From the IMG/VR virus record IMGVR_UViG_3300025382_000033, positions 1 to 29,924 of that record: 29,924 bases of DNA; one strand, 5' to 3'. Origin of the DNA: a virus (Duplodnaviria > Caudoviricetes). The notes beneath the pieces were generated by a model that did no database searches, was not told the DNA's origin, and saw nothing but the letters and a program-made list of their open reading frames with translations. How positions within the stretch are numbered: position 1 is the first letter of the stretch; every line of letters starts with the position of its first letter. The translations under genes were made by a program, and so were the position numbers. This document shows, piece by piece, positions 1 through 29,924 of this stretch.

Positions 1-1
1 T

Positions 2-370
2 GCTGCTGGAACTTACATCGGTGGGGCAGGGGGTGCAGGAACTGCCTCATCCATTACTGGATCATCTGTAACGTATGCAGGCGGTGGCGGTGGCGGCGCA
101 TTTACAACAGGCGGTGCTGGCGGCGCAGGCGGTGGTGGTGCTGGTTCTGGAACAGGCACTGGAACCGCTGGCACAGCTAACACAGGAGGAGGCGGTGGTG
201 GTGGTGCGGACGTAGCCTCTAACCCCGGTGGCGCAGGTGGTTCAGGTGTTGTAATTCTTTCTATCCCTACTTTGCGCTATACAGGCACTTACACAGGATC
301 ACCAGTTATTACAACATCAGGTGCAAATACCATTTTGCAATTTAACGCTTCAGGTTCTTACACGGCGTAA
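2..370 (+). CDS. C-terminal part of a glycine-rich tail fibre / virion protein (5'-truncated by the window edge)
   Basis: Manual translation of frame 2 is open to TAA at 368-370: ...YAGGGGGG...GTAGTANTGGGGGGG...GGAGGSGVVILSIPT...TILQFNASGSYTA. This is the Gly-rich domain typical of aquatic phage fibre proteins. Confidence 0.8.
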   Translation, partial: AAGTYIGGAGGAGTASSITGSSVTYAGGGGGGAFTTGGAGGAGGGGAGSGTGTGTAGTANTGGGGGGGADVASNPGGAGGSGVVILSIPTLRYTGTYTGSPVITTSGANTILQFNASGSYTA

Positions 371-373
371 ATC

Positions 374-526
374 ATGGCTCTTGAAATTCAAAACGTAGAC
401 TATCTTCAGTATCCATCGGGAACAACGGCACAACGTCCTGCGTCTCCTACTGCGGGTATGATGCGTTTTAATACAACCATAGTTGCTATGGAGTATTACA
501 ACGGATCAAGTTGGATAACTTTTTAA
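374..526 (+). CDS. Small tail-fibre-motif protein (50 aa)
   Basis: Not in the ORF track. MALEIQNVDYLQYPSGTTAQRPASPTAGMMRFNTTIVAMEYYNGSSWITF carries the GTTAQRP...GMMRFN...EYYNG..W module common in phage fibres. It follows the upstream stop by 3 nt. Confidence 0.75.
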   Translation: MALEIQNVDYLQYPSGTTAQRPASPTAGMMRFNTTIVAMEYYNGSSWITF

Positions 527-538
527 CAAGGACATAAC

Positions 539-676
539 ATGCATTTATCAATCGACCTTATCAACGCAATCCTCGGTTACCTCGGCACAAAGCCTTTCGC
601 TGAAGTGGCTCAACTGATTAATGCTATTCAATCTGAGGCGGCAAAGCTCTCTGAACCTGAACAACCAAAGGAGTAA
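539..676 (+). CDS. Small hypothetical phage protein (45 aa)
   Basis: MHLSIDLINAILGYLGTKPFAEVAQLINAIQSEAAKLSEPEQPKE; AAGGA RBS upstream; tiles the gap between neighbours. Confidence 0.7.
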   Translation: MHLSIDLINAILGYLGTKPFAEVAQLINAIQSEAAKLSEPEQPKE

Positions 677-679
677 GTC

Positions 680-1042
680 ATGCAATTCTTAAAAGAGATT
701 CGTGAGCATTTGGCTAATTATGAAACAGAAGTTGCGACTGAAATTCATAAGTTTATTGATTGGCTACATACAAAATATGTAGAACCCGGCGCACCTATCG
801 TCACTCTTCCCGGAGCTGTCAATGCCCAACAAGCATCTACATTCACTCCTGCAACCGATAACAATTCTCCTGTTGTTGCCGTTAATATTCCTGATGTTAC
901 CGCTAGTGTTGCTGCTGATGCTATTTCACCCGTTGTTGAAGCTTCTGTGGAACAACAAGCTGAAGCTGTTCCTGCTGATCCTGCTCCTGCTGTGGTTGAA
1001 TCCGCAAATCCCGTGGTAGAGGTTCAAAATGGCAACAAATAA
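680..1042 (+). CDS. Hypothetical protein with Ala/Pro/Val-rich acidic tail
   Basis: 120 aa ORF with AAGGAG RBS; low-complexity C-terminal two thirds. Confidence 0.7.
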   Translation: MQFLKEIREHLANYETEVATEIHKFIDWLHTKYVEPGAPIVTLPGAVNAQQASTFTPATDNNSPVVAVNIPDVTASVAADAISPVVEASVEQQAEAVPADPAPAVVESANPVVEVQNGNK

Positions 1043-1205
1043 AAATTGGATTGCTGGTGCAATAAAACACAAAGGGGCTTTACATCGTGAACTTGGCGTC
1101 CCAGAGGGCAAAAAGATTCCTGCAAAGAAATTAAACGCAGCAGCAAAGAAGCCCGATGTCGAAGGGAAACGCGCTCGCCTTGCAAAAACATTGAAAAACT
1201 TCTGA
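1029..1205 (+). CDS. Small basic (Lys-rich) phage protein (58 aa)
   Basis: Not in the ORF track. MATNKNWIAGAIKHKGALHRELGVPEGKKIPAKKLNAAAKKPDVEGKRARLAKTLKNF; GAGG RBS; resembles a recurrent small basic phage late protein family. Confidence 0.75.
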   Translation: MATNKNWIAGAIKHKGALHRELGVPEGKKIPAKKLNAAAKKPDVEGKRARLAKTLKNF

Positions 1206-1206
1206 G

Positions 1207-1467
1207 GTGAATATGGACTGGCAGCATGTCATAAATTTAGGGCTGGGAGCACTTTTAAGTGTACTCGGATGGTTTGCCCGACAGATGTGGGATGCTGTCA
1301 AAACATTGCAAGCTGATCAGTGCAGGCTTGAGCTATCTATTTCTGATAACTATGTAAAAAAATCTGATCTTGCAACACTGAAGTCAGAGATCAATACGAG
1401 GTTTGACAGAATCGAGCAGCTTATAGACAAGGTCTATGACAAGCTCGACAACAAGGCAGACAGATAA
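1207..1467 (+). CDS. Lysis-associated single-TM coiled-coil protein (holin/antiholin-like)
   Basis: N-terminal TM segment (VINLGLGALLSVLGWFA) followed by a coiled coil; stop overlaps the holin start. ATG at 1213, after GAGGTG, is the more likely start. Confidence 0.55.
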   Translation: MNMDWQHVINLGLGALLSVLGWFARQMWDAVKTLQADQCRLELSISDNYVKKSDLATLKSEINTRFDRIEQLIDKVYDKLDNKADR

Positions 1468-1874
1468 TGGCACTCGACCCAGTAAGCGCACTGTTAGACA
1501 TCGGCAATACGATAATCACTCGTATTTTTCCTGACCCCGCACAACGAGATGCAGCACAGCTCGCATTACTCAAAATGCAACAGGATGGTGACCTCGCCGC
1601 AATTACTGGGCAGATGGACATCAATAAGGTCGAAGCGGCATCCGACTCCATATTTGTGGCAGGCTGGCGTCCATTTGCTGGCTGGGTGTGCGGTTTAGGT
1701 CTGGCATATGTCAGCATCATAGAGCCCATTGCACGCCTCATAGCGACCCTTGTAGGCTATACAGGCGCATTCCCTGCCATTGATACTACTTTGACCATGC
1801 AAGTCTTGCTGGGGATGTTAGGCATGGGTGGATTGCGCTCTCTGGATAAAATCAAAGGAGTTGCAACAAAATGA
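1467..1874 (+). CDS. Holin of the 3-TM GTA-holin type
   Basis: Motifs IN..EA.S.SIFVAGWRPFAGWVCG and LLGMLGMGGLRSLDKIKG; hydrophobic segments; lies upstream of the endolysin. Confidence 0.85.
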   Translation: MALDPVSALLDIGNTIITRIFPDPAQRDAAQLALLKMQQDGDLAAITGQMDINKVEAASDSIFVAGWRPFAGWVCGLGLAYVSIIEPIARLIATLVGYTGAFPAIDTTLTMQVLLGMLGMGGLRSLDKIKGVATK

Positions 1875-2086
1875 ATGTAGGTGATCGTATAACAATGGTG
1901 TGTTGCATTACGCTTTCTGTTGTTGTTGTTGCTACAGTTGGTGTTGTTTTGGCTGGTTTGTTTGATCCGATTGTAGACAATGCTGAAATATTTAAAATGA
2001 TTACACCAGCATTTAATACGATTATTGGTGCTTTCGTTGGAACAATAGCTGGAATCAAGATTGGAAAAGACAATGCTAATAAGTAA
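1871..2086 (+). CDS. Small two-TM membrane protein in the lysis cassette
   Basis: Two hydrophobic helices; ATGA overlap with the holin. Confidence 0.7.
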   Translation: MNVGDRITMVCCITLSVVVVATVGVVLAGLFDPIVDNAEIFKMITPAFNTIIGAFVGTIAGIKIGKDNANK

Positions 2087-2693
2087 AGAGTTATTGATCG
2101 ATGGGCATGTATGCGATGCAGCTACGGCAGACAAGTGGGTTGATGCATTGAACGTCACATGCGAGAAATTTGAAATCAACACGCCTGAGCGTATTGCTGG
2201 ATTCTTGTCTCAAATTGGGCATGAGTCAGGCGGTCTTAAGCTTGTAGTTGAGAGCCTGAATTACCGCGCAGATATGTTGTTACGTTTTTGGCCCAAACGC
2301 TTTACGATTGAACTAGCGCAAGCTTACGCAATGAAGCCAGAAAAAATTGCGAACAGAGCATACTGTGATAAAAATGGAAATGGCGATGAAGCTTCGGGAG
2401 AAGGTTTTAAATACCGTGGGAGAGGTCTTATTCAACTCACGGGCAAGGATAATTACACTGCATTTGGTAATGCTTGTGGGCTTGACACTGTATCTCATCC
2501 TGAGATTGTTGAGTCCCCCGATGTTGCTGCTCTATCTGCTGGTTGGTTTTGGTCTACTCATCGGTTAAATGCGCTGGCAGATGCCAGTGATGTAGAAGGC
2601 ATGACCCGCAGGATTAATGGCGGATTAAACGGGATTGACGACCGAAAGCTGAAATATCAAAAGCTAATTGACTATTTCAATAAACAAGGATAA
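2073..2693 (+). CDS. Endolysin, glycoside hydrolase family 19
   Basis: FLSQIGHESGG, KIANRAY, G.KYRGRGLIQLTGKDNY, SAGWFW and TRRINGGLNG..DR are all GH19 phage lysin motifs. Confidence 0.95.
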   Translation: MLISKELLIDGHVCDAATADKWVDALNVTCEKFEINTPERIAGFLSQIGHESGGLKLVVESLNYRADMLLRFWPKRFTIELAQAYAMKPEKIANRAYCDKNGNGDEASGEGFKYRGRGLIQLTGKDNYTAFGNACGLDTVSHPEIVESPDVAALSAGWFWSTHRLNALADASDVEGMTRRINGGLNGIDDRKLKYQKLIDYFNKQG

Positions 2694-2704
2694 GGGGTAA
2701 AATT

Positions 2705-2743
2705 GGATGGTGTCTGTTTGTAACAAACGGAATCCGCCTTTTT
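2705..2743 (+). terminator. Possible terminator/hairpin after the lysis cassette
   Basis: CTGTTTG-TAA-CAAACGG hairpin nested in GGAT...ATCC and followed by a T6 run. Confidence 0.35.
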
Positions 2744-2756
2744 TGGAATCGCAAAC

Positions 2757-3386
2757 ATGACGACATCATTCACCCTCACCTATGACAATTTGATCACGTC
2801 GGTCGAGCAGTATCTCGAACGTAGTGATGCGTCTGTTGTCGACCAAATCCCCACATTTATTACCCTCGCTGAGTTTGAGATCGCCCAGCAGATCAAAACG
2901 CTCGGACAGATTCAAGTCGTTACAGCGACAATGAGCCCAAGCAATCCGATCCTGCAAAAGCCTGCTCGCTGGCGCAAGACGGTGTCGATGAATGTAACTG
3001 CAAGCGGCGTGAAGACCCCGCTTTTTTTGCGCAAGTACGAATATCTTGAGTTTTACAACAGCTCAGGCGCGACAGGGTTGCCATTGTATTACGGCGATTA
3101 TGACTACGATCACTGGATAGTCTCTCCCACGCCCGATCAAGCGTACACCTTTGAGGTACTTTATTATGAACGTCTTCAACCCTTGTCTTCAGAAAATCAA
3201 ACAAATTGGATCACAAATAATGCTCCAAACGCGATGCTTTTTGGAACACTTCTTCAAGCGGTGATCTACCTGAAAGATGATGCGCGGCAGATTTTCCAGC
3301 AGAAATACGACATGGCGATGCAGGCGCTCAAGGCTGAGGACGTGACTCGCGTGGGCGACCGCTCAGCCGTGGCTGTGGATAGTTAA
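2757..3386 (+). CDS. Head-tail adaptor / tail tubular protein A-like
   Basis: TY..L...V..YL.R....DQIPTFI.LAE N-terminus, P.PDQAY.FEVLYY and N.TNW....P...L.G.L motifs; about 210 aa; upstream of nozzle and ejection genes. Confidence 0.75.
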   Translation: MTTSFTLTYDNLITSVEQYLERSDASVVDQIPTFITLAEFEIAQQIKTLGQIQVVTATMSPSNPILQKPARWRKTVSMNVTASGVKTPLFLRKYEYLEFYNSSGATGLPLYYGDYDYDHWIVSPTPDQAYTFEVLYYERLQPLSSENQTNWITNNAPNAMLFGTLLQAVIYLKDDARQIFQQKYDMAMQALKAEDVTRVGDRSAVAVDS

Positions 3387-3395
3387 GAGGAAATT

Positions 3396-4619
3396 ATGAC
3401 AACTTACGTCAATCCATTTACAGGTCAGACGCTCTCGCCATCGCAGGTTGGGTATGAGTCGCTGACGTTATCGGCGAGCACGACGCTGCAGTGGCCCGTC
3501 AACGGCAACACCTCAAGCGTCGTCGCCTCCATCATCGAAGTCACTGCGACCACCACCAGCCTGAACCTGATCATGCCATCTGCGCTTCAGGTATCGACTG
3601 GTCAAAGTGTGCTGATTCGCAATATCGGCTCGAACACATTCACAGTCACCAATGCCACTGGCGGAACAATCGTATCGATTGCCTCTGGTATTGCTCAATA
3701 CATTTATTTAACGGACAACTCTACAAATGCAGGTATTTGGTCTACTGTCACGTTTGGTGCAGGTACTTCGTCGGCAAACTCCGCAACCTTGGCAGGATAT
3801 GGTCTAACGGCGATCAACACGACGCTCAACCAGACATATGCTGAGAGCGCGTTGTACTCAAACATTACTCTCAACGCCACATATCGTGCGCAATTTTTGG
3901 TTTGGTCGTCTGGTGTTGGTGTCGTTACGCTGCCATCATCTGCTGTTGTTGGCAATGGTTGGTTTGTCATGGTTCGCAATGGCGGATCGGGCATTGTCAC
4001 GCTGACTCCGAGCGGAACAGATACGATTGATGGAAACGCTACGCAGCAGCTTCAGTTGACCGAATCGCTGGTGATCGTATCCAATGGCGTCAACGGGTAC
4101 TCCACGTTCGCGTATGGGCGTTCAAACACGTTTGCCTATACCCAACTAGCCAAGACAATCGCGACAGGCACATACACGCTCTCAGCGGTCGAGTATGCCA
4201 ACGTCGTGCAGGAATATTTTGGTGCGCTGACAGGTAACGTGATTATCGTACTGCCGTCAACAGTTCAAATTTATTACCTGAACAACCAGACGACTGGTTC
4301 ATACTCGCTGACATTTAAAACATCATCTGTCGGTGCGTCGACTGTAATTGTCCCGCAAGGTCAGACGCTGACTGTTGTGTGCGATGGAACAAACGTCTAC
4401 AACTCAAGCTCAGCCGCTGGCGGATCGCTGGTAAGTAATTTGACGCTCGCATCTGGATCGGCTGCAGCGCCACCACTGAACTTCACTGGCGATACAAACA
4501 CAGGTATGTATCACCCAGCCACAGGTCAAGTTGCATTTTCACTTTCTGGTAGCAACGCCATGACATTATCGTCAACTGGTCTTGCCGTACCCGCAGGAAT
4601 CAGTGGAGGTACATTTTGA
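3396..4619 (+). CDS. Tail fibre / virion structural protein (Ser/Thr-rich, beta-structured repeats)
   Basis: Repeated x-LP...G..(V/I)..RN....T.T modules, GALTGNVIIVLP, and C-terminal P.LNFTGDTNTGMY motif. Confidence 0.7.
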   Translation: MTTYVNPFTGQTLSPSQVGYESLTLSASTTLQWPVNGNTSSVVASIIEVTATTTSLNLIMPSALQVSTGQSVLIRNIGSNTFTVTNATGGTIVSIASGIAQYIYLTDNSTNAGIWSTVTFGAGTSSANSATLAGYGLTAINTTLNQTYAESALYSNITLNATYRAQFLVWSSGVGVVTLPSSAVVGNGWFVMVRNGGSGIVTLTPSGTDTIDGNATQQLQLTESLVIVSNGVNGYSTFAYGRSNTFAYTQLAKTIATGTYTLSAVEYANVVQEYFGALTGNVIIVLPSTVQIYYLNNQTTGSYSLTFKTSSVGASTVIVPQGQTLTVVCDGTNVYNSSSAAGGSLVSNLTLASGSAAAPPLNFTGDTNTGMYHPATGQVAFSLSGSNAMTLSSTGLAVPAGISGGTF

Positions 4620-6391
4620 GCGCAAAAGTAATCTCGCTCAAGATCGCTGCTGGTATCCAGCGCGACGGTACGCTTTTCGACGCGCCATGCTTTGTTGATG
4701 GATCGTGGATGCGCTTTCAGCGTGGTCGCCCTCGTAAAATTGGTGGCTACAAAGGCATATTCCAGAACGCCACAAACATCTCGCGTGGCATGACGCTCAG
4801 CTCGCTGAATGGCTTGTCGTATGTGTATTCTGGCTACAACGCTGGGATGCAGTATTGGATTACGGATAATGATGACGGCGTGGGGAGCGGCCCATACCCA
4901 ATCACGATGACATCAGGCTTCACCACAGACGCAAACAACCTGTGGCAATTCGACATCGGTTACAACTCCAACGGTGGAGCGGATACGATTGTTGCGCACC
5001 CCGGTCTCAATTTATCCAACATCGACAACACAGTGAACACGCCTGTGCTGTACGGGACATTTCCCGGTGGTGCGATGTCTGAGGTTGGTAAATTTACGGC
5101 TGCTGTCGCGCTCACAAACGGCTCTACGGCGGGTGTAATTACTGGAGTCAACTCGCTGGTATACCCCGGTCAGCTCGTCACTGGAACAGGCATCCCTGCG
5201 AATACTAAAGTCGCCACTGCTGTTGTGACTGGCGGCAACACAAACATCACATTGACGCTTGCTTATACAGGCACTACAGGCACACAGACGCTTACATTTG
5301 ACAACCAGATCAACGTCTCTGGTGGATGCTGCATCATCTATCCATACCTTTTCGTGTATGGCAATAATGGACTGATCCAGAACTCATCTGCAGGGAACTT
5401 TCAAAATTGGGTGGCAGCAGATGCAAACGCCAACAACGTCGCCACTAGCAAGATTGTTAAGGGCATGCCTATTCGCGGCGGCACTACTTCTCCTTCAGGC
5501 TTGTTCTGGTCACTGGACAGTCTCGTTCGGGTTTCCTACGCACCAACAACAGTAGGTACAAGCACGACATATTGGAAGTACGACCTTATTAGCTGCCAGT
5601 CATCGCTGCTCTCTGCAAACTCGATTATCGAATATGACGGCATCTATTATTGGTGCGGCGTAGATCGCTTCTTGATGTACAACGGCGTTGTGCAAGAGCT
5701 CAAGAATGAGATGTGCATGAACCACTTTTTTGACAACCTGAACTATGCTCAGCGTCAAAAAGTATGGGTATCAAAAGTGCCACGCTGGGGCGAGATATGG
5801 TGGTTCTACCCAAGAGGTGATGCGACCGAATGTAATGACGCCATTATCTACAACGTGCGCGACAAAGTTTGGTATGACGTCGGTGAGGGGCTTGGAGCTC
5901 GACGCTCGGCTGGCACATTCTCTGAAGTGTTTCGCTTCCCTATCTGGGCTGGCAATGAACTTGATTCGTCGAGCAAGACAATTCTGTGGCAACATGAGAC
6001 GGGAACAAACCGTGTCAACTTGGCGCAGCAGACTGCGATCCAGAGTTATTTTGAAACGAATAACTTGGGCTGGGTTACGGGTGGCCCGAACCAGTTCACG
6101 CAAACCATTCAAGGCAACAACAACTGGATTCGCATTGAGCGCATCGAGCCTGACTTCGTTCAGAGTGGCGATATGAATTGCTACATCACTGGTAAGGGTT
6201 ACGCAAACGATCAGGATGTCACGTCAGACCCGTATGTTTTTAGCCCCAATACACTTAAAATTGACATGCGAGAGCAACGTCGAGAGATGCGCATCAGGTT
6301 TGAGTCAAATGTTGTCAACGGCAATTATGAGACTGGAAACATTCTGATCTCTGCTGAGGTTGGCGATATGCGCGGAACAGGAAACCCATAA
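4616..6391 (+). CDS. Tail nozzle / packaged DNA stabilisation protein (P22 gp10 or tail tubular protein B-like)
   Basis: 591 aa, beta-propeller-like composition, RF..GRP.KIGG N-terminus and EIWWFYP...ECN..IIYN motif; TTG start overlaps the upstream stop. Confidence 0.7.
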   Translation: MSAKVISLKIAAGIQRDGTLFDAPCFVDGSWMRFQRGRPRKIGGYKGIFQNATNISRGMTLSSLNGLSYVYSGYNAGMQYWITDNDDGVGSGPYPITMTSGFTTDANNLWQFDIGYNSNGGADTIVAHPGLNLSNIDNTVNTPVLYGTFPGGAMSEVGKFTAAVALTNGSTAGVITGVNSLVYPGQLVTGTGIPANTKVATAVVTGGNTNITLTLAYTGTTGTQTLTFDNQINVSGGCCIIYPYLFVYGNNGLIQNSSAGNFQNWVAADANANNVATSKIVKGMPIRGGTTSPSGLFWSLDSLVRVSYAPTTVGTSTTYWKYDLISCQSSLLSANSIIEYDGIYYWCGVDRFLMYNGVVQELKNEMCMNHFFDNLNYAQRQKVWVSKVPRWGEIWWFYPRGDATECNDAIIYNVRDKVWYDVGEGLGARRSAGTFSEVFRFPIWAGNELDSSSKTILWQHETGTNRVNLAQQTAIQSYFETNNLGWVTGGPNQFTQTIQGNNNWIRIERIEPDFVQSGDMNCYITGKGYANDQDVTSDPYVFSPNTLKIDMREQRREMRIRFESNVVNGNYETGNILISAEVGDMRGTGNP

Positions 6392-6621
6392 TGGTCACCT
6401 ATGATCCTCGCGAAATGGAGTGGGATCAATATTGTGCTCTCATGGCTGAGCTGTTTGCTGGTCAGCAACTCGGCACAGTGGATGAAGAGAACTGGCGCGA
6501 CTGGGTCAACGGTGTAGCAGGCATAGGTTACTTTGGAAACTCTGGCGTCCCTGATGCAAGCAGTTTTGATAATTGGCAGGACTGGGCTCAACAGCTCGTC
6601 GGCATTATGAGCATAGGTTAA
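6391..6621 (+). CDS. Small Trp-rich acidic virion-operon protein
   Basis: 76 aa; TAATG coupling to the previous gene. Confidence 0.7.
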   Translation: MVTYDPREMEWDQYCALMAELFAGQQLGTVDEENWRDWVNGVAGIGYFGNSGVPDASSFDNWQDWAQQLVGIMSIG

Positions 6622-6625
6622 TAAT

Positions 6626-8110
6626 ATGAGCGAATATTCAGGTTCAGATCAACAGCCTTACGCGCAACAGACAACGACAAAAGGCCCAACACAGAGCAAA
6701 CTTGATATGAGTCAAGTGGCTTTTAGTTCTGCACCTAATTATGAAGGTATGCCTACCGAGTATTATGACAAAAATGGGCAACTTATTGGGTACTTAGCAA
6801 ACGACAATAATGTAATGTCTACGGCTGGATTGAATTTTGTAAACCCAGATGGGACGCCAAGCTCAGGTGCAATTAACAAGCACTCCCTATATCAAGCCAC
6901 AGATGAGAATGGTAATTTATTATTTAACCCTACTGCGGACACCCAAGCAGGTGAATCTCCTGTTTATTCAACACAAGATCAAGGACGCGGAGCGGTAGCA
7001 CAACAATTAGCTGGTCTTATTAAAATGAATGCTCCGTCACCGGGCATTTTTCAAGACCCTTTATTCCGTAATTTTGGCTTGTCAGCACTTGCTATGGCAG
7101 GTGGCGCTGCATTAGCACCAGAGCTTGCAGGAGCTGGCGCAGGTGCAGAAGCCTTTCCTGTTGCGCTTGGCGATAGCATCACGATGTCACCTTTAACAGG
7201 TAGCGTTGCTGGTCTTGGCACAGGCTCTCTTACAGAAGGATTAACACCTGCCATGATTGCGGCGCAGGAAGCCGCATTGCCAGCTAATATGGCACAAATC
7301 GGTGGCTTAGCCTCTGGTGCAGGCGGAGCTGGCGCATTAACCGCAGCACAAGCGCTTCAGTACGCAAAATTGGGATTGTCTGGACTCGGTCTTGCCAATC
7401 AACTTGTAAATAGTGCAGGCGGTCAAGGCGGTGGTCAAGGTGGAAGTGGTCAGGGAAATACAACAAATAACACGACAGCGGTGAGCCAGAACGGGCCGTG
7501 GAACACGTTTCTCCACCCCACTGAAATCAAACAAGATGTCGTTTCGCAAAAGCCAATTATGCAAAACCCAGAATTAGCCAAGCTTTATCAAAGTCTCGAC
7601 CCATATCTCGCCAATCAATTGGCGCAGTCTGGTCTGATCCCATCAAACCTTGGTGGTGGTCAACAACAACCCGTCCAGCCTCAAGCGCCAACGCAAAGCT
7701 ACTTCACTTATGGATCGCCTGCACAAACTACGCAACCGACATCCATCGAAGCACCGATGCGAGCATTTGCAAATGGCGGCAGCGTGTTGGGCTCATTTAT
7801 GGATGGGGGTCAAGAACATGTTCCTGAATTTATTACTGGCGCAACTGGTCATTATGTCAAGGGACGTGGTGATGGGCAGGCTGATTTAATCCCAGCGATG
7901 CTCGCTTCGGGAGAATATGTGTGGGATTCTGATATTGTTTCTGCGCTTGGAAACGGAGATTCTGATTCAGGCGCTAAAGTTTTGGATGGTATGCGTCAGG
8001 CAATTAGAGCACATAAAAGATCTGCACCTTTAAGTGATATACCACCCAAGGCAAAGTCCCCATTACAATATATGAAAGATGCTGAAAAATATATTCAGAG
8101 GGACAAATGA
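6626..8110 (+). CDS. Internal virion / ejection protein
   Basis: Gly/Ala/Gln-rich with hydrophobic stretches; C-terminal VKGRGDGQADLIPAMLASGEYV motif of the type seen in tape-measure and internal proteins. Confidence 0.65.
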   Translation: MSEYSGSDQQPYAQQTTTKGPTQSKLDMSQVAFSSAPNYEGMPTEYYDKNGQLIGYLANDNNVMSTAGLNFVNPDGTPSSGAINKHSLYQATDENGNLLFNPTADTQAGESPVYSTQDQGRGAVAQQLAGLIKMNAPSPGIFQDPLFRNFGLSALAMAGGAALAPELAGAGAGAEAFPVALGDSITMSPLTGSVAGLGTGSLTEGLTPAMIAAQEAALPANMAQIGGLASGAGGAGALTAAQALQYAKLGLSGLGLANQLVNSAGGQGGGQGGSGQGNTTNNTTAVSQNGPWNTFLHPTEIKQDVVSQKPIMQNPELAKLYQSLDPYLANQLAQSGLIPSNLGGGQQQPVQPQAPTQSYFTYGSPAQTTQPTSIEAPMRAFANGGSVLGSFMDGGQEHVPEFITGATGHYVKGRGDGQADLIPAMLASGEYVWDSDIVSALGNGDSDSGAKVLDGMRQAIRAHKRSAPLSDIPPKAKSPLQYMKDAEKYIQRDK

Positions 8111-8733
8111 AAAAATGTGAAAAACTTGCTGCAGCAAAACTAAACGGTTTTGTTCATTACATTACAGGTAGACCTTGTAGTAAAGGTCATATCTGTGAAA
8201 GACTAGTTTCAGATCGTTCCTGTGTTAAATGCAACCGCACTAAAGCACAAAATAAACGTGATTCAATGACCGCTGATGAAAAATATGCACATGGTTTAAA
8301 GTATCGGCATATCCAAAAAAAATGGTTAAAAACTGAAGTAGGTTGTATTAGTCGTCAAAAAACTGGACAAAAATATTATCAAAACAATCAAGATAAATTG
8401 GCAGAATATCGCAAAGAATACAATTTAAAAACCAATAATTTTCATTCCAAGCGTTGGAAAAAAGAAAATCCAGAAAAACGACATGCTGATGTTGCCAAAC
8501 GTCGTGCATCAAAATTGATGCGCACGCCAGTATGGTTGGATGCTACACAAAAAGCAGAAATTGATTTTACTTACGAGTATTGCGCTGCGTTGAGGTCGAT
8601 TGGCATGGATTACCACGTTGATCATATTGTTCCATTGCAAGGAAGGACAGTATCTGGATTGCATGTGCCGTTTAACTTGCAGGTTATTCATGCGAAAGAC
8701 AATTTGCGCAAAGCAAATAATTTAAGGAAATAA
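8107..8733 (+). CDS. HNH endonuclease (probable homing endonuclease)
   Basis: N-terminal Y.TGRPC.KGH...R......C..C zinc motif; C-terminal YHVDHIVPLQG..VSGLHVP.NLQVI....N..K.N; AT-rich relative to flanks. Confidence 0.92.
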   Translation: MKKCEKLAAAKLNGFVHYITGRPCSKGHICERLVSDRSCVKCNRTKAQNKRDSMTADEKYAHGLKYRHIQKKWLKTEVGCISRQKTGQKYYQNNQDKLAEYRKEYNLKTNNFHSKRWKKENPEKRHADVAKRRASKLMRTPVWLDATQKAEIDFTYEYCAALRSIGMDYHVDHIVPLQGRTVSGLHVPFNLQVIHAKDNLRKANNLRK

Positions 8734-8735
8734 TC

Positions 8736-9845
8736 ATGTCACTGACACAAGGCGGCGCTTTACCCGATATCACTACCACCCAGACGCAGAACACGACTGC
8801 GCCTAGTTGGTATACAGACTACTTGCAGAATGTTGCCACACAAGGGCAGAATGCCGCGCAGAACGCGCAATTTGTTGGCATTCAGCCTATGCAACAACAA
8901 TCGTATGACCTTGCCCAGCAGAACGTCGGCAACTACCAGCCAACGCTCGATACAGCAACGGGTGCGCTTGGTCAGTCGATCAACTCCACCAATCCATTGG
9001 CGGCTGCGAATCCGTACCTCACGTCCGCTGCGAATCCTACTTACAACACTGTTGATAAGTATATGTCGCCATATATCCATGATGTGGTTGGTCAGATCGG
9101 CGATCTGGCTCAACAGAACATCATGCAAAACGTCGCGCCTCAAACAACCGCTGGGCTTGTTGGTTCTGGTCAGTTCGGATCGTCCCGTGGTGCTTCCGCA
9201 CTGGCAAACACTTTAGGTCAGTATGGTCAGCAAACCACAGCAGCGCAGACCAACGCGCTCAACACTGGTTATCAGAACGCCATGCAGCAGGCGCAGGATC
9301 AGGCTGTTTTACAAGGTCAGCTCGGTCAGACGGCGGGTAACCTCGCATCGATGGGTCAGCAAAACCTGAACCAGTCTGCCCAGATTGGTGGTCAATTAGC
9401 CTCTACAACGCAAGCGTTGGGATTAGGCGATGTGAATGCCCTGAACACGCTAGGAACGCAGCAGCAGCAGATTAAGCAGGCTGAGCAGCTATTCCCATTG
9501 CAGATGGCTCAGGCGCAAGCAGGATTGATGCAGGGAGTGAATGTACCGACAGGTGTGACGAGCACTTATAGCGGCCCAATCCCCGGTGCTTACGCCAATT
9601 CACCTTTGGCAACAGGTCTGGGTACGCTATCAAGCATTGGTGGATTATTTTCATCAGGCGTCGGCGGAACTTCTGCAGTGAAGGGTATTAGCGACTGGCT
9701 GAGCAGCTTGGGTAAGACAGATTACTCAGCGGCTGGCTACAATCCAAATTACGCCAATACGATCACCACGAACGGCACGAATGCGCTTTCTCCATATGAT
9801 GCAAATGCAGGCGTGAATTTCACAGCAGCTAACAATTACGGTTAA
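8736..9845 (+). CDS. DNA ejection/pilot protein
   Basis: Gln/Ala/Gly-rich with YMSPY...V and G.FGSSR motifs typical of podophage ejection proteins; AAGGA RBS. Confidence 0.65.
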   Translation: MSLTQGGALPDITTTQTQNTTAPSWYTDYLQNVATQGQNAAQNAQFVGIQPMQQQSYDLAQQNVGNYQPTLDTATGALGQSINSTNPLAAANPYLTSAANPTYNTVDKYMSPYIHDVVGQIGDLAQQNIMQNVAPQTTAGLVGSGQFGSSRGASALANTLGQYGQQTTAAQTNALNTGYQNAMQQAQDQAVLQGQLGQTAGNLASMGQQNLNQSAQIGGQLASTTQALGLGDVNALNTLGTQQQQIKQAEQLFPLQMAQAQAGLMQGVNVPTGVTSTYSGPIPGAYANSPLATGLGTLSSIGGLFSSGVGGTSAVKGISDWLSSLGKTDYSAAGYNPNYANTITTNGTNALSPYDANAGVNFTAANNYG

Positions 9846-9855
9846 GGCATAAATC

Positions 9856-11637
9856 ATGGCAGATATAATTCCAAAAGTTGCTCCGCTTTCACCCGGTGCG
9901 GGAACGGATGTCGGCACTCCTGAGTATGCTCAATATCAAGAAGCTCTCAACCAGTCATTGAAGGCGCTTGAAAACCGTTCTAATCCACAAACAAACCTGT
10001 GGAACATTGCTGCTGGATTTTTAAAGCCAACCCGCACAGGAAGTTTTGGAGAATCGCTGGGCAATGTCAACGAGGTAATGGGGAAAGAGAAAGAACGCGA
10101 ACAGCAAGAAGCTCTTCCTATCGCGCAAATGCGTGCGCAGTTGGCAGGTCAAAAATATCAGATGGCGCTAGAGTCAAAATCACAACAGGCGCTTGCACAG
10201 GCTGTTAGTGGAATGAATCAAAATGACATTACCCAAGCCATGTCATCGCCAATGGGTGCTATCGGCAACCCAGCACTGATGCAGCGTCTCGCGCAGGCGC
10301 AGATGCAGGCGCAACCGGGTACTAAAGCATACGAGCAAATCAAGACAATGCTTGAGACGCAAAAGAACATGATTACGATTGGTCTCGAGCAAGGCAAGCT
10401 GACCGACGCTCAAGTGAGAACATTCTTTGAAACTGGGATGAGAGCTTATCCATATGCTGGCGGTGCTCCTACTGGCGGTGCTGCGCCTCAAAGACCTGCT
10501 GGCGCACCAGCTCAAACAGGTGCTCTGTCAATCCCTGAAGTGGCAAAACAATTGATGACTGACTTCGGCTTTAAGCCAGAGCAATTGTCGCTTGAGCGTA
10601 CACGCGCTCAACAGGAAGACTTAATCAAGCGCGAAGCTGCTGGCGAAAAGAATATTTTCAAACCTGCTCCGCTTGTTGAGGGTAAAGAGGTTTACCACGA
10701 AGGCGCTATTGACGTGCCACAAAGTGTTCCACCAAGCTACATGGAATCTCGTGGCTACTATCGTCCTGATCCAAAAGGCGATCCAGTGCATTGGATTCCG
10801 AGACCAGCAGCGGCGACTGGGCAGGCTACATCAGCTCCTGCCGCGACAGCTACTGGCTTCCCATTGTCTCCAAAGGCGCAGCAAGAAGCTGCTCTGAAAA
10901 AAGAACAGCTCAGGGCTGAAGCGGATATTGCTCAAGAAGCATCGTTCAATAAAGGGCTGGGCGAAGCAGATGTCAAGACTGTCGGTGGAATGCGCGAAGC
11001 AAATGAAGCTGCGCAGGACATCGTGCGCTTGGCGGATAATCAAATATCTCTGGTTCAATCACGACCCACTGCGTTTGGTTATTTGAACGACCCATCGCTG
11101 TCTTCGGCATTGCTGGCTGCAGCGACAGAAGCTCGCGCTAAGGGTGTTGAGCTGACGCCTGATCGTATTGCTCAATACGTCAAAGGTGTGCGCGATCCAA
11201 AAGACTTGGATGCCATTACGTTGTATGCAAACAACGCTGGGCAGATCAACCTGCTGTTCTCGCGCATCGACTTCAAAGGTCAGGGCGCTGTCTCTGACTC
11301 GGAACGTCGTCTGGTTGCGATCATGGGCGGTCTGCCTTCGGATTCTGTTGACGCAATTATGCTCAAGGCTGATGCGCTCAAGACTCGCGCCCAGCGTGAC
11401 ATCGATCTGCATCAAGCATGGTCTGACTATCGTGCAGTCCACCCCAATGGTTCATACGACAAGTTCTTGAGGTCTGATGACTATATCAGGGTCAAAAAGA
11501 CATACACCGATAGGTTTGATGAAATGCGTGATGCAACATCAAAATTGTTGAAAGCGACATCATCAAATAAACCAGCCACCGCAGCTCCGAAGAAAGATTC
11601 TTTGGAAGACAGGCTTAACCAGATTGGGGGAGAGTAA
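9856..11637 (+). CDS. DNA ejection protein with a putative internal M15-like peptidase segment
   Basis: AAGFLKPTRTGSFGESLG N-terminal motif, G.GAVSD.ER motif and helical Ala/Gln-rich composition; central R...QQ..L / HEGAID / DPVH segment. Confidence 0.65.
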   Translation: MADIIPKVAPLSPGAGTDVGTPEYAQYQEALNQSLKALENRSNPQTNLWNIAAGFLKPTRTGSFGESLGNVNEVMGKEKEREQQEALPIAQMRAQLAGQKYQMALESKSQQALAQAVSGMNQNDITQAMSSPMGAIGNPALMQRLAQAQMQAQPGTKAYEQIKTMLETQKNMITIGLEQGKLTDAQVRTFFETGMRAYPYAGGAPTGGAAPQRPAGAPAQTGALSIPEVAKQLMTDFGFKPEQLSLERTRAQQEDLIKREAAGEKNIFKPAPLVEGKEVYHEGAIDVPQSVPPSYMESRGYYRPDPKGDPVHWIPRPAAATGQATSAPAATATGFPLSPKAQQEAALKKEQLRAEADIAQEASFNKGLGEADVKTVGGMREANEAAQDIVRLADNQISLVQSRPTAFGYLNDPSLSSALLAAATEARAKGVELTPDRIAQYVKGVRDPKDLDAITLYANNAGQINLLFSRIDFKGQGAVSDSERRLVAIMGGLPSDSVDAIMLKADALKTRAQRDIDLHQAWSDYRAVHPNGSYDKFLRSDDYIRVKKTYTDRFDEMRDATSKLLKATSSNKPATAAPKKDSLEDRLNQIGGE

Positions 11638-13202
11638 TGGCTGACATTGATTTTTCCAAATTAACCCCAGAGCAAATCGCTGTTGCAAAAAGCGTGGCGG
11701 CTGATGCGCGTAAGTACAACATCGATCCGAGCGTCGCGCTGCAAACGATATTTGATAAGAATCAATTTTCGGAAGGGTTGACGGGACACCCCGGTGAGGA
11801 AGCCCCCCTCGCAGCCAAGATGCTGTGGGAGAAGCAATTCAAACCCGCTCCTGTGCCTTATCAGCAAACCGAGCACGATACTACTGACGAGATGATCGGT
11901 GCGGCTGCAGGCGCTGGCACAGGTGCTGCTCTGGTCGGAGCTGGTGCTGCCAAGAATGCCGCTACAAATTTATTTTCAAATAGTCAGCGCATCAAAGAGT
12001 CCGCCCCCAACACTGGGAGCATTGGTCGACCACTCTCAAGCTGGGAGCTGAGCTCACCTGCTGGGCAGACGGCAGAGATGCGTCGCTTAGAGATGCGTGA
12101 TCTATTGAACAACTGGAAGTCTGAAGCTGGTCAGGCACAGATCGGTACTGATGCTCTCAGAACTCAGCAGCAGGCAGCGCAGAGAGCGCTCGAGCAGGCT
12201 CGTTTGGCTGAGCAGACTGCACTGACACAGTTTGTCACCTTGGGTGGTGGCAAGAAAGCTCCAGAGCTCCCTGCAACAACCGTTGCACCAACTCCCACGA
12301 CACCGCCTGCGGTCACAGTTGATTATCACGAGATGAACAACAATCCGACTGGCAACTCCGCTGCGCGTGAAATCTCTCAGCACGAGTCTGCGCATTACCG
12401 CAGCCTGTCGCAGGGCGACAAAATGAAAATGGTTGATCGTCTGGCTCAAGAGTACGGGCTGGGTCGTGGATATGTTCAGATGATGCTTGAGGCAGGCGAA
12501 CACCAGCCGACAGCCACAGGTCGCGTTTTGCTCGAAAAGAAGGACTTGAACGCTGTCAACGCAGCTCAGACACCTCAGCAGCAGATGGCAGCAGCAATGT
12601 CACCTGCAGAGCGTCATGCGCTCGAGCTCGAGATGCAAAGGCGTGCGGCAGAGGATATGGCTCGACGCCTGCAATTTAATGAGGCAGAGCGAGTCCTGCG
12701 TGAGAATCAATCTGCCAGAAGTGGTGCGGCTACGGCAGAGCGCGGAGCAAACAAGGCATTGTCAACCGATCTGTCAACTCGCGGCACGCTGGGTGAGAAA
12801 TTTGGTCACACAGTCGAATCAGTACAGCAGGCAATGATCGATGCCAAAAATAAAGCGTTGAACTCAGCGGTCATGCGTCCATTACGGGCGGCTGGCACAG
12901 TCCTTGGTGGCGGTCTAGCAGGCTTGGAAGGGATGGATGCCTATGACGCCTACATGAAGAAAAACTACGGCGATGCTGCTTCACATGGAATAACTGGCAC
13001 TGGTGGCTTGGTTGGCATGCTTCCTATGGCTGGTGCGCCAACGGCTGGTGCTCTGATGATGGCAGTTCCTGAAGCGAAGAGACAAGCTGATGAGCTGACA
13101 AAAGAATTGGCAGCAAACAAAGCCAAGGGTGAATCACAATCGCCACTGAGCTTATTTATGCAACTGATGCGATCCAAGACAAGCACGCCTTGGATGAATT
13201 AA
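11637..13202 (+). CDS. Last virion-operon protein, probable ejection protein
   Basis: 521 aa, Ala-rich and helical with C-terminal Gly-rich hydrophobic segments; TAATG coupling; followed by a terminator. Confidence 0.6.
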   Translation: MADIDFSKLTPEQIAVAKSVAADARKYNIDPSVALQTIFDKNQFSEGLTGHPGEEAPLAAKMLWEKQFKPAPVPYQQTEHDTTDEMIGAAAGAGTGAALVGAGAAKNAATNLFSNSQRIKESAPNTGSIGRPLSSWELSSPAGQTAEMRRLEMRDLLNNWKSEAGQAQIGTDALRTQQQAAQRALEQARLAEQTALTQFVTLGGGKKAPELPATTVAPTPTTPPAVTVDYHEMNNNPTGNSAAREISQHESAHYRSLSQGDKMKMVDRLAQEYGLGRGYVQMMLEAGEHQPTATGRVLLEKKDLNAVNAAQTPQQQMAAAMSPAERHALELEMQRRAAEDMARRLQFNEAERVLRENQSARSGAATAERGANKALSTDLSTRGTLGEKFGHTVESVQQAMIDAKNKALNSAVMRPLRAAGTVLGGGLAGLEGMDAYDAYMKKNYGDAASHGITGTGGLVGMLPMAGAPTAGALMMAVPEAKRQADELTKELAANKAKGESQSPLSLFMQLMRSKTSTPWMN

Positions 13203-13231
13203 ATCCTTGAGACCTAGTTCAGGGTCTTTTC

Positions 13232-13258
13232 GCCCCCCATAATCGGGGGGCTTTTTTT
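13232..13258 (+). terminator. Rho-independent terminator between convergent operons
   Basis: GCCCCCC-ATAATC-GGGGGGC stem-loop followed by T7. A second small hairpin AGACC...GGTCT lies at 13210-13227. Confidence 0.88.
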
Positions 13259-13481
13259 ATGCGTGACCTGCAGGCTGGGACATCATGAGCATGAAGTTCT
13301 GTGTTGCTGTCTCATTGTCCTGCAAGCACTGGTTGTAGCCGTCCTGATAAGCCAGCTCGAGCATCTTTGCGCGAAGACATAGGACGCTGTGGTCGCCCTC
13401 GTCAAAGCGCTTAGCTTGCATGTCGATGGTTTCCCAGTCCAGCTCCATCTCTATTGACTCCTGTCCGTCCATATGCGCCAC
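13257..13481 (-). CDS. Hypothetical protein
   Basis: 74 aa; GAGGAG RBS upstream of ATG 13481; last gene of the leftward operon. Confidence 0.65.
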   Translation of the reverse strand: MAHMDGQESIEMELDWETIDMQAKRFDEGDHSVLCLRAKMLELAYQDGYNQCLQDNETATQNFMLMMSQPAGHA

Positions 13482-13687
13482 TCCTCAAGGGCTTTGGCGA
13501 CCTCAGTATTCAAAGAGCGCACGAACTTGACGCACGCATCACGCTCGTCATAGGTCGCTTCCTGACGAGCATATTTTTCAAGTTTACGTCCAAATTCCAT
13601 GACGTCAACGTCGTCGGCGTACATGCCATCTGGGTCTTTGTTGTTGCACTCAAGAAAGATCGCCTTGATGTGATCGTTTGTAAGCAT
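13451..13687 (-). CDS. Hypothetical phage protein
   Basis: 78 aa; AGGA RBS; ER.AC motif common in small Betaproteobacterial phage proteins. Confidence 0.7.
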   Translation of the reverse strand: MLTNDHIKAIFLECNNKDPDGMYADDVDVMEFGRKLEKYARQEATYDERDACVKFVRSLNTEVAKALEEWRIWTDRSQ

Positions 13688-13695
13688 GCTGATTC

Positions 13696-14412
13696 CTATT
13701 CTAAAAAGTTGATGCGTTTGTAGATTTTACGGGTTCTCTCGACATCACCTGCACAATAGGTCGCCACATCATCAATGCGCCCAGCCTGCACATAATCCCA
13801 GACTTTGCTGCCATCGATGTCACCGTCGACCTCTGAGCCCTTGGCATCGATTCCAAAGACCTCGCACAGCTTAGCCATGCTGACGCGATTGCCTGTGCCA
13901 GCCCAAGCAGTCATGGTGTCAAACACCACATCATCCCAAGGTTTAGCTTTGAATGGAATAAACATTGGAGGTTTGATACCAAGAATGATTGAGCGTTGCA
14001 GAATAAAGCGCAGGTCAAAATTCAATATATTATGACCAACAAATATAGGTCTAGTCTGGCTATTTGGTTTGTAGGCTGATGCTAAATCCCTATAAAGCGC
14101 TGCAATAATCTCGTCCTCAGTGCTTTTCCAATTATTAAAATAAATCACCACAGGCTCGTTGTCGTCAATGGCGTAGGATGCCACAACGATCTGACCCAAC
14201 GCGCCATCGAACGATGTCTTGCGATAGCGCTCGTCGAACGACGCATCGATCTCCACGCGCTTGGCTGCAATATACTCGTCGATCTTTGCCTGATCCTTAT
14301 AGTTGGCTGGCGCTTTGATCGTCAGCTTTTCTTTGTCGGCATCAGACTTCAGTGAGGCAATTGCTTTGGAGTCTTGCGCGGGAATTGTTTCAATGTCCAA
14401 ATAAATAATCAT
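13696..14412 (-). CDS. Stand-alone DEDD 3'-5' exonuclease (PolB exonuclease-domain-like)
   Basis: ExoI YLDIETIP, ExoII VGHNILNFDLRFI, ExoIII YCAGDV. Confidence 0.9.
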   Translation of the reverse strand: MIIYLDIETIPAQDSKAIASLKSDADKEKLTIKAPANYKDQAKIDEYIAAKRVEIDASFDERYRKTSFDGALGQIVVASYAIDDNEPVVIYFNNWKSTEDEIIAALYRDLASAYKPNSQTRPIFVGHNILNFDLRFILQRSIILGIKPPMFIPFKAKPWDDVVFDTMTAWAGTGNRVSMAKLCEVFGIDAKGSEVDGDIDGSKVWDYVQAGRIDDVATYCAGDVERTRKIYKRINFLE

Positions 14413-14834
14413 TTAATTTCCTTGTGTCTTTGTTTGTGACATGGCTGACACAGCCACATAACATCCAACGGTTTATCGTAATCTTCGTGATGTGCTAGGC
14501 TTTTTTCGTTACCGCATCGCAGACAAGGTTGTCGAACCAATTGACCAGACTTGATTGCTCTTGAAACTGCGTTATGACAAAAATCTCTGCGTTTGTCAAC
14601 CTGTCTCCATGCTTTAGATATTTCAGAAGATGCCTGTTGACGAATGTAGTTTTTTGCCCTTTCCCTGTCGTACTCACGGTAATAATCAATGTTCTTTAAT
14701 CTGTTTTCATTGACATCCTTTTTGTTGCAGGACTTGCATTTGTTTACATGACCGTCAGCCATGCCAGAGTGTTTATAAAATTCTGATAATGGCTTGACGG
14801 CATTGCACTTAAAACAATTTTTAGAACGAATCAT
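14409..14834 (-). CDS. Zinc-finger / HNH-like endonuclease
   Basis: C..C...KPLSEFY...CKSC N-terminus and C..CG....AHH.DY.KPLDV.WLC..CH C-terminus. Start placed at ATG 14834 because GGAG lies just upstream. Confidence 0.75.
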   Translation of the reverse strand: MIRSKNCFKCNAVKPLSEFYKHSGMADGHVNKCKSCNKKDVNENRLKNIDYYREYDRERAKNYIRQQASSEISKAWRQVDKRRDFCHNAVSRAIKSGQLVRQPCLRCGNEKSLAHHEDYDKPLDVMWLCQPCHKQRHKEIK

Positions 14835-14877
14835 GCTGTACTCCGTGTGCTTGGCGTACAACCATTATAGACCCGTT

Positions 14878-15510
14878 CTAATTAAAAGGTATATCGTCGT
14901 CGTCATTCTCTGCGGCTGCAGGCTGGACGTGTGGATTGCGGGATTGAAACTCAGGGCTTGCCATGATCTTCTTCTTGACGTAGTCGGACAAGGTCTCAAA
15001 GATTGCGTCGTCATGCTCATCGATGGAGTACATCGCTGGCGTGTTGTGCGGGTCAGGAAGACCAGCCTTTTTGACGTTTACTGGGACAGGCATAATCGCC
15101 TGAATGTTGGTGTACTCCTTGCCATCGCGACCAGCGTCGCGGCTGACTGACAACATCGCCCATACGCCAAGCACATTCTTGAGCTCGAACCCACGCAGCT
15201 CTTCAGTCGTAAAGTCACGACCACGCCATGTCTTCAAGTCATTGCGCAGAGATGCCTTTTCTGACAAGATCAGCGTGTAGTTCTTGCTGATAGATAGTGG
15301 CTCACCCTTTGATGTCAGAGTGGCATTACCATTCTCGTCTTCCGACCACACCTCAAACTGAAGCATAATCTTGTGTTGGATTTTTGTCTGACCCATGTAC
15401 TCTGTCTTCTGACTGCCAAGATCAACGATCTTGTAGCAACGTGCCAGATGCATACCTGCTGGGACGGGAGTGAAGCTGCCGCCTGTATCGCCTTTCGCTA
15501 TAAGTGCCAT
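14878..15510 (-). CDS. Putative single-stranded DNA-binding / replication-recombination protein
   Basis: F.PVPAG.HLARCY..VDLG.Q N-terminus and an SSB-like acidic tail DDDDIPF(N). Confidence 0.65.
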   Translation of the reverse strand: MALIAKGDTGGSFTPVPAGMHLARCYKIVDLGSQKTEYMGQTKIQHKIMLQFEVWSEDENGNATLTSKGEPLSISKNYTLILSEKASLRNDLKTWRGRDFTTEELRGFELKNVLGVWAMLSVSRDAGRDGKEYTNIQAIMPVPVNVKKAGLPDPHNTPAMYSIDEHDDAIFETLSDYVKKKIMASPEFQSRNPHVQPAAAENDDDDIPFN

Positions 15511-15512
15511 TT

Positions 15513-15683
15513 TTATCTACCTATTGATGTTGTGTGTAAAACGGGTCGACCAACGATCCCGCATTCAAAGCGAATGATGTTCCAATCATCCTCTGTTGCT
15601 AACCCGTGGGTGGCGCGTTCAATCGCATCCTCGAGTTGCTCCATTCTTTCTAACTCAAGCTGGTGGTGCTCTGCCTCAATCAT
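15513..15683 (-). CDS. Small hypothetical protein (56 aa)
   Basis: Not in the ORF track. MIEAEHHQLELERMEQLEDAIERATHGLATEDDWNIIRFECGIVGRPVLHTTSIGR tiles the gap in the leftward operon. Confidence 0.65.
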   Translation of the reverse strand: MIEAEHHQLELERMEQLEDAIERATHGLATEDDWNIIRFECGIVGRPVLHTTSIGR

Positions 15684-15861
15684 CTAATGTGTCCTGAAGA
15701 AGTGTTTGCGTGGTCAATCGACCTGCGGCATAAATTTTTGCAACCTCTAAAGCACCAATTACTTCTATTGCTGTTGTTCCTTTTGGCACAAGCGAATCAA
15801 GATTATCCAAAATATTTGAAACAAGAGTTTGAAAATTATTTAATTTTTTCTTGCGTTTCAT
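15676..15861 (-). CDS. Small hypothetical protein
   Basis: Start MKRKKKL at 15861 with AAGGAAG RBS and an ATGA overlap. Confidence 0.6.
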   Translation of the reverse strand: MKRKKKLNNFQTLVSNILDNLDSLVPKGTTAIEVIGALEVAKIYAAGRLTTQTLLQDTLDD

Positions 15862-16058
15862 TTTGCTTCCTTGTTGAGTTGTAATTGTTTGGCAGACAAC
15901 AGAGACATGCTCTGGTGGTACAGCCATTTTTTAATAATTTCTGGGTCTTGCGATGGCGGTATCCAGTTACAGACACGCTTCCATGTGCGTTGCACGTTGG
16001 TAGCCGATGCGGGTGCATAGGCGGGATCGGATTGTTTCAATGTCATTTCTTCAATCAT
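15858..16058 (-). CDS. Small hypothetical protein, first gene of the leftward operon
   Basis: Y.PAS.TNV..TW motif; begins about 30 nt downstream of the leftward -10 element. Confidence 0.6.
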   Translation of the reverse strand: MIEEMTLKQSDPAYAPASATNVQRTWKRVCNWIPPSQDPEIIKKWLYHQSMSLLSAKQLQLNKEAK

Positions 16059-16089
16059 TTTGATTCTCTGTAGGTTTGTAGGAAAATGA

Positions 16090-16119
16090 ATTGTACATGT
16101 GTTAATAAAAAAGTACAAT
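16090..16119. promoter_or_regulatory. Symmetric bidirectional sigma70-type promoter
   Basis: Plus strand: TTGTAC(16091-96)-N17-TACAAT(16114-19). Minus strand: TTGTAC(16118-13)-N17-TACAAT(16095-90). Lies between divergent operons. Confidence 0.8.
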
Positions 16120-16149
16120 CTGGTTTCTTGTTAACACAATGGAAGCATT

Positions 16150-16347
16150 ATGACACTCAAAGAATATTTTGACAAACAACCTCACGGAGCTATCACACAA
16201 ATGGCTAACAAGCTCAATATAAGCAGGACATGGTTATCCCTGATAGTCAATGGGCGCAAGCTCCCCAGCCCAACGCTGTGTATTTTGATCGAGCGCTTGA
16301 CGAAAAAAAAGGTGCAGCGTAAAGTTCTACGTCCAGAGTTATTTTGA
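16150..16347 (+). CDS. Cro-like HTH transcriptional regulator
   Basis: MTLKEY...ITQMANKLNISRTWLSLIVNGRKLPSP...IE..T...V....LRPELF matches the Cro/YdaS-like pattern. Confidence 0.88.
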   Translation: MTLKEYFDKQPHGAITQMANKLNISRTWLSLIVNGRKLPSPTLCILIERLTKKKVQRKVLRPELF

Positions 16348-16357
16348 CGATTCAGGA

Positions 16358-16401
16358 CATTAACGGTCATTGACGGTCATTAACGTATTACAATTAACGC
16401 T
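16358..16401 (+). repeat. Tandem 10-bp direct repeats upstream of the replication genes
   Basis: CATTAACGGT, CATTGACGGT, CATTAACGTA in tandem, plus AATTAACGCT at 16392. Confidence 0.8.
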
Positions 16402-16416
16402 TCAACAAGGATATAT

Positions 16417-17187
16417 ATGAAACTAGATCAGATTAGAATCGACGGCGGAACGCAAGCCAGAGCGAAAATGAGCGAAGAAACGGTGCAGCAATACACAGAC
16501 CTACTCAAGGAGGGCGTCAAATTCCCTCCTGTCACGGTTTTTTATGATGGCAAGGACTATTGGCTCGCTGATGGTTTCAATCGCTACTATGCACACATTG
16601 CGATCAAGCGCGACATTATTGACATTGATATCAAAAAAGGAACGAAGCTCGACGCCAAGTTGTTTGCATGTGGCGCAAATGCATCACACGGTCAGCCACG
16701 CACCAACGCAGACAAGCGTAATGCCGTGCTGATGGTGCTGAGCGAGCCAGAGTGGAAGGGTTGGTCAGAGCGTGAAATTGCGCGTCACTGTAACGTCACG
16801 CACACACTTGTGCAGGATGTAAAGAAGTCGCTGGCAGCGGACTCCACCCTCAAGCCAATACCACGAGAGCCAAAGAAAGTATTGCCAAAATTTGAAGAGC
16901 CAGAGTACGACGAAACGGACAACATGCGCGAAACCATTGCGACCCTCAATGAGGAGCTCGAGAAAGCGAATCGTGCAGCAGCGGCTGGTGTGCTGGCTGA
17001 TGATATGGAGAATGCAAGGGAGATTATGGAGCGTCAAGCTCAGGAGATCAAAACCCTGCAGGCAGAGAACGATGGATTAAAAGCGACCCGTGACACCATG
17101 ATGGTCGAGATCAGAGAGCTTAAAAAACAGTGCGCATACTACCAAAAGAAACTGGCAGTAAGTGAAAAAGAAAACGAAGGAAAATAA
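16417..17187 (+). CDS. ParB/Srx N-terminal domain protein with HTH and coiled coil
   Basis: IRIDGGTQ.R, FPPV.VF.DG..YWLADGFNR, N..HG.PR...DKR.AV, WS.REIAR.C.V.H..V; coiled-coil C-terminus. Confidence 0.82.
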   Translation: MKLDQIRIDGGTQARAKMSEETVQQYTDLLKEGVKFPPVTVFYDGKDYWLADGFNRYYAHIAIKRDIIDIDIKKGTKLDAKLFACGANASHGQPRTNADKRNAVLMVLSEPEWKGWSEREIARHCNVTHTLVQDVKKSLAADSTLKPIPREPKKVLPKFEEPEYDETDNMRETIATLNEELEKANRAAAAGVLADDMENAREIMERQAQEIKTLQAENDGLKATRDTMMVEIRELKKQCAYYQKKLAVSEKENEGK

Positions 17188-17189
17188 AA

Positions 17190-18665
17190 ATGACATTCAA
17201 CATTGATGAGCGCCTGAGAGATTATCAGGTCGAAGGTTTGGACAAGCTGAGAGAGGGAATCAAACAGGGACACCGATCGCAGTTGCTTTACGCACCTACA
17301 GGCGCGGGAAAGACTGAGATTGCGATTGCCTTGATGGAGTTCTCCCGTCGCATGGGCAGGCGCTCAGCAATGGTCATGGATCGTATTGTGTTGTGCAACC
17401 AAACCTCGACACGCCTTGATTCGTACGGAATCGAGCACGGGGTGTTGCAGGCTAGCCACTGGCGGTATCGTCCGTACGAGCATATTCAGGTGTGCTCGGC
17501 GCAGACGCTGGAGAAGCGAAAGAGCTTCCCCGGGCTCGATCTCCTGATCGTCGACGAAGCCCATCAGATCAGAAAGTCGACCAAGAAATTCATCGACATG
17601 CATCCATCGATCAAGGTGATTGGATTGTCTGCTACTCCTTTTACAAAGGGGTTAGGTCATGTTTTCACCAACGTCGTGAACACGGTAACCACTAAGGATC
17701 TGGTGGATACCAAAATGCTGGTGCCTTTGCGTGTATTCCTCGCCAAGGAAATTGACATGACTGGCGCTAAGAAAGTTGCTGGTGAGTGGTCAGATGCTGA
17801 GGCAACAGAGCGCGGCATTAAGATCACTGGCGATGTAGTCAACGAGTGGATTAAGAAGACTCATGAGGTATTTGGTCGTCCGCGCAAGACCATCGTATTT
17901 TGTGCGTCTGTGGCGCATGGTGCGGATCTGGCATCTAAGTTCAGCGAGGCTGGTTACAACTTTGTGCCAATCTCGTATCTGGACACCGATGAATATAAAA
18001 AGGAAGTTTTCGAGGATTTTGCTAAAGCCGATACAAGTATCCACGGTTTGATTGCGGTGGACATTCTGACCAAGGGTTTTGACGTTCCTGACGTCATGAT
18101 TGGCGTGAGCGCGCGACCATTCTCCAAGTCACTATCCTCACACGTTCAACAGATGGGTCGCATTATGCGTCAGCATCCATCCAAGGAGTTTGGTCTCTGG
18201 CTAGATCATTCTGGCAACTTCCTGCGGTTCCGCGAGGAGTGGGATGAGATCTACGAGCAGGGCGCAGGCGAGTTGGACGACGGTCGCGAGAAGGCAAAAA
18301 AGGAGCCGACCAAGGCAGAGAAGGAGGGCGCTAAGTGTCCGCGCTGCGGAAGCCTCTGGGGTAATTCTGACGTCTGTTCGCACTGTGGGTTCGTGCGGGA
18401 GAAGAGGAGTAAGGTGATTGATAAACCGGGTGAGATGGTAGAGTTGGAAGGCAAGGCAGTAACCACGGCAGACAAACAGAAGTTTTACAGCGAATTGATT
18501 TTTATGGTACGGACAAAGGGTTACAAGGAAGGATGGGCAGCATGGAAATATAAAGAGAAGTTCGGGGTATTCCCGCGCAACTTACAGAAAGTGCCGACCA
18601 CGCCATCTATGGCAACAATCGGCTGGTTGAAATCGAGAGCAATTGCATACTCAAAGAGAAAATAA
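17190..18665 (+). CDS. Superfamily 2 DEAH-box DNA helicase with zinc finger
   Basis: LRDYQ, APTGAGKT, IVDEAH, LSATP, GFDVPD, QQMGRIMR, CPRC...CSHCG. Confidence 0.95.
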   Translation: MTFNIDERLRDYQVEGLDKLREGIKQGHRSQLLYAPTGAGKTEIAIALMEFSRRMGRRSAMVMDRIVLCNQTSTRLDSYGIEHGVLQASHWRYRPYEHIQVCSAQTLEKRKSFPGLDLLIVDEAHQIRKSTKKFIDMHPSIKVIGLSATPFTKGLGHVFTNVVNTVTTKDLVDTKMLVPLRVFLAKEIDMTGAKKVAGEWSDAEATERGIKITGDVVNEWIKKTHEVFGRPRKTIVFCASVAHGADLASKFSEAGYNFVPISYLDTDEYKKEVFEDFAKADTSIHGLIAVDILTKGFDVPDVMIGVSARPFSKSLSSHVQQMGRIMRQHPSKEFGLWLDHSGNFLRFREEWDEIYEQGAGELDDGREKAKKEPTKAEKEGAKCPRCGSLWGNSDVCSHCGFVREKRSKVIDKPGEMVELEGKAVTTADKQKFYSELIFMVRTKGYKEGWAAWKYKEKFGVFPRNLQKVPTTPSMATIGWLKSRAIAYSKRK

Positions 18666-19463
18666 ATGGAATTTATAGACTTTGCACGAGCTCATGGCTT
18701 GTTATTAAATGATGTTGATGTTGGCAGATGGATCAGGACGCCTACTGTCGATCACCCGCGCTCACGCAACGGCGCATACAAGTACATGGGTGACGTTGGC
18801 TTCGTCCAGAACCACGCCACGCAGATCGATGTCAGCGTGTGGCGACCAGATCGCCCGAGCGAGATCAGGGTTGATCCAAAGGTGGTACTGCAGAGAGTCA
18901 GCGAGGAGGACAAGAAACGCGCTCTGGGGCGCAAAAAGGCGGCGGACAAGGCTCAGCGTATCCTTGACAGTTCTGAGCTCCAGAAGCACCCGTATCTCGA
19001 GCGCAAGGGGTTTACTGACGTGCTGGGTAACGTGTGGAATCAATTCCTGATCGTGCCGATGCGTGTCGGTTGCGATATCGTTGGGTTGCAGATGATCGAC
19101 GAGGCTGGCGCTAAGAAGTTCCTGACAGGTCAAAAGACCAACGACGCATGTTTCGCGATGGGTAATGGCGCACCGATCTATTGTGAGGGATACGCCACAG
19201 GCTTGTCAGTCATGAAGGCACTGTCTGCTGGCAAGATCAAGAAGAGCGTGGTCGTATGCTTTTCGGCTGGCAACTTGCAGCGCTTGGCAAAAGACTCGCG
19301 AGGCATGGTGGTCGCAGACAACGATGAGTCACTGACTGGCGAGCGTGTCGCAAAAGCAACGGGTCTCAAGTATTGGATGAGCGACAGGGTCGGTGAGGAT
19401 TTCAACGACTTTCAGTTGCGCGTCGGGCTATTCAAATCAATTCAAGCACTCAAGGGGTTCTGA
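18666..19463 (+). CDS. Toprim-domain DNA primase
   Basis: HPYL..KG, LQ.I...G.KKFL.G, CEGYATGLS, FSAGNL, VADND, DFND. Confidence 0.88.
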   Translation: MEFIDFARAHGLLLNDVDVGRWIRTPTVDHPRSRNGAYKYMGDVGFVQNHATQIDVSVWRPDRPSEIRVDPKVVLQRVSEEDKKRALGRKKAADKAQRILDSSELQKHPYLERKGFTDVLGNVWNQFLIVPMRVGCDIVGLQMIDEAGAKKFLTGQKTNDACFAMGNGAPIYCEGYATGLSVMKALSAGKIKKSVVVCFSAGNLQRLAKDSRGMVVADNDESLTGERVAKATGLKYWMSDRVGEDFNDFQLRVGLFKSIQALKGF

Positions 19464-19663
19464 TGGACACATGGTCAGAAGAGTTCAGGCATCAGTGTCT
19501 TGTCCGTTATGTGATTCAATTGCGGCGCAAGAACAGGAAGGATGCGGTGGTGTTTTTAGAAAACTGGAACACCAAGCATAAAGATAAAAGGCTTGAGGAG
19601 GATGTCCGCAAGCAGTGGTTTCGAGGTAACCGTGGTCAACATAATGATTGGAGATTGATATGA
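19463..19663 (+). CDS. Conserved hypothetical phage protein
   Basis: SEEFRHQC.VRYV...QW.RGNRG motif; TGATG coupling. Confidence 0.7.
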   Translation: MDTWSEEFRHQCLVRYVIQLRRKNRKDAVVFLENWNTKHKDKRLEEDVRKQWFRGNRGQHNDWRLI

Positions 19664-19941
19664 GTACAAAGATGAGTGATTTTCAGAAGTCGTTCCTTGC
19701 GCGTGGTGTTATGACCATGTACACGCAGAAAGAATTTGATGCGCAGATCGCGCTTACGCAAGCAGAGATCATGCAGGTTGCGATTGATACAACCAAGACC
19801 GCTATCGCCATCGAGCGCGAAGAGTGCGCCAAGATTGTCGACGAGATACTTAACCGAATGGAAGGTATAGATATTCATCCGAGCCTTACTATAGCCCTTA
19901 CTCAAGCGGCTAAAAACATTCGCAACAGGCTGAAGAAATGA
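19660..19941 (+). CDS. Hypothetical phage protein
   Basis: GGAG RBS, ATGA overlap, ERE.CAK motif. Confidence 0.7.
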   Translation: MSTKMSDFQKSFLARGVMTMYTQKEFDAQIALTQAEIMQVAIDTTKTAIAIEREECAKIVDEILNRMEGIDIHPSLTIALTQAAKNIRNRLKK

Positions 19942-20399
19942 TTTACATCGGGCTAGACCCCGGTGCGATCTCGGGCGCATGGGGCGCTATCGACCACAAC
20001 AACGAGCTCGTGGGCTGCGGCGATATCCCTGCAGTCAATGGGCGCATCTCAGCGATTGAGTTGTATCGAATCATCAAGACATGCGTGCAGTCTGGTGACA
20101 CGGCTCGTATCGTGGTTGAGAGCGTCCACAGCATGCCGAAGCAGGGCGTAGCGAGCACAGGCAAGTTCATGCGTGCGGCAGGCGCTATCGAGGCTACAGC
20201 GGAGCTCACGCGCTTCCCATTCCTGTTGGTGACGCCACAGAAGTGGAAGAAGTATCACGGGCTGATTGGATTGCCCAAGACCGCTAGTCTTGATCTGGCT
20301 CGGTCTTGGTATCCAACAGCATCACTCAAACGACAGAAAGACCACGGCAGGGCTGATGCCTTGCTGATGGCGACATGGCTAAAGGAAGCATATGAATAA
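19938..20399 (+). CDS. RuvC-like Holliday junction resolvase
   Basis: YIGLDPG..G, VVE.V..MP.QGV.S..KF, VTPQKWKK, KDHGRADALL.A. Confidence 0.88.
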   Translation: MIYIGLDPGAISGAWGAIDHNNELVGCGDIPAVNGRISAIELYRIIKTCVQSGDTARIVVESVHSMPKQGVASTGKFMRAAGAIEATAELTRFPFLLVTPQKWKKYHGLIGLPKTASLDLARSWYPTASLKRQKDHGRADALLMATWLKEAYE

Positions 20400-20565
20400 C
20401 GACGACTTACACGACCTGTACGCAGGGCTCGCCATGCAGGGGTTGATTGCGAGCGGCAACTACTCGCTGAATTGCATACCCGAGCTCGCACAGGAAATGG
20501 CTGCAGCGCTGATCCATGAAAAGGACAAACGCAATGAGTTAGTCAAACATATATCAGAAACATAA
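20392..20565 (+). CDS. Small conserved phage protein (57 aa)
   Basis: Not in the ORF track. MNNDDLHDLYAGLAMQGLIASG...; the D..A..AMQG motif is widespread in small phage proteins; AAGGAAG RBS. Confidence 0.7.
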   Translation: MNNDDLHDLYAGLAMQGLIASGNYSLNCIPELAQEMAAALIHEKDKRNELVKHISET

Positions 20566-20578
20566 AAAATGGATATAA

Positions 20579-20932
20579 ATGGGCATGGTTAAAAATATGA
20601 ACGAGCAGGAATATTCGCCTCATAAAGCGATTGACTACATCATCCAGAACGCTGGCAAGTTCGCACGAGCTCGCGCTGATCGCGTGTACATCGAGGAGTA
20701 CCGCAAGTCACTCAAGGCGCTGCTGATGAAGCGCTCTGGCGAGAAAGTGATTGCAGCTCAGGAGCGAGACGCATATGCTCACGATGACTACGCTGCATTG
20801 CTGGAGGGGCTCAGGGATGCGGTGGAGACCGAAGAGAAGCTGCGGTGGGACTTGATCGCAGCTCAGGCAAGGATAGAGACGTGGAAGGCGCAAACTTATA
20901 CTGACAGTAAAACAGATAAACTGTTAAAGTAA
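20579..20932 (+). CDS. Conserved hypothetical phage protein (helical)
   Basis: EEYRKSLKALLM...AAQERDAYA motif. The start could instead be at 20597. Confidence 0.7.
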   Translation: MGMVKNMNEQEYSPHKAIDYIIQNAGKFARARADRVYIEEYRKSLKALLMKRSGEKVIAAQERDAYAHDDYAALLEGLRDAVETEEKLRWDLIAAQARIETWKAQTYTDSKTDKLLK

Positions 20933-21027
20933 TGTATGCGATGGCTACCTTTAGCGGGGGAAAAGACGATTCATCACCGTCCTGCCATTGTCATTTCGTG
21001 ATGATTTCTACCTTGATGGGGTACGAC

Positions 21028-21525
21028 ATGCTTGAATACATTAAAGCCAATTTTGAATATCGTGATGGCGTTCTTTACAGAACAACAAAACGTGGTGGCG
21101 AAGCTATAGGCAAAGCCGCTGGATGGTTGACCATATGCAATGGAAAACCATATTGGAAACTTAGTGTTATGGGTAAAACAAAGTATATGCATCATGCAAT
21201 ATTTTTGTTTCATCACAAATATTTACCAGAAAGAATTGACCATATTGATGGTAATTCAACAAACAACAGAATTGAAAATTTGCGTGCAGCGACTCAAAGT
21301 CAAAACATGGGTAACAGCCGCATTAAATCAAACAATACAAGTGGCTACAAAGGCGTAACTTTCAGGAAAGATACTGGTAAATGGCAAGCTGCAGTCATGT
21401 TGAATGGAAAGCACATTTCTTTAGGTTCACATGCAACAAAAGAAAAAGCTGCAGAAGCATATGCAACTGGTGCAAAAAAATATTTTCAAGAATTTGCAAA
21501 AATTGATACAAAACTGACACTGTGA
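21028..21525 (+). CDS. HNH endonuclease with C-terminal AP2-like DNA-binding domain
   Basis: IDHIDGN..NNRIENLR.AT.SQN..N followed by N.SGYKGV......KW.A......K.I.LG......AA.AY; AT-rich. Start at ATG 21028 is preferred over 20932. Confidence 0.92.
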   Translation: MLEYIKANFEYRDGVLYRTTKRGGEAIGKAAGWLTICNGKPYWKLSVMGKTKYMHHAIFLFHHKYLPERIDHIDGNSTNNRIENLRAATQSQNMGNSRIKSNNTSGYKGVTFRKDTGKWQAAVMLNGKHISLGSHATKEKAAEAYATGAKKYFQEFAKIDTKLTL

Positions 21526-21532
21526 GGCAGAC

Positions 21533-21706
21533 ATGGCACGCAAAAAGAAAGTTGAACAGATTGACCGATGGGCTCGCCTATACCAAGGCATGAAGCTTGA
21601 GAAGATTGCCACGCGACCACGGTGCCTCGAGATCCTGACGTATCCGTCGCGCGTTCACAACACATTGTTTTACCCTAACGGTGAGATTAAAAAAATTGAA
21701 CAATAA
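21533..21706 (+). CDS. Small basic hypothetical protein (57 aa)
   Basis: Not in the ORF track. MARKKKVEQIDRWARLYQGMKLEKIATRPRCLEILTYPSRVHNTLFYPNGEIKKIEQ; GAGG RBS. Confidence 0.65.
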   Translation: MARKKKVEQIDRWARLYQGMKLEKIATRPRCLEILTYPSRVHNTLFYPNGEIKKIEQ

Positions 21707-21962
21707 GCTAACAGCGAAGCAGCGGGTACACGTTGCTCGAGTCAAGGAACTACCCTGCAGCGTGTGCGATGAGCCTGCACCAAGCGACGCACACCACATC
21801 AAACAGCATAGGCAGTACACAGTAGTCGCGCTGTGTAAAGACTGCCACCAAGGGGCTCTGATGGGCTGGCATGGGCAGAAACGCATGTGGGCAATCAAGA
21901 AAATGGACGAGCTCGACGCCCTGAATGTGACTATTGAGAGGCTTTTGGAGGGATTAGGGTAA
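21696..21962 (+). CDS. Ref-like / HNH-fold zinc nuclease (recombination enhancement family)
   Basis: H..RVK.LPC.VC.......AHH........ALC..CH.G...G.HG motif; TTG start (alternative GTG at 21681). Confidence 0.7.
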   Translation: MNNKLTAKQRVHVARVKELPCSVCDEPAPSDAHHIKQHRQYTVVALCKDCHQGALMGWHGQKRMWAIKKMDELDALNVTIERLLEGLG

Positions 21963-21992
21963 ACACCTAGTGGTTTATTTGCACAAAATGGT

Positions 21993-22021
21993 TTGACATA
22001 TGAATTCGTTAAGATTATATT
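21993..22021 (+). promoter_or_regulatory. Sigma70-type promoter for the accessory/modification operon
   Basis: TTGACA(21993-98)-N17-TATATT(22016-21). Confidence 0.8.
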
Positions 22022-22076
22022 AACGGTTCTGGTTAGCCAATCAGAACAACTTACAGCGAAATCACAAGGAAATAAC

Positions 22077-22397
22077 ATGAATACAGTCACCGACATCCAA
22101 GCAGTACAAGCCGCCCAAGTCGACCGCCTCGGCGAGTTGCTGGCACAAATTTCCAAACTCACCAAAGAAGCTGATGCAATCAAAGACGAGATCAAAGAGC
22201 GCGGCGCTGACGGTCATCTCGAGATCGACGACAACGGCGTGGCATTTGCAGCAGGTCTTCTGTTCCGCGCTACCTACATCGAGCAAGAGTCAACCCTGTT
22301 CGACAAAGCCAAGTTCATCAAAGCAAACGGCGATGCCGAGTACGCGAAGTGGACTAAGCAGTCCGCATCATTCAAGCTGTTGGTCAAGTCACTCTAA
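22077..22397 (+). CDS. Hypothetical phage protein
   Basis: AAGGA RBS before ATG 22077; VD.LG.L.AQI..L...A..IK motif; codon usage suggestive of high expression. Confidence 0.75.
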   Translation: MNTVTDIQAVQAAQVDRLGELLAQISKLTKEADAIKDEIKERGADGHLEIDDNGVAFAAGLLFRATYIEQESTLFDKAKFIKANGDAEYAKWTKQSASFKLLVKSL

Positions 22398-22405
22398 TCA
22401 CAACT

Positions 22406-22419
22406 GCCCCTTCGGGGGC
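22406..22419 (+). other. Stable cUUCGg tetraloop hairpin (weak terminator or stabiliser)
   Basis: GCCCC-TTCG-GGGGC right after the stop; no U tract. Confidence 0.55.
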
Positions 22420-22432
22420 TCAAGGAATCGAC

Positions 22433-22645
22433 ATGAAATTCTGCAAAGACTGCGCCAATTATTCCCCAATGAAATACAGCAAGGATGACGGCATCTGCTC
22501 CGCGCCTCAGCATGGCATCAATTTGGTGTCTGGCGAAATGAACACGCGCACCTGCGGTGATCAGCGCTCGGTCAACAGCTCGCCGCTGTACTGTGGCTTG
22601 CAGGCTATGTTCTTTGTGCAAAAACCATTTGAGTCTGTTGAATGA
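22433..22645 (+). CDS. Small Cys-rich protein
   Basis: MKFCKDC...C...C...CG; AAGGA RBS; ATGA overlap with the methyltransferase. Confidence 0.72.
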   Translation: MKFCKDCANYSPMKYSKDDGICSAPQHGINLVSGEMNTRTCGDQRSVNSSPLYCGLQAMFFVQKPFESVE

Positions 22646-23667
22646 AATTCATTGAACTTTTTGCTGGCATCGGTGGCTTTCGCCTTGGGTTAGAAAAGGC
22701 GGGTCACCAGTGCGTGTGGGCAAACGAAATATTAGACAAGCCACGGAGGATATATGAAAGAAACTTCGGACACCAACCTGATGGACGAGACATTAGAACT
22801 GTTTCCCCAGACGACATCCCAGACGCTGACCTCCTTTGTGGAGGATTCCCGTGCGCGACTTTTTCAGTTGCTGGAAAGCGATCTGGATTCTCAGCGGAAG
22901 ACACTCGAGGTACTCTCTTTTTTGAAATCTGTAGGATTCTCAGAGACAAGCGAATACCGTATGTTTTCCTTGAAAACGTCAAAGGACTCCTCAACCACGA
23001 CGGCGGACGAACCTTTGCTGTCATCATCTCAAGTCTTGATGAACTGGGGTACGACGTTCAATGGGAAGTTGTTAACAGCCAAAATTTTGGAGTCCCGCAA
23101 AATAGGGAGAGGGTATTTATTGTCGGACATCTTAGAGGAAAACCCCGACCCAAAGTATTTCCTCTCGGACGATGCATTCCAGAGGATGTTCAAGCGCAAG
23201 ATCAAACAGAAGCCGACGAAAGAGGTCGAACCAGATACGACACAGGCAACTCTATTCTGATGCCGTTTGTCACTGGCAAAGTCATGCAGGTCAAGGACGT
23301 GTTCCCAACGCTCGACGGCCACTACTGGAAGGGAATACAAAACAATCAGGGTCGTGGTGCTGTCATGCAAGTGCGTGCGGTGCTCACGCCTATGCGCAAA
23401 GAGAAACGCCAGAACGGTCGCAGGGTAAAGGATCACAACGAGCCAGCATTCACTCTGACCGCGCAGGATCGTCATGGCGTGATTGTTAATGAGAGGCTTA
23501 GGCGATTAACCCCGCTCGAGTGTGAGCGCCTCCAAGGGCTTCCTGACAATTTTACGAAGTGGTACGCAGATGGCACTGAAGTTAAGGACGCTGAACGATA
23601 CGAGCGGTGCGGCAGGACAGTAACGATCCCAGTTATTTACGAAATTTCAAAGAGGTTACCAATATGA
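22642..23667 (+). CDS. C5-cytosine DNA methyltransferase homologue; predicted carboxymethyltransferase variant
   Basis: Motif I ELFAGIGG, IV GGFPC(A), VI ENVKGLL, VIII PQNRERVFIVG, IX RRLTPLECERLQGLPD, X CGRTVT (canonical GN(A/S)V). The family call is secure; the altered chemistry is an inference. Confidence 0.92.
   Translation: MKFIELFAGIGGFRLGLEKAGHQCVWANEILDKPRRIYERNFGHQPDGRDIRTVSPDDIPDADLLCGGFPCATFSVAGKRSGFSAEDTRGTLFFEICRILRDKRIPYVFLENVKGLLNHDGGRTFAVIISSLDELGYDVQWEVVNSQNFGVPQNRERVFIVGHLRGKPRPKVFPLGRCIPEDVQAQDQTEADERGRTRYDTGNSILMPFVTGKVMQVKDVFPTLDGHYWKGIQNNQGRGAVMQVRAVLTPMRKEKRQNGRRVKDHNEPAFTLTAQDRHGVIVNERLRRLTPLECERLQGLPDNFTKWYADGTEVKDAERYERCGRTVTIPVIYEISKRLPI
22754..23260 (+). CDS. Nested +1-frame ORF, EcoHK31I beta-subunit-like
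   Basis: 168 open codons wholly inside the MTase gene; GGAGG immediately upstream of the ATG; contains WGT.FNG.L.T....E......LSDILE....PKYFLS, which I recognise as beta-polypeptide-like. Confidence 0.65.
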   Translation: MKETSDTNLMDETLELFPQTTSQTLTSFVEDSRARLFQLLESDLDSQRKTLEVLSFLKSVGFSETSEYRMFSLKTSKDSSTTTADEPLLSSSQVLMNWGTTFNGKLLTAKILESRKIGRGYLLSDILEENPDPKYFLSDDAFQRMFKRKIKQKPTKEVEPDTTQATLF

Positions 23668-24317
23668 AGTCATGGACATTTGAGACAACAGAGATTGCAT
23701 CAATTTTTGATGATCATGTGCGCGAGCAATTGCCGTGGTACGACATGGCGACGGATGCGGTGTGCTATATCGTGCGCAACTATCTGACCGATGGCGAGAT
23801 GGTGGTTGACGTCGGCGCATCGACTGGCAACACGATCCACAACCTTATGCCATTGCTTGAGGAGCGCAAAGCGGAAGTGCTTGCAATTGAGAAAAGCAGC
23901 AGCATGGTCGACGTGATGCTGGAGCGCTTTAAGAACAACCACAACGTGACAGTCAATGAATTTGACATATGTAATTACAATCTGCCGCCAGCTCAGGTTT
24001 ATATCGTCTTCCTGACAATGATGTTTATACCCGTGCATAAGCGTGAGGCTGTTTTAAAGGCGATCAGAGAGAATTTAAAAAAGGGTGGGGTAATCATATT
24101 GGTCGACAAGGTTTGCGATCACACAGGGTACTTCTCTACAGTCCTGAAGCGCCTTGGCATGCACTGGAAAATTCGTCAGGGTGCTCAGCTCGGCGCTGTG
24201 ACAGATAAAGAGATGAGCTTGGCTGGAGTACAAATTCCATTTGACGCAGCAATGATCCCAGACGGTAAGCTGTTTTTCCGCATGGGTGAGTTTGCTGGAT
24301 GGGTGATAGAAGGATGA
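23664..24317 (+). CDS. CmoA-like SAM-dependent enzyme (carboxy-SAM synthase family, divergent)
   Basis: WTF...IA..FD.HVR..LPWY, VDVGASTG, LTMMFIP...R..VL..I...L..GG.IILVDK, K...G.....V..K..SL.GV and FFR...FAGW. This parallels E. coli CmoA along its length, from memory. ATGA overlap with the MTase stop. Confidence 0.78.
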   Translation: MKSWTFETTEIASIFDDHVREQLPWYDMATDAVCYIVRNYLTDGEMVVDVGASTGNTIHNLMPLLEERKAEVLAIEKSSSMVDVMLERFKNNHNVTVNEFDICNYNLPPAQVYIVFLTMMFIPVHKREAVLKAIRENLKKGGVIILVDKVCDHTGYFSTVLKRLGMHWKIRQGAQLGAVTDKEMSLAGVQIPFDAAMIPDGKLFFRMGEFAGWVIEG

Positions 24318-24604
24318 ACATGGACAAGACGCAAAAAATACTCCGCAACCTTGATCACGGTTATTTCATGACGCATCAGGAGCAGGCGGAGGCGGCAGAG
24401 CTGATCAGAAAAATGCAAGCACACATTGATTTTTTATTGAAAACAACCGATGCATATTCAAAACAAATTGACTTTGATAAAGAATATATTGCTGGTGCTA
24501 TGAGGCTAGTTAAAGCGTTTAATGAAAAAATAAGTGATGCACTTGTGCATTTACAACGTGGATCATCACTTGATGTAGTCGAGGCAATAAGGATACTGAA
24601 ATGA
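24314..24604 (+). CDS. Hypothetical helical protein
   Basis: ATGA overlaps at both ends. Confidence 0.65.
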   Translation: MNMDKTQKILRNLDHGYFMTHQEQAEAAELIRKMQAHIDFLLKTTDAYSKQIDFDKEYIAGAMRLVKAFNEKISDALVHLQRGSSLDVVEAIRILK

Positions 24605-24888
24605 AACACAAACACTATGAAGTAATTATTGCCTTTGCCGAAGGTAAAAAGATACAACGTAAAAATGAAAACGGCGATTGGGAGGATTGGATCAGCCCGA
24701 ATTTACCTCGTTTTTATGGTGATAAAGAATATCGCATCAAGCCTGAGCCTAAGCCTGATGTGTATGTTTTTATAAAGCTCAACACAATGTACGGTAATGT
24801 ATCCCGAGGTCTTGGAGAGTGTGATTCAAATATTAAAGCCATCATTGACGGCGAGACAGGCAAACTGAAATCAGCGGAGGTTATATGA
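24601..24888 (+). CDS. Conserved hypothetical phage protein
   Basis: KH.E.I.A.AEG..IQ......W.....P......EYRIKPEP...DGETGKLKSAEV family pattern. Confidence 0.75.
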   Translation: MKHKHYEVIIAFAEGKKIQRKNENGDWEDWISPNLPRFYGDKEYRIKPEPKPDVYVFIKLNTMYGNVSRGLGECDSNIKAIIDGETGKLKSAEVI

Positions 24889-25286
24889 TTAAAGAATTCG
24901 TAGACGCATGGTTCGCTCACAAAGACGAACTTGAAGCGCTTTTTAGAAAAAAGCATCCTGATACTTACAGCGATATTTTGCGTGGGGTGATTGACATGAT
25001 GTCAAAAGGAAAAGGACGACATACTCCTGACCCAGAGCGCATCACAACAATTGATCACGGATCGTATTCCGGCACGCTTGTGTACGTGATTGCAGAAACA
25101 GGATACGAACCTAATGTGTACTGGTACGTGCGGATCAGCTATGGTTCGTGCTCAGGATGCGACACGCTCGAGAACTTGCGTGATTACAGCGATAATAAGC
25201 CGACTGACGAGCAGGTCAAAGGCTACATGACTCTGGCTTTACACATCGTGCAACAGCTAAAACAAATGGACGGAGAGGACATATGA
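24885..25286 (+). CDS. Conserved hypothetical phage protein
   Basis: ID.G.Y.GT and YGSCSGCD motifs; GGAGG RBS. Confidence 0.75.
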   Translation: MIKEFVDAWFAHKDELEALFRKKHPDTYSDILRGVIDMMSKGKGRHTPDPERITTIDHGSYSGTLVYVIAETGYEPNVYWYVRISYGSCSGCDTLENLRDYSDNKPTDEQVKGYMTLALHIVQQLKQMDGEDI

Positions 25287-25678
25287 ACGAACGTATAAAA
25301 GAATTAGCTGAACAGGCGAGGCTTCCAGCTTGTCATGCGAGTCATCCTGTAGCGTTTGAACGCTTTGCAGAATTAATCAGGCAGGATGAGCGTGACAAAT
25401 TTACTCAAGACTGCGCTGATGCTGTTGAAGAAGCTAAAAGAAATGAGCGATACATTAAAGAAATGGAACAGCCCGTGCCAAAACAATCGGGAGTGATGTC
25501 AATTACCGTAAGCAAAGTTTGTGAAGCAGACGCATTGCCACCAACTACTAATGCAATTTATTGGATGGACATGGTTGTAAGTAATCTTGTACGTAACGGG
25601 GTTAACAAACATAGAGCAAGAGAACTTGCGTACCATTTTTATACATACACTACACCAACGGAGAATAACAATGGCTAA
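25283..25678 (+). CDS. Hypothetical phage protein (MNERIKELAEQA family)
   Basis: MNERIKELAEQA...FAELIRQDER N-terminus; GAGG RBS. Confidence 0.7.
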   Translation: MNERIKELAEQARLPACHASHPVAFERFAELIRQDERDKFTQDCADAVEEAKRNERYIKEMEQPVPKQSGVMSITVSKVCEADALPPTTNAIYWMDMVVSNLVRNGVNKHRARELAYHFYTYTTPTENNNG

Positions 25679-26006
25679 AGATAACAGCACAGGCAAAGAC
25701 AAAGAATTTTACGAACTTGGTAAAAGATTATTCGATAGTATTCCGTCCACTACGCCACGCCAAAGCAAAATTGAAACAAATCTTAAAGCAGATATTGATT
25801 TTCTCTGGCAGGTAAACAGCGCAGACATTGAAGCCTTGGAGGATGCAAAAGCAACTCTGGAAATACTTAAAAAATCAGCCCCACTTGAATTTGATGACAT
25901 GATTGATGAGTCACTTGTTTTAATTAAAAAAGCGTTAGCTATGAATCACGGTGATTCAATGGAGCGTATTGCAGATGCAGCAATCAGAGCAAGGGGTGTG
26001 AAATGA
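25671..26006 (+). CDS. Hypothetical protein
   Basis: GGAG RBS before ATG 25671; ends in the A.AAIRARG motif. Confidence 0.7.
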   Translation: MAKDNSTGKDKEFYELGKRLFDSIPSTTPRQSKIETNLKADIDFLWQVNSADIEALEDAKATLEILKKSAPLEFDDMIDESLVLIKKALAMNHGDSMERIADAAIRARGVK

Positions 26007-26146
26007 ATGATGACACAATGGCGCAATTGGTAAATTACCCACCGAAAGAAATATTGCATTACTCGGTTAGGGATATTGTTGATGATTGCGGGATTTTGAG
26101 GGAGCGTTACACGATTCCACTCTACGCACTGGAGCAATCGAAATGA
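26003..26146 (+). CDS. Small hypothetical protein (47 aa)
   Basis: Manual translation; ATGA overlaps on both sides. Confidence 0.5.
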   Translation: MNDDTMAQLVNYPPKEILHYSVRDIVDDCGILRERYTIPLYALEQSK

Positions 26147-26268
26147 GTATTGAATCTTTTCTTTTATGGTCATTAGCAGTTTGTGGCATTGGTTTTGTGT
26201 GGGCAGTTGCAGCGTTTGTAATTGTTTATTGGGCAAACGAATTGATTAACAGAATTAAAGGAAAATGA
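26143..26268 (+). CDS. Small single-TM membrane protein
   Basis: GGAG RBS; hydrophobic stretch followed by a basic tail. Confidence 0.6.
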   Translation: MSIESFLLWSLAVCGIGFVWAVAAFVIVYWANELINRIKGK

Positions 26269-26269
26269 A

Positions 26270-26404
26270 ATGACTAAATCAGACGGACTTTTTGCAATGG
26301 CTGCGATCTACGTTGCGCCACGCCTATCCGAAACTATGGGATTATTTTTGTCAGCCTCTTTTTTAATTTTTGCAGTAATTGCGGTTTGGAAGGAATCGAA
26401 ATGA
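26270..26404 (+). CDS. Small hydrophobic membrane protein (44 aa)
   Basis: MTKSDGLFAMAAIYVAPRLSETMGLFLSASFLIFAVIAVWKESK; AAGGA RBS; ATGA overlap with the next gene. Confidence 0.55.
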   Translation: MTKSDGLFAMAAIYVAPRLSETMGLFLSASFLIFAVIAVWKESK

Positions 26405-26757
26405 CTGACAAAGAACTTTTAGATCTTGCGGCTAAAGCTGCGGGGTATACGGTCAATAAATCCCCAATAAGCGGACGGATGTATATCAGTTCTGGTGTAT
26501 CTCAATGGGAGGAATGGAGTCCATTGAACGATGATGCACAAGCTTTGCGCTTGGCTGTGAAGCTAAAGTTAAGTGTCAAACATGGTACTGATATTTTTGA
26601 CGAAACAAACAGCATTTCAGCATTTGCCTATTTCGGCGATGTTGGCGAGTGCGAGTTTTTTCCTCATGGCAATGACCCCTACGCAGCAACACGCAGAGCA
26701 ATCGTGAGAGCAGCGGCAGAGGTCGCCAAAGCAGGAGAATCAAATGAAACAACGTAA
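26401..26757 (+). CDS. Conserved hypothetical phage protein
   Basis: D.ELL.LAAKAAG...W.PL.DD..ALRLAVKL...DPYAATRRAIVRAAAE family pattern. Confidence 0.78.
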   Translation: MTDKELLDLAAKAAGYTVNKSPISGRMYISSGVSQWEEWSPLNDDAQALRLAVKLKLSVKHGTDIFDETNSISAFAYFGDVGECEFFPHGNDPYAATRRAIVRAAAEVAKAGESNETT

Positions 26758-26869
26758 ATGGCGCAAGAGTACATACGTCTGGTGGGTAAAGTCTGGTCGC
26801 ATTATTGATGGCAAAGAAGTTTGGACTGACGCTACATATTATCAATACAGAACAAGGATTAAGCCATGA
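26744..26869 (+). CDS. Small basic aromatic protein (41 aa)
   Basis: MKQRKWRKSTYVWWVKSGRIIDGKEVWTDATYYQYRTRIKP; AGGAG RBS; ATGA overlap. Confidence 0.5.
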   Translation: MKQRKWRKSTYVWWVKSGRIIDGKEVWTDATYYQYRTRIKP

Positions 26870-27702
26870 AAGAATTATTACAGCAAGCATTAACCGTTTT
26901 AAAGGAGTGGGATGCGTTGATTAAACATCAGTACAGCGGCACTAGCGAAGCGATGACTGATATGCAGTACGCAGCATGGAATACGGTGGATGCTATTAAA
27001 GCCCTTGAAGCAGAGTTAGCCAAGCCTGAGCAAGGCGAAGTGGTAGTTACAAAAAACCCTCAAGGTCAGATTGTCGCAGTCACTCGACAATATCGAATTT
27101 TGAAAGTGATCGCTACGTCTGCTAAGACTGAGCAAGATTACATCAAACAATTAGAAGATAACTTTCGCAAACAACTTGATGAATTATCTGAGCGTAACTA
27201 CAAATTGAAATTTGAACTCGCAGATATAAAGTTAGCCAAGATTGAACAATTTAAAGAACCATGCAAAGGTGACTCTTTGAAGTGCGGTCTTATGGGTCAA
27301 GCACTAGTATCCAATCCTGACCAAGCAGAGTACAGCGACATTGTTTCTGATGGTGGACTTGATCCACGCAATAAGTTTGACGCACAGCCTGAGCAAGACC
27401 ACGGCTTTGACCGCACAGCATCACACATGGCGGGTGAGTATGTGGATACTGCGGAGCAAGAGCCTGTTGCGACAGTAACAAAAATTATGCATAACGAAAC
27501 GTATTACGAGGGTTATTTTGATTCTCACATCAAAGTTAAGGTTGGCACAAAGCTCTACACATCACCACCACGCAAGGAGTGGGTTGGACTGACCGATGAG
27601 GAGATCATTTCAGCAGAAGGATTTTTTGACTATATGACTAATGAAGAATTGATTTATGCAGTAAGAGAACTTGAAGCCAAACTAAAGGAGAAGAACACAT
27701 GA
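26866..27702 (+). CDS. Mosaic accessory protein with repeated (A)KPEQ-like junctions
   Basis: LLQQAL..L N-terminus, six PEQ-like motifs, and EPVA...GTKLYT.PP..EWVGLTDEEI...EAKLKEKNT C-terminus. Confidence 0.75.
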   Translation: MKELLQQALTVLKEWDALIKHQYSGTSEAMTDMQYAAWNTVDAIKALEAELAKPEQGEVVVTKNPQGQIVAVTRQYRILKVIATSAKTEQDYIKQLEDNFRKQLDELSERNYKLKFELADIKLAKIEQFKEPCKGDSLKCGLMGQALVSNPDQAEYSDIVSDGGLDPRNKFDAQPEQDHGFDRTASHMAGEYVDTAEQEPVATVTKIMHNETYYEGYFDSHIKVKVGTKLYTSPPRKEWVGLTDEEIISAEGFFDYMTNEELIYAVRELEAKLKEKNT

Positions 27703-27893
27703 ACCGTGATGATGAATTCAGAAAATGGTATGACGAGCGAACCGGAACAAAGTCGGAAGGCTTTGCTTATGACGTATGGTGTGCAGCGTGGGCTCAGGCG
27801 CAGGTAGCAGTAACCGATGCAGAACCAGCCTGTGACTGTCAAAGTCCTACTGCCTGCGAATTCCACGATAAATGCCTCAAGGGGATGAAATGA
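27699..27893 (+). CDS. Small hypothetical protein with Cys-rich tail
   Basis: AAGGAG RBS; ATGA overlaps. Confidence 0.65.
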   Translation: MNRDDEFRKWYDERTGTKSEGFAYDVWCAAWAQAQVAVTDAEPACDCQSPTACEFHDKCLKGMK

Positions 27894-28096
27894 GACTGAA
27901 AGAAGTAACCGTGCTACAAGGCTTCACAAACCGTCAGGAGGCGATTGCGCATAAGAACCTACTGAAAGGTGAGTCCGTGCTCGTAAGCGTCGTAAACGCC
28001 ACTGGCATGCCTGTTACGCCCATCTGCTACTTTATTGTTGCGCAACCAACACTTGACCACATTCAGGAAGTCCTGTTGCAAGAGGAAGAAGAGTAG
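27890..28096 (+). CDS. Small hypothetical protein
   Basis: ATGA overlap; ends at the regulatory gap. Confidence 0.6.
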   Translation: MRLKEVTVLQGFTNRQEAIAHKNLLKGESVLVSVVNATGMPVTPICYFIVAQPTLDHIQEVLLQEEEE

Positions 28097-28122
28097 GTGT
28101 TTTCCCTAGCACGATAAAATAA

Positions 28123-28152
28123 TTGCAATTCGTTAACTTATCGTGCTAATAT
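28123..28152 (+). promoter_or_regulatory. Sigma70-type promoter (extended -10)
   Basis: TTGCAA(28123-28)-N18-TAATAT(28147-52), preceded by TGn. Confidence 0.6.
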
Positions 28153-28204
28153 TCGTATCAGTGGAGTCCGACTCCACCCAACAGCGAATCTAAAAGGAAA
28201 TAAA

Positions 28205-29056
28205 ATGAACACACTCTTGAACATGAAAGACGACCTCGAAGCTCTGGAAGGCGCTTCTATCAAAACCACAACCCTCTTCACCGAGCCTTGCAAGAAGTGC
28301 GCAGGTCGCGGAAAGTTCGTTGGTTACACAGGTCGCGTTGTCGGCAACTGCTTCTCTTGCGGTGGCAAGGGCTTTCACGAATTCAAAACCTTCCCACAGT
28401 ACCGCGAGAAGGCTGCTGTACAGCGCCAAAACAGCGCAGCACGCAAGCAGGAAGAGCTCCAGTCGCAGATCGATGCGTTCGGTGTCGCGCACGCTGAGGA
28501 AATCGTTTGGATTGGTCTGAATAGCTCCAAGTTCGAGTTCGCACAATCTTTGGCACAGGCACTGAACAAGTTCGGTTCGCTCACAGAGAACCAGCTCGCA
28601 GCCGTGCGTCGCTGCATCGAGCGCGACAATATCCGCACAGCAGAGCGTGCTGTAGAGAAGGCAGCACGCATCGAGGCTGCTCCAGTGATCGACATCAGCA
28701 AGATCGAGGTGTCCTTCGCCAAGGCTATCGAGGCAGGCATCAAGCGCCCCAAGCTGCGTCTGGCTGACTTCCGCTTCTCACCAGCTCCAGTGACAGGCAA
28801 CAACGCTGGCGCGATCTACGTCAAGGCAGGCGAGACGTACCTCGGTAAGATTGCAGGCGGCAAGCTCTTCAAGAGCCGCGAGTGCGACGATCAGACCGAA
28901 GGTAATATCTTGGCAGCGGCTGCTGATCCAGAGGCTGCAGCGGTCGCCTACGGTCGCCGCTTCGGTCAGTGCGCGATCTGCTCCCGCGAGCTTACGAATC
29001 AGGAGTCGATTGACCGTGGGATTGGCCCAATCTGCGCCGACAGGTTCGGCTGGTAA
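28205..29056 (+). CDS. Zinc-finger protein with DUF6011-like C-terminus
   Basis: N-terminal CKKC.G.G...CFSC.G.G (DnaJ-type CxxCxGxG) and C-terminal YG...G.C.IC.RELT...S..RGIGPICA. Confidence 0.78.
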   Translation: MNTLLNMKDDLEALEGASIKTTTLFTEPCKKCAGRGKFVGYTGRVVGNCFSCGGKGFHEFKTFPQYREKAAVQRQNSAARKQEELQSQIDAFGVAHAEEIVWIGLNSSKFEFAQSLAQALNKFGSLTENQLAAVRRCIERDNIRTAERAVEKAARIEAAPVIDISKIEVSFAKAIEAGIKRPKLRLADFRFSPAPVTGNNAGAIYVKAGETYLGKIAGGKLFKSRECDDQTEGNILAAAADPEAAAVAYGRRFGQCAICSRELTNQESIDRGIGPICADRFGW

Positions 29057-29060
29057 CGGG

Positions 29061-29078
29061 AGGGGGGAAACCCCCTTT
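29061..29078 (+). terminator. GNRA-loop hairpin / weak terminator
   Basis: AGGGGG-GAAA-CCCCCT followed by TT, just after the stop codon. Confidence 0.6.
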
Positions 29079-29105
29079 GCATTATCGTTTTAGTTAATAT
29101 ATAAT
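29077..29105 (+). promoter_or_regulatory. Sigma70-type promoter
   Basis: TTGCAT(29077-82)-N17-TATAAT(29100-05). Confidence 0.8.
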
Positions 29106-29139
29106 TAACGCTTCAACAGCGAATTTACAAGGAAACACC

Positions 29140-29370
29140 ATGCAATTTCAATCTCGCGTAGCAGGCATCCCCTGCATCATCGATGTAACAGCCCTGAACG
29201 TAGTGGCTGGTCAAGGCTACAGCGCACCGTCGGACATCGATGCGCGTGGCTATGTCGTCTCGTCATTCGAGGTGTGCGACCGTCGCGGTCGTCGTGCTCT
29301 CTGGCTCGAGCGCAAGCTGACTCCAGCAATGATCGCCGCTATTGAATCCGAAATTGCAGAGAGGGCTTAA
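29140..29370 (+). CDS. Conserved hypothetical phage protein
   Basis: RVAGIPC.I.V...SD.D..GY....EVCDRRGR.A.WLERKLT pattern; AAGGA RBS. Confidence 0.78.
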   Translation: MQFQSRVAGIPCIIDVTALNVVAGQGYSAPSDIDARGYVVSSFEVCDRRGRRALWLERKLTPAMIAAIESEIAERA

Positions 29371-29372
29371 TC

Positions 29373-29597
29373 ATGACCTACGGCGAGCTTCACCTGCTGT
29401 TCACCAACAAGTTCAAGAACTACAGCGTAGAAGCCTGCGCTGCAGCTATGAAGGACGCATACGAGACGCTCGAATGCTTCCGCGACAAATCGACCGACGA
29501 CCCGTATTACATCAAGCTCTGGGCGGAGATCGATGCCTTACGCGAGCGCCAGCTCAAACTTTCAAAACGCAATTCAAACAACGCACTGGAGATTTAA
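29373..29597 (+). CDS. Hypothetical phage protein
   Basis: GAGG RBS; Y..KLW.EIDA.R motif. Confidence 0.7.
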   Translation: MTYGELHLLFTNKFKNYSVEACAAAMKDAYETLECFRDKSTDDPYYIKLWAEIDALRERQLKLSKRNSNNALEI

Positions 29598-29598
29598 A

Positions 29599-29901
29599 AT
29601 GAAGACAAAAGTATGGTTGACCGAGACGGGTCGTCATTATGTCAAAATGAACGAGCTTCACACGCCAGAGGCACAGGAGTGGTTTAATTTTGGCGAGGGA
29701 TACGAGAATATGGGTTACACAGCTATCGGTGAGGCTGAGATGACAATCAGCTTTTATGACGCATCTACGATTACCAAGTTGGCAGTCGAGGCGATCAAAA
29801 CAGAGATCGAAGAGGTCAAGGCATCGTCGACCGCCAAGATCACAAGCCTGCAGGAAAAGATCAACCAAATCCTCGCGATCACAAACGAGGTGGATGCATG
29901 A
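29599..29901 (+). CDS. Hypothetical protein with coiled-coil C-terminus
   Basis: GGAG RBS before ATG 29599; the next ORF begins at 29898 and runs off the window. Confidence 0.7.
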   Translation: MKTKVWLTETGRHYVKMNELHTPEAQEWFNFGEGYENMGYTAIGEAEMTISFYDASTITKLAVEAIKTEIEEVKASSTAKITSLQEKINQILAITNEVDA

Positions 29902-29924
29902 GCAGGCTGGCAGATATTGTATGG

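Follow-up and report, generated by a model that had tools for sequence, protein, structure and literature searches.

In phage S-B43, CmoA makes carboxy-SAM (Cx-SAM), CmoX writes 5-carboxymethylcytosine (5cxmC) at GC via Arg350, and CmoY adds glycine (PMC12783734). Arg350 of SpCmoX contacts the Cx-SAM carboxylate, the wild-type enzyme uses Cx-SAM only, an R350N variant used neither cofactor, and protection against HhaI is demonstrated there for SpCmoX only (PMC12783734). Cytosine carboxymethyl chemistry and the cmoA operon layout are already published (2025). The earlier note on the DNA studied here had mentioned a report of a phage cytosine carboxymethyltransferase, and this report does exist, with the same chemistry and residue; the operon layout, which the note had singled out as still meriting study, appears in it as well (PMC12783734). 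The same study (Yang et al., Nat Commun 2025) gives 5,615 candidates, filtered on SPPC plus Arg. The enzyme described here is of GFPC type with no SPPC, so that by the stated filter it falls outside this set, and its motif strings are absent from the portions of the supplement that were examined.

Changing Asn to a basic residue at motif X makes carboxymethylases of M.MpeI (N374K) and M.MedI (N377K). M.MedI N377K keeps full methylation with SAM, and thus a basic residue need not exclude 5-methylcytosine (5mC) (PMC12015181). Mutation Q82A lowers M.HhaI methylation about 16-fold (PMC3526304). In M.EcoHK31I, a second chain is encoded in another frame within the alpha gene, and both chains are needed (PMC2836561). 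Further sources cited are PMC10491745 and PMC7496830.

The locus lies in a 29.9-kb phage record, the whole stretch of DNA analysed (hereafter the window), which is one partial genome. Profile scans of its ORFs find lysis, virion, ejection, helicase, primase and resolvase functions. The runs holding the locus are freshwater metagenomes from one year, possibly from one campaign, and no RNA run is among those listed. The host clue is a sole match, with 85% identity across 103 aa, to a contig of 1.7 kb from a betaproteobacterial bin. Two free-standing HNH endonuclease genes are also present (8107-8733 and 20932-21525), one of them between virion genes and the other carrying an AP2 domain. A putative sigma-70-like promoter (21993..22021, plus strand; 11/12 match) precedes the gene cluster, though such matches are not above chance in the region (2, vs 2.9 in shuffles). 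The cassette is accessory among 28 loci gathered via the helicase: one of these (91% identical) has another kind of Arg writer, together with cmoA, at a comparable place, and in three (83-87% identical) the fetched flank holds no cassette. In a related genome that is 91% complete (G154), there is no cmoA match.

We conclude that this locus is probably a 5-carboxymethylcytosine system, composed of a CmoA-like synthase and an MTase-fold writer that is likely an alpha/beta pair. At the sequence level, the case rests on catalytic motifs, an Arg where the carboxylate is bound, linkage to cmoA, a conserved nested frame and a separate branch in trees. As for every GFPC-type enzyme, the activity is predicted from sequence.

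The alpha chain and its CmoA-like partner

The alpha chain (22642..23667, plus strand) is a C5-MTase-fold protein of 341 aa that matches PF00145 with 270 bits, and it is a predicted cytosine C5-carboxymethyltransferase (CmoX-like, GFPC-type). The motifs named in the earlier note are all found in this ORF: NEILDKPR (motif II) at residue 28, GFPC at 68-71, PCA at 70-72, ENV at 111, RER (the RxR motif) at 155, and CGRTV (motif X) at 323. Aligned to M.HhaI, the catalytic Cys71 and the adjacent Ala72 (22852..22857, plus strand) take the positions of Cys81 and Gln82. Arg325 (codon AGG, 23614..23616, plus strand) sits, as the note had supposed, at the motif X Asn position, aligning with Asn304 of M.HhaI ("GNSV") and with Arg350 of SpCmoX ("GRMV"). 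Identity to SpCmoX is 26%, and the SpCmoX pocket residues Phe25, Glu47, Asp69 and Cys98 correspond to Phe7, Glu29, Asp50 and Cys71 of the alpha chain. Leu31 (22732..22734, plus strand) occupies the motif II position that column counts of Asn- and Arg-type sequences show to be acidic in ordinary enzymes. In the predicted fold (mean pLDDT 69.9), residues 72-83 and 177-244 are poor. The closest fold is that of M.HhaI (Z 27.8, rmsd 3.0, 268 aligned, with 36-37% identity in the structure alignment of the scaffold), and the CmoX structure 8YF3 gives Z 23.0 and rmsd 3.5 over 259 aligned residues. Arg325 is kept in all of the best 120 homologues (PCA in 119) and is invariant across a 111-sequence alignment, and the Ala72 position is Ala in 64/64 GFPC Arg-type sequences. 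An assembly error at the Arg325 codon is excluded by these 120 homologues and by the contigs of runs X14 and X16, neither of which is flagged as the source and in both of which the codon is unchanged. By analogy with SpCmoX R350N, an R-to-N revertant of Arg325 may be dead rather than a methylase.

When viral loci were gathered with the MTase alone (n=56), 51 had Arg at motif X, 2 had Asn, and 3 ended before motif X. The earlier note's proposed linkage of Arg motif X to an adjacent cmoA is borne out: a cmoA-like ORF adjoins the MTase, or is one short gene or gap away, at 50/51 Arg loci, and the remaining locus ends 26 nt past the MTase stop. Neither of the two Asn loci has cmoA. In a set of 200 distinct full-length enzymes, 112/132 Arg vs 0/61 Asn enzymes have cmoA no more than 1.5 kb away, a count that is biased by locus fetching and whose Asn controls are mostly cellular genes with 1.5-kb flanks. 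These cmoA-linked Arg loci are relatives, not independent events. At the GTPC-type MTase loci of related phages, cmoA is present in 0/17.

Several observations concern the wider neighborhood of these genes. Some cmoA-like genes have no C5-MTase in the fetched flank (L119, L121, L123-L132, L135, L138, L140 and L141), with a ligase-like ORF upstream of the cmoA-like gene in L119, and Gordonia phage Evaa has a ParB-fused methyltransferase with a cmoA-like gene. Considering the cmoA-only loci, there may be Cx-SAM acceptors other than C5-MTases. Some cyanophage-like contigs (L179, L180, L184 and L204) carry a tandem pair of SPPC/Arg CmoX genes, and on a contig from a Clostridia bin (L231:688-3038) a short GFPC Arg enzyme of 275 aa, a second MTase and cmoA stand in a row.

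The CmoA-like gene (23664..24317, plus strand; 217 aa) starts in an ATGA overlap with the MTase stop, just as the earlier note had it, and its product is predicted to be a carboxy-SAM synthase. The best PDB matches are CmoA/YecO (E 5.6e-12). The best NCBIfam model is TIGR00740, with 71.3 bits, below its curated cut-off of 193.3; this model was scored for the window protein only. Identity is 21-22% to two tested synthases (22% to SpCmoA) and 38.5% to the Mcat8 protein, which adjoins an SPPC/Arg enzyme. Compared with the CmoA reference residues Phe20, Tyr39, Gly64, Ser66, Phe137, acidic 164 and Lys165, the lid and SAM-binding residues are kept (Phe6, Tyr26, Gly51, Ser53, Phe121, Asp148 and Lys149), and six such residues are invariant across 122 sequences. 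In E. coli CmoA, both Arg199 and Asn132 contact the cofactor, Arg199 being the carboxylate partner in a salt bridge (PMC3663124). Their counterparts are Glu183 and Phe in the window protein, and Glu and Leu in the active SpCmoA; the Lys beside Glu183 is invariant in 122/122 CmoA-like sequences. In a quick tree, the subfamily includes the Mcat8 protein and the partners of three writer lineages are interleaved, which suggests that cmoA is exchanged.

The same evidence bears on whether this is a dual-cofactor or plain methylase, making mainly 5mC with SAM beside a CmoA-like protein that does something else. Such an enzyme would fit a scaffold that is nearest to ordinary methylases (its core is 61-62% identical to that of Asn-type sisters), the full methylation kept by M.MedI N377K (PMC12015181), and a CmoA-like protein without Arg199. 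It is very improbable given the near-complete linkage to cmoA, the parallel pocket changes in three lineages, and the fact that SpCmoX, which bears the Arg, accepts Cx-SAM only (PMC12783734). The preferred reading, a writer encoded with its own cofactor supply as in the earlier note, is supported by the motif X alignment and the linkage, the enzyme activity being predicted. The system was also called self-contained, and this stands in part: a predicted cofactor synthase is encoded, but prephenate and SAM come from the host.

A cmoY-like gene is also found in the cassette at 7/51 Arg loci. Neither PF00733 nor cmoY has a match in G005 (70% complete) or in the complete close relatives G146 and G147, in a search where the positive controls G150 and G151 matched. 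There is likewise no cmoY in G148 and G149, searched with no positive control, or (with PF00733) among the 39 scanned ORFs of the window, itself a partial genome. Because no ligase was found, 5cxmC is likely the end product. It is unlikely, though worth bearing in mind, that the mature base is an amide or another derivative, formed by a ligase that is encoded at some other place in the genome or belongs to a different family: the seven cmoY-bearing cassettes and the partial state of both the window (29.9 kb) and G005 leave room for it, and the controlled searches, together with those of G148, G149 and the window, go against it.

The nested frame and the TRD-like modules

What the earlier note described as two genes is likely three ORFs, the nested beta chain having been missed. 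Within the alpha gene, a +1-frame ORF (22754..23260, plus strand; 168 aa) is predicted to encode this chain on the basis of its open frame, its likeness to MM1 orf14, phrog_16143 and a complex model. Over motifs IV-VIII, the +1 frame is open in 56/56 distinct clade genes, vs 0/56 for the +2 frame and 0/56 for a downstream region used as controls, and under synonymous recoding a stop-free +1 frame has P 0.011. Diversity at four-fold sites is 0.33 and 0.22 over most of the overlap, and 0.47 at 6 sites near the start, compared to 0.54 and 0.65 outside. The beta ATG is at the homologous place in 48/55 genes. Ahead of it, a GGAGG Shine-Dalgarno-like site (22745..22749, plus strand) lies in the Arg35-Arg36 codons of alpha, with a similar site in 26/55 clade genes. 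Over 118 aa, beta is 58% identical to phage MM1 orf14, which is annotated as a "C5 methyltransferase beta subunit." Matches to beta occur in 102 phage and 51 plasmid records, and the nested gene therefore predates the Arg change.

The alpha/beta complex model scores 0.75, with 0.00 for the best of three controls; the mark for this score is reached by 116/157 solved complexes and 2/215 mismatched pairs. At least 71% of contacts are shared between runs, with a partner pLDDT of at least 54. In the model, residues 98-101 of beta are paired with residues 138-143 of alpha, and the 123-138 segment of beta is packed against alpha 287-297. It may be that the model passes because the pair looks like solved single-chain methylases. 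Enzymes of the M.EcoHK31I type carry motif IX on beta and lack it on alpha. By alignment, alpha 287-299 resembles motif IX of M.HhaI. Motif naming differs between papers.

Could the nested frame be an ancestral leftover, or reflect an RNA-level constraint, with alpha working alone? This is quite unlikely. Alpha does contain motif IX-like and motif X segments of its own, and the beta ATG and SD-like site are each absent from some genes (present in 48/55 and only 26/55). Set against this are the +1 frame open in 56/56 genes vs 0/56 in controls, the reduced synonymous diversity with P 0.011, the complex model at 0.75, and the beta chain requirement of M.EcoHK31I (PMC2836561). The enzyme is likely two-chain, with alpha and beta encoded in overlapping frames. 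In two Asn-type genes (L053:4935-6072 and L238:277-1606), the +1-frame chain extends into the TRD and motifs IX-X, and the first frame stops after motif VIII, so that the same two-frame gene is divided in another way.

The C-terminus of beta reads QATLF (23243..23257, plus strand), a putative motif which we take, by consensus, to be like that for sliding-clamp binding. A QxxLF-like end is present in 39/56 beta chains vs 1/337 control ORFs, the pattern having been set post hoc.

In the multispecific C5-MTases of Bacillus phages (SPR, phi3T and rho11), several short TRD modules are arranged in tandem. The alpha chain has two TL-containing TRD-like modules: M1 (residues 222-231; 23305..23334, plus strand), which reappears across the clade with its order and copy number varying, and M3 (residues 244-279; 23371..23478, plus strand; phrog_8411), also found in the Asn-type enzymes of phages EC99P2 and CDKM9. 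Short TL-containing modules come in eight arrangements in 56 genes under strict patterns, which 10 genes did not match. Site avoidance was considered as a clue to the target and rejected. In the window, CCWGG occurs 0 times vs 129 expected, GGWCC 0 vs 55, and GGCC 18 vs 149; none of the 8 clade records counted, of which one (G005) overlaps the window, has any CCWGG, and the clade records are also depleted of GGWCC, GGCC and CCGG. However, relatives with no cassette in the fetched flank (L369, L371 and L372) have 0, 0 and 2 CCWGG sites, so this scarcity gives no clue to the enzyme's specificity, and at GCWGC there are differences between genomes whose modules are identical.

A mechanism can be proposed by comparison with SpCmoX. 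Carboxy-SAM would be made by the CmoA-like protein from the SAM and prephenate of the host. The alpha/beta enzyme would then flip out the target cytosine, with Cys71 attacking C6 and Arg325 holding the cofactor carboxylate, and the carboxymethyl group would be transferred to C5 of cytosine in the phage DNA. SAM would be disfavoured, aided by the loss of the Gln82 equivalent. Beta would complete the fold in trans and may, through its tail, anchor the enzyme to the replication clamp, and the TRD-like modules would set a few short target sites. The 5cxmC would be left unligated, probably as the end product, and its purpose is likely protection from restriction; it may, as the earlier note suggested, evade methyl-directed nucleases as well.

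The origin of the motif X arginine

In a 55-row tree, the GFPC Arg clade falls among ordinary Asn enzymes, apart from the SPPC clade, with which other Asn enzymes group as sisters. The diagnostic columns were masked, and 29/84 representatives omitted (3 misaligned or partial, 26 thinned). A single clade of GFPC Arg and SPPC CmoX enzymes is rejected with this set (p-AU 7.4e-5) and again with 51 rows including SPPC and background enzymes under a mixture model (p-AU 1.4e-8). In a 99-row quick tree where SpCmoX was the sole SPPC row, it fell inside the GFPC Arg clade (SH-aLRT 99, branch 2.8); this is read as a long-branch pull, and the 51-row mixture-model tree separates the two. The distant GFPC Arg enzyme L231 is unplaced in both the 99-row and 51-row trees. 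Among the nearest 150 representatives at 50% identity, 8 have Arg, 129 Asn and 1 Lys, and 12 are unresolved by pattern.

A single origin would mean that the Arg-bearing C-terminus, or the whole enzyme as a divergent member, came from the SPPC CmoX family. The E-R-x-G-R of motif X, common to GFPC Arg and SPPC Arg enzymes (64/64 each), points that way, as does the quick-tree placement of SpCmoX; yet this origin is very unlikely, as one clade is rejected when SPPC and background rows and the mixture model are used. The motif IX-X flanks also resemble the Asn sisters, matching GFPC Asn phage-type sisters at 18-24/34 positions and SPPC Arg enzymes at 7-11/34, which lends no support to a module swap from SPPC CmoX. 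There may still be a very short recombined tract from the SPPC family in the window enzyme. From its sequence, this enzyme appears to have arisen separately from SPPC CmoX.

A third Arg lineage, of GSPC type with motif X "ALGRSM" (7 sequences, with cmoA), is separate as well (p-AU 1e-38). In its loci (L061:4989-6757, L083, L241-L244, L248 and L368), the MTase is directly behind cmoA; its Asn sisters are without cmoA, and the lineage is present in a phage whose helicase shares 91% identity with that of the window. The motif IV and II deviations pointed out in the earlier note hold throughout the clade, and turn up again in the other Arg lineages. An acidic residue stands at position 31 in 62/76 Asn-type vs 2/135 Arg-type sequences, and in 80/89 Asn vs 0/6 Arg in an independent representative set. 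The acidic residue of motif II is lost in all three Arg lineages. Gln follows the catalytic Cys in 70/76 Asn vs 7/135 Arg sequences, all seven belonging to the third lineage. These Arg, motif II and motif IV counts represent three lineage-level events, not hundreds. Two Staphylococcus phages, SPbeta-like and vB-SscS-F1 (L136:4980-6679 and L142:4980-7498), have cmoA next to a GSPC MTase in which Gly occupies the motif X position and motif II position 31 is Arg, and L142 also carries a cmoY-like gene. These Gly-type enzymes may represent a fourth solution, in which the basic residue comes from another place. Some SPPC phage enzymes (L271, L272 and L274-L277) carry Met or Leu as their motif X residue and lack a nearby cmoA; they lie inside the SPPC Arg clade and are possible cases of reversion or of a further cofactor change.

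A broader reading can be put forward tentatively, and may well prove wrong: on three or more occasions, phages would have turned ordinary C5 methylases into carboxymethylases, following one short recipe, and the window lineage would be a two-chain, clamp-tethered, multi-site writer with swappable modules, acting at the replication fork and missed by the SPPC survey and by gene callers. The recipe consists of changing the motif X Asn to Arg, losing the motif II acid and often the motif IV Gln, and capturing an exchangeable cmoA. In the literature searched, mostly without subscription papers, no description was found of the separate origin, the two-chain form or the three-position signature, nor any paper on the MM1 alpha/beta pair, clamp motifs in phage methylases or convergent origins. 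If this reading is true, 5-carboxymethylcytosine would be commoner than the SPPC-based count, of repeated origin, and predictable from a three-position signature. An M.HhaI-like scaffold with natural swappable target modules would then be a source of site-specific carboxymethyl writers, an engineering goal in the 2025 CmoX paper (PMC12783734). Carboxymethyl writers already serve sequencing methods. Recoding the alpha gene for expression would destroy the nested beta gene, and a false negative could result.

Comparison with known systems

Like S-B43 CmoX (PDB 8YF3), the window enzyme has a C5-MTase fold, a catalytic Cys, an Arg at the HhaI Asn304 position, a non-Gln residue after the Cys and a hydrophobic motif II position, and both loci have an adjacent cmoA with no cmoB. 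They differ in that CmoX is an SPPC enzyme with a shown GC dinucleotide specificity, whereas the window enzyme is of GFPC type (26% identity), on a separate branch, with a nested beta frame and an array of TRD-like modules. No cmoY was found in the window, and its CmoA is of another subfamily (22%).

In having beta wholly inside the alpha gene, the locus is like M.EcoHK31I as described in PMC2836561, and like orf13/orf14 of MM1 (DQ113772). Unlike the window enzyme, M.EcoHK31I is an ordinary methylase, according to the same source, and MM1 has the motif X Asn and no cmoA within 1.5 kb, the function of its beta chain being an annotation. The tandem TRD-like modules, varying between relatives, are like those of the SPR, phi3T and rho11 MTases. 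Finally, the same two pocket positions are changed as in the engineered M.MpeI N374K, M.MedI N377K and M.HhaI Q82A/N304A, but unlike these the window enzyme is natural, has Arg instead of Lys or Ala, and comes with its own predicted cofactor supply.
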